Origin: Patescibacteria group bacterium
GTDB taxonomy: Bacteria > Patescibacteriota > UBA1384 > XYA2-FULL-43-10 > 1-14-0-10-43-13
NCBI GenBank assembly: GCA_041666325.1
Contig: JBAYHC010000003.1
Coordinates: 31,102-95,101 of the forward strand
Reading direction: 5' to 3'
Length of the DNA stretch: 64,000 bases
Under the pieces are notes generated by a model that was not told the origin of the DNA, did not search any database, and saw only the letters and a list, made by a program, of their open reading frames with translations. Shown one piece after another: positions 1-64,000 of this stretch; the first letter of the stretch is position 1, and each line of letters begins with the position of its first letter. A program made the translations under genes and the position numbers.

Positions 1-338
1 TTGTGCTTGCGGATAACTCCTTGCCGAAGTCAGAGCCGGTATCACCCGCACTATTATCTGCCATCGCAACGGGGCTCTCACTGCCATCACTTTCAATCGA
101 CTTAATAGCCGACTCAACCGGTGCTTCTTTATCTAAGCCGGCACCCGAGTCGCTATTCATTCTTGACCTCGTGGCCTCAAGAATGTTTCGTTGCTTTTCC
201 AATGATTCCTTTTCTTGCTTCACATTGGGCGGCAAAAACCTATATCCAGCGATTTGCTTGAGCCTGTCGTCAATGGTCCTCAATTTCTCATCGAGATCTT
301 GAAGCAGCTGCTTATTGTCATCGGACATTTTTCCCTCC
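1..338 (-). CDS. Hypothetical charged/coiled-coil protein, 3'-partial at window edge (MSDDNKQLLQDLDEKLRTIDDRLKQ...)
   Basis: Minus-strand reading frame open from ATG at 336-338 to the window start. GGAGGG Shine-Dalgarno 4 nt upstream of the ATG. Lies directly downstream of the giant gene in the same orientation. Its translation looks more protein-like than the Ser/Leu-rich plus-strand ORF 3..302. Confidence 0.45.
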
Positions 339-401
339 ATTTGAGAACACAAAAATCTTAATTAATTATAACCCGAATTTATTTTGTTAGCAAGGAAACT
401 T

Positions 402-3400
402 TTACACACCCGTACCTTCCTCGCCCTGCTCTTCTTTGGCAATAACAAAGTCCCTTACTTCAATAGTAACGCTAGATAAACCACCCCTACTGTTCGGATT
501 AACGCCAACAACCTTAGCCTGACAAATACGGTTGTGGCCGCGATCTTCAAGATCTTCTGCGAGCTCTTGATTTGACATCTCTACGGCAAATTCACGATCA
601 CTCTCCATGTGCACAATAAACCACTTAGCAGCACCCTTGATTGTGCGCTTCTTGATAATTGCCGGGAAATAATCCTGACCGACTAACTCCGTCGCAAAAA
701 TGATGTCCGGTTTGTCCCTGCTTTCTCCCTCGTCCGCTTCACGCTTGAGATCAACGTTTCCTTGAGCGCCAGGATCGGCCGGCTTGCTCTCCTCGATGAA
801 CCATTCAAAGCTTCCACTTGTTACCAAGTCGCCAATCACAACTTCGTCGCTATAGACCTTTCCTGGGCGCTCAAAGCTATCATCAACCACTATTCTTCGT
901 ATTTTGCTGGAATCAATACCGATCACCTCCCAGTTAAAACCGGTTTTTTCGCTTCTGATAATAACGCGAGGATTCCTTGCGTTTTCAAGCGCAATTCTGA
1001 CTGCCTCGACAAAGTCCTTCTTGCTGCCCCGTGTCAAGGTCCCCTTACTCATGAAGCCTTCCGGCGTCTCGAAGGCCAACTCGATCGATAAAGATTCAAC
1101 GGAACCGGGAACATCACCGGCACTAGTATCTGTGATTCTGACATCGATTGTCTCGTCAGCCTGGAACGCCCCCGACAACCGTTCGGCCAAAGTATCATTT
1201 CGGCGTAAATATTCCTCGTTCATGCAGAATTCTCTGCTGCCAATCTGAATGCCCGCGACAATATCAGAACCGCGTTCGATAGCGATCGGCTTGACAGTTA
1301 TCTTTCCACCAGAAAGATGATCAATAAATTCAGCATCAGTGGTGCCCGGATCGCTCGAATCGAGAACAACTCCGACTGACTCTACATTCCATCGCTCCAA
1401 CGATTCTTTCCCGCGATTAACTTTGACTATTCTGATATTGTATTCTTTGCCGATCTCAAAACTCTCAACCAATTCCTTTTGCGGTTCATAATCGGAATCG
1501 AGGTCAAACTCTCTTGTTTGCTCGTCATAGTCAAAAGAGATAGTTTTTCCGCCATCGACAGAACTTGGCATCACGCGTACGCTGATTGTCTCGCCACTCT
1601 GAAGCAGACGCGAAGCAACTTTGAAATCTCTTTCGGAGTATTCCTCTTTTTCATAGTACCAGAAATAGCCTTCTGCCGCATCCTCCAATTTATCAACTGC
1701 AACGAGGACTTCGGCAGCGTTTGGCTGGAGCGCGTCATCAACCGGATAGAGAGAAGCTTCACGACGATCAGCGGCCACAAAACTAACCAGATAAATCTGA
1801 CCTTCGTGCTCAACATAGATACCATGAGGTGTCCCGCCCAGATTTTCGTTTGAGTTTTCAATAAAAATATTGAGGTCATCCGCAACCGCACCCCTAAAGT
1901 CGAGGCCCTTGCTCTCAAGCTCGACTCTCTTTTCGGGCCCTGTCGGCGTCGGGTCACCCGACTCCTTGCGGTGTCCTAGATACCAGGTGCTCCTGCCATG
2001 AGGGGCAATAAGCAACTTCATGTCATCACTCTCCCGCTCCTCGGTCATAGACAGATCATTATCAACCAGACGATATCTAAATCCATTAGGACGGCCATCT
2101 CGACTCCTGGTAATCACTGTAACAAGCGCCTTAATCCCCTCGCGCTCAGCTAATACCGGCTCATCGGCGCCAACAGTAAATCGATCAACTGCATCAAGGA
2201 AGTCAAATAATCCCCTGCCGGCAATCGGCCCCTTGTCCTCAAAATTATATCCGGACAGATCAATTTTCCTTTCGGCCCCTGTCTCATTAATTTCAACATT
2301 GACCCGATATAATTGACCGGCGTTGTCTCTGTCCTCTAATGCTTCTGTGATTTTGATCTTAAAGGTCTTGTTCTCGTACTTGTCTCTTTTGCCCCTGAAG
2401 CGAATTCTCTCACCACTCTCGTTGGTAGCAGCATTGATAACGAATGTATGGCGCGCACCTTCGTGTTCGACAACAGCAGCCGGATAGCCCCCTAAATCGA
2501 TAATCATTGCCTCGATCGTGTCCCCGGCGCCAGCCATCTCCCTGGCTACCCTGAGATCCTCCGAGATGCCCGGCTCAATTTCATCGCCTACCTCGACATT
2601 TACTCTAAACAATTGTCCGGGATGGTCGCGATCCTCCAGCGCATCCGTTATCCTGATGTTAAAACGTTTGTTTTCAAACTTAGCTCTCTCGCCCTTGACA
2701 TGGATTCCCTCACCCTTGCTATTGGTGGCGGCGTTGACAATGAAGACGTGTGTCTTGCCGCTGGCCAATCTGAATTCGATCGCCGGCTCACCGGCACTGT
2801 CAATTATTTTTGCGTGAATCACCTCGTTAGCAGAGGCTAAGTCCCTGGCGATTCTTAGTTCATCTGAAATAGTCGGTCCGGCCTCAGTTTCGGCCCCGAT
2901 TTCAACATCAACCCTAAACAGCTTACCTGGCTCCTTGTCGCTTTCAATCGCTTCTAAAATCTTCACTTTGAATGTTTTATTCTCAAACTCATTGCGGCGA
3001 GTCTTGAGAGGAATCCCCCTCCCATCTTTGTCTCTGGCACTATTAATGACAAAGACAAAATCTTTGCCATGATGACTAAGTTCAATTGCCGGCTCACCAT
3101 CACTATCTATTACCTTGGCACCAACAACATCGCCACTCTCCTTGAGCTCTGAGGCAGCATCAAGCCCTGTTGAAAACATTACAAATCTTATGTCAACACC
3201 GAGAAGTGTTCCTGGCCTATCGATATTACCCATTGCCCTTGTTATGCGAAAAGGCTTCTTGCCGGGGCTAGACTTATCTTCGTCTAATTCAACATTTTCT
3301 CCAGAGGCAAGAACAAGAGCATTAACAGGCAAACGGAATTCGGCGCCATCGTATTCGACCACAAGCACGGCTTTGTGCTTAGATTCAAATACCATCTCAG

Positions 3401-6041
3401 CCAATATTGTTTTGCCAGCGTCCCTAAGCTGCTGTGCTGCGGCAAGCATCTTCGCATCCGTTTCCGAAACAACTTCGGCTTCTTGGCCCAAATACCAATG
3501 GTAGCCAACTAATTCAGAGTGTACAGCACTTCTTCGATTCACTCCTGGTCCCTCAATCGGAGCAAGATCTTCACCCAACCTCTTGATAGCATAAGAAACT
3601 TCTTCAAAGGCAATATCGTCATCTTCCTCTGCACTGTAGGCCTTAGTTTTTCGTGTGCTTTCTGATATCAGATCGCCTCTTGAGTTGTGCATAGGAATGA
3701 ATTCCCACCAACCCTCAGTCAAACGAATGATTATACGTCGCCCCTGCCTCATTTCTCCAAGCGCTTCCTGAAAACGAGGGTCTTTCTTTGACTTTCTGTC
3801 AGACTCATCATAAGAAATAGGACTAAATGATCCCATATCTGTGAAGCCCTCTGGGGTCTCAACTTCAATCGCCTTCCCCTTCTTCGTCTCTGTCTTTGGC
3901 TCTTCTGGGTGATACTCTGTGATTACGGCTAGCAGTTCATCGCCTCCAATCTCTTGTCCCTCGAGCATCAACTGTTCAATTTTTTCGTTTGACGTCAGAT
4001 CGTCAGCGCCAACGATTTCCTTCCTTCTACCTTCATTAATATTATCAAGAGACTCGTTAACCAAAACAATCCGTTCATTCTGATTTAGAACCCCAAATGA
4101 AGAATTCCAACCTTCCCCTGAATCACTCTTCTCTGCAACCAGAACATCACTTCGATCAGGCAAGTAGAGATAGCTTTTATCATTGTTAAATTTGAAGGCG
4201 AAGAATCGTCCGCCATGGAGGGTGATCACCATTGTCCAACTGACAGAGGCATCTAATCCCTCCGGTTTTAGGATGCTATTTTGAAAATCAAAGCAGAGAG
4301 ATCTCAGTGTCTCCCACATCTTCTTCTCATTGATGGTTGACAAGCTGTCATAGGCACCGGCAAGATCTTGAGCAATCTCCTGCAAACGATCCTGGGTCAA
4401 GCCAAGGTGTTCCGCGTGAGAATTAACGGCAATTAATATTTGCTGGTTCCCTCTCACCTGCTCAAACAAGAATGCGGACTGCCCTTCTTTGCCCCGTTCT
4501 TGTCGTCTCTCCCCTGTCGTGTCATAGGGATCAATCCTCTCTTCTCGTCTCTCTGACTCGTATTCTGCCGCATCTTCTTTGTCTCCTGCAGCTTCAACTG
4601 GAGAGGGTTCGCCCTCTGACTTCGGGGACGGTGTCGGAGCGCCCTCAGGTTCAGGACCTGGTGTCGGCGGTGTAGGTGTTGACTGTCCTTCTAGCGCTGA
4701 AGCCTCCTGTGCTTGCGGCGTTCCCTCCACTCTCTCCCCTCTACCTTCTACCCTCCCCCTTCCACCCTCTACTGTTCCAGTTGGCACATTTCCCGAAACA
4801 CCAAACTCTTTCTTTTTGCCGAAGAAATGGGAGGCACTCTCGCCCAGCAAATAAGCAAAAACTCCGCCAAGTTTTAGTTTCTCGGCAGTGCCAAGCCCAG
4901 CCAATAAGGCTTTTGGCATGCGCGCATCCAGGAGGTGACCCGCCTGTCCGTATAGGCTCTTTAAGCTCTCTCCGTCAAGCGTGTTGAATGTGCCACTCTT
5001 TCCTATTTCATTGACACGTTTGATTACGCCTTGGAGCCATTTGAGTTCATCCTGACCATTGGGCATCTGGTCGTAAGCAAACTGCCCCTTGTCCTTGAGA
5101 TTCCAAAAAACTCGATGAGTGTCAGACATCACAGGATTGTTGGGGTCAATTTTGGCAAAGGCCGTGGCTAGATCAGTGTTATTCTGGTCGTAGTTTGAGG
5201 GACCAAGCGGTACACCGGCAAATATTCCGGTCGCAAAAGTAAGCACCGAGGTTGCAACGGAGCGAATTTTTTTGAATCTCTCCTCCCCTGTCTTACCATA
5301 AACATTTTCCGTAATTTGCTCTACTGCCTGTCTTTCTGCTTGCGAAATTTCTAATTGATAACGAGAAAACTTCTCCTCGGTAAGAGTCCCGTCTAACGCT
5401 TCTTGCCTCATGCGAGTAACAACCTCGCCAACAGCTTGCTGCTTCGCGACCTCAGCCGCCGCTCTGTTCTTGCCCCAACCAAAGTGTTCTGCAGCTTGCA
5501 ATAGACCGTCATAGCCCTCTTTCAGACCAACGCCCCAGACAAGCGGAGTAAACACTCCTACACCGGAAAACACTGCCGTGGCGGCAGCGCCAAATCCGCC
5601 AAAAACTTTGGCGCCGATCTTGAGAGCTTTCTTCCAGTCGCCATTCTCGGTATAGATTCCGGCCTTGCGAAGATCGTCATCAATGTTTTCAGAAGGCTCT
5701 CTGGAGCTCCATTTGCCGGCCTGGTCGAACCAGGCACGAATCCGGCCATAGCTCTTGGAAATAGAATCGTCCGACTTATCAAGTCTCGCACCAAAACCAC
5801 CTAGTCCCACCCTTTTGCATACACGAGAAAGCAAAGAGAAGGGCTTGAGTCCCCCGTAGCGCTCGATCGCCCTATCTTGGTCTGTCCGGGCTAGATTGTT
5901 GATCCGTTCGAGAACACGAACCTTGATGTCGCTTCGCTCAACATTCTCGGTCTCTCGCTCTGGCTGAGCCGGAGTGCTTGCAACTTCGCTGGCAACATCT
6001 TCCCTCGCCATCTCTCCATTTTGTATGCTTGTTAAACTCAA
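402..6041 (-). CDS. Giant (1879 aa) membrane-anchored repeat protein, candidate surface adhesin. It has an N-terminal glycine-zipper TM hairpin, a Pro/Thr/Glu-rich linker and three tandem ~105-aa repeats.
   Basis: Uninterrupted 5.6-kb ORF. TTG start 5 nt after GGAGGG. Segments KVFGGFGAAATAVFSGVGVF and SVLTFATGIFAGVPLG are predicted TM. Low-complexity linker TPTPPTPGPEPEGAPTPSPKSEGEPSP. Repeats of the form VFVINSARDKDG...FENKTFKVKI...LFRVDVEIG occur three times. Confidence 0.8.
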   Translation of the reverse strand: MSLTSIQNGEMAREDVASEVASTPAQPERETENVERSDIKVRVLERINNLARTDQDRAIERYGGLKPFSLLSRVCKRVGLGGFGARLDKSDDSISKSYGRIRAWFDQAGKWSSREPSENIDDDLRKAGIYTENGDWKKALKIGAKVFGGFGAAATAVFSGVGVFTPLVWGVGLKEGYDGLLQAAEHFGWGKNRAAAEVAKQQAVGEVVTRMRQEALDGTLTEEKFSRYQLEISQAERQAVEQITENVYGKTGEERFKKIRSVATSVLTFATGIFAGVPLGPSNYDQNNTDLATAFAKIDPNNPVMSDTHRVFWNLKDKGQFAYDQMPNGQDELKWLQGVIKRVNEIGKSGTFNTLDGESLKSLYGQAGHLLDARMPKALLAGLGTAEKLKLGGVFAYLLGESASHFFGKKKEFGVSGNVPTGTVEGGRGRVEGRGERVEGTPQAQEASALEGQSTPTPPTPGPEPEGAPTPSPKSEGEPSPVEAAGDKEDAAEYESERREERIDPYDTTGERRQERGKEGQSAFLFEQVRGNQQILIAVNSHAEHLGLTQDRLQEIAQDLAGAYDSLSTINEKKMWETLRSLCFDFQNSILKPEGLDASVSWTMVITLHGGRFFAFKFNNDKSYLYLPDRSDVLVAEKSDSGEGWNSSFGVLNQNERIVLVNESLDNINEGRRKEIVGADDLTSNEKIEQLMLEGQEIGGDELLAVITEYHPEEPKTETKKGKAIEVETPEGFTDMGSFSPISYDESDRKSKKDPRFQEALGEMRQGRRIIIRLTEGWWEFIPMHNSRGDLISESTRKTKAYSAEEDDDIAFEEVSYAIKRLGEDLAPIEGPGVNRRSAVHSELVGYHWYLGQEAEVVSETDAKMLAAAQQLRDAGKTILAEMVFESKHKAVLVVEYDGAEFRLPVNALVLASGENVELDEDKSSPGKKPFRITRAMGNIDRPGTLLGVDIRFVMFSTGLDAASELKESGDVVGAKVIDSDGEPAIELSHHGKDFVFVINSARDKDGRGIPLKTRRNEFENKTFKVKILEAIESDKEPGKLFRVDVEIGAETEAGPTISDELRIARDLASANEVIHAKIIDSAGEPAIEFRLASGKTHVFIVNAATNSKGEGIHVKGERAKFENKRFNIRITDALEDRDHPGQLFRVNVEVGDEIEPGISEDLRVAREMAGAGDTIEAMIIDLGGYPAAVVEHEGARHTFVINAATNESGERIRFRGKRDKYENKTFKIKITEALEDRDNAGQLYRVNVEINETGAERKIDLSGYNFEDKGPIAGRGLFDFLDAVDRFTVGADEPVLAEREGIKALVTVITRSRDGRPNGFRYRLVDNDLSMTEERESDDMKLLIAPHGRSTWYLGHRKESGDPTPTGPEKRVELESKGLDFRGAVADDLNIFIENSNENLGGTPHGIYVEHEGQIYLVSFVAADRREASLYPVDDALQPNAAEVLVAVDKLEDAAEGYFWYYEKEEYSERDFKVASRLLQSGETISVRVMPSSVDGGKTISFDYDEQTREFDLDSDYEPQKELVESFEIGKEYNIRIVKVNRGKESLERWNVESVGVVLDSSDPGTTDAEFIDHLSGGKITVKPIAIERGSDIVAGIQIGSREFCMNEEYLRRNDTLAERLSGAFQADETIDVRITDTSAGDVPGSVESLSIELAFETPEGFMSKGTLTRGSKKDFVEAVRIALENARNPRVIIRSEKTGFNWEVIGIDSSKIRRIVVDDSFERPGKVYSDEVVIGDLVTSGSFEWFIEESKPADPGAQGNVDLKREADEGESRDKPDIIFATELVGQDYFPAIIKKRTIKGAAKWFIVHMESDREFAVEMSNQELAEDLEDRGHNRICQAKVVGVNPNSRGGLSSVTIEVRDFVIAKEEQGEEGTGV

Positions 6042-6172
6042 CTTGTCCCTCCAAAATAGCTAGTAAGCCCCACCAGGGGGCCCTCTGTGGGGGCGTGTAA
6101 GCGCGTAAGCAGTAAGCTTAAAGCATCGAAATATCCTCGAATTGCTTATTAGCCTACTCGCCTACTTGCTTA

Positions 6173-6508
6173 TTAGCTTTGTTTGTACCCCATCACCTCT
6201 GCCTTGAGACGCAAGGCCTCATCTGCAGCCAATGCGTCCACCTGAATTTCGTGAGAAACAAGAAATTCGACCACTTCTTCATCGGCAGTGTTGACACCGC
6301 CAAGAAGTGATTTAAATTTCTCGAACTCCCCTGTTTCCTCGAGAATGTCAGCAATTCGAAGCATAACCCGACTTCGTAAAGATATAACGAGGTTTTGGAT
6401 CATCGCCTCCTTCTCCTCTGGTGTCAGTGAGTTTAGCTCAAGATAATCAAAAATATCACTTTCTATCAGCTCTTTGATGCTAAGATCTATCGCGCCTGCT
6501 GTCATCAT
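6173..6508 (-). CDS. Small acidic helical protein (~110 aa), paralog of 10605..10922, candidate chaperone or adaptor for the adjacent giant protein.
   Basis: GGAGGG Shine-Dalgarno immediately 5' of ATGATG. The C-terminal half aligns with the other small ORF (SLLGG..N...V.EFL......ALAAD.AL....VMGY versus TLLSEGDGNNVQQFL...AL....MSYLGY). Confidence 0.6.
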   Translation of the reverse strand: MMTAGAIDLSIKELIESDIFDYLELNSLTPEEKEAMIQNLVISLRSRVMLRIADILEETGEFEKFKSLLGGVNTADEEVVEFLVSHEIQVDALAADEALRLKAEVMGYKQS

Positions 6509-6527
6509 CCCTCCATAATTCTTCGAT

Positions 6528-7713
6528 CTAACCCAATATTCTTTCCACCTCTCGCATCACTCTCTCCGGTTCAATATCTGATGCGCCAACACCTTCGTCC
6601 GTATAATAGCTATTCGGAGTGCGCCAAGCCGGATCATAGGTTCCACGGCTTTCCCTATATGCATCGCGAGCCTTCTCGTGCATTACTCGATGAGTGCGTG
6701 CGGTCGACCACTGAACAGGGTTACCTAGAATAATCATGATGTTAGGTGTCCCGAATGCACCAGCGAGATGTCCCAAGCCAGTATCTGGTGTTATCGATAG
6801 GTCAGCCATCTCCATAATCACTGGCATGTTATTTAGCGGCTCTTTTGCCCTAACAATACGATGACCGCCACTACGTAAACGATCAACCATCTCACCATAT
6901 CGTTGTGATTTCTGTGGATCTGGATCATCGATGAACAATATCTGCGCATCGGGATATTTGGCCTTTATCTGCTCCAAAACCTCTGCCCATCTTTCCGGTC
7001 TATACTCTTTTGGCATAACAGATGATCCCGCCGAGATAACTATAAGTTTCCTAGAGCGCTCAAGCCCATACCGATCACGAATCTCGTCGGCACGGGCATC
7101 GAAATCAGCGCCCTTTTCCATGAAATGGTTCTCTGCATTGATATTGTCAACCAGCTTTCGGCCAAGCATAATTTCAAAGTTACGCATAATGCGCGCTGGA
7201 ATAGGATCATATTTGACCGCTCTTTGCTCGTTCTCTGGTGATTCTTCCATCTGCCATGTGTTCCAATCCACAGACATAACACGAGACAAGTCGTTAGCAT
7301 CATTACCGGAAAGCCCAAAGACAGAATAATCTTCAAAATTTTTATGAGCATTAATTATAAACCGTTCTTTGTTGTCCCTGAAGGCACTACCGATTTCCTT
7401 ATAGTCTACTATCTCTACAAGCCCTGGATACTGATCATTGACAGATCGAAACAATCCAGGTTGCGTGGTCACAAGTTTGATAGGTTTGCGATGACCAGTT
7501 TGGTCATAATATCGTTTTATAACCTCGAGAATCGGGACTGTCAGAATTGCATCACCCAACGGATAGTCGAAGATGACAACCACTTCATCTGCTCGCTCCA
7601 AGCCCTTTATTAGTGGTGAATGCTCATAAAACTCTGGTTCGTACGGGGCATCACCAACGGCCGATTCCTCAAGCAAAATATTTTCCGCTTGATAATATGC
7701 ACGGTTCATCTCG
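6528..7713 (-). other. GT9 (heptosyltransferase-like, GT-B fold) domain region of the 1355-aa protein.
   Basis: Motif-based, see the parent CDS. Confidence 0.6.
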
Positions 7714-10595
7714 CGATTGACATACTCATCAATGCCAATATACTTCTCGGTATTGTCGCCAAACCGACGCTTGTTGTGGCGCTCAAGCTCCCGCTTATAA
7801 TGCTCTTGCCGAACAGGATCAAGCCTGTTAAAATTCTTGAGTTCATTGAGACGAACGCGCAAAAACTCATACTTCGGCGGCAATTTTGCCACCAGCTTCT
7901 CTGCTTGATCAGCTGAGTTACGATACCTTGAAATTTCAGTAAAATGCTTCTTGAGACGATCACTGCCATGCTCAGCAGAATAATCTGGAACATGCGGCAA
8001 AGGTTCTGGCGACGGTCCGTGTTCAATCGGTTCGAGTGGGGCGCGACCGATAATTGGCGGCATAAATGGAACATCAACCTGTGAATCTGGTGTTGGCAAG
8101 CTCCAAATCTTGTTGTGCTCCTGTGTCACAACCGGAACCTTGTCGACAATCGTGCTATTGCCGACTCCCGGACCTTCATATGTTGCCAGGATGCGGAAAT
8201 TCTCGCAGCCATCTTTACCCTCGCCAAAAGTTTGCGCCGCCTCGCAGAAGCGGAAATTGGGTACCGGATGGCCATCTTGCAGCATCATCTTGCCGCTGGC
8301 GTCAAATTTAAACAGAACCTTTATCAGAGGATTGTCTTTATCAATAATCGCATTGCCGCGACCGTCTACCGGTACATCATAACAAAACTTCTGGGTCTCC
8401 CTCGACATTGAGAAAAGCATCTTCATGCGATTACCAGATATCAAGCGCTGAGCGTTAGTCGAGAGACTGTCATGATAAGATCCACGTGGAGTCATATGAG
8501 AAACATTGAACACGACATTGCCCTTAGGATCAACGCCATTGCTTCCGCCCCACCACAGCTTAAGTTCATTTTTGTCATAAAGCCCCGGGGTGTTGTTGTC
8601 GTACCACAAGCGGCGATGAATACGATCAAAATATTGCTTGTATTTATCTAATATCTCGCCGGCGCCAACCTTTCTGGTCCTGTCAACCATGGTGGTGATG
8701 GGGGTTTTCCGCTCTTCGACATAGACTCCGCTATCTTTGAGTATTCCTCTCGCTTGCGATGTCAGGTCGCCATTCGCATCAAAAGTTAGGCCTTTTACTG
8801 CCGGGACTGGCTCACCATCCTCAATCTTGACGATGTCATATGTGCCATCAGGGTTCTTGGCGCTAAAATCAAAACCCTTGGGCAAAGTGTGCTTGTGGCC
8901 GAGGAGGTTGACTATTGTCTTTTCATCGCCGGGTGCGGCCTGCGCCTCCTTGCCTATTGCCAGCCAACGATTAAGCTGCTGCAACAGTGTGTGCTTTGGC
9001 TGCTCGCCAAAGGGTACATTGTCCTTGCGGCCAACCCAAGATTCGACTCCTCCCTGAAGTTTGTCATCGAAGAAAGCCCTGACCTCCTGTGCCACCATGC
9101 CAACCCCGACACCAATTGCCAGACCTTTGATGCCGGCCTTCCAGGCCCGGGCACGTTTGAACTTCCGAAATTCTTCATTTTTCTGACGGGTGCCGTCAAC
9201 CATTTGCTCCATTTGGGTCTCTCGAAGCGAGCCAAAGAAATCATCGAAGCTGCGGTTATCGGGAATCATTCCTGCCTGCTCCGCGGCGCTGCGCAGAGCG
9301 CTCTTGGCTTGGTAACGAATCTTGGCAAGCTCGCAACGCTCTCGCTCAACCTTCCTCACATCGGAGTATGTCAGCAAGTCAATTTTGTCTCTATCAGATA
9401 TAGTAACACGCGCCTCAATCTCAGCCAGTTGTGCCATCGCCGACTGGAACTGCTCCGGCGTCAGCTCGCGGGGTTCGCCGACTCTGCCTCCTTCGTAGAC
9501 TGCATCACGGATTCCACTCATCAGCTCTTGAGTGCTCTTGGTTTCGTATCTATATCCCTCCATCTCGACGCGGCGTGGCGAACGATCGGGATCCCATTTT
9601 TTGTTCTTAGCCATATCGCGAAAGTGTTTCTTGCGCTCTTCCTCCGTCCGCTTGGCCTCGGCCATCGCGCCAAAGGCAGCCCCGGCGATAGCGCCACCAA
9701 CGAAGGCACCTGTAGCATAGGCGGCCTTCCTGGCAACTGACTGAGAGAGCTTGGTGCCAACACAATAAGCGAGCGCAACAGCAGAAGCAAGCGTAGTCTC
9801 ATTAACCCATTTGCCAACAGGATTGCGATGGATTCGCTCGACGACGCGGTCGACGGCATTGAATTGTGCTTCGGTGCGCACACCTTCTTTGGCCTTACCA
9901 ACATAGACATCAAATTGCAAGTTAAGCCGCTCAAAGGCAGAATCCTTGTTCTCTTCGCGCTCGATCTTAGTCCTGATCTTATTTGCGACCAACCAAAGAT
10001 TGTCGGCGTACATATCACCGCGCTCGATCACGCCCGGCCTGGCACCCTTGAGAGTTGTGAATAACCTGGCCTTTTCTTGGTCGAAGGTTTCCTTGTCTGG
10101 TAATTCTCCGGTGGCATAATCCTTGATCAACTGGCGTATCTGGTCCTTGATACCGCCGACTTGTTCTCTTTCTTCCGGGTTCTGCTCCTGCGTCTCGTCC
10201 AAAAGCTCGCGCACCTCGCCTGCTTCACGATGTATTGCTTCATCAAATTCTTGTGTAAAACGATCAGCCACCGCTTCCATAGCCTGATCATGGGCTGTCT
10301 TGTCGCCAGACTCATTGGCATATAGATTGCCCGACTCCATAATGTTCTGTCGAGCCTTTCGCACCTCTTTGTCTCGGTAGTATTCTCGAAGCCAATTGTG
10401 CTTCCAGACCGCACGCAGCTTGCCTCTAAACCCCCGGGTATCCTCCGGCTTCGCTGTTAGTTTCTCCTCGCCAGTATCAACGGCATGACTTTCGATAGAA
10501 TCAGAGACATCAACGATTGAGATCTTCTCGACTTGGCGACCATTCTCGGCGGCATCAATTTGATCGGGAGTTGGTTGGTTTCCGCTTTCTGGCAT
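6528..10595 (-). CDS. Large (1355 aa) membrane-associated protein with a C-terminal GT9-family (ADP-heptose heptosyltransferase-like) glycosyltransferase domain.
   Basis: AAGGGGG Shine-Dalgarno 6 nt before the ATG. Start is translationally coupled to the stop of the upstream small ORF. Predicted TM segments GAFVGGAIAGAAFGAMA and GLAIGVGVGMVAQ. The C-terminal ~400 aa carry GT9 hallmark motifs: N-terminal VVVIFDYPLGDAILTVPILEVIK and C-terminal SITPDTGLGHLAGAFGTPNIMI, compared with DSGPMHLAAALGTP in WaaC/WaaF. Confidence 0.8.
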   Translation of the reverse strand: MPESGNQPTPDQIDAAENGRQVEKISIVDVSDSIESHAVDTGEEKLTAKPEDTRGFRGKLRAVWKHNWLREYYRDKEVRKARQNIMESGNLYANESGDKTAHDQAMEAVADRFTQEFDEAIHREAGEVRELLDETQEQNPEEREQVGGIKDQIRQLIKDYATGELPDKETFDQEKARLFTTLKGARPGVIERGDMYADNLWLVANKIRTKIEREENKDSAFERLNLQFDVYVGKAKEGVRTEAQFNAVDRVVERIHRNPVGKWVNETTLASAVALAYCVGTKLSQSVARKAAYATGAFVGGAIAGAAFGAMAEAKRTEEERKKHFRDMAKNKKWDPDRSPRRVEMEGYRYETKSTQELMSGIRDAVYEGGRVGEPRELTPEQFQSAMAQLAEIEARVTISDRDKIDLLTYSDVRKVERERCELAKIRYQAKSALRSAAEQAGMIPDNRSFDDFFGSLRETQMEQMVDGTRQKNEEFRKFKRARAWKAGIKGLAIGVGVGMVAQEVRAFFDDKLQGGVESWVGRKDNVPFGEQPKHTLLQQLNRWLAIGKEAQAAPGDEKTIVNLLGHKHTLPKGFDFSAKNPDGTYDIVKIEDGEPVPAVKGLTFDANGDLTSQARGILKDSGVYVEERKTPITTMVDRTRKVGAGEILDKYKQYFDRIHRRLWYDNNTPGLYDKNELKLWWGGSNGVDPKGNVVFNVSHMTPRGSYHDSLSTNAQRLISGNRMKMLFSMSRETQKFCYDVPVDGRGNAIIDKDNPLIKVLFKFDASGKMMLQDGHPVPNFRFCEAAQTFGEGKDGCENFRILATYEGPGVGNSTIVDKVPVVTQEHNKIWSLPTPDSQVDVPFMPPIIGRAPLEPIEHGPSPEPLPHVPDYSAEHGSDRLKKHFTEISRYRNSADQAEKLVAKLPPKYEFLRVRLNELKNFNRLDPVRQEHYKRELERHNKRRFGDNTEKYIGIDEYVNREMNRAYYQAENILLEESAVGDAPYEPEFYEHSPLIKGLERADEVVVIFDYPLGDAILTVPILEVIKRYYDQTGHRKPIKLVTTQPGLFRSVNDQYPGLVEIVDYKEIGSAFRDNKERFIINAHKNFEDYSVFGLSGNDANDLSRVMSVDWNTWQMEESPENEQRAVKYDPIPARIMRNFEIMLGRKLVDNINAENHFMEKGADFDARADEIRDRYGLERSRKLIVISAGSSVMPKEYRPERWAEVLEQIKAKYPDAQILFIDDPDPQKSQRYGEMVDRLRSGGHRIVRAKEPLNNMPVIMEMADLSITPDTGLGHLAGAFGTPNIMIILGNPVQWSTARTHRVMHEKARDAYRESRGTYDPAWRTPNSYYTDEGVGASDIEPERVMREVERILG

Positions 10596-10604
10596 ATTAC
10601 CCCC

Positions 10605-10922
10605 TTAATAACCTAAGTAGCTCATTCTGAAGTTGATCAAGGCCTGTGCCGTCACCTCGGTAATGTCGGGAATGGCGCGCTGAAGAAACTGTTGAACGTT
10701 ATTACCATCACCCTCACTCAACAGAGTACTAAGCTCTTCGATTTTTTCCGGTGGTGTCGCCGCCAAAAGAGCAGCATGAATATGCTCCTCTACCTTCTCC
10801 CGCAAATCTTTTCTGGCCTCGAATTTGGAGTCCTCATCGAGGTCGCTTAGCGGGCTTTCTTCTATGAGTCTGTCAACAAATATCTCGAGTTCGTCTTTGT
10901 TTTCTTCCCCTGCCATAGCCAT
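10605..10922 (-). CDS. Small acidic helical protein, paralog of 6173..6508.
   Basis: ORF with AAAGGA ribosome-binding site before the ATGGCTATG start. The track start at 10949 is a TTG with no RBS, so 10922 is preferred. Its stop is coupled to the start of the 1355-aa gene. Confidence 0.55.
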   Translation of the reverse strand: MAMAGEENKDELEIFVDRLIEESPLSDLDEDSKFEARKDLREKVEEHIHAALLAATPPEKIEELSTLLSEGDGNNVQQFLQRAIPDITEVTAQALINFRMSYLGY

Positions 10923-10959
10923 TCCTTTCGTAAATAGATATTTACTCAAAAAATCAGTC

Positions 10960-11000
10960 TGCTGCGAGATCTTTTTATCATTATACTGATGAATCAGTTA
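10960..11000 (-). promoter_or_regulatory. Candidate sigma70 promoter for the small-giant-small-giant operon (TATAAT -10 with a TTACGA-like -35).
   Basis: Minus-strand reading gives ...attacgataactgattcatcagTATAATgat upstream of the first small ORF. Confidence 0.3.
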
Positions 11001-11097
11001 TCGTAATAGTAGCTGTCTATCCGCCATGACCATAACTATCGATTTATTTGTCTAGAACATTATTTATTGGTACTTTTGCATCCGATGTTTTTGAATA

Positions 11098-11160
11098 AAA
11101 AAGAGGCCCGGTGCGACTCGCTCTACCATGGGGTAGAATGAGTCATTGCACCGGGCCGTG
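11098..11160 (-). terminator. Rho-independent terminator of the GC-island gene.
   Basis: GGCCCGGTGC...GCACCGGGCC stem with a nested TCTACC-ATGG-GGTAGA palindrome, followed on the minus strand by TCTTTTTTATT. Confidence 0.55.
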
Positions 11161-11197
11161 TCATAGGCACAGAACCTTTCTTGGGACCAGCGGGCCC

Positions 11198-12247
11198 CTA
11201 GCCGAAGAAGAAGAATCTGGCGTCCGGCCACCACAGCACGTTCAGCACCGCGAGGGCGAAGATGACGACACCGACGACGATGAGGATCCGAACCCACCTC
11301 GGGATACGTCCGATCCCCATGACCCATTCACTGATGCCGTAGGCGATGCTGGCTGCGAGGAGAAATCCCAGCCCCAGCTTGAAGATGCCCCAGAGCCACT
11401 CCCAGATGGTTCGGCCAGAGCCGGAATCCGGACTAGCCGGTGGGGCTCCTGCCCCGGGCGCGGGTGCGCCGGGCGCCGGTGCTGCTCCGGGTGTTCCGGG
11501 CGTGGGCGTACCAGGTGCCGGGACCACCACGGCAGGCAAATCATACCGCCCAGCGGGCGGAGACGGCCGACCGGTCTCAGCTTCGAGCAACCGCACCCGA
11601 TCATCGAGCGCCTTGTCGTTGAACTGCAACCTCCCTATCTCCCTCTTCCGGTTGCGGTTTGCCTGTTCCAGGCTCGCTACTCTGTCTTTGAGCCGAGAGA
11701 CAGACTGCGACAGCGCATTGAGCCGAAGCTCGAACTTGGCTGCCCAGCGTGCCACCTCGACCCTGACCATCTGCCGGATACTGGCGATCGAAGCGCCGAA
11801 GCGCTGGCCGGCCGACTGGTGTCGGCTGCTGCCGCGCCAGGCATGGCGGCGGCGCTCGGCGTAACGGCGCTTGTCGTAGCGCTTGCCGCCGGCGGTGACG
11901 CCGGTATTGCCACTAGACGGGGCCAGGGCGGCCGAAGGCCGCTTGGCGGGCGAGGTGGTCGTGACCGGCGGTGTACCGGAGCCCGGCCAATCCGGATCGG
12001 GTGCCGTGACCTCCGTGCCCGGGGCAGGTGCCGGCGACGTTGCCGTCGCAGGCGTAGCCTCTGCCGGAGCCGAAGCCTCGGCAGGCGCCTGCGGCGCGGC
12101 TGGCTTCTCGGGCTCGGTCGGCGCCTGGGGCGCGGATCCACCGTCCTCGGTGTAGACCTCGACGGCGCCCGGCGCCGCCATGGCGCCAATGTTGATCGAA
12201 GCGAACACGAGTGCGGCCACGAGGGCCGCCGCGAACAATACCTTCAC
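11198..12247 (-). CDS. Secreted or membrane-anchored Pro/Ala-rich protein encoded in a ~67% GC island. It has a signal peptide and a C-terminal TM segment.
   Basis: GTG start 7 nt after AGAGGGGAG gives MKVLFAAALVAALVFASINIGAMA-AP. Pro-rich tracts APQAPTEPEKPAAPQAPAEASAPAEATPATATSPAPAPG and PAPGTPTPGTPGAAPAPGAPAPGAGAPP. Central coiled-coil-like segment. C-terminal hydrophobic segment ILIVVGVVIFALAVLNVLWW. GC content is far above the flanks. Confidence 0.5.
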   Translation of the reverse strand: MKVLFAAALVAALVFASINIGAMAAPGAVEVYTEDGGSAPQAPTEPEKPAAPQAPAEASAPAEATPATATSPAPAPGTEVTAPDPDWPGSGTPPVTTTSPAKRPSAALAPSSGNTGVTAGGKRYDKRRYAERRRHAWRGSSRHQSAGQRFGASIASIRQMVRVEVARWAAKFELRLNALSQSVSRLKDRVASLEQANRNRKREIGRLQFNDKALDDRVRLLEAETGRPSPPAGRYDLPAVVVPAPGTPTPGTPGAAPAPGAPAPGAGAPPASPDSGSGRTIWEWLWGIFKLGLGFLLAASIAYGISEWVMGIGRIPRWVRILIVVGVVIFALAVLNVLWWPDARFFFFG

Positions 12248-12428
12248 GGTCGTACTCCCCTCTTCTGCCGCCCTTACGGGACGGCGCTTTCGCCGGCCCT
12301 GATGGGCGGCTCGAAGGACCATTTGAATCTGGCCTTCTGGCAATTGAATCCGGCTTTGGCGTTACTTCGCCAGCGCAGATACAATGTGTCAAAAGACAAC
12401 CTTACCCCTTAAAAAAATGCGACAATGT

Positions 12429-12504
12429 GTTGCACGGCTACGTACAGGCGGAGGGGGAACCTGTATTCCATCCCGACAAGTCGGGGGAGGAAGAGCCGTG
12501 CAAC
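12429..12504. ncRNA. Structured RNA-like element, copy 1 of a tandem pair. It is a three-way junction closed by an 11-bp P1 stem.
   Basis: P1 is GTTGCACGGCT/AGCCGTGCAAC. Hairpin 1 is ACAGG-[CGGAGGGGGAA]-CCTGT. Hairpin 2 is built around CCCGAC-AAGT-GTCGGG. On the minus strand it is followed by a short hairpin and a U7 tract (12411-12440). Confidence 0.4.
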
Positions 12505-12603
12505 ACGCTGTCGCACATACACATAATCGACTAACCTTGAAAGTGCCTGCTCCAATTCACCTTCAAGGAGAATAGCATCAGTCCAAAGAAAAAGGGCAAC
12601 ACT

Positions 12604-12685
12604 GCGCTGTATAACCCACCATAGGCGGAGGGGGAACCTACGTCCCTACCCCGATAAATCGGGAAGGGAAGAGATTATACAGCGC
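12604..12685. ncRNA. Structured RNA-like element, copy 2. It has the same architecture as copy 1 with compensatory stem changes.
   Basis: P1 is GCGCTGTATAA/TTATACAGCGC, a completely different sequence from copy 1 but still paired. Hairpin 1 is AGG-[CGGAGGGGGAA]-CCT with an identical 11-nt loop. Hairpin 2 is CCCGAT-AAA-ATCGGG. Confidence 0.4.
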
Positions 12686-12921
12686 GCTGCTGCCCTAAAT
12701 TGTCAAATGCTTTCTGGCGGCATGTGGTATCTCACCGTCAGAACATAGCATTGTATCATATTTTAAAGAGCTTGTCAATAGCTAACGCATTCTTGGCTTT
12801 TGTTTTCGATCTACCCATAGAATAACACATTTTCGGCAAAAACTAAAGACCCCTCGATCGAGAAAATCAGTATTTTATTGTTTACCAGACTAGATAACAA
12901 GCAAATGAATAGTTAACGGTG

Positions 12922-14199
12922 CTAGGTTTGCCGCAACTCTTTCACTAGGGAGAGGTAGACATAAAGGTTATGTATGGTGGTGAGCCTAATGCCTGAGATT
13001 TCATTTGACCGCAAAAGATGGGCAATGTACGCCCGCGAAAAACCACCATTGTCAGCCTCCGCTCGATCTGAGCTGCGGCCGATCTCGCCTCGACTATTGG
13101 ACTCCATCGGTGCTCGACAGACAGGACAACTACAATCTGAATCAATCACATCAGGATCTTCGCGAAACCCAGAGTTCAGCAAATTGACCAATGCATACCG
13201 TTCTTCATCCTTTGTCCAGTTGTTTTTCGTTCTTTTCTGGACGTAAACACTGCCATGTCGCGCCAATCGAGTTGGCAGAACGCAATCGAACATATCCATG
13301 CCAAGTCTGGCCGCTTGGATAATATCATCCGGGGTGCCAACTCCCATGAGATAGCGCTGCTTGTTCTCGGGCAAAATTTCCCCCATCAGCTTAACCGTCT
13401 GCCACATATTGCGGGTTTCGAGGTCAACAGCCAAGCCACCGACTGAATAGCCATCAAAATCCATCTCGATTAATTTTTTGGCACAATCCCGTCTTAGTCC
13501 CTCATCCATTCCGCCCTGAACAATACCATGCAGCATGGGACGAATTGTGAATTTTGAATCATTAATCATGGGCTTGCCATTCTGCGACTCATGCATAATT
13601 CTTGATTCTTGATTCTTGATTCTTGATTCAAAATAGCGTTTTGCCCGTTCGGCCCATCTGATGGTTAATTCTGTTGCATGCTTAATTTCGTTGTAAGATG
13701 CTTTCCCGCTTGGGCAAACATCAAGCGGCATAAGAATATCTACGCCCAAATCAAGCTGGATCTGTATCACCTTCTCCGGAGTGAAAAAATGCTTGGACCC
13801 ATCAAGATGAGACTTGAACTCAACACCATCCTCAGTAATCTTTACTAGCGACTTGTCGCCATTGATTTTGTTCTTGCCCCGAGAATTGTGTCCCGAACCG
13901 AGACTGAAGACCTGGTATCCGCCAGAATCAGTCAAAATCGGCCCGTTCCAGCGCATGAAATCATGCAGGCCACCCAAACTCTTGATCATCTGCTCGCCAG
14001 GACGAAGGTAGAGATGGTAAGTGTTGGACAAAATAATGTTTGCGCCAACGCTTTTTAATTCGTTTGGCAACATCCCTTTGACACTACCGACCGTTCCCAC
14101 AGGCATAAAAAACGGCGTTGGGATAATACCGTGAGGTGTCTCGAGCTCGCCCACCCGAACGCCGCTCTCTAATTTTTTGATGAGTCTAAATTGAGTCAT
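12922..14199 (-). CDS. tgt: Queuine tRNA-ribosyltransferase.
   Basis: Translation begins MTQFRLIKK...GIIPTPFFMPVGTVGSVKGM...ILSNTYHLYLRPG...LTDSGGYQVFSLG and carries a C-terminal CxCxxC..H zinc site. The track ORF extends 31 codons further 5' through non-conserved sequence. Confidence 0.9.
   Translation of the reverse strand: MTQFRLIKKLESGVRVGELETPHGIIPTPFFMPVGTVGSVKGMLPNELKSVGANIILSNTYHLYLRPGEQMIKSLGGLHDFMRWNGPILTDSGGYQVFSLGSGHNSRGKNKINGDKSLVKITEDGVEFKSHLDGSKHFFTPEKVIQIQLDLGVDILMPLDVCPSGKASYNEIKHATELTIRWAERAKRYFESRIKNQESRIMHESQNGKPMINDSKFTIRPMLHGIVQGGMDEGLRRDCAKKLIEMDFDGYSVGGLAVDLETRNMWQTVKLMGEILPENKQRYLMGVGTPDDIIQAARLGMDMFDCVLPTRLARHGSVYVQKRTKNNWTKDEERYALVNLLNSGFREDPDVIDSDCSCPVCRAPMESNSRGEIGRSSDRAEADNGGFSRAYIAHLLRSNEISGIRLTTIHNLYVYLSLVKELRQT
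13565..13600. repeat. (ATTCTTG)n heptanucleotide microsatellite, about 5 copies, inside the tgt coding sequence.
   Basis: attcttgattcttgattcttgattcttgattc read directly from the sequence. Confidence 0.7.
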
Positions 14200-14339
14200 A
14201 TGAGTATTTGTCACTAAGGAGATCGTTATTGCCCACTTGTTATCATCCCGAGTAATGCATATCGAAATCAAGGAATCCCTCCACTCTCGCAATCACACAG
14301 GTCGGGATGACAGGCAAAGGGTTTATACAGCGCATTATA

Positions 14340-14368
14340 TCAAAAAAGCCCGGTTTAGGCTTTTTTGA
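14340..14368 (-). terminator. Intrinsic terminator after rplL. It is bidirectional, with an A-tract and a T-tract flanking an AGCC/GGCT stem.
   Basis: aaaaaagcccggtttaggctttttt. Confidence 0.5.
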
Positions 14369-14399
14369 CCCCCTTCTACTTTCTACTATCCACCATCTA

Positions 14400-14894
14400 C
14401 TACTTGAGCTCAACAGTAGCACCAGCAGCTTCAAGCTTGGCTTTAGCAGCCTCAGCTTCTTCTTTCTTGACACCCTTCAAAAGTTCCTTTGGTGCACCTT
14501 CAACCAAGTCCTTGGCTTCTTTGAGTCCAAGGTCTGGCTTGATTTCACGAACGGCCTTGATTGCATTGATCTTCTGAGCACCGCCGTTGGCGAGAATTAC
14601 ATCAAAGATGGTTTTCTCTTCAACGGGAGCGGCAGCACCAGCTGTAGCGGCACCAACCATAGCGACAGGGGCAGCAGCTGAAACGCCAAAGCGATCTTCA
14701 AGAGCCTTAACAAGCTCGGAAAGCTCGAGTACTGACAAAGTTTCGATCTGCTTGATAAGATCAGCAAACTTGCCGGATACTTCTGCCCTAGCTTCCTCTT
14801 TTGTTTCCTCTGCTAGTTTGTCTGCCACAACCTCGGTTGAGGTGGGATCTTCTGCAACAGCAGCGGTTTCTTCAGTTTTTTCTTCTTCGGCCAT
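14400..14894 (-). CDS. rplL: 50S ribosomal protein L7/L12 with a ~40-aa acidic N-terminal extension.
   Basis: C-terminal sequence [23 protein letters not shown]...[42 protein letters not shown]-terminal dimerisation helix [26 protein letters not shown]. Confidence 0.9.
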
Positions 14895-14975
14895 ATTTTC
14901 CTTTCTTTTGCATTGCGACACAGATGGCGCAAATTCATACGAATTATGCGAACATCCGCATCGCTCTACTGATAA

Positions 14976-15497
14976 TTAACTAATTGATTCTTTTCTCGCA
15001 TTAATAACGTTGACCAGTCCGCGAATGTTTGCGGCCAAAACGTTAACCATACCTGAAAGAGGTGCAGCAACTGTACCAACAAACCTGGCATAAAGCTCTT
15101 CCTTGGAAGGCAGGCTTGCCAGTTGCGTCACTGAAGCTTTGTCAATGTAGTGATTCTCAAGAACGCCACCCAAGATCTCAAGAGCTTCGTGCTCTTTGGC
15201 AAAGTTGTAAAGCTCTTTAGCTGCAGCAACTTCATCGTTGCGGGAAAAAGCAATAGCAATCGGTTTCTTGAAAACTTCCTCATTGAGAGTAATACCTTGA
15301 TTCTCTAGGGCCCGACGCAACAACGAAATCTTGGCAACCCTAAAATCAACATTCTGGGAACGGAGGATCTTTCTCAATTTTTCCGTTTCGGAAACCTTAA
15401 GCCCCTTATAATCAACAACCACAGCGGCTTTCATGGATGATAGCTCATCATTAAACTCTTGTAGCTGGACTTCCTTCTGCTCTCTTGTTTTGGCCAT
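14976..15497 (-). CDS. rplJ: 50S ribosomal protein L10.
   Basis: MAKTREQKEVQLQEFNDELSSMKAAVVVDYKGLKVSETEKLRK... with an L10 C-terminus. Confidence 0.9.
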   Translation of the reverse strand: MAKTREQKEVQLQEFNDELSSMKAAVVVDYKGLKVSETEKLRKILRSQNVDFRVAKISLLRRALENQGITLNEEVFKKPIAIAFSRNDEVAAAKELYNFAKEHEALEILGGVLENHYIDKASVTQLASLPSKEELYARFVGTVAAPLSGMVNVLAANIRGLVNVINARKESIS

Positions 15498-15900
15498 CCG
15501 ACTCCTTTCAGTCGTCACTCCTACAAAATTACAAATAAATCGAAATTACGAAATTACAAATAAATTCATTAAACATTCGTAATTTTGTATTTTCGTGAAG
15601 ATTCGTACTTTCGCAGGTGATTCGGTTATTTAAAAAATGCGGGCAAACCCGCAGACTTCCGTATTTAGCAAATCGTATTGCGTATTTCGAAAAACGAGAT
15701 ACGAACTGCGAATCACCATCTACGAACACATCCTCGGCAGGTAATTAAGCCGGATCCGTATTTCGTGGACCGTATTGCGTATTTCGAAAAACGAGATACG
15801 AACTACGAGTCACTATTTACGAACCAGCGCCTGCTGTCTGCGGATAAGACAAACAAATATTATCAAATTATGTTCTAAACGTCAATAGGGCTGGTAAGGC
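15498..15900 (-). promoter_or_regulatory. rplA-rplJ intergenic region and candidate L10 leader. It contains two ~56-bp direct repeats and a TACGAA-word palindrome.
   Basis: Direct repeats at about 15672-15735 and 15776-15838 read cgtattgcgtatttcgaaaaacgagatacgaact.cga.tcac.at.tacgaac. The position corresponds to the known L10(L12)4 autoregulatory leader location. Confidence 0.3.
15530..15630. repeat. MITE-like imperfect palindrome built from the ~45-bp TACGAAA/TTTCGTA repeat unit, a cargo-less copy of the repeat family that flanks the GxxExxY gene.
   Basis: Left arm cgaaattacgaaattacaaataaa, right arm attcgtaattttgtattttcgtgaagattcgtactttcgcagg. Confidence 0.45.
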
Positions 15901-16027
15901 AGTGGGGCCAGTCAAGCGGTTAAGCTCATAAAGTCATAAGGCCGTAAGGAGAAAAAGACTATTATTACTCTACTGTTCTACTAGCTTTACTGCCTTACTG
16001 GCCTTACTGCTCTATTGCCTTACCGTC

Positions 16028-16825
16028 CTACTTGCCCTTAACCTTAATGCTTGGCCCCATCGTGGTTGAGACATAAATAGACTCGAGGCGCTTTGGCAGA
16101 TGACTCATGAGGGCATCATAGTTCTCCCTGATCCGATCGATACCAAACGAAATCTTGCCAATGGGCATGTGAACAATATTGAATTTATCAGCACGAAACT
16201 CAACTCGGCCACGCTTCAACTCTTCGATCGCCTCTTCAACATTTTCTACGGCTGTCCCAGCCTTAGGTGATGGCATCAAGCCCTTGGGACCAAGGGTCTT
16301 TGCTAGTTGGGCCAACTTTGGCATCACTTTGAGGTCTGCGATCATGACATCAAAGTCAATGTCACCCTTTTTCACCTTAGCGATAATCTCTTCAACATTC
16401 TTGTCATTTGCGGCCAAGATACGCTTCTCCTTGACAACGCCACCGGTAAGGATGAGCGTGCCACGGATATTCTTCTCCTTGGAGTTGATTTTGACGTGAG
16501 CCTCAACAGTCGCATCAAACTTTGTCGGCGAGGTCTTGGTTGCCAATTCAAGCGCTTCTGAAATTGGATACTCTTTCCCCTTCTCAACCTGCTCAGCCAA
16601 GCTTCTGTACTTCTTGCCATGACGAGGCTTCTTTCGAACTTGAACGACTTTCTCCTCTTTGGATTTTCGCTCTTCTTTTTCTGCCTCTTTCTCAGCGGCT
16701 TTGCGTTCTTCCTTCTCAATCTCCTCTTGAGCCTTGCGCTCCTTCTCGCGCTCCTCAGCAGCCTTTAGGTCCTCTTTTTCGTCAGCAATCTCTTCGCCGA
16801 CATCCTTAACGTTTCTCTGTGCCAT
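16028..16825 (-). CDS. rplA: 50S ribosomal protein L1 with a ~60-aa Lys/Glu-rich N-terminal extension.
   Basis: ...KPRHGKKYRSLAEQVEKGKEYPISEALELA...VHMPIGKISF.... The N-terminal extension EEREKERKAQEEIEKEERKAAEKEAEKEERKSKEEK is absent from canonical L1. Confidence 0.9.
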   Translation of the reverse strand: MAQRNVKDVGEEIADEKEDLKAAEEREKERKAQEEIEKEERKAAEKEAEKEERKSKEEKVVQVRKKPRHGKKYRSLAEQVEKGKEYPISEALELATKTSPTKFDATVEAHVKINSKEKNIRGTLILTGGVVKEKRILAANDKNVEEIIAKVKKGDIDFDVMIADLKVMPKLAQLAKTLGPKGLMPSPKAGTAVENVEEAIEELKRGRVEFRADKFNIVHMPIGKISFGIDRIRENYDALMSHLPKRLESIYVSTTMGPSIKVKGK

Positions 16826-16888
16826 TTTTCTCCTATGTGGTACGAGCGCCCCGATACATCAGGGCTCCCACAAATTAATAATACCCGG

Positions 16889-16925
16889 CCAGTATAACAC
16901 ATTTACGATCGGATTTCAACGTAGG
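16889..16925 (-). promoter_or_regulatory. sigma70-type promoter for rplA (TTGAAA-17-TATACT).
   Basis: Minus-strand reading: cgTTGAAAtccgatcgtaaatgtgtTATACTggc. Confidence 0.45.
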
Positions 16926-16937
16926 TGCCTGGACAAA

Positions 16938-16972
16938 ATACTGATTCTGGTGTATGGTAATCAAGGGTCAGT
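16938..16972 (+). promoter_or_regulatory. Divergent promoter for the plus-strand prenyltransferase-like gene (TGGACA-17-TATGGTAAT).
   Basis: gcctGGACAaaatactgattctggtgTATGGTAATcaagg. Confidence 0.35.
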
Positions 16973-16993
16973 AAAAGACCGGAAGGGGGATTT

Positions 16994-18310
16994 GTGCCTA
17001 ACTACAGACACCACATCCGCGTACTAGATGACATATTCCGCGAACAATTCCGACCGCTCCCAATAGATTGGAACATGGGATTGAGATCAGAATACTTTGC
17101 CAGGCCAGGAAAAGCGCTTCGGCCAGCATTTTTCTACGCTTCATACTTGACATTTAGTGACCCGGACCGAAGATGGCTCGGATACAGCCAGCAAGCACTT
17201 TCGCCCTTACAGGACACGGATATCAGGAGAGAGCTTAAATTCCCGCTACTTTGGGAAATTGCCAATGCGCTCGAATGGCTCCATCTGGGGATCATGGCGG
17301 TAGACGATGCGATCGATCACGGTGAGCACCGCAGGGGTGGTACGTCTCTGTATCGGTTATTTGAAGAACATTTCCGGGAAAGGATCTACCACTTACCAAA
17401 GGAACGCGGCGAGTACACCATATCACCGGTGGCTGCCGTAGTTAATACGTTGACCTGGAACATGGTTGATCTGTGGGAGAGAGTTGTTTGGGTCAATGGT
17501 CAACCACTTGAGAGCTTCAATATCGCTGGTCAAGCGCTTCTGATGCCTAACGGCCGAGAGGGCCACTATGATTTTGACCACCAGCCAGCAACACACGACA
17601 TTTTCGGCCATCTCCAGAGAGTGATCAGTTCGGTTGCAGGCTGGAAAACGCACGAAAAGTCGACCCTGCAGTTGATGCAGGAGATTTACTTAACTGCCCT
17701 GCAAGAAACGCTCGATGGTGAGAAAAAGGATATTGAGTGGTCTAGTCGACCTGATTTTCCAACCATCGACGAATTGTTCCAAATCCAAGACGGCAAAACC
17801 TCCTGGTATTCGGTTATTCTGCCACTCTCACTTGGAGCAATACTAGGGCAAGGTGAGAACAAGGCAGAAATACTGAGAGCGTTGTATGATCTGGGGATCT
17901 GGTTTGGGAGAGCATTTCAGATTATTGACGACATGCTCATTATTGAAGCCCCAGACAAAGCCGGCAAGGATACCCGGTCCGACTTGGCTAATGGCTCAAA
18001 AACAACCGTCATCATCCTCCAGGGAGAGATGATGGCAGAGCCAGAGCGCCAAGAGTGGGCAGATCTGTTGGATTTGTGCAAGACCTCTGCGGAGGCCCAA
18101 GGCAAGGCCATCCGGATCATAGAGAACAGTGGCGTAATTAACCGCTGCCAACAAGTTGCTGCCGAGTGTGTAGCACATTGTGACTCTGCGCTAGCAACTA
18201 TCGAGAGCCTTGGCTATGACTCCAACCTTCTGAGACAATTAGTCAGAGATGGGCTTCATTGGATGGATGATGCAAAGATTGACACGATTGACAAACCAAA
18301 ACCGGGCTAG
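16994..18310 (+). CDS. Divergent trans-isoprenyl diphosphate synthase / terpene-synthase-fold protein (polyprenyl synthetase family).
   Basis: GTG start after GGAAGGGGGA. First Asp-rich motif MAVDDAIDHGEHRRG (DDxxD...RRG) and second motif FQIIDDMLII (DDxxD). It is the only substantial plus-strand gene in the window. Confidence 0.75.
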   Translation: MPNYRHHIRVLDDIFREQFRPLPIDWNMGLRSEYFARPGKALRPAFFYASYLTFSDPDRRWLGYSQQALSPLQDTDIRRELKFPLLWEIANALEWLHLGIMAVDDAIDHGEHRRGGTSLYRLFEEHFRERIYHLPKERGEYTISPVAAVVNTLTWNMVDLWERVVWVNGQPLESFNIAGQALLMPNGREGHYDFDHQPATHDIFGHLQRVISSVAGWKTHEKSTLQLMQEIYLTALQETLDGEKKDIEWSSRPDFPTIDELFQIQDGKTSWYSVILPLSLGAILGQGENKAEILRALYDLGIWFGRAFQIIDDMLIIEAPDKAGKDTRSDLANGSKTTVIILQGEMMAEPERQEWADLLDLCKTSAEAQGKAIRIIENSGVINRCQQVAAECVAHCDSALATIESLGYDSNLLRQLVRDGLHWMDDAKIDTIDKPKPG

Positions 18311-18328
18311 CGCCCGGCCTTTTTTTGT
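18303..18328 (+). terminator. Intrinsic terminator after the prenyltransferase-like gene.
   Basis: CCGGGC-tagc-GCCCGG followed by CCTTTTTTTG. Confidence 0.5.
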
Positions 18329-18347
18329 GTGAAAAACAATAGGCAAT

Positions 18348-18968
18348 TCAAACCACGTGTAACGTATGATCTGGCAACTGCTCTTCTCGACCCAGGATGA
18401 AAGGCAGGGCATAAGTGACTGTTTCTGCAATTATCTTTTGAATGATTGGCTCTTCACGGTCTGAAAAATTTGATAAAACAAGCTCCTTGGTCTCGAGTGG
18501 ACGCTCGGGGGGATCAGATTCCGTCGGATCGCCGCTGAATTCGGAGATACCGATGCGGATTCGCACGAACTTATCCGTACCCAGAATGTCAATAATATTT
18601 TGCAAGCCCTTTTGCCCCGCGCTACTTCCCTCCCGCCTGATTCTGGCCTGTCCAACAGGCAAATCCTTGTCATCCAGCACAACAACCAGATCATCGATGT
18701 CAACCTTGTAATATGACAAAATCGCGGCAACTGCTTTGCCCGACAGATTCATGAATGTTTGCGGCTTAGCAATAATGACTTTATCTCCAGCAACAGTCGT
18801 TTCAGCTATCTCTGATTCGAATTTGTTGTTAAGGGAAAAGGAAAGTCCGCCGCCAACCGGAGATAGTTCTGGTCGAATGATTAGCTCATCAACAAAACGG
18901 AAGCCGCAGTTGTGGCGCGTCTTTGTATACTCTTTGCCCGGATTACCTAAACCAACAATTATTTTCAT
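18348..18968 (-). CDS. pth: Peptidyl-tRNA hydrolase.
   Basis: MKIIVGLGNPGKEYTKTRHNCGF.... Confidence 0.9.
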   Translation of the reverse strand: MKIIVGLGNPGKEYTKTRHNCGFRFVDELIIRPELSPVGGGLSFSLNNKFESEIAETTVAGDKVIIAKPQTFMNLSGKAVAAILSYYKVDIDDLVVVLDDKDLPVGQARIRREGSSAGQKGLQNIIDILGTDKFVRIRIGISEFSGDPTESDPPERPLETKELVLSNFSDREEPIIQKIIAETVTYALPFILGREEQLPDHTLHVV

Positions 18969-19002
18969 CTCGCTCCTATAAAACTACTCCCTCACCGAAA
19001 CC

Positions 19003-19472
19003 CTACCAAATTACGAATCGCACGAAAATACGAAAGTACGAATAATCATCTAATATTTAGTACCCGCTTGGATTCAACACCAGAGGAAGTTACATTGATA
19101 AGTATTCCAAGAGAAATATTTGTTGATTTAAGATATGAAAGCAATTGTGCGATATCACGTTTATGAAAATGATTACCAACCTTGAGCTCAAGAGCGATCC
19201 TGTCTTCAACTAGAAAGTCAAGGTAGTACCTGCCGATAACAGTATCTCCAACCATGATTGGCACGTGCAACTGGCACTTAAAGTTAATTTTGTTTTTAGA
19301 AAATACTTCTTCGAGAGCTTTCTGGTACGCCTTTTCTCTCAAACCATATCCCAACACGTTAAAAACCTCGAAGCAACAACCCATGATTCTGTAGCTCTCA
19401 TCTTTGTAAACTATATCCGTCATCGAATTCGTACTTTCGTATTTTCGCTAAATTCGTACTTTCGTCGGGGGC
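19003..19472. mobile_element. Candidate miniature mobile cassette: a GxxExxY-family gene exactly bracketed by ~40-bp imperfect terminal inverted repeats.
   Basis: Left inverted repeat aaattacgaatcgcacgaaaatacgaaagtacgaataatca abuts the stop codon. Right inverted repeat attcgtactttcgtattttcgctaaattcgtactttcg abuts the start codon. The two share an identical 21-bp core, cgaaaatacgaaagtacgaat and its reverse complement. Confidence 0.45.
19046..19423 (-). CDS. GxxExxY-family protein (PD-(D/E)xK-like small protein).
   Basis: MGCCFEVFNVLGYGLREKAY contains the G..E..Y signature. Size (~125 aa) is typical of the family. Confidence 0.8.
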   Translation of the reverse strand: MTDIVYKDESYRIMGCCFEVFNVLGYGLREKAYQKALEEVFSKNKINFKCQLHVPIMVGDTVIGRYYLDFLVEDRIALELKVGNHFHKRDIAQLLSYLKSTNISLGILINVTSSGVESKRVLNIR

Positions 19473-19475
19473 AAG

Positions 19476-19781
19476 TCAAAGTCCCGGTATATTGAGATTC
19501 CCTGCGATGTCCTTCATCTTCTCAGCAGCATGAGCTTGCGCCCTAGCAATCGCCTGAGAAACCGTGTTTTTGATGTCTTTCTCGAGCTCGTGTTTGTTCG
19601 ATGGATCAAGCGCCTCGTCGGCAATCTCGATATCGATCATGTGCTGTTCACCATTAAACACTACCGTCACCCACTCATCACTGCTCTTGGCCTCGATCTC
19701 TGTTTCTTTCAGCTCTTTTTGAATTTGCCGAGCTTTCTTCTGAAGATCGTAAAGATCCTTCATTTTGCCAAAATCTACCAT
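19476..19781 (-). CDS. ybaB: YbaB/EbfC nucleoid-associated protein.
   Basis: MKDLYDLQKKARQIQKELKETEIEAKSSDEWVTVVFNGEQHMIDIEIADEALDPSNKHELEKDIKNTVSQAIARAQAHAAEKMKDIAGNLNIPGL matches the YbaB family pattern. Confidence 0.85.
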   Translation of the reverse strand: MVDFGKMKDLYDLQKKARQIQKELKETEIEAKSSDEWVTVVFNGEQHMIDIEIADEALDPSNKHELEKDIKNTVSQAIARAQAHAAEKMKDIAGNLNIPGL

Positions 19782-19794
19782 AAATCTCCTAACC

Positions 19795-19898
19795 CCCTAC
19801 TAAATTACGAATTAATCGAAACTACGAAATTACAAACATATTCTTCATTTAATATTCGTAATTTTGTATTTTCGCTAGATTTGTACTTTTGTAGGGGC
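19795..19898. repeat. MITE-like imperfect palindrome of the same ~45-bp repeat family, bounded by CCCCTAC...GTAGGGG.
   Basis: The right arm attcgtaattttgtattttcgctagatttgtacttttgtagggg is ~85% identical to the right inverted repeat of the GxxExxY cassette. The left arm is its approximate reverse complement. Confidence 0.45.
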
Positions 19899-20578
19899 TA
19901 CACTGGTTTGATCATCCTGCTAAGCGCAAACACAAACACACTCAATATTAAGCTCAAAACAAGCAAAACGTCAACAGTGGACACAACTACAATCAATTTA
20001 TCCGGGATGAACACAGCAAGATCCGGTCTAAAATCAGTGTACCTGAATAACGCGAAAACGGCTGCAGCGGATAAAACAAAAGTTCCCGCAACGTTTTTTA
20101 GATCTTGAAGGCTAGGATTCATCGTTACGGCCACAGAGAGAGCGGCATACATCAACAACCAATCCAAGCGGCTCGAGAAGCTGACTCCCTGCAGTAGGCT
20201 AAGCGCGATCTCTCGAATTGATGGGTATGAAAAAGTAACACCGGTCAGGTTCACGCTACTGACGCCGACATTTGTTGAGATAAGGTAAATCGCAACAACG
20301 CCGCCAACCAAAGGTGCCAAAGAAATGACTACCTGACCAATCAGCGGCAAAAATGGCCGTTGATGCTCTACACTGCCTCCGGTTTTATCGAAAAAGGATA
20401 TGTGTGTAATCTTGGCGCCTGTCGCCACGCACCCGATAGCATGAGACAATTCATGCAAGATTACGCCGGGAGCAACAAAAAACCTGTATCTCTTGCCCAA
20501 GAGTGAGTGAGAGAGGAAAAAATCTATCAGTACTGCCAAAACCGGAATAGCAGCAACAAGTATCAATATTTCGCGCAT
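19898..20578 (-). CDS. Polytopic membrane protein with an HExxH motif (ILHELSHAIG), a putative membrane zinc metalloprotease.
   Basis: Multiple hydrophobic segments and an HELSH motif. The start at MREILIL is preferred because the upstream part of the track ORF is translated from the GGGCCGTAG repeat. Confidence 0.6.
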   Translation of the reverse strand: MREILILVAAIPVLAVLIDFFLSHSLLGKRYRFFVAPGVILHELSHAIGCVATGAKITHISFFDKTGGSVEHQRPFLPLIGQVVISLAPLVGGVVAIYLISTNVGVSSVNLTGVTFSYPSIREIALSLLQGVSFSSRLDWLLMYAALSVAVTMNPSLQDLKNVAGTFVLSAAAVFALFRYTDFRPDLAVFIPDKLIVVVSTVDVLLVLSLILSVFVFALSRMIKPV

Positions 20579-20593
20579 ACACCTCCTCCAAGG

Positions 20594-20640
20594 GCAATAA
20601 GGCCGTAGGGCCGTAGGGCCGTAGGGCCGTAGGGCCATAA
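20594..20640. repeat. (GGGCCGTAG)4 tandem nonamer followed by CTTAC/GTAAG-word low-complexity DNA.
   Basis: ggccgtagggccgtagggccgtagggccgtagggcc. Related TAAGG/CCTTACTG word-rich tracts occur at 15900-16020 and 41940-42040. Confidence 0.6.
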
Positions 20641-20708
20641 TGCGATAATGCTGTAAGACTGTAGTGCCAATAGCTTTGCTGCTTTGCCAGCCCTACTGTT
20701 CTGTTGCC

Positions 20709-21752
20709 TTACTTGCCAGGTTTATTTATTGCCAACCACTTAATATCGGCCTCGATAAAATCGTTGATATTGCCTGAGAGAACCTCGTCAGGATTACTTG
20801 ATTCATGGCCAGTTCGATGGTCCTTGACTAGTTTGTATGGATGCAGGACATACGACCTGATCTGATTTCCCCACTCCGGCGAAGATGACTCCCCCTTAAG
20901 TTCCTCGACTCTCTCTTTGTGCTGATCAAGCATCAATTTAGCAATACGGGAACGGACAATCTTCAGCGCAGTCTCCTTGTTCTGAAGCTGGCTTCTCTCG
21001 TTCTGGCAAGTTGCGACAATACCAGTCGGCAGGTGTGTAATGCGAACAGCGGAATCTGTGGTGTTGACTGATTGTCCACCGTGACCACTCGCGCGGTAAG
21101 TGTCAACTTTAAGATCTTTGGGATCAATTTCGATTTCGGCACTCGCCTCGATCTCCGGCATTACCTCTACTAGAGCGAATGAGGTTTGGCGCAAGGACTT
21201 GGCGTTGAATGGAGATTGCCGGACCAGACGATGAACACCGGACTCTCCCTTGAGTTTGCCGTAAACATGGGCGCCTCTAATCTCAATGGTAGCATTCTTC
21301 ACACCTGCTTCTGCTCCCTTGGTCTCGGACAAGATAACGGCACCGTCCGAATTATTCTCAGCCCAACGCAAATACATTGCAAGCAACATCCCTGTCCAAT
21401 CCTGAGCATCGTCACCACCAGCGCCTGCATAAAAGTTAATAATCGCATCCTTGCCATCATGCGGTTCGTCAAAATAAGCGAGAAGTTCTAGCTCGGCTAT
21501 CTGATCACTCAGGACTTCAATTTCGTCATCAGAAGCAATCCCAGCAATATCATTGAGATCATCAAACTTTTTGATCTCGTCATTGAGATTCTTCAGCTCT
21601 CGAGATCTTGCCTGAGCCAAACTCTCATTTGACCAAAAAGATGGCGTTGCCATCTCCCCCTCCACCTCGGCAGCCCGTTGTCGCTTTTCTTCAATTTTCA
21701 GAATTGATCTGAGTTCCTCAATCCTCTGTTTTGCATCCATAACAACCACCAA
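20709..21752 (-). CDS. prfB: Peptide chain release factor 2, encoded in a single frame with no programmed +1 frameshift.
   Basis: SPF tripeptide (VRQSPFN) and GGQ motif (RASGHGGQSVNTTDSAVRITHLPTGIV). Confidence 0.9.
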   Translation of the reverse strand: MVVVMDAKQRIEELRSILKIEEKRQRAAEVEGEMATPSFWSNESLAQARSRELKNLNDEIKKFDDLNDIAGIASDDEIEVLSDQIAELELLAYFDEPHDGKDAIINFYAGAGGDDAQDWTGMLLAMYLRWAENNSDGAVILSETKGAEAGVKNATIEIRGAHVYGKLKGESGVHRLVRQSPFNAKSLRQTSFALVEVMPEIEASAEIEIDPKDLKVDTYRASGHGGQSVNTTDSAVRITHLPTGIVATCQNERSQLQNKETALKIVRSRIAKLMLDQHKERVEELKGESSSPEWGNQIRSYVLHPYKLVKDHRTGHESSNPDEVLSGNINDFIEADIKWLAINKPGK

Positions 21753-21842
21753 AATTACTCTTTAATTCTAGCAAGAATTGTACTCGATTAACAGTAAAAG
21801 CCGCCCCTGTGAATGGGACGGCTTTTACTTTTTTGAAATTGA

Positions 21843-23999
21843 CTAGACTCGGAAGATGTCGCTCGCAATCTCAGCAACTTCTAACTGATCGAGAATAACT
21901 TTTCTATATCGCACATATGTTATTGCAACTCCTGCAACAAGTGTGAGCATGAAGCTCGCAGATGCGGCAGCACCACTCTTTGGTAAGTTTGGAATGATCG
22001 GCGTCTCTGTTTCCGTGACCGTTGTCGTGACACTCGATGCTGTGACAATGGTCGTTTTAATCTTTGTCTTGGCAGTATCGGTCAAGATGGTATCGTCGTC
22101 TTTAAGTGATGCAGTATTGGTTAGAGTCTCTCCGGCAGCAATATTCCCAGACAAAACAACTCTAATCTTAATATAGCCGCTATCCCCTGGCGCAATGGTA
22201 TCAAGAACAATACCGGTGTTAATCAAGCCCTCAGGCAATGTTTTTTCCATACTACCGTTGAGTGATATGATCGTGGTGCCAGGAACATACTGGGTATTGG
22301 CTGGCAGGGTATCAAGGAAGCGTACCACATCTGCTGGCGCATTGCCCTTGTTAGAAAACTCAATCTTGTATTCTAGGGTATCGGTTGAAAAAGCTTCATT
22401 ATTATCAACAAAGTTTGACTCGTTGGCAGTGAAGTTTCTAACTAATTTTTCAATCTTAAGATCGGCTTTCTTCACCTCAACTGCCGGCCTTGGCAAGCGG
22501 ACCATAACTTCGTCTCCGTATTTGTTATACATAACGAAGTCAAAGCTGGTGCCGTTCTGAGGCTGATTTGGAATTGGGTTTTTGACCCGAACCGTAAAGG
22601 TAAAATTGAGCGGCTGGTTTTCTGTCAAATCTACTGCCGGCCAACGGATCAATTTGGCATCATTGCCTGTTGTTCCATCAGTGATCACACCGCTGTCTGA
22701 AATATTAGTCACTTCGGCATACTCAAGTATGTCTGCAATACCGTCCTCGACTACGAAGCCTGGCTTTCGTCCGCCCTCGCTCGTAGCAGTAAGACTGTAA
22801 ACAATTATGTCTCCTGGATTAGCGTCTAACTCCAGAGCACTACCGCTGCGTTTCGCTGCCTGTTTGCCGGAAGTCGTATTGGTAGCACCTTTGCGCTTCA
22901 CAACGTTGCCTTCATCTGGTCTGAGAGTAATCGAAACCTCATCTTCTTTTGAGATGCTCCCGGCAGTGGCGATAGCTTTATTCTTAACAATGGATTGTGC
23001 TGTAATTACGCTTGGAGATTTGACCTTAAACCTGAAGGCGTGTGTCTCGTCTTGTCCGACTGGATGAGACATAGGCAGTCCATCTCCTACCAACTTATCA
23101 AAGTCAGAGTCAGGCAAAGACATAGACGCTCCGCTCACGACATGCTCAAGCGTGCCGGGAACAAATGTAAGCTCAGATGGCTTAATATCTTTGACTATCA
23201 GATTATCAATGCTAGCTGTGCCAGTATTGGTTACATCAATGTTAAAGGCAAGCTCCTGGTTTGATGTAGCGCTTGTTTGATCAAGAAAATCATTCTCGCC
23301 ACGGCTAATGTTTCTTACTTTTTTATCAACGCTGAAATTAACAGCATTGGTTATTGCAGTTGTTCTAACCCTGAAGGTGATAAATCCAGCAAAAGGCCAA
23401 CATGCATTCACGGTCCCAATGTTTGCACCATTGGCCGAAAAAAGATCGTCATTGAGCGTTACTGGAACCAAACCGCTTCCAGGCAAGATGTCGTCACGCC
23501 TCTGCACCTCTTTGTACCACTTAACAGAGCCTGCAACAGGCTCGACTTGAGCATTCTTGTCTAGCTGTATTGTAAGACCAGGGGTACCGATAACTCTTCC
23601 GTCGACACTTGTTTCAGTGGCCACTGTCGAGGCATTGCTCGCCGCAATACTTGCCGTGAGATTGGCGACAAGATTATCGGTTCTATCAGGAATATTTAGT
23701 TTAATTACAACATTCTCAGCGGGAGCACTAGCATCCTCAGTTGCAGAACCGTTGTGATAGTAAATCACTCCCTCAAATTCGTCTCCTGCGCTTCCAGATA
23801 TAGGATCATCCCACGTCCTCTGGTTTTGCGTTGCGTTTCGTCCAAATAGCAACTCATAGTCGCCATCAAGAAAATTAAATCTTGGCTCGAGCGCTTGAGC
23901 AGAAACTGCAGGGAAAACGATAAAAGAGAGCAAAGAAACGAGCAATGAAAGCCCGGTGATGGACTTGATCTTTGTTTTCAAGTATTCATTAAATCTCAT
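21843..23999 (-). CDS. Secreted surface protein with DUF11 (conserved repeat domain) repeats and a C-terminal LPxxG-like sorting signal.
   Basis: Signal peptide LSLLVSLLSFIVFPAVSAQA. DUF11-like units LEYKIEFSNKGNAPADVVRFLDTLPANTQYVPGT and AFNIDVTNTGTASIDNLIVKDIKPSELTFVPGT. C-terminal NLPKSG, then a hydrophobic stretch, then RYRK. Confidence 0.75.
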   Translation of the reverse strand: MRFNEYLKTKIKSITGLSLLVSLLSFIVFPAVSAQALEPRFNFLDGDYELLFGRNATQNQRTWDDPISGSAGDEFEGVIYYHNGSATEDASAPAENVVIKLNIPDRTDNLVANLTASIAASNASTVATETSVDGRVIGTPGLTIQLDKNAQVEPVAGSVKWYKEVQRRDDILPGSGLVPVTLNDDLFSANGANIGTVNACWPFAGFITFRVRTTAITNAVNFSVDKKVRNISRGENDFLDQTSATSNQELAFNIDVTNTGTASIDNLIVKDIKPSELTFVPGTLEHVVSGASMSLPDSDFDKLVGDGLPMSHPVGQDETHAFRFKVKSPSVITAQSIVKNKAIATAGSISKEDEVSITLRPDEGNVVKRKGATNTTSGKQAAKRSGSALELDANPGDIIVYSLTATSEGGRKPGFVVEDGIADILEYAEVTNISDSGVITDGTTGNDAKLIRWPAVDLTENQPLNFTFTVRVKNPIPNQPQNGTSFDFVMYNKYGDEVMVRLPRPAVEVKKADLKIEKLVRNFTANESNFVDNNEAFSTDTLEYKIEFSNKGNAPADVVRFLDTLPANTQYVPGTTIISLNGSMEKTLPEGLINTGIVLDTIAPGDSGYIKIRVVLSGNIAAGETLTNTASLKDDDTILTDTAKTKIKTTIVTASSVTTTVTETETPIIPNLPKSGAAASASFMLTLVAGVAITYVRYRKVILDQLEVAEIASDIFRV

Positions 24000-24059
24000 T
24001 TTCCTTCTCCGTGAAACACACAGGGAGCACTTTGACGTGCTCCCGCATGCTATTAATTA

Positions 24060-25601
24060 CTAATTCGTTGGTGGAAGATTTGGAGCGGCAGCAACTACTA
24101 CTGCGTTTGCCGTTGCAGTCTTCTCGGCAATACCGTCAGCCTTGGCGTAAGCGGTGTTCACCAATGGGTACGTACCCGCTGGCGGACAACCATAAACGTT
24201 ACCTTTGAGAATAATCGTTTTGGTTGCACCTGGTGCAATTGTGCCGATGTTTATGCCACCAGTTGTAATAATCTGATCGTTGACAGTGTTCCCGTCAACC
24301 CTGGTTGATCCGGAAACATAGTTAACAAACTGAGGCAGAGCGTCACGAACAATGACGTTGGTCATGTTCACGCCACCGCTGTTTGTGACCTTGATACGAT
24401 ATGTAATATCCTCAAGAAACTTAACGGTTGGGTTCACGACTGGATTACCATTGACGAGAACTTCTTTGGTAAGAGTCAACCCTGCCGGTGCGAGAGAGAC
24501 AACAAAGACAGTTGCCTGATCCCGGTCCTGCTCAACATTGTTCATGAAGACCTTGGCCAGGTTGTTGAGTGTCCACTCTCCGACCGGCAAGTTGCCGATC
24601 CTGGTTCGGTAAGTTATATATCTTATTCCCCCAGTGCCAGGAGCAATGTCAGGCATCGATATGCCGGTAGTGGCGATAGTATCAGGAAGTGTCGTAAATG
24701 CAGTCGGACTTGTCCATAATCTGGTCGAGCCGGCAACCAGCGACAATGCTGGTGGAAGAGTGTCCTTGATTGTAACTTGAGTAGCTGCAGCGGTGCCCAG
24801 ATTGTTTACTGTCAGGCGGAACGCAACTTCATCGCCAGGATGCACATTACCGGTTGCACCAACTGACTTCTGCCAATCATCGCTACCGGCCAGCGAAACA
24901 TGTTTGTCAATACCGATATTTGGTCTGCCCTTAATGTCAGCCAAGAAGGTAACATAGCCCGAATATGGCCAGCACCCCTGAATATCACCGATATTTACGC
25001 CAGTGTTGGCGATACCATCAGGCAGATTGGCAATCACTGGAGCTGTGTCAGGCCCATTTGGAAACGTAAATTTCTTAGTTGAACCGTTAACGTATTCGAT
25101 ACGACCAGCTACCGGCAGATTGAGGGTAACACCACTATTGCCTTTGACTTGTCCATTGATGACTGTGTCTCTAATTGGATCTGTCTCGTCGGACCAGAGC
25201 CAACTTGTACCAACCAGCTGCGTGTGTTCGCCGGCCGGGAAATCAACACGGATGGTTGTTCGATGTGCAACTGTATCGGGTACACCATTATGGAAATAAA
25301 CCATGAAGGCAATCCGATCTCCGATATTAACATTGTTGAGCGGATCACTCCACGTGTTAGAGGTCGTCTTACCCGCCATGAACATCTCAATATCACCCTC
25401 ATTTGAACCATCTTCTGCCGGGCCCAAGAAGTTGAAGCGCGGCGTTCTGGCTTGCTGCGCCTCTGCATTCTTTACATCAGTACCAGGCAGTGCGACAGCC
25501 GACACGATTGATGCCAAAGCCACGACTCCGATCAAGAGTTTTTTTGTTTTTGTCCAGAAACCCCCCTTTGAGCTTGAGGTAACATTCTGAATGCTCTTCA
25601 T
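24060..25601 (-). CDS. Secreted DUF11-repeat surface protein, paralog of 21843..23999.
   Basis: Signal peptide. Shares the post-signal PRFNFL motif with its neighbour. DUF11-like units VAFRLTVNNLGTAAATQVTIKDTLPPALSLVAGS and ITYRIKVTNSGGVNMTNVIVRDALPQFVNYVSGS. Ends in NLPPTN. Confidence 0.75.
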   Translation of the reverse strand: MKSIQNVTSSSKGGFWTKTKKLLIGVVALASIVSAVALPGTDVKNAEAQQARTPRFNFLGPAEDGSNEGDIEMFMAGKTTSNTWSDPLNNVNIGDRIAFMVYFHNGVPDTVAHRTTIRVDFPAGEHTQLVGTSWLWSDETDPIRDTVINGQVKGNSGVTLNLPVAGRIEYVNGSTKKFTFPNGPDTAPVIANLPDGIANTGVNIGDIQGCWPYSGYVTFLADIKGRPNIGIDKHVSLAGSDDWQKSVGATGNVHPGDEVAFRLTVNNLGTAAATQVTIKDTLPPALSLVAGSTRLWTSPTAFTTLPDTIATTGISMPDIAPGTGGIRYITYRTRIGNLPVGEWTLNNLAKVFMNNVEQDRDQATVFVVSLAPAGLTLTKEVLVNGNPVVNPTVKFLEDITYRIKVTNSGGVNMTNVIVRDALPQFVNYVSGSTRVDGNTVNDQIITTGGINIGTIAPGATKTIILKGNVYGCPPAGTYPLVNTAYAKADGIAEKTATANAVVVAAAPNLPPTN

Positions 25602-25895
25602 GGGCATCCTTTCTTTCTATTTCTTAACTTTAATTTAATTAGTCTTATTCTATCTTTTCGTCTATCAACAAGCGCTTAAACATAACACGGCCAATACCTG
25701 TTGTCAATAGGCCACATCTCATCCGTGCGTTTCATAATATTTATGATGTCTAGAAAACAATTTTTCCCACCACTGCTTGTCGCTACTTCAAAGCAACAAT
25801 CGTTCTTCTGATGGTTGCTTTGGGTAACGGGCGACTCAAAGAGTCGCCCTGGGATCGGATGGGGACGCTTCTCCTGGAGAATTGTCCCCGGTTTG

Positions 25896-26846
25896 TCAGA
25901 ATGCCGCTCCAGGCGGAGGCGTTGTCGGCGCCCCGGGCTGGTTGGCGTAGTCGTTGTTGGTCCACGACGTCGGTGGCAGAGGGGGTGGGCCTGAGCCACC
26001 GCCTGACCCCGGCAGACCGCCCGCGCCACCCGGCAGGGTGGGCGTGCCGCCCTGGCCCCCGTTGTCGTGGGGGGTGGTGACGAGCGGATCGTTGGGCGGG
26101 GGCGGCGGGTTGCCGTTGCCCGGTCCATTGCCAGGCTTGCCGCCCTGGCCGGGCTGACCACCCGGCGGGTTGATGATGTTCGTGTTGGTATTGCTATTGT
26201 TAACACGAATATTGTTCTGCTGCCTGGGGGTATAGCCCAGGCTACTGGAATGCCCCCAGCGCTCGGTGCGCGGAGCGCGCGCCGACCGGTACGACATCCC
26301 AAGGTCGACTTCGCCTCGGAAACGCCGCACGATCTTCGTGCGCCTCACGATCGGAGCCGGCGAAGCCGGGACCTCCGGGAGATCGACGTGCACCTGCGTC
26401 GCAGGTGCCTCGATCTCGACCTCAGTCTCAAACCTCTGGTCCCTGGGGGCGGGCGGGGGCGGGCAGACGTGCTTGGAAACAGACCAGCAGGCCGTGGAGA
26501 TGTTGCCGCAGCCTGCCTTCGAGATCGAATCCTTGTTCAGCGCCACGAAGACACGGGCGTTGAACTGGGTTCCCACCTGCCGGCCGTAGAAAACGCTACC
26601 TTCCGGCCAGCGAATGCGCCGCTGAACCCAGCCGCTCTTACGGTGCAGCGTGGTCGTGCCCCATACCGCGTACGGAGCGACGCCGACGACCTCGCCGGGC
26701 TGCATCTGCAGCACCTGGGCCCGGTCGGGGTTGGGATTCTGGAGCAGGTAGGAGACCTCGACGGTCTCCGTCGCCTGAGTTGCCGAAAGCGGAGCTGCCG
26801 CTGCGAAGGCCGCCAGGAGGACGACCAGCCACATGCGTATCCTCAT
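25896..26846 (-). CDS. Secreted protein with a Gly/Pro-rich C-terminal tail, encoded in a GC-rich island.
   Basis: Signal peptide MRIRMWLVVLLAAFAAAAPLSA. C-terminal low-complexity tail PPGGQPGQGGKPGNGPGNGNPPPPPNDP...GGAGGLPGSGGGSGPPPLPP. Start overlaps the stop of the upstream gene. Confidence 0.6.
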   Translation of the reverse strand: MRIRMWLVVLLAAFAAAAPLSATQATETVEVSYLLQNPNPDRAQVLQMQPGEVVGVAPYAVWGTTTLHRKSGWVQRRIRWPEGSVFYGRQVGTQFNARVFVALNKDSISKAGCGNISTACWSVSKHVCPPPPAPRDQRFETEVEIEAPATQVHVDLPEVPASPAPIVRRTKIVRRFRGEVDLGMSYRSARAPRTERWGHSSSLGYTPRQQNNIRVNNSNTNTNIINPPGGQPGQGGKPGNGPGNGNPPPPPNDPLVTTPHDNGGQGGTPTLPGGAGGLPGSGGGSGPPPLPPTSWTNNDYANQPGAPTTPPPGAAF

Positions 26847-27914
26847 CTACTTGCCCTCCTCCAAGGTCATGCGGTACTTCGCGTCGCCGCTGACCTTGAT
26901 GGTCGTCTTGTACAAGGTGCGGGTCTGCCGAGCAAACATTCGCACCACCACCACCGTTCCGGGCGGTGCCTTCACAACCAAAGGCTTGCCATCCGTCTGA
27001 GCCTTTTCGTGCCCGTCCGGCATAGCATATCGCTTGTAGACCTCCTTCCCGTCCGCTTCGACAACGGCGTCATACGGACCGCCGCCATAGCCGCGAGGCG
27101 GGAAGACCTTGATGGTCACCCGGCTTTCGCCGGAGTTAGTCTGCGAGGCGGCGTCTTGGATACGCTTGACGGCCTCATCGGTCGTCTGCCGCACATCATG
27201 ACGCCACTTCTCCAGCTCGGGGGTGTTCTCGACAGTCCCATTGCTGGTGCCCTCGTCGACTACCTCCTCGCTATCCTCGCCAGCGGCCGCGTCTGGGTTG
27301 GTCGGCATGCCACCGAAGTGATAGCCAGCCATCCAGCCCGCCAGCTGGTCGCCGGTGCAGTTCCCGCCCGGTCCCTCGACCAGGAAGTATTGCACGAAGT
27401 TGTTGTGCTTGGTCTTGCCGCGGAGCGAGAGAACGGGAATCCAGAGCGCGTAGTAACGGCTCAGCTTCCCGCCATCCAGCTCGACGATGGGATACATCGC
27501 ATGCGACCCCAAGCGCTGACCTGACGTGCTGACGAAGTCGACGAACCCCTCGCCCGGAGTCAAGGCTACCGGTGTTAGTCCCTTGATGATCCCGCTGGCC
27601 TCCTTGGAGGATGCTATCGGGATCGGGGACCACCTGATGCTCTTGATCTCCCCGCGCGAGGTTGAGATGTCCAGTCGCCGTCGGAGCGACGTGCCTCTGA
27701 CTGCCGTCAGGGCCTTGTCGGAGCGATCCGACCAGGTCCAGAACGGGTCACCCGAGGTAGCGCCCGACGCATAGTGATCGACGGCCACCGAGACGGTGAC
27801 CTCGGCCTTCTCGTACTGATTGTTGAGGCCGATGAGCCAACCGTCCGCCGCATTCGCGTTGCCAGTGATCACAGCAGACAGCAGGATCACCAGCAGCCAT
27901 GCTGCTTTTTGCAT
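26847..27914 (-). CDS. Secreted hypothetical protein in the same GC-rich island.
   Basis: Signal peptide MQKAAWLLVILLSAVITGNANA after an internal Met. Translationally coupled to the downstream gene. About 65% GC. Confidence 0.6.
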   Translation of the reverse strand: MQKAAWLLVILLSAVITGNANAADGWLIGLNNQYEKAEVTVSVAVDHYASGATSGDPFWTWSDRSDKALTAVRGTSLRRRLDISTSRGEIKSIRWSPIPIASSKEASGIIKGLTPVALTPGEGFVDFVSTSGQRLGSHAMYPIVELDGGKLSRYYALWIPVLSLRGKTKHNNFVQYFLVEGPGGNCTGDQLAGWMAGYHFGGMPTNPDAAAGEDSEEVVDEGTSNGTVENTPELEKWRHDVRQTTDEAVKRIQDAASQTNSGESRVTIKVFPPRGYGGGPYDAVVEADGKEVYKRYAMPDGHEKAQTDGKPLVVKAPPGTVVVVRMFARQTRTLYKTTIKVSGDAKYRMTLEEGK

Positions 27915-28079
27915 CTTCCCTCCCCTTTCTGCGTGATCACCTGCTGTGCAGGCGGTGATCGTCTGTGTGTGTACTATCTTCCTGGCAGCCTGCCCTGCCA
28001 GAAGATCATTCGGACTTAGCCTTCGCTTAGTCCGAGACATATGAAATGATTAATTAATTATTCACGCTAGCTCTCGCTC

Positions 28080-28160
28080 GTCATCCTGAGAGAATCGAAA
28101 GATCTCTTCGTATGCCGCGGGATTCTTCCCCCAACATGTCGGGATCAGAATGACAACTGG
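28080..28160. repeat. Boundary palindromic element A (GTCATCCTGAG ... TCAGAATGACAACTGG) at the right edge of the high-GC block of island 2.
   Basis: Terminal inverted repeat GTCATCCTGAG / CAGAATGAC. The interior has nested palindromes. The same terminal motif is found in element B at 36950-37091. Confidence 0.5.
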
Positions 28161-28321
28161 AAGCGTATCGCAATCATTTTCACTTCGTCTCAAACTAATT
28201 CCCTCTCTATAAACAAAATTGGGCACAAACTACTGTAGCCCAATACTATTATTGAATTCTCTGCCCCTCGTCAATACCTCGATGGTCAATGTTATCACCG
28301 CTTTCTTGGGCATAAGTCCTC

Positions 28322-28412
28322 AATCCCCTGCTAAATTACAAAGAAAACGAATTACCAAAACACGAATCTCAATTTATTTGTACTTTCGTGCGGTTATTCG
28401 TAATTTCGTAGG
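28322..28412. repeat. MITE-like palindrome of the TACGAA-word family (cctgctaaattac ... gtaatttcgtaggag).
   Basis: Arms are related to the inverted repeats of the GxxExxY cassette. Confidence 0.4.
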
Positions 28413-28671
28413 AGTTTGGTTATTTCCTTCAATCAAGCCAGGAGAGCGGCGAGAAACGATAGCAGCCGGCAAGGCCAAGTCCACTATTTTTTTGGGACTT
28501 GTGAATGCCAACCAGCCTTAAGACCTACCGTCCTAATTTCCCACTATCCCAGCCAGGTTGAAGAAAGTAACATTTTTTAGCTCTATGACACTGATATTTC
28601 TTCCCCCTCTGCTTCGAATTACTCAACGGAAGGAATGTTATCACTTTTAGAGATATTTGTCAATAGTTAGA

Positions 28672-28702
28672 CACAAAAGTGGTGGACATCAGTCCACCAC
28701 CC
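28672..28702 (-). terminator. Intrinsic terminator (GTGGTGGAC-tgat-GTCCACCAC followed by TTTTGTG) overlapping the stop codon of 28689..29108.
   Basis: Perfect 9-bp stem followed by a U-tract on the minus strand. Confidence 0.5.
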
Positions 28703-29108
28703 TAATCTTCGAAACACTCTCGGCGTACTTGGCGTGCGCCGTCTGCAAAAGCAGGATAAACAATGCCTTCTCCGTAACCTCATAGCTGCGGCGCAAATCG
28801 CCATCGAGAGGCAAGATTTCCCCCACGCTCTCCAAGGCGGCAATCACAACTGCTATTGCAGTGGAGTACTCTTGATCACTCTTCAGACGCTCCAGGGCCG
28901 CCAGGATATACTGGCGAAGAATGACATCTAGCACACGGAGATCCGAAATACCAGTCGTTCCCTCTGGTAGTGCCATAGACACAAGAAACAAAAGAGTGTC
29001 ATCATCCTGGCCTGGCAAACAGAGATTAGCCGGGCTAGCTAGTGCGGCCTTGTATCCCTCAACGAGAGGATGCTTCAGTAGCGCACGCAACCCATCTACG
29101 AAGTACAT
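28689..29108 (-). CDS. Hypothetical protein.
   Basis: 139-aa ORF followed by a terminator. Moderately GC-elevated accessory block. Confidence 0.5.
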   Translation of the reverse strand: MYFVDGLRALLKHPLVEGYKAALASPANLCLPGQDDDTLLFLVSMALPEGTTGISDLRVLDVILRQYILAALERLKSDQEYSTAIAVVIAALESVGEILPLDGDLRRSYEVTEKALFILLLQTAHAKYAESVSKIRVVD

Positions 29109-29124
29109 CCCTGCACCTCACTTC

Positions 29125-29499
29125 CTATCCTTGGTGCGGAGGCAGCCAATTGGCATTTGGCACCCCTTCCTCGCCTTGAAGTCCAGACTTACCTCTGAGT
29201 CCTTCCATGTACTCGATGGCTCGGTTGCTAACAGCAGAGTAGACACGAAGACCATCAACACCAACTTGATTGCCCATATCGACACAAGCAGCATAGACAT
29301 CCTTGTGCTTTCTTATGGTTTCCTTGACCAAGCCGGCAGCGGCCGCGATGTTCTCGGGCGTTGGCTCCTCGTCCAGAGCCTTGAGCAGAGCGCCAGCCAT
29401 CTCATCAACCTTGGCCTGGGCCAATTCAACGAGATCTCCGGTCTCTACTCCAGCGCCTGGAATCTGCTGTCCTACCTCGCCTACTGATGATGTTTCCAT
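29125..29499 (-). CDS. Hypothetical protein.
   Basis: 124-aa ORF in an operon-like arrangement with 28689..29108. Confidence 0.5.
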   Translation of the reverse strand: METSSVGEVGQQIPGAGVETGDLVELAQAKVDEMAGALLKALDEEPTPENIAAAAGLVKETIRKHKDVYAACVDMGNQVGVDGLRVYSAVSNRAIEYMEGLRGKSGLQGEEGVPNANWLPPHQG

Positions 29500-29609
29500 C
29501 TTGCTCCTTTTTTGAGCTAGTTAATAGTAAACTAAGAATGTAACCATGTCAATGGTATATACCTCATCGTAGATTAACACTGTCTGTAGTGTCAATGTGG
29601 AAAACAAAA

Positions 29610-29645
29610 AACCGCCCGCCAAGAATGGCGAGACGGATTGAAATC
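29610..29645 (-). terminator. Candidate intrinsic terminator after 29656..30706.
   Basis: aaaaaaccgcccgccaagaatggcgagacgg, a GC stem flanked on the minus strand by a U6 tract. Confidence 0.35.
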
Positions 29646-29655
29646 CCCCACAAAA

Positions 29656-30706
29656 CTAAATCAAACCCTCACGGCGAAGCTCTTTATCAATTTCTGCCAA
29701 CTCTTCGTCGGTTGGCTCATCATCATCAACATCGACAGGAGACTGCTCGCCCGCAAGAGCATAGAGCGACACGCCGCAGCGCTCTCGAAGCAACCGATCG
29801 GTATACTCAACCTGATAGCCGCCAGACAGGATCCCGCTTGCGGCTCCAATAACCGCATCAGTGTAGAGATAGTCATGGGCAAAACAATTAAAGAGCCAAA
29901 TCATCCACACAAAGTGGTCCGCACTTCCGCTAGTGATCTCTCCGAGCAACATGTGGACGTCGAAATAATAAATGGCACGCGCAGTTAGTGGCAAAAGACC
30001 AACCAAATCACTATTCACAAGCGCCTTCTCATTCAACTCGGCCATGATGCCGCCTTCGCCAAGGCCACGTTTGAAAGCATCACGCAAATACATCTCGGCG
30101 ATGTCATCAGCCAAAGGTTTGGCCCGATCCAAATCGGCAGGCCGCAATTTAATGTACGCTGCTTGCACCAAATCCAAGACCGACCAATCAGTATCCTTAA
30201 TGAATGCCGCCAACTGCTCAGCTCGGCGATCACTATTCTCGTGCTCGTAGCAAACAAGCAACAAAGCAAGAATGCGCTGATCATCACGCCCAACAACGGG
30301 CAAGCCAACCAATTGGCAAATGGTATTGAGCTTGCTCAGAGCATCGGAACCGGTCTCACCGATTCGCTCCGGCTGACCATAGCCCTCGCCTATGATCTTC
30401 TCGATTGCCCTCGCCCAAGCAATAATACCGGTGTTCATCCGGGATCCCAGATAAACCAAAGTGTCGGGATCGAGAGTGAAATAATTATACTCAAGCACCT
30501 CGACCCGGTGATCGTCGGTGAACCTGTAATCAAGACTGGTCAAAAAAGGAAACGCAACATTCTCGACGTGATCCCTAATCGCTTCGGACGAATAGCTTGT
30601 GAACCAATCAACCGTTTCGCAAAAGACAAAGTAAGCCGGAGATTCGGATGCCTTGCCGGCAAAGTAATCAGTCCGGAACTCCTCGTATTCCTCAGGCCAT
30701 GCCATG
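29656..30706 (-). CDS. Hypothetical protein (~350 aa).
   Basis: Long ORF. Start at MAWPEEYEEF is preferred over the upstream Met. Confidence 0.55.
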
Positions 30707-30862
30707 GCCGCTCCCCTTCTCAAGCAGAAACTCTCTACTTGAGATGACCCCAATCCGCCAGCCATGCACCAGAGCGGTACATGGGCAGTTGGCAGACGGG
30801 GCCATTCTCAAAAAGAGATAGTCGTAGTTAAGCACAAAATATTACGACAAGCAACAATCAGA

Positions 30863-31918
30863 CTACTCTAGCTCAGCTTGCGTCGGAGCCAATTGGTTGT
30901 ACTCACCTACCTCAACACCATATTCCGAAACAAACTCCTCGTATGGCAAATCATCAACCGCACCAGCCACCTTCGCGCCTCGCAATTGGTATTTAGAAAC
31001 AACTTTCCACTTCAGACCCTTTTGGCGGATTTTCGTGCGCAAGGCCTTAACATCGCTACCAGTCCAAATTGTAATCGGCTGCTCGCCAGATCGCTCTTCG
31101 ATTAAGGCAACAACATCTGGATTCAACTCGCCATTCTCGTCGAGCAGTGTGCCTTCGATATCGATGCACAGATCAGGAAACTCCTCGCCAGCGAGTGGCG
31201 TAATTCTTTTGTTCGCTTCCGCCCTCTCCATCTGTGTCAGCCGGATCAACTCTTCTTGCGGCAAATCGCCGAAAACAAGCCGAGCTAACCTCTCCCACGC
31301 TACCATTTTGTCTCCGCCTTGAGCCAAGGCATATCGCAAATCATGCTGGAGTGCGCCAACTGCAGTTTCAGCATTTGGCACTTCCATTAATCGCAAAGCC
31401 AAGGGATCGCTGGGTCTTGTCTCATTCTCAACTTCGCCAAGTAAAATCGCCTTCATGTCAACCAATGACAGCGGAAGTCTGGCAAAGTGAACATTGGAAT
31501 AAGAGCGCAAGGCGTGATATCGTTTATCGTTGGCCAGCTGAATCTCGGGCGACCAAGACAAAACAATAACCGGTTTTCCATCCGGAGCAAATTTTAGTGC
31601 TTCATCAAGCCCAATCATGTCTGTCCGCTTGCCACCGTCAACCAACATCTCAGAAAAGACCAGTGTTCCCTCTGTGCCCTCGGGCAACAACATTGTCGCC
31701 CGCTCCAGTGCTTCTCGAATCGGCGCACTATCCGTGATAATTCTAATCTCGGGTCTGCCCCGCAGTACATCTTTGTCTTCTCTGCTGCGTTCTTGGGCCG
31801 ATTCGAGTTCTCCGGCTCGAGCCGAGGCAACCTCGCGATCCTGAGATAATTCTTTATCCAAGCCACCATCGCCCTCGGTCCCCTCGCCATTCAACGCACA
31901 ATACTTTCTTTCGTCCAT
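30863..31918 (-). CDS. Hypothetical protein with a C-terminal HAD-like hydrolase module.
   Basis: DLCIDIEGTLLD carries a DxDGT motif I, followed by a Rossmann-like C-terminal region. Confidence 0.55.
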   Translation of the reverse strand: MDERKYCALNGEGTEGDGGLDKELSQDREVASARAGELESAQERSREDKDVLRGRPEIRIITDSAPIREALERATMLLPEGTEGTLVFSEMLVDGGKRTDMIGLDEALKFAPDGKPVIVLSWSPEIQLANDKRYHALRSYSNVHFARLPLSLVDMKAILLGEVENETRPSDPLALRLMEVPNAETAVGALQHDLRYALAQGGDKMVAWERLARLVFGDLPQEELIRLTQMERAEANKRITPLAGEEFPDLCIDIEGTLLDENGELNPDVVALIEERSGEQPITIWTGSDVKALRTKIRQKGLKWKVVSKYQLRGAKVAGAVDDLPYEEFVSEYGVEVGEYNQLAPTQAELE

Positions 31919-31925
31919 TTTTCTC

Positions 31926-32231
31926 CTATCTGTTATCTAAAAATTTAAAAAATTCATCGGCGCGTTCCGGAAAAGTATTTCTAAGACTGCCATTGATTGT
32001 ACCCCTGGTCGACGCAATCTCATTCTGAACATTCCCCTGCTCCGGCTGTACAGGAGCACCAATATCCTCGATCAGATCGATTTCGCCTCTCTGAATCATG
32101 ACAGCGATTTCCCTATCAGGTTTCATTGATCGAAGCACACCCTCGACGTCTGCTTGGACTAAAAATGACGGTTTCTCAGCGTGAGCGCGATAGCTCGCCA
32201 CCTCATCGATATTTAAAAATTCTCTTTCCAT
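31926..32231 (-). CDS. Hypothetical small protein.
   Basis: 101-aa ORF positioned between neighbouring genes. Confidence 0.4.
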   Translation of the reverse strand: MEREFLNIDEVASYRAHAEKPSFLVQADVEGVLRSMKPDREIAVMIQRGEIDLIEDIGAPVQPEQGNVQNEIASTRGTINGSLRNTFPERADEFFKFLDNR

Positions 32232-32287
32232 CTATTACTCCTGAATTAAGCCACCATACACCGGCATTAAGTCGAATCTTCCTTCTC

Positions 32288-32902
32288 TCATACTTGACTT
32301 TCTTTAATTTCTTTCTTTTCATCTTCTTTTTTAATTGTTGGTATTTCACCTGGGTCGACACCAAAACGGCGGCGGGCAACATCTCGCAAGGCTTCAGACG
32401 AATAGCTGGCCAAAGGGTTGCCGCTCTGATGATAGGCGTTCAGGTCAACTTCATAAGTCGTTTTTCCGTTGCCAAACCAGTTAGTTTCCTCTGTATTATA
32501 TTGCTTGCCATAACGATAAATCTCTTGATAACCAGCGAATGGTATAGTCGAGCGAACATGGATCATCTCGCCGCTATCAATTTTCAAGACCGTCCCGACA
32601 AATTCCTCGCCATCATAAATTCTGACCGCCCGAACTTCTCCACGATCATTTAGAAAATATTCACCGCGAAGACCCCTCTCCTCGGCCTCTTTTTGCAACT
32701 GTTGACAGCGCTCCTCTTCTCTTGACGCTAGCTGCTTCTTGTTTTTTTCTCGCTCAAGAGCTTCCAAAAAATATTGTCTGATCGGCTCCCAGTCTGGATC
32801 AACCTTCCCGTTTTCGTCTGCACCCAAGCAGTCAACCACACCATTAACAACATTTTCATTAATTACACCGTCAATTTCCTGGCCTTCGTTTTCTCTTCGC
32901 AT
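32288..32902 (-). CDS. Hypothetical protein.
   Basis: ORF with an internal start at MRRENEG. Confidence 0.5.
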   Translation of the reverse strand: MRRENEGQEIDGVINENVVNGVVDCLGADENGKVDPDWEPIRQYFLEALEREKNKKQLASREEERCQQLQKEAEERGLRGEYFLNDRGEVRAVRIYDGEEFVGTVLKIDSGEMIHVRSTIPFAGYQEIYRYGKQYNTEETNWFGNGKTTYEVDLNAYHQSGNPLASYSSEALRDVARRRFGVDPGEIPTIKKEDEKKEIKESQV

Positions 32903-33118
32903 AGTCTCCTTTGTTAACAAAAAATGGAGTTTCCTCCAGGTTAAAAAACTCATTAGTCTAACATTGTCTCCAACTCTCGAGCCGCCCACCTCCGTGGTCA
33001 GCTCGAGGTTAGGCTCGGACCCGTGTCCGAGCAGGATTGGAAACTTGCCGCCTTTTCTCGCCCCCTATGTGTTCAGGGGGAATCACGGCTTATCGACCCG
33101 TTTCCAGGGCCGTGGCAC

Positions 33119-33616
33119 TCACTTGGCCAGCGCTTGCCGGCGCCGCTCGAGACCGAGGGCTCTTGACATTCTCTGAATCTCCCGATCTACCGCGCGCATA
33201 TTGAATTGCACGGCGTTGACAGTAGAGTAGGAACTTTCAGAGAGACAATTACCCTGCTTGTCCCGAACGATCACCCAGACGTAGTTGCCATAGTGGCCAG
33301 GCGTTACCTTGGACTCGACGATAAAGTCGGCCCCGGTAATACTGGTCCGCTTGGCACCCGCCTCGATGATCGCCTGCATTGCCCTGGAGACAAGCGGTCC
33401 GCCGTTCTTGGAAGCGACCGTCATGCCCGCGATGTCCGCCTCTTTGAGAGCACTCTTCACACTCTCAGGCAGCGCATCGTAGCGCTTGACGATCTTCGCC
33501 TCCTCGGTAGTCAGCAGACGCGGCTCGTCGTCCTTAACAGCACAACCGGCACAAGCCAGCGCAACGAACAGTAAGACAACGACTTTTTGTATTTGTTTCA
33601 CCCCCTCTCTGAGCAT
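33119..33616 (-). CDS. Lipoprotein (lipobox LACAGC) in a GC-elevated region.
   Basis: MLREGVKQIQKVVVLLFVALACAGCAV.... Confidence 0.5.
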   Translation of the reverse strand: MLREGVKQIQKVVVLLFVALACAGCAVKDDEPRLLTTEEAKIVKRYDALPESVKSALKEADIAGMTVASKNGGPLVSRAMQAIIEAGAKRTSITGADFIVESKVTPGHYGNYVWVIVRDKQGNCLSESSYSTVNAVQFNMRAVDREIQRMSRALGLERRRQALAK

Positions 33617-33698
33617 TCTCTGCTCAAGGTGAGCTCGGTTGCGGGTCGGACCCACACCCGAGCAGAGATACGAGGAGCTGCGCTTGCCGTTTTGCTGC

Positions 33699-34073
33699 TC
33701 ACTTGGCGCGAGCAAACCGGCGCTTGTAATAATCAACCTCCCTCCCTTCGTCATTGACCAGATGGTAGACGGCGATGTCCAGCCACTGGCCCGCCTCGAC
33801 CGGTCCGTTGGGATCGACGGTGCCGTCGTACTCGATCCGACCAGGCAGAGCGATCCTGCCCTCGTCGTACTCGAGACAGACGACATCCTGCTCGGTGTCC
33901 CCTCTGAGCTTGCAGGCAGCGGAGCCCGCCGGAGCCTTGACCCAGACCTCGACGAGGATGTCGCCGTTGGCCTGAGGCACGTACTCCTCTCGGGTGATCT
34001 CGCCGCCCTTGGTCTGGGCACAGCCGGCGAAAGCGAGAATGCCGAAGATAGCGATCAGTGCCAGTGCCTTCAT
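33699..34073 (-). CDS. Lipoprotein (lipobox LAFAGC).
   Basis: MKALALIAIFGILAFAGCAQ.... Confidence 0.55.
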   Translation of the reverse strand: MKALALIAIFGILAFAGCAQTKGGEITREEYVPQANGDILVEVWVKAPAGSAACKLRGDTEQDVVCLEYDEGRIALPGRIEYDGTVDPNGPVEAGQWLDIAVYHLVNDEGREVDYYKRRFARAK

Positions 34074-34711
34074 GAAACCCTTCCTTTCTGTGAACACACT
34101 ACAGTCTCCTCGCAAAGAGCTCCTTGAGCCCTTGTGCCAATAGACTGAAATGGCAACCCATTACAACAAAATCATTTACCAAAAACACACACCCTTTTGT
34201 CGCGTACGCTACAAAAGTGATGATGTTTTCAACCCTCAGAGGATAGCCCGATCACAAGATCGGGCAGGATCTATCTGAGAGCAGAAACCGGGGGCGGTGG
34301 AGATAATAGTATGGATGCTCGACTTGATAGCCAAAAACCCACACCCTCGTTCTCTCCACCAAGGCAACGAGTAGCCGTTTATAGCAACGGCGGTTGATGC
34401 CTGCCGGACACACTGGTGTGCCCAGCCCCTACGACGACATGCGGTCATCGCACAACACGACGTTATCTCGTGTTGCCGGTCTTTTCGGGCAGCGGAGTAG
34501 TTACCCACTTTTCCTCCACCGTCTTGCCGCAATCAGCCAAGCTGACACTGGCGGCAAAATAGGCTGAGCGGGTCCATGCCACCTGCGCCGAGCTCCTCGA
34601 TTAGGATCGACGACGCAAGTTAAGGCTCCTCTTTCTGCTTAACCTACCCTTACTGCTCAACCACTGGCAACAATGCTACCTAAGGTGGGTACCAGATAGT
34701 TGAGTTTTCCC

Positions 34712-34790
34712 GATGAGCATTCCGCTCTGAGTCAACCCTGAACCCGACGTGGTTCAGGGGGATATCAGAAAGGATCTGAGGTGGTGAAGA
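34712..34790. repeat. Repeat R1, containing the hairpin CCCTGAACC-n6-GGTTCAGGG.
   Basis: gagcattccgctctgagtcaaccctgaacccgacgtggttcagggggatatcagaaagg. Confidence 0.5.
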
Positions 34791-35819
34791 TAAGAACCGT
34801 CTTATCCAGACGTTCCCCGCTCTCTTCACGCAGGGCAGCCTCCCCGGCCAGGCCCTAGATGGCCCCGGCCTATTGAGTGAGCTCTAGCGGTACCACTATC
34901 TGCTGTGGTTGGCTATGTTCCCTCCCAAACAGATTTCGGGAAGCCGAGTAATCGCCCAGTTTTCCTCGGCCGTTTCACCGCACCGGTCTGATCCTTCCCC
35001 AGGGAAGAATAAGTTCCGGGGCGATAAATTCATCGAGACCAGTAAACAGCACCGTGTGCCGCCACTAATCTCACCCTTTGCGCCGGCTAGTTGAGTTGTA
35101 ACATGAGTCTATCAACCTCATGCCACCGGGTGTTCAACAATCATAGCCTGGCAATTTCAGGAAGCGTGGCCTTAATCCTGTAATTCATCCACGCTTTTCA
35201 CCGCACCAGTGGGTCTCGTGACCGTTCAAGGCGGTCGCGCCTTTCGGCTCCCGAGGTAGACCAACTGGAGGCGGCAAACAACTCGAAGGTGCTAGCACTA
35301 GGCCATCATTTGACCACCAGCACATTCTCGTCGCCTTTTTCATGACTGGGCGAATGACGGGATCGCGATTTCAGGTCGCGGCAGGTATCCCGATGCCCAG
35401 TCGCCGATTCCTTCCTCGGAGGATGGCCCGATCTCTAGTGGATCAAGGCCGGATCTTTCCGAAGAAAGAGTGGGGGTGTGGAGAATATAGTCGCCGTGGC
35501 GACCCTCGTCACCTCCACCACACCAGTTACGAGTGGGCTGAGTTACACCTCAGGTGCACCTGAGACTTGGCTCTTATGGCGGGCCTTTATCCGCCCCTGT
35601 GCCCATCTGGGACCCCCAATTTCGGGACGGCAGATAACTATCCGTCTTTCTCTGCCGGCTCGCCGCACCACACTGGGGGCGGCAAGTATCATCAAAATGT
35701 TGCGATGTCCGGTACATATCCCGGCTTGCTTTTTTTGACGACCCCTTCTTGTTGTCGATCCAGTAGGTGATTCACCCCGGCCTGTGCCGTTCGGATACTG
35801 CCTCGACAACCATTTTTAT

Positions 35820-35895
35820 TGAGCTTCCGCTCTGAGGCAACCCTGAACCCAATACGGTTCAGGGGGGATATCAGAGGGGAAATTGTGTCACCTCG
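35820..35895. repeat. Repeat R2, about 85% identical to R1.
   Basis: gagcttccgctctgaggcaaccctgaacccaatacggttcaggggggatatcagagggg. Confidence 0.5.
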
Positions 35896-36079
35896 ATTTG
35901 GATGAGTGTGGTTCGCCCTGGGTCCTCCAGGAAACAGGCGCCACGAAGGTGACAGCGGGGATCATATCTGCGCTTTCCTTTACCGCGCTTTTCTTATAAG
36001 TTTTGCAGCCCTTGGGCTATAACTTCTTATAAGACGGCCTGATACTAGCCGGATCGTTCTCGATCATCGAAGCTTCAAG

Positions 36080-36376
36080 CTACGCTGGGCTGACGGAGAG
36101 CCCCAGCTTGCCGCTCAAGAAAGCAGCGGCCACAGCCGGAGTCTTCGCCAGACTCTCGGGATACGGCAGTGATACGATCACGCCTCCCCCGACGTAGCTC
36201 CGCTCGCCCTCCCCGCGCAGTGCGTTTTCCACGTAGTGGATTCGCCCCGAGCAGGTGGTGCAATGCGAGCAGCTAATGCGGGCGACTTCTATCGCCACCT
36301 TGTCTCTGTCAAAAGAGACTTGGCGCGAATTCCGCCATCCGCCTACCCACACACGAAACCCGTGTTCAGGCATCAT
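36080..36376 (-). CDS. Possible small Cys-containing protein (CSHCTTC), weakly supported.
   Basis: GGGGGGTG ribosome-binding-like motif before ATGATG. 98-aa ORF inside the otherwise non-coding stretch. Confidence 0.3.
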   Translation of the reverse strand: MMPEHGFRVWVGGWRNSRQVSFDRDKVAIEVARISCSHCTTCSGRIHYVENALRGEGERSYVGGGVIVSLPYPESLAKTPAVAAAFLSGKLGLSVSPA

Positions 36377-36949
36377 TGTTCACCCCCTTCCCTTTTTGGT
36401 GCCTAATGCCGGCCTTTGCCTTGCGGCCGTACCGGTTTGACAAACCGCCTCAACCAGAAGTCTCATCTTTCTTCCAATTGATTTGGCTAGCCAATCAGCA
36501 GTTTCAACTTTCCAGCCATCAACTATTTGATAGCTCGAGGTTGATCCCGATCCGCCAAAGGCGAGATCGGGACAGGTAGGGATATAGGTGTTGGGCGCAG
36601 GGATTATGTCATCATCAGGGTTCGGGCCCGACGAGACCTCATTCTCCTGCCAGGCGCACTTAGGCCTTTTAATGAGTAGGGATTCCCCTATACGCCCCCT
36701 CAAGGGGAGCGAAGCGGGGGCCACCCTGGGCACACTCCTGCCACTGCCCGACCAGCGGGCCCAACACCTCTTCGGTCAACCGGCCACAGCCGTGCTTGAC
36801 TGAAGTCTTCATTGCGGTGAAGTGGAAGGGAGTTGTAGCAGACCGTACCCCGATATGCGGCTAAGGTGGTAATTATATTTCCTGCCGTCGGGGGGAGTGC
36901 CACAACTCTGCTTCCAGCTCACTGCAAATATTGTTTATTTCTCTTTCCC

Positions 36950-37091
36950 ATCATCCTGAGCGAAGCGACCGTGTCCCTCGTAGCTTTAGCGGAGTGAGAT
37001 GGATCTAGAGCCGATGCATCGGTTCACATGCGGTCGCCGCGGCGACCTAGATTCTTCGCTTCAAAGCTACATCGCTCAGAATGACAATTGG
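36950..37091. repeat. Boundary palindromic element B (TCATCCTGAGCGA ... TCGCTCAGAATGACAATTGG) at the right edge of island 3.
   Basis: About 140-bp imperfect palindrome with nested inverted repeats (GTAGCTTTAGCG/CGCTTCAAAGCTAC, GGATCTAGAG/CCTAGATTC, CCGATGCATCGG). It shares its terminal motifs with element A. Confidence 0.5.
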
Positions 37092-37423
37092 TTCTTTGTC
37101 AAACTGACTTGACTTATACTGTGGTTAATGAAAAATCTTATGTTTGCAACCTATTGGCTTAAATTAAGCCTCACATGGCTGATTTATTTATAAGTTTCTC
37201 ATTCACCAGGACACAATGCTACCATATTGTTTTTATTTTGTCAATGCTAGTTGACATATTTATATAACAGTTATTACATTTGTCAAGTCAGGGACTACAA
37301 AATTACCACCAATTTATTTAGTGAATGCTATGAAAGTGTTATATATAGCGGACAGATTGTCATCACCTGTTTAGCTTTATTCAAGACTAATTTCTTACTA
37401 TTTTGTTCGGTGATGGCAGTAAG

Positions 37424-37452
37424 TATTGACAATATTATTATTCTGTGCTAAC
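37424..37452 (+). promoter_or_regulatory. Strong sigma70-like promoter (TTGACA-17-TAACAT) in an AT-rich region that also carries TTGTCAA/TTGACA operator-like palindromes.
   Basis: agtaTTGACAatattattattctgtgcTAACATtgtgagc. tgtcaatgctagttgaca at about 37240. Confidence 0.45.
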
Positions 37453-37454
37453 AT

Positions 37455-37905
37455 TGTGAGCGTAATCCTGCAGAAGGGAGGACTCAAACCGGGAAGTGCC
37501 CCAACACTGGGGGCGAGACGACTGTCTAGCTTCCCGGGGCAAACCTCCGGGAATCGTCTGGTGGTATCACCGTTCGGTCTCCGGAGGGAGGTGGAGCTAT
37601 GGATACATGAGTATCCTGCGCTTGCCGGGCGCCTTATGGGCGCCCGTGGAAGCAATAGCTTCGCCATCCTGCCTGAGGAAGAAAGAAATGGATGTCTGAA
37701 AAAGAGAGGCGGCCAATTGCCGCCGGATGGAAGACGATCGTGTCATTTTCGCTCGTTGGCTTGGCCGTCGGCAAATCAGCCAGCGGCTAGGCACACAGCG
37801 ATAGCCTGAGTGCGCCCGAGGACGGGTCACTCTCGAAAGGATCTGCTACATCATATGGGCAGATAGCGACCACAAAGGCGCCCCGACTAGCGGGGCGCCC
37901 ATTTT
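37455..37905 (+). ncRNA. Candidate ~450-nt non-coding RNA of unknown class, GC-rich, lying between the promoter and the intrinsic terminator.
   Basis: No credible ORF; the only track ORF starts inside the promoter and is low-complexity. Internal GC hairpins such as CGGGCGCC-ttat-GGGCGCCCG. Terminator hairpin at the 3' end. No plus-strand gene lies downstream. Confidence 0.35.
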
Positions 37906-37910
37906 ATTAC
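37873..37910 (+). terminator. Intrinsic terminator GGCGCCCCG-actag-CGGGGCGCC followed by CATTTTATT.
   Basis: Perfect 9-bp GC stem followed by a U-rich tract. Confidence 0.55.
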
Positions 37911-38075
37911 TATAGACATCACATTGCGCGATATCACCAAACCGTCTGTCATCCCAGCGAAAGCTGGAACCCAGAACGCTAAAAGCCAGATTTCCGATGC
38001 CTGCGGATGCTGGCAGGCAGTGCTGGAATGATAAACCATCAGGTACGATCAACACAAGTTCAAAAATTACCAGTA

Positions 38076-38834
38076 CTACTTGTGAGCACCTTGCCAAGCA
38101 AGCTCAAATATTAACTTCATATTCTGTGCAAACTCCTTGCTCTCGATGACCACCCCATGAGGCTTCTCAGGATGAAAATAGTACAGCTTTATTCCCCAAT
38201 CAGGATAAACTGTCATCGTCATATTAAGCGGAAACTTGTCTCGCGAGATGAAGACGCCATCTCGCAGTTCTGCCTCGTTTTTGAAGGAAGGGATCTCGCC
38301 ATCCTCATGGGTGTAGATTGCCCTGGATCGAATACCCAGCTTGATACGCTCACCAAGCGACTGCTGTCTTCTGTCCTTAAAATACTTCTCCATGACATCA
38401 ATCGGGGCGATACTCAAGATCTCTGAGTTTTTCTTAAGTAAATTTCGACCATATCGATCCATGGCCATTAATCCATCAGCACCCTCGAAATAACGCACGA
38501 CTGGCTTGCCGCTCTGGGCATTATTCAGAGCCATTAGTTGGTTCATGATCTCTTTGAGTTCATTCTTCCTCTCATCGATCTCTGACTGCTGCTTCTTTAG
38601 AAGATTTTCTAGCTCTTTTGGGTCTTCCGCGATAAATAATGTTTTTTTGCCCTGCTCAACCGTGCTGACTAGGCCAAGCTTCATCAGTTTGTCTAAAATT
38701 ACATAGGCCGTGGGACGGTTGACGTCGGCTTTTTTGGCGATGTTTTGAACAGTATCTTGGGCAAGCTCGAGCGCCGCCAAATATACCTTGGCCTCTTTCT
38801 CTGATAGGCCAAGCTTTATAAGAGTTGTAAGCAT
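38076..38834 (-). CDS. TrmB-family transcriptional regulator.
   Basis: N-terminal winged helix-turn-helix LGLSEKEAKVYLAALELAQDTVQNIAKKADVNRPTAYVILDKLMKLGLV. Start is taken at MLTTLIK. Confidence 0.7.
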   Translation of the reverse strand: MLTTLIKLGLSEKEAKVYLAALELAQDTVQNIAKKADVNRPTAYVILDKLMKLGLVSTVEQGKKTLFIAEDPKELENLLKKQQSEIDERKNELKEIMNQLMALNNAQSGKPVVRYFEGADGLMAMDRYGRNLLKKNSEILSIAPIDVMEKYFKDRRQQSLGERIKLGIRSRAIYTHEDGEIPSFKNEAELRDGVFISRDKFPLNMTMTVYPDWGIKLYYFHPEKPHGVVIESKEFAQNMKLIFELAWQGAHK

Positions 38835-39090
38835 GGTAGCTCCTTGTGTAAATTGATCCTCATAATAGTACAAGACAAACACATTTTGGTCAAAAGCCCT
38901 TGCTAAAAGAAATTAAAGGGGTTACAATATTCGCCGGGGATGAGAATGCATCTTTTGTCCATCCTCCTTCCTCCTCCCGAGCCGGGAATCCCGTCGGGTA
39001 AACGGGATGGGCCCGGATAACATATCTGCCCATTGTGTGGGCATTGGGCAGCCACCCTCCCTGGCGCAACAGTCGCGCCAGGGCTTTTTT

Positions 39091-40479
39091 TTAAATTTTT
39101 ACAATTTTGTAACCCTCTTGCTTGTCTTCGACTCGCCAACCCTTGTTCTCGATCTCGTCTCTCAGCTTGTCCGAAAGCTCATAATTTTTATTACGGCGGG
39201 CCTCTTCACGTTTTTCCACTAAATCGCTGATTTCAGCCGGCACCTGCTGTGCCTTAATCTCGCCAAGACCCAGCCCAAAAACCCTATCCATCTCCAACGC
39301 TGTAGCAAGCTTGTCGGCAAGAGGCAGGTTCTCATCACGCAGAAGCTCCCAAAATATTGCCAGAGCCTTAGGGGTATCAAGATCATCTGAAATCGCAATC
39401 CCAAAACTATCCAAGTACCTCTGAGCGACAGCTCCCCCACCCTCACTGCTCTCAAGAATCCTTTTGGCACGGGAAAAACTATTTTTTGCACTCTCTAGTG
39501 CCTCCCAGGTGAAGTTCAGCCTCGAACGATAGTGCGCACCTAGCACAAGATAACGAAAATCGAGCGGAGAATATCCTCGTTTTTTTAGGTCCTCTAATGC
39601 ATAGACGTTGCCCAGACTCTTCGACATTTTCTGGCCATCGACTAGAAGATGCTCACCGTGAACCCAATACCTTGCCAATGGCTCGCCAAAAGCGGCCTCA
39701 GATTGGGCAATCTCGTTCGTGTGATGTGTGCCGATATGATCGACTCCACCGGTGTGGATATCAAAAGGCTGGCCCAGAATTGATCTTGAAATCGCTGAAC
39801 ATTCGATATGCCAACCTGGGAAACCCTCACCCCACGGTGATGGCCAATGCAAGACATGGTTTTTATAGCGACCCGTTAAGAAAAACCATAGGACAAAGTC
39901 TTGCGGATTTCTCTTGCGCTGGTCAACTACCACCTCTTCTCTAGCGCCGGTCATCTTGTCTTCTAGTTTCTGACCCGAGAGTTTACCATAATCAGGCAAT
40001 TTGGAAGTATCAAAGTATATTGCTGACTCGTCTTTGTAGGTAAAGCCCTTCTCTTCCAGAATATTGATTATGCTGATCTGCTCAGAGATGGATTCGGTGG
40101 CGCGTACAACTTTATCGGGAAGTTCGACCCTTAGGTCCTTTAGGTCGTCGAAAAATTTTGTCTCATACTCTCGAGCAATTTCCAGCGGATGTCTCCCTTC
40201 GCGCTGCGCGCCAACTTCCATCTTATCTTCACCTTCATCAGCATCAGAGACCAAATGACCAACATCTGTCACATTCATACCATGTATGACCTTGTAACCA
40301 TGGAACTCAAGGACTCGGCGTAAAACATCCTCAAAGAGGTATGCCCTAAGGTTACCGATATGTGCAAAATTGTACACTGTCAATCCACATGCGTACATCC
40401 GCACCTCTTTATCCTTGAGTGGGATAAATTCTTCTTTGTTTCGAGTTAGGGTATTATACAATTTCATAGCTGTAGTCAC
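39091..40479 (-). CDS. cysS: Cysteinyl-tRNA synthetase.
   Basis: HIGN (HIGH-type) motif in [19 protein letters not shown] and a KMSKS motif. Class I CysRS architecture. Confidence 0.9.
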
Positions 40480-40648
40480 TTCACTCCTCTAACGACCCGA
40501 AGGGTCCCAATGGGAGCTGAAAACTCCCTGTGGGCACTGTATCAAGCCACATTACCTTATATCTTGTTATACCTTAGCAGATAGGAAACTCTATTTGAAG
40601 TCTTGGAAACAAAAAAATCTGGCTGAGGCCAGATTTTTTTGTAGTACA

Positions 40649-40951
40649 TCATACCGCCTGAGCTAAACTTTCCTCATCTTCCCAGCCATCACCACTAATC
40701 GCATCAACGAGATCGATATCATCAGCGTCTAGGTCATCATCAATACGCTGTTTTTTAAGCGCGCGCTTTATTGAGTTCTTGTCATATTTGCCCTTCTCGG
40801 TTTGGGTGTCCTCTTCTTCGTTCTCACTGAAAGATTCCTCAAACTCACTCACATCGCTCCAATCGATGGTTCGACTACCGCACATCGGACAAGGGTCGGA
40901 GGGTACATAAAAACCACAGTTATCACACCAGTATTGCGCTTCGTCCGCCAT
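40649..40951 (-). CDS. Small acidic zinc-ribbon protein (CDNC...CPMC).
   Basis: MADEAQYWCDNCGFYVPSDPCPMCGS. Confidence 0.5.
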   Translation of the reverse strand: MADEAQYWCDNCGFYVPSDPCPMCGSRTIDWSDVSEFEESFSENEEEDTQTEKGKYDKNSIKRALKKQRIDDDLDADDIDLVDAISGDGWEDEESLAQAV

Positions 40952-41326
40952 GAAACTCCTTTTTTACGAATTGCTTTTTGTTTTTGGCATCACGCCACAA
41001 GATAGATTCTGAATGCCCAGTAGCCCATTTCCTACTGTACGACTGTTTGGATTTTAGCGATGTAGCAATGGTCTGTCAAGATACTTTTCCACAATTAGCT
41101 GAATTTTCTTTCACAAATTCGACTACTGCAATAGCTTAGATCAATTAGAATTTACTGGACAATGAATACTGGAAAATTTGACTAACACCAGAGGACCGGA
41201 CCAGAATTCAAATTTGCTACCGAAGCCAAAGAAAATCTGCTCCCTTTGCACAGAATGCTTTTACGAAAAACTAAACCCCGATACCTTTCGCTTTATCGTT
41301 AATGCACAGCAGCAGGAACCTCGAGA

Positions 41327-41926
41327 CTAATATTCTCTGCGACCCTCAAGAGATCTTTTGATTGTCACCTCGTCGGCGTATTCAATATTGCTTCCGACTG
41401 GCAATCCCCTCGCAATACGGGTCACGCTTATGGGAAGATTTAATTCCTTGATCCTGTCTTTGACGTAAGCGGCCGTCGCCTCTCCCTCGAAATCTGGGTC
41501 AGTAGCTAGAATTACCTCATCAGTGCCATCTTTGGCCAATCGATCAATAAGCTGCTGCACCCGCAGATTTTCAGGGCCGATACCTTCTATCGGGGAGATT
41601 GCTCCACCGAGAACATGATATAGTCCGCCGAATCCACCTGTTTTTTCCAAAGCTATGACGTCAAGAGGCTCCTCAACTACAGCAACACACCTACTGTTTC
41701 TGCTGCTATCGCGACAGACAAGACACAAATCATCTTCTGCGATATTATAACACTGCACACAAAAGTGGAGATTATTCTTTAGATCCAAAACAGCTTTACC
41801 CAAACTCTCAATATCGCTGCTTGATTTAGAGAGCAAATAGAAAACAAGTCGAGCAGCTGTCTTAGGCCCAACTCCTGGCAATTTTGAAAATTCATCGATT
41901 AAGTTTTGAACTGATTTTGGAAGCAT
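41327..41926 (-). CDS. recR: Recombination protein RecR.
   Basis: Helix-hairpin-helix region LIDEFSKLPGVGPKTAARLVFYLL, C4 zinc finger CVQC...CLVC, Toprim domain. Confidence 0.85.
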   Translation of the reverse strand: MLPKSVQNLIDEFSKLPGVGPKTAARLVFYLLSKSSSDIESLGKAVLDLKNNLHFCVQCYNIAEDDLCLVCRDSSRNSRCVAVVEEPLDVIALEKTGGFGGLYHVLGGAISPIEGIGPENLRVQQLIDRLAKDGTDEVILATDPDFEGEATAAYVKDRIKELNLPISVTRIARGLPVGSNIEYADEVTIKRSLEGRREY

Positions 41927-42124
41927 ATGATTATTATTAAGAAGGCGTAAGGCGAAAGTGGCAAGTGATAAGGCCTGCCCGCAGTCGCTTCGCTCCAAGC
42001 GATGCAGGCGGGCGTAAGACTTAAGGCAAACCCCATCTCTAACGAAATGGCAAAGACACAAAAAAGTTTTGAGGTACTATTGAGAATTAACTGCAGACAT
42101 TAACTTGCGATTCCTTTCGCCTGC

Positions 42125-44293
42125 CTAACTCTCATCTTTCGCCTTGGCATTTGGATTTGTCCAGCTCGCATACTTGCACTCAGGATATCGAGAACAGCCC
42201 CAAAACATTTTCCCGCGCTTAGTTCTTCTTTCGATGACCTCACCCTCCTCGCAATCCGGACACTTCATACCGGAAGTTTTGGCAATGGTCTTAGTATTTT
42301 TGCACGTAGGATAATTTTCGCAAGCCAAGAACTTACCGAAGCGACCTTCCTTAAGAGTCATTTTTCCGCCGCATTTGTCGCACTTCTCGTTTTCGGCATC
42401 TGCAAGCCTCTGTGTCTCTCCCCCGCTAATCACTAAGTCGTTCTTCTCGTCAGTCTTTGATTCAATTGGACGAGAATATTTACATTTAGGATAACCGGGA
42501 CATGCCAAGAATTTTCCGTAACGCCCTAAACGTATAACCAAGTTATGGTTGCCGCACTCAGGACACTTCTCATCAGTGGCCTCCTCCTTTATGATGTCTT
42601 TTTTATCAATTTCTTTATTTTTCTCGGTCAATCGTTTCGCAAACGGTTCATAAAATTCACGAATTACCGGAACCCACTGACGCTCGCCCTCAGCAATCTC
42701 ATCAAACTCCTCCTCCATCTTGGCCGTAAATCGATAATCAACGATGTTTTCAAAGTGAGCGACCAATAGATCATTAACAATCCCTGCAATCTCTGTCGGT
42801 TTAAACCGCTTCTCCTCGAGTTCAACATATCCTCGATCCTGAATGGTCGACAATGTTGGAGCATACGTTGATGGTCGACCAATACCAAGGCCCTCTAGCT
42901 TCTTCACCAGCATTGCCTCGGAATACCTCTTTGGTGGTTCGGTGAATTTCTGCTGGGAGATAAGATCGATAAACCTGAGCATCTCGCCCTTATCCAAACC
43001 GGGCAAAGTTTTATTTTCATCGGAAGCAACATCATCATCCCTGCCCTCAGTATAGAGTCTGACGAATCCATCAAAGGTAAATCGCTCACCTTTAGCCACA
43101 AACACAAATCTTTCTTTGCCGTCTGCCACGATTCTGGCCTCAATCACCTCAACTACAGCTTCTTTCATCTGGGTAGCCACGGTGCGCTTCCAGATCAAGT
43201 CATAGAGCCGCTGCTCTCTGGCCTCCGCCGACACCTTTATCTGGGTGAAATGAGTCGGTCTGATGGCTTCATGGGCCTCCTGAGCATGCTTTGCCTTGGT
43301 CGTATATTTTTGCGCCTGACTGGGCAGATAGGCATCGCCATAGCTTTCCTTGATTGTTTTTCTAATTTCCGCAACTGCGTCCGTAGAAAGGTTAAATGAA
43401 TCCGTTCTCATATACGTAATATGACCGGCTTCATATAACTTTTGAGCTAGCATCATAGTTTGCTTGGCAGAAAAGCCAAGCTTGCGGGAAGCTTCCATTT
43501 GTAGTGTTGAAGTAATGAACGGAGCAGGTGGGCGGCGCAAAGACTCTTTCTTGTTAACAGACAACACAGAGTACTTCGCTCCTTGAAGATTTTCTTTGAT
43601 CTCGGCAGCAATCTTCTGGTCCTTAACGTCCATCTTCTTAACATCCTTACCATCACGTTCGACGAGAAAGGCACGGAACGGTTGCTCCTTGTCAAGCTTA
43701 GAAAGATCAACTGCAATCACCCAGTACTCTTCTGGATTGAAATTTTTGATCTCTCGCTCTCTCTCGACAACTAAACGAACCGCAACAGATTGGACGCGAC
43801 CAGCCGAGAGACCGGTTTTAACCTTTTTCCAGAGAAGTGGAGATAATTTATATCCGACTAACCGGTCAAGAACACGCCGTGCTTGTTGAGCATCAACTAA
43901 ATTCCTATCAATGCTACGTGGCTTTGCAACTGCATTTTTGATAGCCGACTCAGTAATTTCATTAAAAACTATCCTCTTTACCTTGGGGTCAGTTTCCTTT
44001 ATTTTTAGCGCATAAAGCAAGTGCCAAGAAATCGCCTCCCCTTCGCGATCCAAGTCTGTTGCCAGATATATTATATTAGCATCGCCTGAATATTTTTTAA
44101 GTTCGGAAATAGCTTTTTTTGCTTTATTTGGTATAACGTATTTTGGGTCAAAATCTTTGTCAACGTCAACGCCAAGTTCCTTTTCTGGCAAATCACGGAC
44201 ATGACCAAAAGAGGCCAGCACACGAAAGTCCTTGCCTAAATACTTCTCAATAGTTTTTGCTTTTGCCGGAGACTCGACAATGACTAAGTTCAT
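42125..44293 (-). CDS. topA: DNA topoisomerase I with C-terminal zinc-ribbon repeats.
   Basis: MNLVIVESPAKAKTIEKYLG... Toprim domain, catalytic core, and three CxxC zinc-ribbon pairs at the C-terminus. Confidence 0.9.
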   Translation of the reverse strand: MNLVIVESPAKAKTIEKYLGKDFRVLASFGHVRDLPEKELGVDVDKDFDPKYVIPNKAKKAISELKKYSGDANIIYLATDLDREGEAISWHLLYALKIKETDPKVKRIVFNEITESAIKNAVAKPRSIDRNLVDAQQARRVLDRLVGYKLSPLLWKKVKTGLSAGRVQSVAVRLVVEREREIKNFNPEEYWVIAVDLSKLDKEQPFRAFLVERDGKDVKKMDVKDQKIAAEIKENLQGAKYSVLSVNKKESLRRPPAPFITSTLQMEASRKLGFSAKQTMMLAQKLYEAGHITYMRTDSFNLSTDAVAEIRKTIKESYGDAYLPSQAQKYTTKAKHAQEAHEAIRPTHFTQIKVSAEAREQRLYDLIWKRTVATQMKEAVVEVIEARIVADGKERFVFVAKGERFTFDGFVRLYTEGRDDDVASDENKTLPGLDKGEMLRFIDLISQQKFTEPPKRYSEAMLVKKLEGLGIGRPSTYAPTLSTIQDRGYVELEEKRFKPTEIAGIVNDLLVAHFENIVDYRFTAKMEEEFDEIAEGERQWVPVIREFYEPFAKRLTEKNKEIDKKDIIKEEATDEKCPECGNHNLVIRLGRYGKFLACPGYPKCKYSRPIESKTDEKNDLVISGGETQRLADAENEKCDKCGGKMTLKEGRFGKFLACENYPTCKNTKTIAKTSGMKCPDCEEGEVIERRTKRGKMFWGCSRYPECKYASWTNPNAKAKDES

Positions 44294-44437
44294 GCGAAAA
44301 ATCCTAAATTCTAATATCTAAATCTGAAACAAAGTCAAATTGCCAAAACCGCGGCGACCCAAATTTAAAATTTCTAATTTGAGTTTAGAATTTGTTTAGG
44401 AGCTAGAAATTAGATATTTGTATTTTTGCAAAATCGT

Positions 44438-45523
44438 CTAGGCAATTTTGCGATATCTTCCGCCGCCAATATTTTGTATCATACCCTTCATCTCCATCAT
44501 TGTCAAAGCACAATTGACTGAAATAACGTTTAGCTGAGACTCTTTAATGATCGTGTCAACCAGCATTTCGCCGCCTTCCAGAACACTCATTATTTTCTGC
44601 TCGTCTTCGCTTTGCGGTATTGTTTCCCTCGCCTTTTCTTCTGTTCGTTTCAACTTAATAGGCAGTTCGTCTAGAATATCATAAATTGTCATAACAAGTT
44701 TCGCACCCTTCTGAATCAATACGTTTGTGCCGACCGAAGAATGAGAATCTATGCCCCCAGGAACAGCAAAGACCTCTCTGTTATAATCCAGAGCACACCC
44801 AGCAGTAATCAATGATCCCGATCCTTCTCCTGCTTCGACAACGAGTGTACCCAAAGTCAAGCCAGCAATTATTCTATTGCGGGCCGGAAAATTTTGCTTG
44901 AACGCCTCCGTTCCCGGAGAGTACTCCGACACGATGGCCCCACCACGCTCGATTATCTCTCTAGCTAATTCGATATGGGACGAAGGGTAAATCCTGTCCA
45001 GGCCGCACGCAAGTACTCCTATGGTTACTCCACCCGCGTCCAAAACAGCTCGGTGAGCTTCTCCGTCAATCCCCAGTGCCAATCCGGACACAACTACAAT
45101 CCCATTGTCAGCGCATTCAGTTGAGAACTTTTTGGCGACCCATTTGCCATAGCTCGTAAATTTTCTACTGCCAACAATAGCGATCCCCGGTTTCTTAATG
45201 GCGCTGGCATCCCCCTTTATATAAAGAATAGCGGGAGCGTCAGGAATCTCAGCGAGCAAGGACGGGTATTGCTTGTCGTCAATGGTAACACAACCCAAGT
45301 CGAGTCGCTTAATCTTCTCTTGCTCCCCTTCTGGACTATATGTCTTCCGGGCACTCAAAACCAGTTCAGCAACTCTTGGCTCTAGGCTGCTCCTAATCTC
45401 ACCTTCGATGGCACTCCATAGGTGTTTTGGATCGGAAAATACTGCCAAGACCTTCTTGATGGTTTGACCTCCAATTTTTGGGTGAGCATTGAGCGCAAGG
45501 ATATAGGGCAACTTGTCAGTCAT
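44438..45523 (-). CDS. dprA: DNA processing protein DprA (Smf).
   Basis: GIAIVGSRKFTSYGKWVAKKFSTECADNGIVVVSGLALGIDGEAHRAVL. Confidence 0.85.
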   Translation of the reverse strand: MTDKLPYILALNAHPKIGGQTIKKVLAVFSDPKHLWSAIEGEIRSSLEPRVAELVLSARKTYSPEGEQEKIKRLDLGCVTIDDKQYPSLLAEIPDAPAILYIKGDASAIKKPGIAIVGSRKFTSYGKWVAKKFSTECADNGIVVVSGLALGIDGEAHRAVLDAGGVTIGVLACGLDRIYPSSHIELAREIIERGGAIVSEYSPGTEAFKQNFPARNRIIAGLTLGTLVVEAGEGSGSLITAGCALDYNREVFAVPGGIDSHSSVGTNVLIQKGAKLVMTIYDILDELPIKLKRTEEKARETIPQSEDEQKIMSVLEGGEMLVDTIIKESQLNVISVNCALTMMEMKGMIQNIGGGRYRKIA

Positions 45524-45549
45524 TTACACAAATTATATACTTGAGAACT

Positions 45550-47436
45550 CTATTGGGCAATTATATCAGTGCCGGTCAACATTGCACCACCTCGCAATCT
45601 ATCAACTGCAGACTTTAGCAGCTTTGAATAGAGTATTAATCCAACCGCCTCCATATTACCATGCTGTTCCTTGCCCAATATGTTTCCTCCGCCGCGTATC
45701 TCAAGATCCGATATAGCAATATTAAAACCTGACCCAAGCTCTGCGTTGTCAGCCAGCGCCTTCAGCCGCTTGTAGGCATTCGAGGAAAGTTTCTTTCCGG
45801 AGTATGTGAAAAGAGCATATGACTGCCGTGGGCTCCGACCGATCCTGCCACGAATCTGATAGAGCTGTGACAGGCCAAAATGGTCAGCGTCTTCAACGAT
45901 TAAAGTGTTGACGTTCGGTAGATCCAAGCCGTTCTCGACTATAGTTGAGCACACTAAGACGTCGGTTTTGCCATCCGCGAAATTCCTCATTGTCGAAGCC
46001 AATCTATTCTCATCCATCTGACCGTGTGCCACTGCAAATCTAATTTCCGGCATGAGGCGCTCGAGCTTCGACTTTGCCCCTTCAATGGTTGAAACCTCAT
46101 TGTGTAAATAATATGCCTGGCCGCCTCTTTCGACCTCTCGAACAACATATTCTTTGACCAGGTCGATCTTGTCTGCCTCTATCCTGGTATCAACCGATTT
46201 CCTGCCACTGGGTGGAGTAGAAATCTGAGAAATGTCTCTTATGCCCGACAGAGACATGAAAAGGGTACGTGGAATCGGCGTAGCAGAGAGGCTAAGCACG
46301 TTGACTTCGGCCTTTATTTTCTTTAGCTTTTCCTTGTGCCTAACGCCGAACTTTTGTTCCTCGTCTATGATCAAGAGGCCAAGATTTTTATATTCAATAT
46401 CATTCCCAAGCAAACGATGGGTGCCGATTAGAATATCCACACTTCCTCGCTTTGTACCATCCGCAACATCCTTCTGGCCGCTGCTCTCAATAAACCTGCT
46501 CAGGCGCTCAATAGTAACAGGCAGATTCTGAAACCTATTTTTAAAATTTATAAAATGTTGTTCAACTAAAATTGTAGTCGGAACAAGCATCGCAACCTGA
46601 TAACCGTTTGCCACTGCCTGTGCAGCGGCTCTGATTGCAACCTCAGTCTTGCCAAACCCGACATCACCGCAGATCAGGCGCTCCATCGGAATATTTTTTG
46701 TCAGGTCATCAAAAACATTCCGTATAGCAACTGCCTGATCGACCGTGTCTTCGTACGGAAAAGTTTCAGTCACGAGCTTATCCCAACGCTCATCAATTTG
46801 CCAAGGACTGCGCGCACTTATCTCCCTCTTTGCGTAGACTTGGAGCAACTCCCGAGCTAAGAGTAATACATTCTCATACGTCTTTTTATACGTTTTTTCC
46901 CAAGTTTTACTGCCAAGCTTACTAAGCCTTGGCTTTCTCCGACCAACCCCTATGTATGGCGACAAGCGACCAATAAGATTTTCTGGAACATAGAGTATGT
47001 CGCCATTGAGATATTCCAAGTAAATATACGATCGCTCTTCTCCGTCAACCTTCTTAATGCCCAGGTTATGGAAAAGGCCAATACCATAATCTTCGTGAAC
47101 TACATAATCCCCCGGTCTGAGTCGGCTGCCATCAGATAAATTTATCTGATTTGATCCAATGATAAGTGTCGTTAGCTCGTCACTTTTCCGACCATCAACC
47201 AGATTATATGAATAAATTTTTTCAATTTCTGAGCCAAAAAAATCAACTCTGTGCGGAGACAACAGATTAATCGAAAAAAGAGATAGAATCCCGCCACTTA
47301 TCGCAAACTGGCCAGGAACTTCGACTTCATTAACTCTCTCATAGCCAAAATCGAGCAATTTGGGGATCAAATCACTGAATTCATACTTCTCTCCAACTTT
47401 AAGCTGAATTTGGGTCATCATATTACTATACAACAA
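45550..47436 (-). CDS. mfd: Transcription-repair coupling factor (Mfd)-like helicase, short form (628 aa). It apparently lacks the N-terminal UvrB-homology module.
   Basis: RNAP-interaction/CarD-like segment YVVHEDYGIGLFHNLGIKKV, Walker A GDVGFGKTEV, DEEQ box, C-terminal helicase motifs. Confidence 0.7.
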   Translation of the reverse strand: MLYSNMMTQIQLKVGEKYEFSDLIPKLLDFGYERVNEVEVPGQFAISGGILSLFSINLLSPHRVDFFGSEIEKIYSYNLVDGRKSDELTTLIIGSNQINLSDGSRLRPGDYVVHEDYGIGLFHNLGIKKVDGEERSYIYLEYLNGDILYVPENLIGRLSPYIGVGRRKPRLSKLGSKTWEKTYKKTYENVLLLARELLQVYAKREISARSPWQIDERWDKLVTETFPYEDTVDQAVAIRNVFDDLTKNIPMERLICGDVGFGKTEVAIRAAAQAVANGYQVAMLVPTTILVEQHFINFKNRFQNLPVTIERLSRFIESSGQKDVADGTKRGSVDILIGTHRLLGNDIEYKNLGLLIIDEEQKFGVRHKEKLKKIKAEVNVLSLSATPIPRTLFMSLSGIRDISQISTPPSGRKSVDTRIEADKIDLVKEYVVREVERGGQAYYLHNEVSTIEGAKSKLERLMPEIRFAVAHGQMDENRLASTMRNFADGKTDVLVCSTIVENGLDLPNVNTLIVEDADHFGLSQLYQIRGRIGRSPRQSYALFTYSGKKLSSNAYKRLKALADNAELGSGFNIAISDLEIRGGGNILGKEQHGNMEAVGLILYSKLLKSAVDRLRGGAMLTGTDIIAQ

Positions 47437-47595
47437 TTAAGCATCTCTGCCAATAGAGCTACCATATCCAGGAAACAAAAAATCCCTTTTTAGGGATTTT
47501 TTGTTCGAACTAAGTATCATGCTTTGTAATGATTTTCTTGCGTTGTCACATCACTAGAGTGTATCTGACAAGCCGAAATGAAGTGATCAGCCTAC

Positions 47596-48024
47596 CTACT
47601 TACCTTCAACCTCAACACCCATGCTTCTAGCAGTACCAGCGATAACTCTTTTTGCTGCTTCGAGATCTGCAGCGTTTAGGTCAGGCATTTTCGCCGTGGC
47701 AATTTCTTCAAGTTGCGCGACAGTAAGCTTGCCCACTTTCTTTTTCTTTGAGTTGTCGGATCCCTTGGCTGTCCCGAGCGCTTTCTTAATAAGGATGGCG
47801 GCAGGCGGCGTTTTAAGAATGAAAGTGTATGTTCTGTCCTCATAAACAGTAATTTCTACTGGTATGATTGTGTCGCCCTTCTCCCGAGTTTGCTCGTTGA
47901 AGGATTGACAAAACTCCATAATATTCAGGCCATGCTGACCAAGCGCAGGTCCAACAGGGGGCGCGGGAGTAGCCTTGCCAGCTGAAATTTGAAGTTTAAT
48001 AATTGTTTTGATTGCTTTTGCCAT
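47596..48024 (-). CDS. rplK: 50S ribosomal protein L11.
   Basis: [39 protein letters not shown].... Confidence 0.9.
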
Positions 48025-48045
48025 CGTAATTCCTACCTGTATTGA

Positions 48046-48681
48046 TTATATCTTTTTAGCTTGCAAAAAATCTAATGAAACCGGGGTTTCTCGGCCAAAC
48101 ATGCTGACCAGAACCTTAATTTTGCCCCTGCTTTGATCAATTTCCTCAACCTTACCCTCAAAACCCTTGAGCGCCCCATCAGTAATCTTGATCAAATCAC
48201 CCTCACGGAAGTCAATCTTAAATTTGGGCTCTTCTACCCCCATTCGTTTTTTAAGGCGGTCAATCTCTTCCTTGGACATTGGGGTAGGCCGCACTCCAAA
48301 CCCAATAAAACCAGTAACATTGGGAGTGTTTCTAACCACGTACCAAGAGTCATCAGTTACCACCATGTCAACAAGAACATAGCCGGGGAATATTCTTTTT
48401 TCAACAACGCGACGCTTGCCGTTCTTTATTTCGATCTGCTTTTCCTTGGGAACAATCACATCAAAAATTTTGTCATGCATCGACATGGACTCAATTCTCT
48501 GGCGCAGAGATTGTGCTACCTGGTCTTCGTATCCAGCATACGTATGGATAACATACCAGTTACGTTCACCAGATTGCTTCAGAGTCAAGAACTTTTTACT
48601 AGAAATAACTCTTGGGGAGGCACCTTCTTGCTCTTGGCTCTCAATTTTTTCTTCTTCGGCCTTTTCTTTTCTTGATGGCAT
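48046..48681 (-). CDS. nusG: Transcription termination/antitermination factor NusG.
   Basis: NGN domain WYVIHTYAGYEDQV and KOW domain GDLIKITDGALKGFEGKVEEID. Confidence 0.9.
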   Translation of the reverse strand: MPSRKEKAEEEKIESQEQEGASPRVISSKKFLTLKQSGERNWYVIHTYAGYEDQVAQSLRQRIESMSMHDKIFDVIVPKEKQIEIKNGKRRVVEKRIFPGYVLVDMVVTDDSWYVVRNTPNVTGFIGFGVRPTPMSKEEIDRLKKRMGVEEPKFKIDFREGDLIKITDGALKGFEGKVEEIDQSRGKIKVLVSMFGRETPVSLDFLQAKKI

Positions 48682-48770
48682 TGTCCCACCTTATTACAAG
48701 ATATTAAGTAATATGATCATGATACAGGGCGTAAAAAGCTTTGCTTATTACAAGATATTAAGTAATGTGA

Positions 48771-48977
48771 TTACGATACAGTTTTGCTCTTCTCAACAAT
48801 GTACTGGATCAAGCTAGACAGACCGTAATCGACCAGCGCAGTGATCGCGGTCGCAGCAACAATCGAAGCAACAACGATAATTGTGTGATAAATCACTTCC
48901 TGCCGCGAGGGCCACTTGACCTTCTTGAGCTCAGACCATGAATCAGCAACATAATTTATCAGAAAATTACTTTTCAT
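48771..48977 (-). CDS. secE: Preprotein translocase subunit SecE.
   Basis: 68 aa with a single C-terminal TM segment. ELKKVKWPSRQEV motif. Position is immediately upstream of nusG. Confidence 0.8.
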   Translation of the reverse strand: MKSNFLINYVADSWSELKKVKWPSRQEVIYHTIIVVASIVAATAITALVDYGLSSLIQYIVEKSKTVS

Positions 48978-49290
48978 TTGTTTTAATTTCCAAAACTTTT
49001 ATTTTAGTGTAGTTTTGGCGATGACCTAGGTCACGTTTGTAGCGCTTTTTAGCCGCGAATTTGAAAACACGGACTTTGTCACCATGAACCTCGGAGAGGA
49101 TCTCGGTCTTGACTGAGGCGCCAGGAACTGTTGGGGTACCAATTAAGATATCCTTGTCATCGGAGACAAGCAAAACGTCAGCAAAATCAAGTGTTTTCTT
49201 GCCGTCTTCTCCATCAACCAGGTCGATTAAGTATTCTTTGCCTGGCTCCAACTTGTACTGATTGCCCTTGTGGGAAATTACTGCAAACAT
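48967..49290 (-). CDS. rplU: 50S ribosomal protein L21.
   Basis: MFAVISHKGNQYKLEPGKEYLIDL...KVRVFKFAAKKRYKRDLGHRQNYTKIKVLEI. Confidence 0.8.
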   Translation of the reverse strand: MFAVISHKGNQYKLEPGKEYLIDLVDGEDGKKTLDFADVLLVSDDKDILIGTPTVPGASVKTEILSEVHGDKVRVFKFAAKKRYKRDLGHRQNYTKIKVLEIKTNEK

Positions 49291-49458
49291 ATGTTCTCCA
49301 AACTAAAAAAGACCGGGGGTCTAACTTGATCTAATTCTATCAAAGATAGAGAAATTGTCAAGTGGCTTTACAATATTAAAGATGAAAGCAAGCCTAAATT
49401 AAAGATATTATCACATCAACCGCACGCCAAGGAAGCAGTCAACGACTTGGCCTTTCAG

Positions 49459-50574
49459 TTAAAAAGAGATTTTCTTGTGTCTTATGAAAATGCTCTGAGT
49501 GAGACCAAGTAACGCAAGAGAGACTATCAGAGACGATCCACCGTAGCTCAAGAACGGAAGCGGTATTCCGGTCACCGGAACAAGCCCAGCATTCATACCA
49601 ACGTTAACAAACGCCTGGAACATGAGCATCGCCGCAACTCCAAAACAAACCAACATGCCAAAATTATCTTGTGCAAGAGAGGCAATACTTATTAGTTTCC
49701 AAATCAGATACGTATACAAAAGCAAAAAAACGGCAGAGCCCATGAAACCAAATGATTCTGCGATCCCGGCAAAAATAAAATCTGTGTGGGGCTCGGGCAA
49801 AAATCTGAGCTGGCTCTGTGTTCCATGCCCGAGACCTTTGCCGAATATACCCCCGGAGCCAATAGTAATCTGGGCCTGGCGGACATTATAGCCATGACCG
49901 TATGGGTCGGTCGTTGGAGAAACGAAAGTCATAATTCTATTTCTCTGGTAGTCCTTCAGTATGTTTTGGAAGGGGGGAACAGCAAAAGCCGAGACAAATA
50001 ACACTGCGATACTACCAACGATGAGCGCCAATATAGTAATGTTTTGGGTCCTTGTTGGGCGAGACAAAAAAACAAGAGTAAAATAGATGAAAATTATTAC
50101 CGAAACCGTACCAAGGTCAGGCTCTCTCAATATTAAGGCAAGTGAGGGCAAAATAATCAACAACGACACAAGCAGATCGCGCCAACGAATATTGCCAATT
50201 TTGCCAGAAAAAAAAGATGAAAGAGTCAGTATGATGGCTGCTTTGCTTACTTCTGAGGGCTGAAGCTGCATAGGTCCAATTATCAGCCAGTTTCTAGCCC
50301 CGCCCGCCTCTTTCCCAAACAAATCAACCAAAACCAGTAGAATGATACTAATTATGTAGAAAATCCAACTTGTGCCTCGAAATAAGCGGTAATCCGAGAA
50401 TGCCGCAACCATCATAGCCAGAAGGCCAATCACCGCCGACAACCCTTGTCTTGATGCGAGCTCTGATTGATTAGTATTGAAAACTAGACTGTAAATAACA
50501 GCTATGCTCGTAAAGACAAACAAGAGCGGCACCAAGAAGAGGACTATATCGAATGTCTTAATCTTCGTTCCCAT
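49459..50574 (-). CDS. SEDS-family peptidoglycan glycosyltransferase (FtsW/RodA).
   Basis: TDFIFAGIAESFGFMGSAVFLLLY...PFLSYGGSSLIV. Confidence 0.8.
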   Translation of the reverse strand: MGTKIKTFDIVLFLVPLLFVFTSIAVIYSLVFNTNQSELASRQGLSAVIGLLAMMVAAFSDYRLFRGTSWIFYIISIILLVLVDLFGKEAGGARNWLIIGPMQLQPSEVSKAAIILTLSSFFSGKIGNIRWRDLLVSLLIILPSLALILREPDLGTVSVIIFIYFTLVFLSRPTRTQNITILALIVGSIAVLFVSAFAVPPFQNILKDYQRNRIMTFVSPTTDPYGHGYNVRQAQITIGSGGIFGKGLGHGTQSQLRFLPEPHTDFIFAGIAESFGFMGSAVFLLLYTYLIWKLISIASLAQDNFGMLVCFGVAAMLMFQAFVNVGMNAGLVPVTGIPLPFLSYGGSSLIVSLALLGLTQSIFIRHKKISF

Positions 50575-53521
50575 GGTCTCTCCTGATCCCGACCCAAATT
50601 TTTCCCTCAGGCAGATCATACTCCTCATCAAGCTCAGCCTCTTCCTTCTGTTTGTGCATTGATTTGGCTAGAACTTCTTTTGAGATTAAATCTTTGGTCT
50701 GCTCGATTGATTGTTCTAATCCTTTTGAGTCGGTTTGATACGAAATATAAATACGATCATTGATCTTAAAGTCAGCCTTCTTGCGCAAGGCCTGAATGCT
50801 TCTGATCAAATCACGAGCAACACCTTCAGCCTTAAGCTCTGGAGTGATTGTGAAATCCAAGGCAACACTAGATGCACCTGCTTCACCGCCTTCCAGGTAG
50901 CTGACTGCCTTAATATTAACTTCATCGGCAATTATTTCCTCAAGCTGAGAGTCCAGTTTGACACCAGAATATTTCAACAGCGCCAATGGCTGACGAACCT
51001 TGACCTTCTCGGCTGACCGAAGCGAGAGACCCGCCTCAACAATCTTTCTGGCCTCAGCCATCTTAAGGTTAAGAGGTTCGTTGATCATACCTTCGTCTGC
51101 ACTAGGATAATCGGCCAAGTGAACAGATTCTTCGCCCGTCAAATTCTTGTAAATCTCTTCGGCAAGAAATGGCGTGAATGGAGCGATCAATTTTGCCAAG
51201 GTAACCAGAATTTCATACAATGTATGATAAGCCTGTTCTTTGTCTTCATCGCTTTCGCTCTTCCAAAACCTCTTGCGTGATCGTCGTATATACCAGTTTG
51301 AAAGATTATCGATGAATGACGGAAACAGCCTCGTTGTTGCGGTCAAATTATACTCCTCCATTCCCTTGTTCACGTTTTTTATGAGGGTATGCAGCTCGGA
51401 CAAAATCCATTGATCCAACACATTATTTGGCTCTTCCGTTCTTTGGCTCTTCCGTTCTTTGGCTGGTTCCCACTTATCAATATTGGCATATAGAACAAAG
51501 AAAGAATACGAGTTCCACATCATGCGAAACATCCCGCGGGAAAATTCAGCCATATCGGATTCGGAAAAATTAAGATTCTCCGCCTGCATCACTGGTGAGC
51601 TCAAAAGATAGAAACGTATGACATCAGCACCGTACTTGTCGAACATCTCGGCTGGATCCGGGTAATTTTGCAAACGCTTGGACATCTTTTTGCCATCCTC
51701 AGCCAGAACGATTCCATTAACAATTACATGCTTGAAAGCGATGCTTTTCTTGAGCGCCGTTGCCAATACATGTAGATAATAGAACCAGGCTCGAGTTTGA
51801 TCTTGACCCTCTGCGATGAAATGTGCCGGAAATCTCTCGTTAAACTTCTCCTCATTTTCGAAGGGGTAGTGCAACTCTGCGTATGGCATGGATCCCGAAT
51901 CGAACCAGGTATCCAAAACATCGGGAATACGTAACGCCTTGCTTTTGCATTTAGGACAAGGGAATGCAATCTTATCAACAACATCCTTGTGAAGATCTAC
52001 CACCTTCTGTCCACTCAGCTGCTCAAGCTCAGCAACAGATCCCAGAACGATTAGCTCGCCACACTCTTCACAGCGCCAGATTGGGATAACAGACGCCCAA
52101 AAGCGCTGCCGCGAAATTGACCAATCCCTGGCGCCCTCCAGCCACTTACCGAAACGACCTTCCTTGATGTGCTTGGGGGACCAATTAATTTCCTTGGCCA
52201 AATTGATTGCGTCATCTTTGAGAGCCAAAATATCAACAAACCATGACGAGGTAGCATAATTTAAGAGAGGCGTATCACAGCGCCAACAATGCGGATAGCT
52301 GTGCTCAAATTTTGCTTTACTAAATAATTGATTTGTACGATCAAGATATTTGATAATCTCAACATCGGTCTTTTGGTAATCATCGATTGCCTTGACGTGC
52401 ATGCCGGCAAACTCGCCCGCCTCAGGCTTAATGACACCATCCATGCCGACATGCTGAACAAACGGTAGGCACTTTTCTTGGCCCAGCTTCATGTCATCTT
52501 CACCAAAAGCAGGAGCTATGTGAACAACACCTGTCCCCTCTTCCGTCGTGACAAAAGAAGCATCAACAACATGCCAACCGTGTTCCTTGTTCTTCAAGTC
52601 TGGTTGCTTGGCATAATAATCAAATAGTGGCTTATAGCTCAAACCAACAAGATCCGAGCCCTTAAATTCCTCAACAATCTTGTATTCATCGTCACCAAAA
52701 ATGTCTTTCACTCGATTCTGCGCCAAGATAAATTTAACCGGCCTCCCGCTGCCCTGGTCCTTCTTCTCGATTTTAACGTATTTAATCTCTTTCCCGACCG
52801 CCAGGGCCACGTTCCCGATCAGGGTCCATGGCGTCGTTGTCCAGGCCAAAACAGATGTTTCTGGATCATCAGCTAATTTAAATTCAGCAATGACTGATAT
52901 GTCCTTCACCATCTTGTAGCCCTCAGCTACTTCTGATTGAGACAATGTGGTCTCGCAGCGAGGGCAGATGTGCATCGAGCGATAGCCCTCATAGATCAGA
53001 CCCTTATCCCAAAGAGTTTTGAAAACCCACCATACCGATTCCATATACGGTAGATCCATTGTCTTGTATGAATTTTTCATATCGGCCCAACGGCCAAGAC
53101 GTCGGATAGCCTTTTCCCACTCGCCGACATACCCCAACACCTTTGATCGACAAACAGCGTTGAACTTATCAACACCCATCTCTTCGATTTCTTTTTTATG
53201 AGTAATACCAAGTTCCTTCTCAGCGATATTTTCGATCGGCAAACCATGGCAATCCCAGCCCCATTTCCGGTCAACTCTGTATCCTCGCATTGTCCAGTAG
53301 CGAGGCACAACATCCTTCATCGTGCTGGCAACAATGTGCCCATAGTGAGGTGTTCCTGTGGCAAATGGAGGGCCATCAAAGAAGCTGTAGGCAGGAGAAT
53401 CCTCTCGCTGCTCAATTGATTTTTGGAATGTTTTGTTTTCATCCCAAAAATCGAGAATTCTCTCTTCTATCTCTGGCAGGTTCATTTTTGAGTCAACTTC
53501 TTTAAACATGGTATTCCCCAT
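50558..53521 (-). CDS. ileS: Isoleucyl-tRNA synthetase.
   Basis: HIGH-class motif HYGH in PFATGTPHYGHIVAST and a KMSKR motif. 987 aa. Confidence 0.9.
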   Translation of the reverse strand: MGNTMFKEVDSKMNLPEIEERILDFWDENKTFQKSIEQREDSPAYSFFDGPPFATGTPHYGHIVASTMKDVVPRYWTMRGYRVDRKWGWDCHGLPIENIAEKELGITHKKEIEEMGVDKFNAVCRSKVLGYVGEWEKAIRRLGRWADMKNSYKTMDLPYMESVWWVFKTLWDKGLIYEGYRSMHICPRCETTLSQSEVAEGYKMVKDISVIAEFKLADDPETSVLAWTTTPWTLIGNVALAVGKEIKYVKIEKKDQGSGRPVKFILAQNRVKDIFGDDEYKIVEEFKGSDLVGLSYKPLFDYYAKQPDLKNKEHGWHVVDASFVTTEEGTGVVHIAPAFGEDDMKLGQEKCLPFVQHVGMDGVIKPEAGEFAGMHVKAIDDYQKTDVEIIKYLDRTNQLFSKAKFEHSYPHCWRCDTPLLNYATSSWFVDILALKDDAINLAKEINWSPKHIKEGRFGKWLEGARDWSISRQRFWASVIPIWRCEECGELIVLGSVAELEQLSGQKVVDLHKDVVDKIAFPCPKCKSKALRIPDVLDTWFDSGSMPYAELHYPFENEEKFNERFPAHFIAEGQDQTRAWFYYLHVLATALKKSIAFKHVIVNGIVLAEDGKKMSKRLQNYPDPAEMFDKYGADVIRFYLLSSPVMQAENLNFSESDMAEFSRGMFRMMWNSYSFFVLYANIDKWEPAKERKSQRTEEPNNVLDQWILSELHTLIKNVNKGMEEYNLTATTRLFPSFIDNLSNWYIRRSRKRFWKSESDEDKEQAYHTLYEILVTLAKLIAPFTPFLAEEIYKNLTGEESVHLADYPSADEGMINEPLNLKMAEARKIVEAGLSLRSAEKVKVRQPLALLKYSGVKLDSQLEEIIADEVNIKAVSYLEGGEAGASSVALDFTITPELKAEGVARDLIRSIQALRKKADFKINDRIYISYQTDSKGLEQSIEQTKDLISKEVLAKSMHKQKEEAELDEEYDLPEGKIWVGIRRDHGNED

Positions 53522-53571
53522 TTATTAGGTAAACAAAAAAAGAGGCCATTTTATGATTAATTATACAAGAA

Positions 53572-53799
53572 TTAGCCCTCTATTTCAATCACTTTTTGTC
53601 TGGACTTCAAGCCTGACACAATCGTGACAGCACACTTGGGAACATTGAAATGCTTGGAGAGCAACGAGACAACCTGTTTGTTCGCTTCGCCCTCGACAGG
53701 CTTTCCCCTGACCCAAACTTTCATATCACCCTCGAGACCTGCCTGAATTTGCTCAATCTTTGCCCCTGGGATAACTTTGATATTTATTCGCAAACTCAT
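53572..53799 (-). CDS. DUF167/YggU-family small protein.
   Basis: 75 aa, beginning MSLRINIKVIPGAKIEQI... with a VTIVSGLKSRQKVIEIEG C-terminus. Confidence 0.65.
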   Translation of the reverse strand: MSLRINIKVIPGAKIEQIQAGLEGDMKVWVRGKPVEGEANKQVVSLLSKHFNVPKCAVTIVSGLKSRQKVIEIEG

Positions 53800-54242
53800 T
53801 TTGTTGACTTTGCCACCTCGTCCAAAGCTTCGTTCACCAACCTATCTGCCAACTTGTTCTGCTCCCTTGGAACATGTACAAACTTAACGTTAAGTTTGAA
53901 ATTCTTCGATAGCTCGGCTATTTGCGCAAATAGCTCCTTCAGATGGTCCTGCTTAACTTTGTAATTACCCGAGACTTGCTCAACAACAAGTTGACTGTCG
54001 AGCCGACATATAACTTCGCCGCCGTTTCCATTGTTAGTTAAAAACCACTTGCTCTTAGTCAGTATTTCAAAAGCACGAATGAGCGCCACGTATTCTGCTT
54101 CATTATTCGTCTTTTCGCCAATATATTCTTTATGGTCATGGATCACGTTCTCATCTGAATCCAAAAAAACTATGCCTATCGCTGCCGGACCTGGATTACC
54201 GCGAGATCCACCATCTGTATTTATATAAATCTTGCTCATCAA
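53796..54242 (-). CDS. rnhA: Ribonuclease HI.
   Basis: IYINTDGGSRGNPGPAAIGIV...NNEAEYVALIRA. Confidence 0.85.
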   Translation of the reverse strand: MMSKIYINTDGGSRGNPGPAAIGIVFLDSDENVIHDHKEYIGEKTNNEAEYVALIRAFEILTKSKWFLTNNGNGGEVICRLDSQLVVEQVSGNYKVKQDHLKELFAQIAELSKNFKLNVKFVHVPREQNKLADRLVNEALDEVAKSTK

Positions 54243-55231
54243 ACACCTATCCCTATCCTGCCCTTAACATCCTCGAGCGTTCGTTGAGCCAATGGAGCAA
54301 CCCGCTCCGACCCCCTGGCGAGTATTTCAGACAAGCCACTATAATCCTCGATATATTTAAAGTACCGAATCTGTATTGGCCTCAAAAATTCAATAACAGA
54401 CTCTGCTAAGGCCTCCTTGAAAACGCCATACCCTTTGCCAGAAAAATCTTGTTCAATGTCTCTAACTGATTTTCCGCTAACCTCACTGAAGATGTTGAGA
54501 AGATTAGCAATGGCCGGCCTGCCTTGGACCGATTCGATTTCGCTACCTGAATCAGTCACGGCCCGCTTGATCTTTTGGCGTATCGTATCTGGCTCGTCAG
54601 TCAGAGCAATATAGTTGTTGGCAGAAGCAGCAGATTTACTCATCTTTTTGGTCGGATCATCAAGACCCATAATACGAGCACTCTCCTTCTTGATGATAGC
54701 CTCCGGCACTGCGAAGGTCTGTCCATATCGATTATTGAATCTAATGGCAAGATCACGAGTTAGCTCAACATGCTGTTTCTGGTCCTCGCCGACTGGAACA
54801 TGGGTTGTCTGGTAGAGCAAAATATCAGCAGCCATAAGAACTGGATAATCGAAAAGGCCAACGCCAATATTCTCATCGGCGCTCCCCCGAGACTTATCCT
54901 TAAATTGTGTCATGCGCGAAAGTTCGCCGATGCGTGTATGACAATTTAGTATCCATGCAAGTTCGGTATGCTCTGGGCGAGTTGACTGAACAAAGATTGA
55001 AGACTTATTTGGGTCTATGCCAGCCGCCAAGTAAATAGCGGCAACGCCCAATATATTCTTCTTAAGCTCAAGGGGCTCCTGCGGCACCGTGATAGCGTGA
55101 AGATCAACAACACAAAATATGGCCTCATCGACTTCATCTTGCAGTTCTACCCACTGCTTAATAGCACCAAGGTAGTTGCCCAAGTGCAAAACTCCGCTTG
55201 GTTGAATACCAGAAAAAATTCGCTTACTCAT
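54239..55231 (-). CDS. trpS: Tryptophanyl-tRNA synthetase.
   Basis: FSGIQPSGVLHLGNYLGA (HIGH-class motif) and KMSKS. Confidence 0.9.
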   Translation of the reverse strand: MSKRIFSGIQPSGVLHLGNYLGAIKQWVELQDEVDEAIFCVVDLHAITVPQEPLELKKNILGVAAIYLAAGIDPNKSSIFVQSTRPEHTELAWILNCHTRIGELSRMTQFKDKSRGSADENIGVGLFDYPVLMAADILLYQTTHVPVGEDQKQHVELTRDLAIRFNNRYGQTFAVPEAIIKKESARIMGLDDPTKKMSKSAASANNYIALTDEPDTIRQKIKRAVTDSGSEIESVQGRPAIANLLNIFSEVSGKSVRDIEQDFSGKGYGVFKEALAESVIEFLRPIQIRYFKYIEDYSGLSEILARGSERVAPLAQRTLEDVKGRIGIGV

Positions 55232-55289
55232 AGATTTGGTTTCCTATTTACTTTCTCACAGGATAGTCAATTGCTGCAAAAATTTCAAT

Positions 55290-55997
55290 CTACAAGGAAG
55301 AATTAACCTTGTCATAGTTCCTGGAGGTTACAGTTGATTGAATCGTCGACCGCGCTCTTTGATTAGCAGAAACGGAATTATAATCTTTGGTTTCCGAAAT
55401 AATGCTAAAATCAATGAACGGCTGCTGTTTGTTTGCCGACTCATCCCTGGGCGTATAACCATTAAAACCACCTGCTACTGAGTGGCTTGCCTTGGAGATA
55501 ATTTTTGATGAATCAGCCAAAATCGCAGTTATCGTCGTATTCAACTGAGTCCCAACAACAGCGTTATTAATATCTCCAGTGTTGCTACCACTGGAATAGT
55601 ACATAGCACCATTACTTATGACAAATATCCTGTAATTATCTTTTGAAAAAGTGACCAGTGTATTTGCCCCGCCTTCGCGCGGACTATCAGAGTTAATACG
55701 AACACAAACCGATGAGGCACAGGAGAACATCATGACACCGCTGCTGTAGGTGGCGATACTTGGATCAATAACAAGTTTGGTGTCGCCCTTTGCTTCCCGG
55801 ACAGCCCGAGTAATCATATCAGCGATCTCTCTTGCCTCTTGGGCAGTCTGCCTGGACTCAACCGCCTTGTATTGAAACGCGGCTACCTGAGAAATCGTGG
55901 CAAACGTCACCATCGAGACACCGGCAAAAATGGCCGAAGCCAAGAGCACCTCGATGAGAGTAAAGCCACCTTTTTTAATTAGATATTTTCTACTCAT
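55290..55997 (-). CDS. Type IV pilus minor pilin/pseudopilin (prepilin-type N-terminus G-FTLIEVLLA).
   Basis: KKGGFTLIEVLLASAIFAGV. Confidence 0.7.
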   Translation of the reverse strand: MSRKYLIKKGGFTLIEVLLASAIFAGVSMVTFATISQVAAFQYKAVESRQTAQEAREIADMITRAVREAKGDTKLVIDPSIATYSSGVMMFSCASSVCVRINSDSPREGGANTLVTFSKDNYRIFVISNGAMYYSSGSNTGDINNAVVGTQLNTTITAILADSSKIISKASHSVAGGFNGYTPRDESANKQQPFIDFSIISETKDYNSVSANQRARSTIQSTVTSRNYDKVNSSL

Positions 55998-56005
55998 GCG
56001 AATAA

Positions 56006-56554
56006 TTAATAATTTGGACGCCAGTTAGTTAGTATTTCGCTCACAGACACTTCTTTTGTTCCGTCTCTAAACTTCACAACTACGACGACGCGCAAGACGC
56101 TGTCTCCCCGAGCATAATGCGTAAGCGAACCATCAGTTGGAACGAGCGTGCCCATCTGGCTTTCATTTTGAACCTGAATTTCCCGCCTAAACGAGTTTCC
56201 CCCTATGTCGATAATCTCGCCAGCGGAAGTTAAATCGGGCTCAAGTAGATATCGCCCAGAATCCCATCTCAGCTTATAATTCGCAACGTCAACAGTGTGG
56301 AGCTTAGTGTTTCCTGTTAAGCTATCCCAGGAAGTTGTACCGCCATCGATCCAGTTAGTGTCACGGATCTGACGTACAACCTCTATTCCCTGTTGCGCCA
56401 AATAAGCAGCTTGGGTCCTCTCTAGGGCATTCTGATTCGAAGCAAGCGCCACTCTGCCAACAGAAATCAGCGCCCCCAACATCATTGCGGTAATGACAGA
56501 AGCCAGCAATACTTCGATTAAGCCAAAGCCTTTTTTGTGTTTTGCAGTTATCAT
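56006..56554 (-). CDS. Type IV pilus minor pilin/pseudopilin.
   Basis: KKGFGLIEVLLASVITAMMLGA. Confidence 0.7.
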   Translation of the reverse strand: MITAKHKKGFGLIEVLLASVITAMMLGALISVGRVALASNQNALERTQAAYLAQQGIEVVRQIRDTNWIDGGTTSWDSLTGNTKLHTVDVANYKLRWDSGRYLLEPDLTSAGEIIDIGGNSFRREIQVQNESQMGTLVPTDGSLTHYARGDSVLRVVVVVKFRDGTKEVSVSEILTNWRPNY

Positions 56555-57078
56555 TCAGATTTTACTATCAAGGGACTAAATAATACTTTAATCGTTTTGC
56601 TGCCTGAGGCTTCGTTATCATAGCGCACAAACTGACTTCCGCCCGCTGTTACAACCGTACCCGACCCATCACGGAACGTACAGCTGGAATCCTTGAACGG
56701 AATATCACAACGAAGATATGCCTTGCCATCAAGTCTGGCCAAGGACTCGTTGCCATCAAGAATAATCCTGCCTTTTGGCTCGGTACTAAGGTTGTTGTAG
56801 AGCACCATGGTCTTAAGATCGTCTTCGATAACGAGTCGATAGTACGAAACACCCTGCTCGGGGTTCTTTAGCAGAGAAATTTCCTGATTAATCAATGACT
56901 CAATCTCCTCTACCCTATTATTGAAAGTAATCCTGTCGCCAAAAGTACTAACTTTTGGAATAACCGTCGCAGCCAAAATCATCATCACGCTCACGGTGAT
57001 GAGAAGCTCTATCAAGGTAAAGCCGCGAAACCTGAAATAGGAATGATTGTTGTTCATTGGTATTAAACTTTTTCTCAA
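56551..57078 (-). CDS. Type IV pilus minor pilin/pseudopilin.
   Basis: FRGFTLIELLITVSVMMILAA. Confidence 0.65.
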   Translation of the reverse strand: MRKSLIPMNNNHSYFRFRGFTLIELLITVSVMMILAATVIPKVSTFGDRITFNNRVEEIESLINQEISLLKNPEQGVSYYRLVIEDDLKTMVLYNNLSTEPKGRIILDGNESLARLDGKAYLRCDIPFKDSSCTFRDGSGTVVTAGGSQFVRYDNEASGSKTIKVLFSPLIVKSE

Positions 57079-57839
57079 AAGGGAAGATAAAGCCTTTGAT
57101 ACCAGAGTAATATGCTTTGCCCAAAAAGAAGGGTGACATAAAGGCCGATAATTAAAAACGGAGCAAATGGTAGTGCATCTTTCATCGTCTTAGTCTGGAG
57201 AGATATGAAAGTCAGCCCAACCACGGAACCAATCAAGAATGATAGAAAAATCCCAATGACGGCGAGTGGATAGCCAAGAGCAACTCCCAATATGAGTCCG
57301 ATCTTAACGTCCCCCGACCCCATCCATTGCTCCCTTGAGACAACAACAAGAAGTGCAAGCAATCCACCGCCAACCAGGCCGCCTAGCAGCATCCGGCTCA
57401 GGCCGAATCCGCCAAAATACCATGACCCTAATACGGCAACCACAAGAGCAGCCCAAACAAATTCCTCCGGTACTGTCAGAGTCTTAATATCACTAACGAA
57501 AACAACGATCAGTAGCAACAAAATAACCGAGTAGAAAACAAAACCGGCAGAAAAACCATAGATCAGAAAGAAGAGTGTGAGCATTAACGCTGTACCCATT
57601 TCAACCAAGGGGTATTGCCAAGAAATCGATTTTTGGCAATAGCGGCAACGTCCGCGAAGTAGTACGAACGATAATACAGGCACCAAGTCTCGCCAAGAAA
57701 GTACATGCTGACAGTTAGGACAATGGGAACGATCCAGGGCAACAGATCCCAAATTGTCAATACGCAGGATTAGTACATTTAAGAAGCTCCCCAGAACCAA
57801 ACCCAAAACAAAAATTAAAATAGCAAAGGTTTCATACAT
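57075..57839 (-). CDS. pilD: Prepilin peptidase (A24 family).
   Basis: N-terminal CPNC...CRYC zinc site, polytopic membrane protein, catalytic Asp in the GSGDVK context. Confidence 0.85.
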   Translation of the reverse strand: MYETFAILIFVLGLVLGSFLNVLILRIDNLGSVALDRSHCPNCQHVLSWRDLVPVLSFVLLRGRCRYCQKSISWQYPLVEMGTALMLTLFFLIYGFSAGFVFYSVILLLLIVVFVSDIKTLTVPEEFVWAALVVAVLGSWYFGGFGLSRMLLGGLVGGGLLALLVVVSREQWMGSGDVKIGLILGVALGYPLAVIGIFLSFLIGSVVGLTFISLQTKTMKDALPFAPFLIIGLYVTLLFGQSILLWYQRLYLPF

Positions 57840-57929
57840 ATTTCTGCCCTTCTGCCCTATCAAGCATTCATTCTCCCGCCTATTCTGAGGTTAGAATAAC
57901 GGCGGGATTTGAAAGCTCGCGTCAAGCAA

Positions 57930-58367
57930 TTAGTCGTTCTCAACCCGGTAGTTATAACCAGATGGAGCAGCGATGCCAAAACTTGAATTCGCAGCATCAA
58001 CATCTGGATCGTTGGCATTCTCTAGTGTTGCCCATACGGCAAAGTTTTGACCGGTAGCATCAGTCACATACATGTAGTCTGTATCACTAGGATCAGTTGG
58101 AAACGTCTTGATGTAGGTTGCTGCCAAGCCCGTGCTGGCGGCAGTTGCTGCAACTGGCTCAGGATTGACAACGGTGTAAGCATTCGGATCCTGATCATTG
58201 TAGAAAAGATTCAGACCAGTCTTGATCGTATTGAGATCAGACTTTCGTGTAGCATCCCTGGCCCTAGCTCTGGCACCATTGAGGGATACAAGCACCATTG
58301 ATGCAAGTATGCCGATAATGGCGATTACAACTAGGAGCTCAATGAGGGTAAAGCCTTTCTTTCTCAT
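57930..58367 (-). CDS. Type IV major pilin (PilA-like).
   Basis: MRKKGFTLIELLVVIAIIGILASMVLV. AGGAGGAGGA ribosome-binding site. Confidence 0.85.
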   Translation of the reverse strand: MRKKGFTLIELLVVIAIIGILASMVLVSLNGARARARDATRKSDLNTIKTGLNLFYNDQDPNAYTVVNPEPVAATAASTGLAATYIKTFPTDPSDTDYMYVTDATGQNFAVWATLENANDPDVDAANSSFGIAAPSGYNYRVEND

Positions 58368-58392
58368 TCCTCCTCCTACTAATACAAATTAA

Positions 58393-58887
58393 TTAGAATC
58401 CGGTCTTTGTGCAACCTGTTGACTTGCACTCAACATACCAATCACCGCGAACACCGGCAGCAGCACCAACTGGCCGTCTGTATGCGTTAAAGTAAAAGGT
58501 AGTTGGCTGATATGCAGTACCAGCCTTGAAATCACCTGCAACTGTGTCAATGCCGGTTGGCCTTCTAACGTCATCGGCAGCTGTGCCGTATTGCCAGTCG
58601 GAAATATCCGAGATGTCTGGCCAAGCTCCTGGCGCATCTGTTGGATTTGTGCAAATATTCTGGGCACCAGCTCCACCGCTAGTCGGCTGGATTATTGTTC
58701 CGCCACCATCAAGACATGTTACAGCTATCGGTGTGACAGATCTGGCTGACGAGAGCACATTGGCTGCTCTGGCCCCTGCCCTACCGCTTTGCAGATTGGC
58801 AATAACGACGGTAGCCAAGATACCAATAATGGCTATAACAACGAGTAATTCGATGAGCGTAAAAGCTTTTGAAGACTTTTTGTTCAT
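58393..58887 (-). CDS. Type IV major pilin paralog.
   Basis: MNKKSSKAFTLIELLVVIAIIGILATVVIA. The class III signal and N-terminal helix are identical to the neighbouring pilin. AGGAGGAGGA ribosome-binding site. Confidence 0.85.
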   Translation of the reverse strand: MNKKSSKAFTLIELLVVIAIIGILATVVIANLQSGRAGARAANVLSSARSVTPIAVTCLDGGGTIIQPTSGGAGAQNICTNPTDAPGAWPDISDISDWQYGTAADDVRRPTGIDTVAGDFKAGTAYQPTTFYFNAYRRPVGAAAGVRGDWYVECKSTGCTKTGF

Positions 58888-58918
58888 TCCTCCTCCTAAA
58901 CAACTACAAATATAATTT

Positions 58919-58962
58919 TAGTAAACTTGTTCCGTCTTGATCGACCCAACAAGACAAGTTTA
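58919..58962 (-). promoter_or_regulatory. Near-perfect hairpin between pilC and the first pilin gene, a possible attenuator or processing site that sets pilin stoichiometry.
   Basis: TAAACTTGTtccGTCTTG - atcgacccaa - CAAGACaAGTTTA. Confidence 0.3.
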
Positions 58963-59034
58963 AACAATGTTTCACTCATTATAATCCTTTGAGCGCTTTG
59001 CCTCAAGTGGGTTTTCAACAGCTCAAGGGGTATT

Positions 59035-60231
59035 TTAAACAGCATGGGCCAAATTGAAGATTGGCACAAGAACCGCAAAGACAAGAAAGGCAACGCCCAC
59101 GCCAATCACTATCAAAACAATTGGCTCGACGAGAGAAGATATAACCTTTAACTTGCTGGAAACCTCTTCGTCATAGTAATCAGCAATTTTGCCTAAAACC
59201 TTATCTAATTGACCGGTCTCCTCACCAACAGCAACCATCTGCCCAACAAATTGTGGAAAGATCGGATTTTTAAGCATCTCGGTCGACAGAGGCACGCCCT
59301 TCTCTACCCGACTGATCACAGACATGATCCCATCTTCATAAATCTCATTCTTAAGCACCGCTGCGCTTGTACGCAAAGAATCAAGCAGAGGTACGCCTGC
59401 TCCGATCAGCATCTCCATGACACGAGCAAAGCGACCAATATAGACACCCTCGAACAACTCCTTTGAAACAGGGATGGTAATTTGTAAAAAGTTTATCGCC
59501 CTTACCCCAGAAGGAGAGGAAAGCCATATCTTGCCAATAACAATCGCTATCACCAATATCAACACTGTGATAATAATATTTGCCCGCATAAAGTCAGAAA
59601 TACCGAGCAGTATTCTGGTTGCGATCGGAAGGTCCATATTTGCCTGATCAAAGATTGTCCGAAGCTGAGGAATAATAACCATCACCATATAAGTAGCGAC
59701 CGCTACTAAAGCGAGAACGATGAAGATCGGATAGTACATGACACTCTTAACTTTTCCCAGGAAATTGGAGTCATTTTCAAGCTGGTTGGCCAGCTGGGTA
59801 AGCACGATATCGAGCTTACCAGTTGTCTCACCAGAATTGATGATGCTAACAAAAACACGGTCAAATGCCTCTGGGTGCTTGGCCAGTGCCGATGAGAAAC
59901 TGGAACCCTCTTCCAGATCGTTCAGCACGCTGTGGAAAATATTTTTAATTCTCTCGGTTCTCGCCTGAGAGATAACAATTGTCATAGCCTTGGTCAATGG
60001 TAAGCCAGCAGAGACCATTGTTGCCAGCTGACGCGCAAAGAGAGCCTTGTCCTTAAGCGTTATTCTCGACAAAAACTGAAAGGAAAATTGATTTTTCTTT
60101 TCGGAAACTAACTCAAGGGCGACTAGATTGTGGTTCACTAAAATCTTCTCAGCCTCATACTGATTAACGGCATTTACTGTTCCTGTGACAATCTCACCTT
60201 TGTTGTTTTTTGCTTTGTATAGAAATCTCAT
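59035..60231 (-). CDS. pilC: Type IV pilus assembly platform protein PilC (GspF family).
   Basis: Two GspF repeats and three TM segments, beginning MRFLYKAKNNKGEIVTGTV.... Confidence 0.9.
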   Translation of the reverse strand: MRFLYKAKNNKGEIVTGTVNAVNQYEAEKILVNHNLVALELVSEKKNQFSFQFLSRITLKDKALFARQLATMVSAGLPLTKAMTIVISQARTERIKNIFHSVLNDLEEGSSFSSALAKHPEAFDRVFVSIINSGETTGKLDIVLTQLANQLENDSNFLGKVKSVMYYPIFIVLALVAVATYMVMVIIPQLRTIFDQANMDLPIATRILLGISDFMRANIIITVLILVIAIVIGKIWLSSPSGVRAINFLQITIPVSKELFEGVYIGRFARVMEMLIGAGVPLLDSLRTSAAVLKNEIYEDGIMSVISRVEKGVPLSTEMLKNPIFPQFVGQMVAVGEETGQLDKVLGKIADYYDEEVSSKLKVISSLVEPIVLIVIGVGVAFLVFAVLVPIFNLAHAV

Positions 60232-60346
60232 AAAAGTTCGTAAAGTTTTTAAAGTTCGTAAAGTTTGTAGAGTTTTTAAAGTCCAAACAGTAGGCGAGAC
60301 TGACCGAACCTTATGAACTTTTAACTTTATGAACCTTATGAACTAT

Positions 60347-61414
60347 TTAATACACCATCATTTTGAAGCCCTTGGGGTCAAGCGCCCAGGTTAGAGCGTC
60401 TTCTAGTGTAATATCCCCTCTTGATACATATTCTGCCAAGACTTTATCCAAGCTAATCATGCCCTCCGAAGCAGAGGTTTGGATAATATTTGGAATCTGA
60501 TAATTTTTGCCCTCACGAATAAGGCTTTTGACAGCTGAATTGGCAATCATAATTTCTGCAGCCAAAACTCTTCCACCGCCAATCTTTGGGATCAGGCGCT
60601 GAGAAACAACTCCAAGAAGAACAGAGGCCAGCTGGCTTCTTACCTGCTGTTGCAGGTGTGGTGGAAAAACGCCTACAATTCTGTCGGCCGTTTCTGCAGA
60701 TGAGATCGTGTGCAGTGTTGTAAAAACAAGGTGTCCGGTCTCTGCCATTGTTAGCGCAGCCTCAATTGTCTCTAGATCACGCATCTCCCCAACGAAAGCG
60801 ACATCAGGATCCTCTCTAAGAGCGGATCGAAGAGCTCGCGCGTACGTGTTCGTGTCAGAGCCCAATTCACGTTGAGAAATTATGCTTTTTTTGTGTTCGA
60901 AAATATACTCGATAGGATCTTCGATTGTGATAATATGCTTGCGTTGTTCACTGTTTATCTTGTCGATAATAGCAGCCAACGTCGTCGATTTTCCCGAGCC
61001 GGTGGGGCCGGCGATGATAACAAAACCTTGGCTATGCTCAGTAAATTGCTCCAAAATTGGCGGCAAGCCCAGATCCTGGAAATTCCTGATGTCCTTCGTA
61101 ATCAAACGAAGTGATGCCGCTAAAGAACCCTTTTGGTGGTAGAGGTTGACACGAAAACGGACGTTCTCATAGCCAAACGAAAAATCAATTTCCTTCTTCT
61201 GCCTGAGGGTCAGCATCATTTCTGATGGAGTAAAGGACATCACTAGTCTTTTCACACTCTCGCCATCCAAAACTGGAGCCTCTGGAATTGAGACCAATTT
61301 GCCATCGATGCGGACGACTGCCGGAATTCCAACGCTTAAATGTAGGTCGGACGTACCTTTTTCGATAGCAAAATCCAAGTATTTTGTTATCTCGGAATCG
61401 TTTTTTTGTGTCAC
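60347..61414 (-). CDS. pilT: Twitching-motility retraction ATPase PilT.
   Basis: Walker A GPTGSGKSTT; Asp box; about 355 aa. Confidence 0.9.
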   Translation of the reverse strand: MTQKNDSEITKYLDFAIEKGTSDLHLSVGIPAVVRIDGKLVSIPEAPVLDGESVKRLVMSFTPSEMMLTLRQKKEIDFSFGYENVRFRVNLYHQKGSLAASLRLITKDIRNFQDLGLPPILEQFTEHSQGFVIIAGPTGSGKSTTLAAIIDKINSEQRKHIITIEDPIEYIFEHKKSIISQRELGSDTNTYARALRSALREDPDVAFVGEMRDLETIEAALTMAETGHLVFTTLHTISSAETADRIVGVFPPHLQQQVRSQLASVLLGVVSQRLIPKIGGGRVLAAEIMIANSAVKSLIREGKNYQIPNIIQTSASEGMISLDKVLAEYVSRGDITLEDALTWALDPKGFKMMVY

Positions 61415-61619
61415 GGAAACCCTCCTAGGTCAATGAACGGCGCTCTTACAATATTATAGATGAGTACTAGCGCTAAGTCAAAGTTGCAAAGGTGCAATAA
61501 AGACGCAAGGCTAGCAAAGCGCTAGTGCCAGAAATTTCTCTGCTGCGCTACTTCTTTATCGTCGTATTGCTGACTTGTTGCTTTACGCACTGATCTTCTT
61601 GTCTTCTCAGGTTTCGAAC

Positions 61620-64000
61620 TCATGACTCTTGTGTTGCTTGCAACACCTCATCAAGCGTTGTGATGCCTTGCAGTGCTTTCATAAACCCATCCTGTCGCAT
61701 CGTAATCATCCCATCTCGAACAGCGACAACCTTTATCTCATCTGCTGGTCGCTTACTGGCGGCCATCTCCTCGATCTCCGGATTCATGCTCATAACCTCA
61801 AAGATTCCTGCCCGGCCCTTGTAACCATTGGTGCAATGAGAACAACCCTTACCATAGTAAAACTTGAGCTCCTTCGGAATGCGAGCAAGATCCTGGGTGT
61901 TCTTTGGGGAAATTTTCGCCAGATCGGCCCTAATCTCTTCGAGTAATTTCTGCGGCACCTTAACTTCTTCTTTGCAAAATGAACACACTCGTCGAATTAA
62001 CCTCTGTGCAATAACCAAATTAATCGAAGAAGTGATCAGGAATGATTCCACTCCCATGTTGATAAGCCGGGGTAACGAATTTGCGGTATCGTTTGTGTGG
62101 AGAGTAGACAGAACCAAGTGGCCAGTTAGCGCAGCATGGGTTGCCATGCCAGCAGTTTCAGCATCCCTAATCTCTCCAACCATAATAATATTAGGATCCT
62201 GCCGAAGAACACTTCTAAGCCCAGAGGCAAAGGTAAAACCGATTTCCGGCTTAACCTGGCACTGATTAATCCCCGGGATTTCATACTCTACAGGGTCTTC
62301 TAACGTAACAATATTCACACCAGGAACACTAACTCGATTAAGTATCGCATAGAGTGTGGTTGATTTTCCTGACCCGGTCGGCCCTGTCGACAGGATGATA
62401 CCCCAGGGCTGCTTAATAGCTTTGAGTGTCATTTCAAGAGCACTTCCCTGCATACCCAGATCTTCGAGTGACAACGGTCCCTGGTCTTTGTCTAATACTC
62501 GCATAACCACCTTCTCGCCGTTTACCGTCGGAAGCATAGACACGCGGACGTCAACCTCTCGGCCTTTGAAGACCAAATCGAATCTACCATCCTGTGGAAT
62601 GCGCGACTCATCAATCTTCAGCTTGGAGAGAATTTTAATACGCGCAATAATTGGCGGATGAAAATTTAGCGGCATTTTGATTGCCTCTTGCAGTACTCCG
62701 TCAACCCTGTAGCGCAAGCGCAAATGCTTTGATCCTGGCTCCAGGTGAACATCGGAAGCTTTGCTGTGTAGCCCAAAATCAATTACTGCGGCCACTATCT
62801 TTGGAACATAGCCCTCTTTGACAATTTTATCGAGAATTGAAATCTCGTTCACCTCTGTGCCACCAAGCAGAAGGCCGATATCCTTCGTCTCCAGAGATAC
62901 TCTTGACGGCGCAGAAGTCTCCACTAGACGCTTCTCTTCTGGCTTCTTCTCAACCCCAACTTCCGCGTTCTTTTCTTGGCCGCCAGAAACATTATCCTTC
63001 TTGAACAAATTGTCATCTTCATCGGAAACAACCTTGATGGCTGTTGGCTTACCGGCTTCTGCCTGCACTGAGACTGCTTCTTCTGGGGCAGAAGAGTCTT
63101 CCGGCTCACTCTTCTTGGGCGAAGGAGTTTCATCGACGGGGTTCTCGCCCGGTGCTTTGTCCGTATCATCTCGAGGCATAAACTTGGCGAAATCCGGTCT
63201 CTCATCAAATGTTATTTCCGGTTCACTGGGTTTCCGGTTGGAAAGGATAGAGTCGAGCATACCCTTGAATGAGGCACTTTTACCTGATTGGTCCTTGACA
63301 TCATTGGCAACCGTTTTTTCCTGACCAAGGTCACGCTTCGGCCGCTGATTGACGGGCTTATCGTATGACTCTAGGGCATACCTGATATCGTCTGCTGACG
63401 TCGCAAACGCCTCAAGATTGATACCGTTCTCTTTCTTCAGGAATTCTAATATTTTTCTGGTCACGGAAGAGTCCGGAGTTTCGCAACCAACAAGATACTC
63501 ATCTGCATCGTTCTGACCAAAAATAACCAACCTGTAGCGCTCAACAAAGTCCCGAGGCAATTTTTTGAGGTACCTGTCGTCGATGACCTGATTTCGCAGA
63601 TAAACAACTGGAAGACTACCCTGCTTAACCAGTGGTGCAGAGCTTTTTCTGGGGTCATATTGCTTTATGGCCTCATCGAAATCAACCTCTCCGGTGACAA
63701 ACAATTCAACGCCATAGCTACGATCTTCAAAAAACTTCGCTAAACTGACAGGGTACCGAACAAGCAAATCGGCCGGTCTCGAGACTGCCAGCCTGATTAA
63801 ATTATTGCTTACATTGAATGGAATAACTCCGAATTTCTGAGCAACTTTTTTAGGCAATGCGGCCTTGGCGCTTTCGGGTATTTGAACGTTAGAAAGAGAG
63901 ATATAGGGCATCTTAAGCAATATGCTATACGCCTTGTTGATAGTCTCCTTGGTGACTAAACGATTCTTTACCAAAAAATCTTCTATTTCCCTGCTTGTCT
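61620..64000 (-). CDS. pilB: Type IV pilus assembly ATPase PilB (GspE family) with a ~170-aa disordered insert. The 5' end may extend beyond the window.
   Basis: GSPII_E N-domain, Walker A GPTGSGKSTT, tetracysteine CSFC...CSHC. The reading frame is still open at coordinate 64000, and the track start at 63974 is only a TTG. Confidence 0.85.
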   Translation of the reverse strand, partial: TSREIEDFLVKNRLVTKETINKAYSILLKMPYISLSNVQIPESAKAALPKKVAQKFGVIPFNVSNNLIRLAVSRPADLLVRYPVSLAKFFEDRSYGVELFVTGEVDFDEAIKQYDPRKSSAPLVKQGSLPVVYLRNQVIDDRYLKKLPRDFVERYRLVIFGQNDADEYLVGCETPDSSVTRKILEFLKKENGINLEAFATSADDIRYALESYDKPVNQRPKRDLGQEKTVANDVKDQSGKSASFKGMLDSILSNRKPSEPEITFDERPDFAKFMPRDDTDKAPGENPVDETPSPKKSEPEDSSAPEEAVSVQAEAGKPTAIKVVSDEDDNLFKKDNVSGGQEKNAEVGVEKKPEEKRLVETSAPSRVSLETKDIGLLLGGTEVNEISILDKIVKEGYVPKIVAAVIDFGLHSKASDVHLEPGSKHLRLRYRVDGVLQEAIKMPLNFHPPIIARIKILSKLKIDESRIPQDGRFDLVFKGREVDVRVSMLPTVNGEKVVMRVLDKDQGPLSLEDLGMQGSALEMTLKAIKQPWGIILSTGPTGSGKSTTLYAILNRVSVPGVNIVTLEDPVEYEIPGINQCQVKPEIGFTFASGLRSVLRQDPNIIMVGEIRDAETAGMATHAALTGHLVLSTLHTNDTANSLPRLINMGVESFLITSSINLVIAQRLIRRVCSFCKEEVKVPQKLLEEIRADLAKISPKNTQDLARIPKELKFYYGKGCSHCTNGYKGRAGIFEVMSMNPEIEEMAASKRPADEIKVVAVRDGMITMRQDGFMKALQGITTLDEVLQATQES

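Follow-up and report, generated by a model that had tools for sequence, protein, structure and literature searches.

Known 5' ribosome roadblocks include the leaders of cryIIIA, ermC and hbs in Bacillus, and a mini-ORF's ribosome-binding site shields a type III secretion mRNA. Upstream ORF (uORF) and leader attenuators include the fthC and ilvB motifs, the ermC and cat leaders and the trp-type systems with their 1:2/2:3/3:4 pairings. In the lambda bar minigenes (AUG AUA stop), the effect comes from translation itself, by peptidyl-tRNA drop-off, and not from the peptide. Sponge RNAs of the CsrB/RsmZ type are stand-alone and have a strong promoter. In the STAB-SD and mini-ORF roadblocks, a bound ribosome stops the 5'-to-3' decay of the RNA downstream of it (PMC3997798), and the fthC motif carries its stop codon in stem P2 (PMC11109978). 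In this study, we analysed a stretch of 64,000 nt from a member of the Patescibacteria (the window) that harbors a structured RNA with Shine-Dalgarno (SD) sites and three-codon ORFs.

Patescibacteria (CPR) account for a large share of bacterial diversity and their RNAs are often divergent. To our knowledge, very few non-coding RNAs have been described in this group, and almost nothing is known about how its members regulate themselves. A literature search found no described CPR RNA of such an SD/mini-ORF type; the family reported here, which adjoins the gene of a TrmB-like regulator, is apparently undescribed.

Results

A stand-alone RNA gene convergent with a TrmB-like regulator gene

The transcription unit and its neighbor comprise the following features:

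37426..37454, plus strand: promoter of the RNA, TTGACA-17-TGnTAACAT (promoter scan)
37461..37908, plus strand: RNA gene, about 445 nt, 59% GC (minimum free energy, synteny)
37877..37908, plus strand: intrinsic terminator with 9 G-C pairs, a 5-nt loop and a U-rich tail (scan)
38076..38834, minus strand: gene of a TrmB-like winged-helix regulator of 252 aa (Pfam PF01978)

A previous reading of the sequence alone had proposed a TTGACA-17-TAACAT promoter, about 450 nt of GC-rich sequence and a perfect intrinsic terminator, and all three were recovered. The -35 box TTGACA (37426-37431) and the -10 box TAACAT (37449-37454) are separated by a 17-nt spacer ending in TG, and this promoter with extended -10 scored 10/12 in the consensus scan. 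Transcription probably starts near 37461. The GC content is 31-36% over 37100-37450 against 57-60% over 37500-37900. In the terminator hairpin GGCGCCCCG-ACTAG-CGGGGCGCC (37877-37899) all nine pairs are G-C, and CATTTTATTA follows. No plus-strand ORF was found 3' of the terminator and the next gene is the trmB-like one on the minus strand, both as read before; the terminator hairpin could also work for this convergent gene. The encoded protein has the N-terminal winged helix-turn-helix domain of TrmB regulators (residues 7-72; 55.2 bits, cut-off 25.6; E 6.3e-15). The TrmB family is further marked by a sugar-binding domain at the C-terminus and by an operator palindrome that is bound depending on sugar; here, residues 110-252 gave no Pfam match. 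Among its 374 homologues, those with names belong to Patescibacteria or Berkelbacteria.

The TrmB-like gene served as the anchor by which all syntenic RNAs were recovered. Synteny identified 13 other Berkelbacteria-like contigs with a unit of promoter, GC-rich body (310-580 nt) and terminator, which together with the window form the family set (n = 14); the TrmB-like proteins of these contigs are only 54-71% identical. The promoter, TTGAC(A/T)-17-TAnnnT with a spacer of exactly 17 nt, is present in 13 of the 14 members, 12 of which have the TG extension, and a contig end removes the promoter of the 14th. The terminator adjoins the trmB-like stop codon in every member. The relatives escape searches by sequence: nhmmer and sensitive blastn searches with 37455-37910 against 160 related loci gave no match, and MAFFT aligned the window RNA with its nearest relative, L168, at a meaningless 39%. 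The assignment of the window RNA to this family is well supported.

The 445-nt transcript has a minimum free energy of -218 kcal/mol, with z = -6.9 against dinucleotide shuffles (antisense strand, z = -4.7). Over 13 family members the mean folding z was -8.6 for the sense and -6.4 for the antisense strand, and the sense strand was the more negative in 10 of them. Because of this fold and of the layout recurring in 13 related contigs, 37461-37908 on the plus strand is confirmed as a real stand-alone RNA gene with an arrangement beyond chance. That it might be non-functional, i.e., a decayed gene, the remnant of a mobile element or a chance pair of promoter and terminator, is scarcely credible. 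It is true that the window is unusually G+C-rich and ORF-poor over 33000-37050 and that two assemblies break at about 37029. However, the unit of promoter, body and terminator occupies the same place in 13 contigs in spite of the low TrmB-like identity, its motifs outlast complete sequence turnover, and blastn against phage and plasmid collections gave no match.

Tests against known RNA classes

The 4227 covariance models of Rfam 15 were searched at gathering and at relaxed thresholds. At the gathering threshold there was no match in the whole window, and at E up to 10 no relevant family was found on 481 nt. The best sub-threshold match, asX2 (21.8 bits against a gathering value of 70), aligns to the terminator hairpin only. 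Scans of about 26-30 related loci gave no relevant match, and the window RNA matched none of the raiA motif, OLE, ROOL and GOLLD. After the cmscan the unit remains the candidate novel RNA of the sequence-only reading, and the RNase P P4 sequences, tmRNA ends and SRP domain IV that it could not recognize are indeed absent on reading and without a model match. For RNase P RNA, no model matched at E up to 10 and both CR-I (GGAAAGUCC-type) and CR-V (ACAGAA...GGCUUA-type) are missing. 6S RNA is characterized by one long hairpin that a central bubble interrupts, and SRP RNA by the domain IV loops and the GNRA-closed helix 8; neither type of model matched, and the predicted fold of the window RNA is multi-branched with 8-10 helices. 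A tmRNA would have a tRNA-like domain, with acceptor stem, T-arm and 3' CCA, and a tag frame beginning at a resume codon. ARAGORN reported no tmRNA in the window and nothing of relevance there or in 25 related loci, no model of the Rfam tmRNA clan matched, and the short frames have an SD and an AUG.

It is thus extremely unlikely that the RNA is a housekeeping RNA (RNase P, tmRNA, SRP or 6S RNA) or a riboswitch that has diverged in CPR beyond the reach of the Rfam models. As with stable RNAs, the promoter is strong and the structured body is G+C-rich within a genome that is more A+T-rich; divergent RNAs are frequent in CPR, and three relatives (L006, L007 and L091) have tmRNA-like elements close to the cassette. 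However, none of the 4227 families matched at E up to 10 or in 26 related loci, tRNA-like ends, CR-I/CR-V and the SRP domain IV motif are lacking, and a riboswitch would have no downstream gene to control. The relatives with tmRNA-like genes carry the SD/mini-ORF RNA as well, and therefore it is not the tmRNA. We also considered whether the RNA supplies the mRNA-like half that the truncated tmRNA-like genes of these relatives lack; this was rejected since there is no free strand for tethering, and it is further countered by the SD/AUG-driven frames and by the presence of such a gene near only 3 of about 14 loci.

Shine-Dalgarno sites and three-codon mini-ORFs

Three sites on the window RNA resemble places of ribosome entry:

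37476..37481, plus strand: SD-like GGGAGG within GAAGGGAGG, with no start codon behind it
37587..37610, plus strand: ribosome-binding site GGAGGUG (37587-37593), 5-nt spacer and mini-ORF 1
37675..37699, plus strand: purine-rich GAGGAAGAAAGAA followed by mini-ORF 2

The inferred 5' end is about 15 nt away from the first element, GAAGGGAGG (37473-37481), and no AUG, GUG or UUG follows this element within 4-12 nt. As in STAB-SD leaders, it is a strong 5'-proximal SD, complementary to the 3' end of 16S rRNA, without a start codon; an (A)AAGGAGG-type element 2-59 nt from the 5' boundary is present in 11 of 13 members (L168 and L166 are without it). In many members the 5' element reads (G)AAAGGAGG, which we take to be the cryIIIA STAB-SD sequence. 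Mini-ORF 1 is AUG GAU ACA UGA (37599-37610, Met-Asp-Thr-stop, or MDT) and mini-ORF 2 is AUG GAU GUC UGA (37688-37699, Met-Asp-Val-stop, or MDV).

The module of mini-ORF 1, composed of a GGAGGUG-like SD, a spacer of 3-6 nt and a start codon that 6 nt separate from the stop codon, is found in 14 of 14 members; the exception in detail is L166, with GGAGUG and a longer spacer. All 14 have a second start-6 nt-stop 58-106 nt downstream of the first, with a weaker SD that is not clear in several of them. UAA, UAG and UGA all occur as stops. Across the family GGAGG was counted 30 times against 9.2 +/- 2.8 in shuffles (3.3-fold; 2-6 sites per RNA), and GGAGGUG 12 times against 0.5 expected. When 126 TrmB-convergent regions from many Patescibacteria lineages were compared with the rest of the loci, GGAG(G)-N3-10-ATG followed by two codons and a stop was 14-fold enriched (0.424/kb vs 0.031/kb), and one-codon and two-codon ORFs behind an SD showed no enrichment in the same comparison. 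In distant lineages, Met-Gly-x(1-4)-stop stands behind an anti-SD/SD hairpin, with a length of 3-6 codons and always an AUG GGN start and a terminal stop. The RNA family is widespread in Patescibacteria (CPR), always tail-to-tail with a TrmB-like gene. The ribosome-binding sites of the mini-ORFs resemble those of real genes on the same contigs, including the distance between SD and AUG, which suggests that ribosomes bind and may translate them. In principle, the conserved AUG...URR could be an RNA motif instead of a reading frame. The idea that the mini-ORF site mimics that of trmB was rejected, as the common part is the generic SD only.

Potentially, the RNA might act as a protein sponge or scaffold, whose GGAGG/GGA elements titrate a CsrA-like factor, bS1, bS21 or the TrmB-like protein, with AUG-6 nt-stop as a by-product. 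The enrichment of GGAGG, partly located in loops and junctions, the strong promoter of a stand-alone unit as in CsrB/RsmZ-type sponges and the conserved linkage to the gene of a nucleic-acid-binding protein are in line with this. It nevertheless leaves the start codon, the exact two-codon length, the UAA/UAG/UGA stop and the gene-like SD-AUG spacing unexplained, and the ORFs of distant lineages vary between 3 and 6 codons yet always read AUG GGN ... stop. We therefore regard a sponge as improbable.

Even less probable, and in our view very unlikely, is an mRNA for a small protein in which the structure is incidental. Two candidates exist in the window. The first, 37426-37809, had been singled out as the sole ORF and said to begin inside the promoter; this 127-aa ORF does begin at the -35 box, and it has no Pfam match. 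The second, 37496-37699, ends at the stop of mini-ORF 2, and a 67-codon frame of the window is in phase with this mini-ORF. A distant subgroup has an ORF of 32-49 codons (MLSxxxSEKP...) that starts at the 5' SD and is open to or through the mini-ORF in 8 of 8 cases with a located start, and in L025 (hand reading). On the other hand, the 5' SD of the window has no start codon behind it, and long open frames are expected by chance in G+C-rich sequence. No ORF above three codons is common to the 14 close family members and none is kept in frame and length among close relatives: in six members in-frame stops lie 1-9 codons 5' of mini-ORF 1, and L007 and L095 (84% identical) differ by 2-nt indels. 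Mini-ORFs as the C-terminal ends of longer ORFs were rejected for the same lack of a common longer ORF. The earlier description of the unit as a candidate novel ncRNA beside a TrmB regulator is fair, because it is free-standing, has no Rfam, tRNA or tmRNA match and retains among relatives its position beside TrmB-like genes, its promoter, its terminator and its fold; with its SDs and three-codon ORFs, however, it is not purely non-coding.

A fold that surrounds the first mini-ORF

Two structured regions frame mini-ORF 1:

37530..37587, plus strand: mutually exclusive pairings around CCUCCGGG (37544-37551), from folds
37590..37665, plus strand: three-way junction, helix P1 enclosing hairpins H2 and H3, from folds and alignment

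CCUCCGGG can pair either with the upstream CUUCCCGGGG (37530-37539), in a hairpin of -14.7 kcal/mol, or with the downstream CCGGAGG (37581-37587), as helix P0 in a domain of -26.5 kcal/mol. P0 adjoins the ribosome-binding site of mini-ORF 1. Read by eye, about 10 of 13 members have a matching arrangement of C..CGG..G segments, and the P0 pairs are largely invariant across the model-based alignment. P1 is formed by GGUGGAGCUAU (37590-37600) and AUAGCUUCGCC (37655-37665); within it, H2 (37601-37616) holds the stop codon in its loop and H3 (37625-37648) is G+C-rich. Stable internal hairpins had been read from the sequence before, and the one with the TTAT loop, CGGGCGCC-TTAT-GGGCGCCCG, was recovered at about 37626-37647. 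The three-way junction recurs when most members are folded separately. The mean unpaired probability of 0.27 at SD1 predicts masking, and the stop codons reach 0.61-0.70.

With MAFFT and RNAalifold, not a single pair was predicted over eight core segments, since helices that have no sequence in common are beyond what MAFFT can align. Therefore, a covariance model was built from the window sequence only. It matched 7 relatives at the right place and on the right strand (L166 at E = 0.002) and missed L006 and L008. Changes on both sides of the pair are seen in the model-based alignment for 11 of the 13 P1 pairs and for all 6 H2 pairs; these counts come from 6 sequences fitted to the window-derived model, on which they depend because the family cannot be aligned by sequence, and two antisense self-matches inflate the numbers given by the tool. 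The share of paired cells was 93%, against 71.5% in shuffles and 42-51% with the partner slid. In an alignment-free test, P1 received moderate support by duplex energy (Fisher p = 0.0013; most single p-values 0.01-0.5). The H2 hairpin was significant (p = 1e-5), and the local hairpin test at mini-ORF 2 was not (p = 0.2).

These pairings also bear on a cis-antisense attenuator, a leader-like sensor made of a tiny uORF and alternative helices. Its only output would be read-through of the terminator into the convergent trmB-like gene, and the level of the TrmB-like protein would be set by antisense transcription or by interference. The tail-to-tail layout is kept across very divergent lineages with the terminator about 10-170 nt from the trmB stop, mutually exclusive pairings lie upstream of SD1, and an SD, a tiny ORF whose stop lies in a hairpin and a terminator together resemble fthC-type uORF attenuators (PMC11109978). 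The terminator is however very strong with its 9 G-C pairs, and in the window it is separated from the last mini-ORF by about 180-200 nt of sequence that is not conserved. No conserved anti-terminator was found: the sole cross-pairing runs through the self-complementary GGCGCC, which is absent in relatives, and H3 as anti-terminator was rejected as its pairing hinges on this non-conserved palindrome. Moreover, a body of 300-580 nt with z near -9 would be superfluous in a pure leader. We give this explanation only a small probability.

An operator-like palindrome and a divergent promoter

Upstream of the RNA promoter lie two overlapping features:

37239..37256, no strand assigned: palindrome TGTCAA-TGCTAGT-TGACA (tgtcaatgctagttgaca), an operator-like inverted repeat
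37216..37244, minus strand: divergent promoter TTGACA-17-TAGCAT with TG (scan, 10/12 matches)

Of 116 non-redundant regions lying downstream of TrmB-like genes, 59 contain TGTCAA-N5-9-TGACA, with a density of 0.427/kb against 0.0137/kb elsewhere in the loci (31-fold). With a spacer of 7-8 nt (TGTCAA-N7-8-TGACA), the enrichment is likewise 31-fold. As their right half, the palindromes of relatives frequently have CTGACA or ATGACA; therefore, it is the symmetry that is conserved and not a second -35 box. The palindrome, conserved as TGTCA-N9-TGACA and placed between the RNA and the divergent promoter, is likely a binding site of the neighboring TrmB-like protein, and this putative site would tie the cassette to the regulator. 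The only full palindrome of the window is located about 190 bp from the promoter of the RNA, and its left half is the -35 box of the strong divergent promoter, an arrangement shared with L089 and L019. Because of this overlap, it would most directly control the divergent unit and not the RNA promoter. Thus, of the operator role that the sequence-only reading had given to TTGTCAA/TTGACA palindromes, conservation and enrichment hold, and the most direct target shifts to the divergent unit.

Discussion

The conserved core of the RNA is its set of putative ribosome-loading modules and not a long ORF, a known ribozyme or an aptamer. We give an even chance to the explanation that it is a stable structured RNA in a TrmB-linked cassette, whose mini-ORF modules load ribosomes and which works as a translation-coupled riboregulator or as a ribosome buffer. 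The 5'-proximal SD without a start codon would be the first module. The second would be the very strong SD GGAGGUG, which precedes a three-codon ORF by 5 nt; P0/P1 contain this SD, the spacer and the AUG, and the stop lies in a hairpin loop. The further three-codon ORF about 90 nt downstream would add another. 30S or 70S ribosomes would bind at these sites, and binding or translation at an upstream site might melt the helix that masks the next one, so that ribosome uptake by the RNA would be cooperative and would scale with the translational capacity that is free. Ribosomes on the RNA might shield it from 5'-to-3' decay, in analogy to STAB-SD and mini-ORF roadblocks, and would turn it into a translation-coupled switch or ribosome buffer. 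In STAB-SD systems the 5'-to-3' exonuclease that is blocked is RNase J; neither RNase J nor RNase Y was found among the 10 large window ORFs that were scanned.

It is tempting to go further and to speculate that this is a phylum-wide, unrecognized class of ribosome-engaging RNAs, in which a gated cascade of SDs and three-codon ORFs gauges how much translational capacity is free, or buffers it, where a cell has only tens of ribosomes, expressed from one of the strongest promoters of the genome and governed as a cassette by the TrmB-like protein. We consider this possible but doubtful.

The position and design of the RNA are kept across many CPR lineages, and it is absent from Rfam. If the reading is confirmed, a ribosome-binding site with a start, two codons and a stop would be an unusual target for selection to keep. 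If ribosomes do load on it, the RNA would offer a testable handle on how translation is sensed or rationed in ultra-small cells with very few ribosomes, and the palindromic operator cassette would represent a first target set for the ubiquitous CPR TrmB-like regulators. In general, the combination of synteny and motif logic can recover RNA families that are missed by sequence similarity and by alignment-based folding.

The closest described systems share parts of this design. With the STAB-SD and mini-ORF roadblocks, the RNA has in common a strong 5'-proximal SD without a start codon as well as strong ribosome-binding sites on tiny ORFs; those elements, however, are accessories of protein-coding mRNAs, whereas here there is no protein gene downstream and what is conserved as the core of the RNA is the ribosome-binding modules. 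As in uORF attenuators, a conserved SD, an AUG and an in-frame stop are placed in hairpins, alternative pairings mask the SD and a terminator lies downstream. In contrast to them, no regulated same-strand ORF follows in the 14 close members or in the distant ones, as the convergent trmB-like gene comes next both in the window and in every relative examined; the ribosome sites number two or three per RNA, and the ORFs lie far from the terminator. With 3 codons (3-6 in distant lineages), the mini-ORFs are too short for sensing an amino acid or filling the exit tunnel. The lambda bar transcript is likewise non-coding except for a pair of tiny ORFs with one SD each, but the bar minigenes have two codons, are phage-borne and lie outside any conserved structured RNA. 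Since the codons of the mini-ORFs vary (Asp/Gly/Asn, then any), no single tRNA would be sequestered, unlike in lambda bar. tmRNA is also a stable structured RNA with an internal short frame and a stop in a hairpin loop; the RNA described here differs by the lack of a tRNA-like domain and resume codon, by its SD and AUG and by its coexistence with tmRNA-like genes. Finally, the raiA motif, OLE, ROOL and GOLLD, bacterial ncRNAs of large or medium size that have a promoter and a terminator of their own, are stand-alone, structured, lineage-restricted RNAs of several hundred nt in a conserved neighborhood like this one, and their sequence cores are conserved, whereas here almost only the SD/mini-ORF modules and the helices are kept.

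The transcription unit in the window

The free-standing plus-strand unit that a sequence-only reading had described beside a TrmB-family regulator was confirmed, with its AT-rich upstream DNA, palindrome, sigma70-like promoter, GC-rich body, intrinsic terminator, sole sizeable ORF and minus-strand neighbour all present as claimed. The following features are discussed here; a mini-ORF consists of a start codon, two sense codons and a stop.

37100-37450: AT-rich upstream DNA (31-36% GC)
37239-37256: palindrome tgtcaatgctagttgaca
37244-37216, minus strand: divergent promoter, TTGACA-17-TAGCAT with TG
37426-37454, plus strand: RNA promoter, TTGACA (37426-37431), 17 nt, TGnTAACAT (-10 at 37449-37454)
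37426-37809, plus strand: sole sizeable ORF, beginning at the -35 box, without Pfam match
37461-37908, plus strand: RNA body, about 445 nt at 57-60% GC
37473-37481, plus strand: 5' Shine-Dalgarno (SD)-like element GAAGGGAGG
37587-37593, plus strand: first SD (SD1), GGAGGUG
37599-37610, plus strand: mini-ORF 1, AUG GAU ACA UGA
37688-37699, plus strand: mini-ORF 2, AUG GAU GUC UGA, preceded by GAGGAAGAAAGAA
37877-37899, plus strand: terminator GGCGCCCCG-ACTAG-CGGGGCGCC, then CATTTTATTA
38076-38834, minus strand: trmB-like gene, 252 aa, TrmB-type winged helix (PF01978, E 6e-15)

In consensus scans, the RNA promoter (10/12 matches plus an extended -10) and the terminator, whose nine pairs are all G-C, were the best plus-strand sites. 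Folded as RNA, 37461-37905 reached -218 kcal/mol (z = -6.9 versus dinucleotide shuffles; opposite strand, z = -4.7). The Rfam scan proposed earlier gave no match at gathering thresholds (Rfam 15, whole 64-kb window), and relaxed scans of 5 kb and 481 nt returned chance-level matches only, the best of which (21.8 bits versus a threshold of 70) aligns to the terminator hairpin. ARAGORN found neither a tRNA nor a tmRNA, no similarity to phage or plasmid records was seen, and identification as a tmRNA was rejected. A diverged housekeeping RNA is not among the explanations that we consider reasonably open.

Relatives linked to TrmB-like genes

Genome and metagenome collections yielded 160 loci (L numbers) surrounding TrmB-like homologues, to which exact-protein look-ups added three; the relatives are metagenomic and were reached through the TrmB-like anchor only. 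With the RNA as query, nhmmer and blastn found no match in the fetched loci. By reading the DNA, the same layout was recognized downstream of the TrmB-like gene in 13 contigs, which encode TrmB-like proteins with 54-71% identity to that of the window: an AT-rich spacer bearing a TGTCAA...TGACA palindrome, a promoter, a G+C-rich body of 310-580 nt and an intrinsic terminator adjoining the trmB stop codon. The promoter reads TTGAC(A/T), exactly 17 nt, TAnnnT in 13/14 units (12 with TG), the region being cut off by the contig end in the 14th. Compared with shuffles, the fold of each of the 13 non-redundant RNAs is far more stable (z -5.0 to -12.0, mean -8.6), and in ten of them the sense strand folds better than the antisense strand. 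Junk sequence is not a reasonably open reading. A cis-leader fails its defining test, because a same-strand downstream ORF is absent in every member. The RNA and trmB converge tail to tail, and a cis-antisense attenuator acting on trmB is a reasonably open alternative.

Shine-Dalgarno sites and mini-ORFs

In all members, GGAGGUG or a close variant is followed by a spacer of 3-6 nt (longer in L166), then by a start codon, 6 nt and a stop codon; another start-6 nt-stop lies 58-106 nt further downstream in each of them. Codon 2 is Asp, Gly, Asn, Ser or Gln, Gly is common at codon 3, and UAA, UAG and UGA are all used; the SD-to-AUG geometry is that of real genes on the same contigs. Across 126 non-redundant regions, each 700 nt long and convergent with a TrmB-like gene, GGAG(G)-N3-10-ATG followed by exactly two sense codons and a stop occurs at 0.424/kb versus 0.031/kb in the rest of the loci. 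SD-driven ORFs with three or four sense codons are about 7-fold enriched in TrmB-convergent regions, and those with zero or one show no enrichment in the 126 regions. A Met-Gly-x(1-4)-stop ORF, preceded by a hairpin that pairs CCCUCCUG to CAGGAGGG of the SD, was found in loci labelled by record title as Yanofskybacteria, Moranbacteria, Falkowbacteria, Giovannonibacteria, Sungbacteria and others. Across 13 RNAs, GGAGG was observed 30 times (expected 9.2 +/- 2.8) and GGAGGUG 12 times (expected 0.5), and in 11 of them an (A)AAGGAGG-type element lies 2-59 nt from the 5' end without a consistent start codon after it. A third start-6 nt-stop in the window (AUG GGC AGA UAG, 37855-37866, plus strand) lies inside a hairpin just before the terminator, has no upstream SD and may be due to chance.

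No ORF longer than three codons is common to the 14 close members (window included). Six of these have an in-frame stop 1-9 codons before mini-ORF 1, which is thus not the tail of a longer ORF there. L007 and L095 are 84% identical, with two 2-nt indels in the conserved 5' half. A small-protein mRNA is not among the readings left reasonably open. In a distant subgroup (aligned units of L019, L115, L120, L025, L069, L109, L031, L134 and L113), an ORF of 32-49 codons (MLSxxxSEKP...G.KRR...PP) opens at the 5' SD. In all eight sequences with a located start, its end lies at the mini-ORF, just before it or in its frame; hand reading gave the same extent in L025. The product may be a leader peptide serving to unmask the mini-ORF; alternatively, it may be a genuine small protein.

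Structure around mini-ORF 1

Independent folds of most members gave the same design, with two helices (P0, P1) at SD1 and two hairpins (H2, H3) enclosed by P1. In the window these are:

37544-37551 with 37580-37587: P0, CCUCCGGG with CCCGGAGG, directly upstream of the SD
37590-37600 with 37655-37665: P1, the 3' part of the SD, the spacer and AU of the start, with a segment 55-65 nt downstream
37601-37616: H2, mini-ORF 1 itself, with its stop codon in or at the loop
37625-37648: H3, a G+C-rich hairpin

The P1 strands differ wholly in sequence among members and keep their complementarity.

P1 strands (5' / 3')
Window: GAGCUAU / AUAGCUU
L168: UCGUCAUG / CAUGACC
L008: CACGU / ACGU
L007: GACGC / GCGUC
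L089: GGAGGUGAU / AUCACCUCU

The covariance model R1, built on a single sequence, that of the window, and run with filters off over 81 kb, matched L166 (E = 0.002), L168, L095, L007, L087, L089 and L090 at the correct site and strand, and missed L006 and L008. Covariation, a check suggested by the sequence-only reading, was seen in the model-made alignment. In this alignment, which has few rows and is fitted to the window-derived structure, our count over the six true rows gave 145/153 standard pairs, and the columns of P1 and H2 each show 2-4 pair types. The counting tool, whose run includes two antisense self-matches, found 93.1% of cells paired versus 71.5% in shuffles (0/500 reach it) and 42-51% with the partner slid, and both-side changes at 11/13 P1 and 6/6 H2 pairs. 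Support without alignment was weaker: P1 duplex energy against shuffled partners gave Fisher p = 0.0013, and the local hairpin reached p = 1e-5 at mini-ORF 1 and was unsupported at mini-ORF 2 (p = 0.2).

The P0 strand CCUCCGGG has an alternative partner in the preceding (U)UCCCGG(G)G segment, and in the window this upstream hairpin reaches -14.7 kcal/mol versus -26.5 for the P0 domain. Read by eye, about 10/13 members have the corresponding segments in a matching arrangement. In predicted ensembles SD1 is mostly paired (mean unpaired probability 0.27) and the stop codons are mostly open (0.61 and 0.70).

The palindrome and the divergent promoter

The TTGTCAA palindromes had been proposed as operators, and they proved to be a conserved, enriched inverted repeat. 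TGTCAA-N5-9-TGACA occurs in 59/116 regions downstream of TrmB-like genes, at 0.427/kb versus 0.0137/kb elsewhere and a median of 497 nt from the trmB stop. The strong promoter directed away from the RNA uses the left half of the palindrome as its -35 box, as it does in L089 and L019. The right half is frequently CTGACA or ATGACA, a variability that argues for conservation of the inverted repeat rather than of a second -35 box. Several distant lineages have a second copy of the repeat, which overlaps the -35 box of the promoter that drives the RNA; in the window this copy is degenerate. The obvious candidate binder is the TrmB-like protein, since this neighbour is conserved and has a DNA-binding domain.

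In one Patescibacteria subgroup, the promoter that points away from the mini-ORF RNA drives a block of about 230 nt that is G+C-rich, RNA-like and conserved (within-group nhmmer E 1e-50 to 1e-73); its 3' half is a long imperfect hairpin. Rfam scans up to E = 1 left it unmatched, and the block was not detected in the window. The blocks are:

L019 6044-6276, plus strand
L115 4347-4595
L109 6318-6635
L069 7200-7463
L113 6161-6388
L025 4311-4610
L024 8304-8562
L134 6279-6545

Organism and neighbouring elements

An annotated protein of a Patescibacteria MAG is identical to the window's TrmB-like protein, which lies on a 687-kb contig among housekeeping genes (cysS, recR, topA, dprA, nusG, rplK); its closest taxon-labelled homologues, by record titles, are from Candidatus Berkelbacteria. 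Window positions ~33000-37050 have 52-65% GC versus ~42-50% in flanking genes, and the genes called there lack Pfam matches. Two independent same-strain assemblies (L003, L004) end at ~37029, which suggests a repeat or strain-variable boundary. Within this stretch, 34098-36079 (2 kb, 52-60% GC) has no called gene and may be another unannotated structured RNA. It holds two copies (34725-34774 and 35830-35880) of a hairpin motif, CUCUGAG(G/U)CA-stem-loop-stem-GGAUAUCAGA(R)(R)GGA, whose flanks recur in L089 (7039-6993, minus strand) around a wholly different yet complementary stem. At 36080-36376 (minus strand) lies a 98-aa ORF with a CxHCxxC motif and no Pfam match, a real small gene judging by its homology to L089 6426-6800; the 220 nt directly downstream (35856-36079) are DNA-conserved in L089, L100, L011, L015 and L007 (nhmmer E 1e-12 to 1e-37).

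Truncated tmRNA-like genes were found in L006 (9293-9373, plus strand; 81 nt; Rfam tmRNA 67.6 bits, gathering score 47) and L007 (7921-8056, plus strand; 136 nt; 61.7 bits), each with acceptor stem, T-arm and CCA and scarcely any room for a tag reading frame. In L091, a 69-nt tmRNA look-alike ending GGGGUUCAACUCCCCGCGGCUCCACCA lies directly upstream of the mini-ORF RNA, on its strand, ~470-540 nt downstream of the trmB-like stop. ARAGORN calls none of the three; should those genomes have no other tmRNA, the reduction would be unusual. L014, from a Patescibacteria MAG, has a type III hammerhead ribozyme match (7988-8043, plus strand) just above the gathering score (48.7 versus 48.5 bits), ~1.2 kb from the TrmB-like gene.

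Discussion

In the sequences studied, we observed a strongly promoted, terminated and, by prediction, highly structured RNA with conserved linkage to trmB-like genes, conserved SD/mini-ORF modules embedded in helices, and a conserved palindrome nearby. It very probably represents a conserved structured RNA family, absent from Rfam, that is TrmB-like-linked and defined by these modules. Ribosomes may bind the 5' SD and the mini-ORF sites, and an occupied upstream site would release the following site when the upstream hairpin and P0 switch; translation of mini-ORF 1 would then melt P1, H2 and H3. In the distant subgroup, translation of the upstream frame would open the anti-SD/SD hairpin, a role that a 30S subunit bound at the 5' SD without start codon would take in the window subgroup. 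[quoted passage not shown] This relay, roadblock and buffer mechanism is tentative and rather doubtful as a whole, and for family assignment and mechanism taken together we see even chances. A protein sponge is a reasonably open alternative to ribosome holding. We file the RNA as a translation-coupled riboregulator, with a modest chance that it is a class of its own. The systems that it works most like are ribosome-roadblock elements and uORF attenuators. The lambda bar minigenes are likewise two tiny SD-driven ORFs on a non-coding transcript; however, they differ from this RNA in codon number, structure and host.
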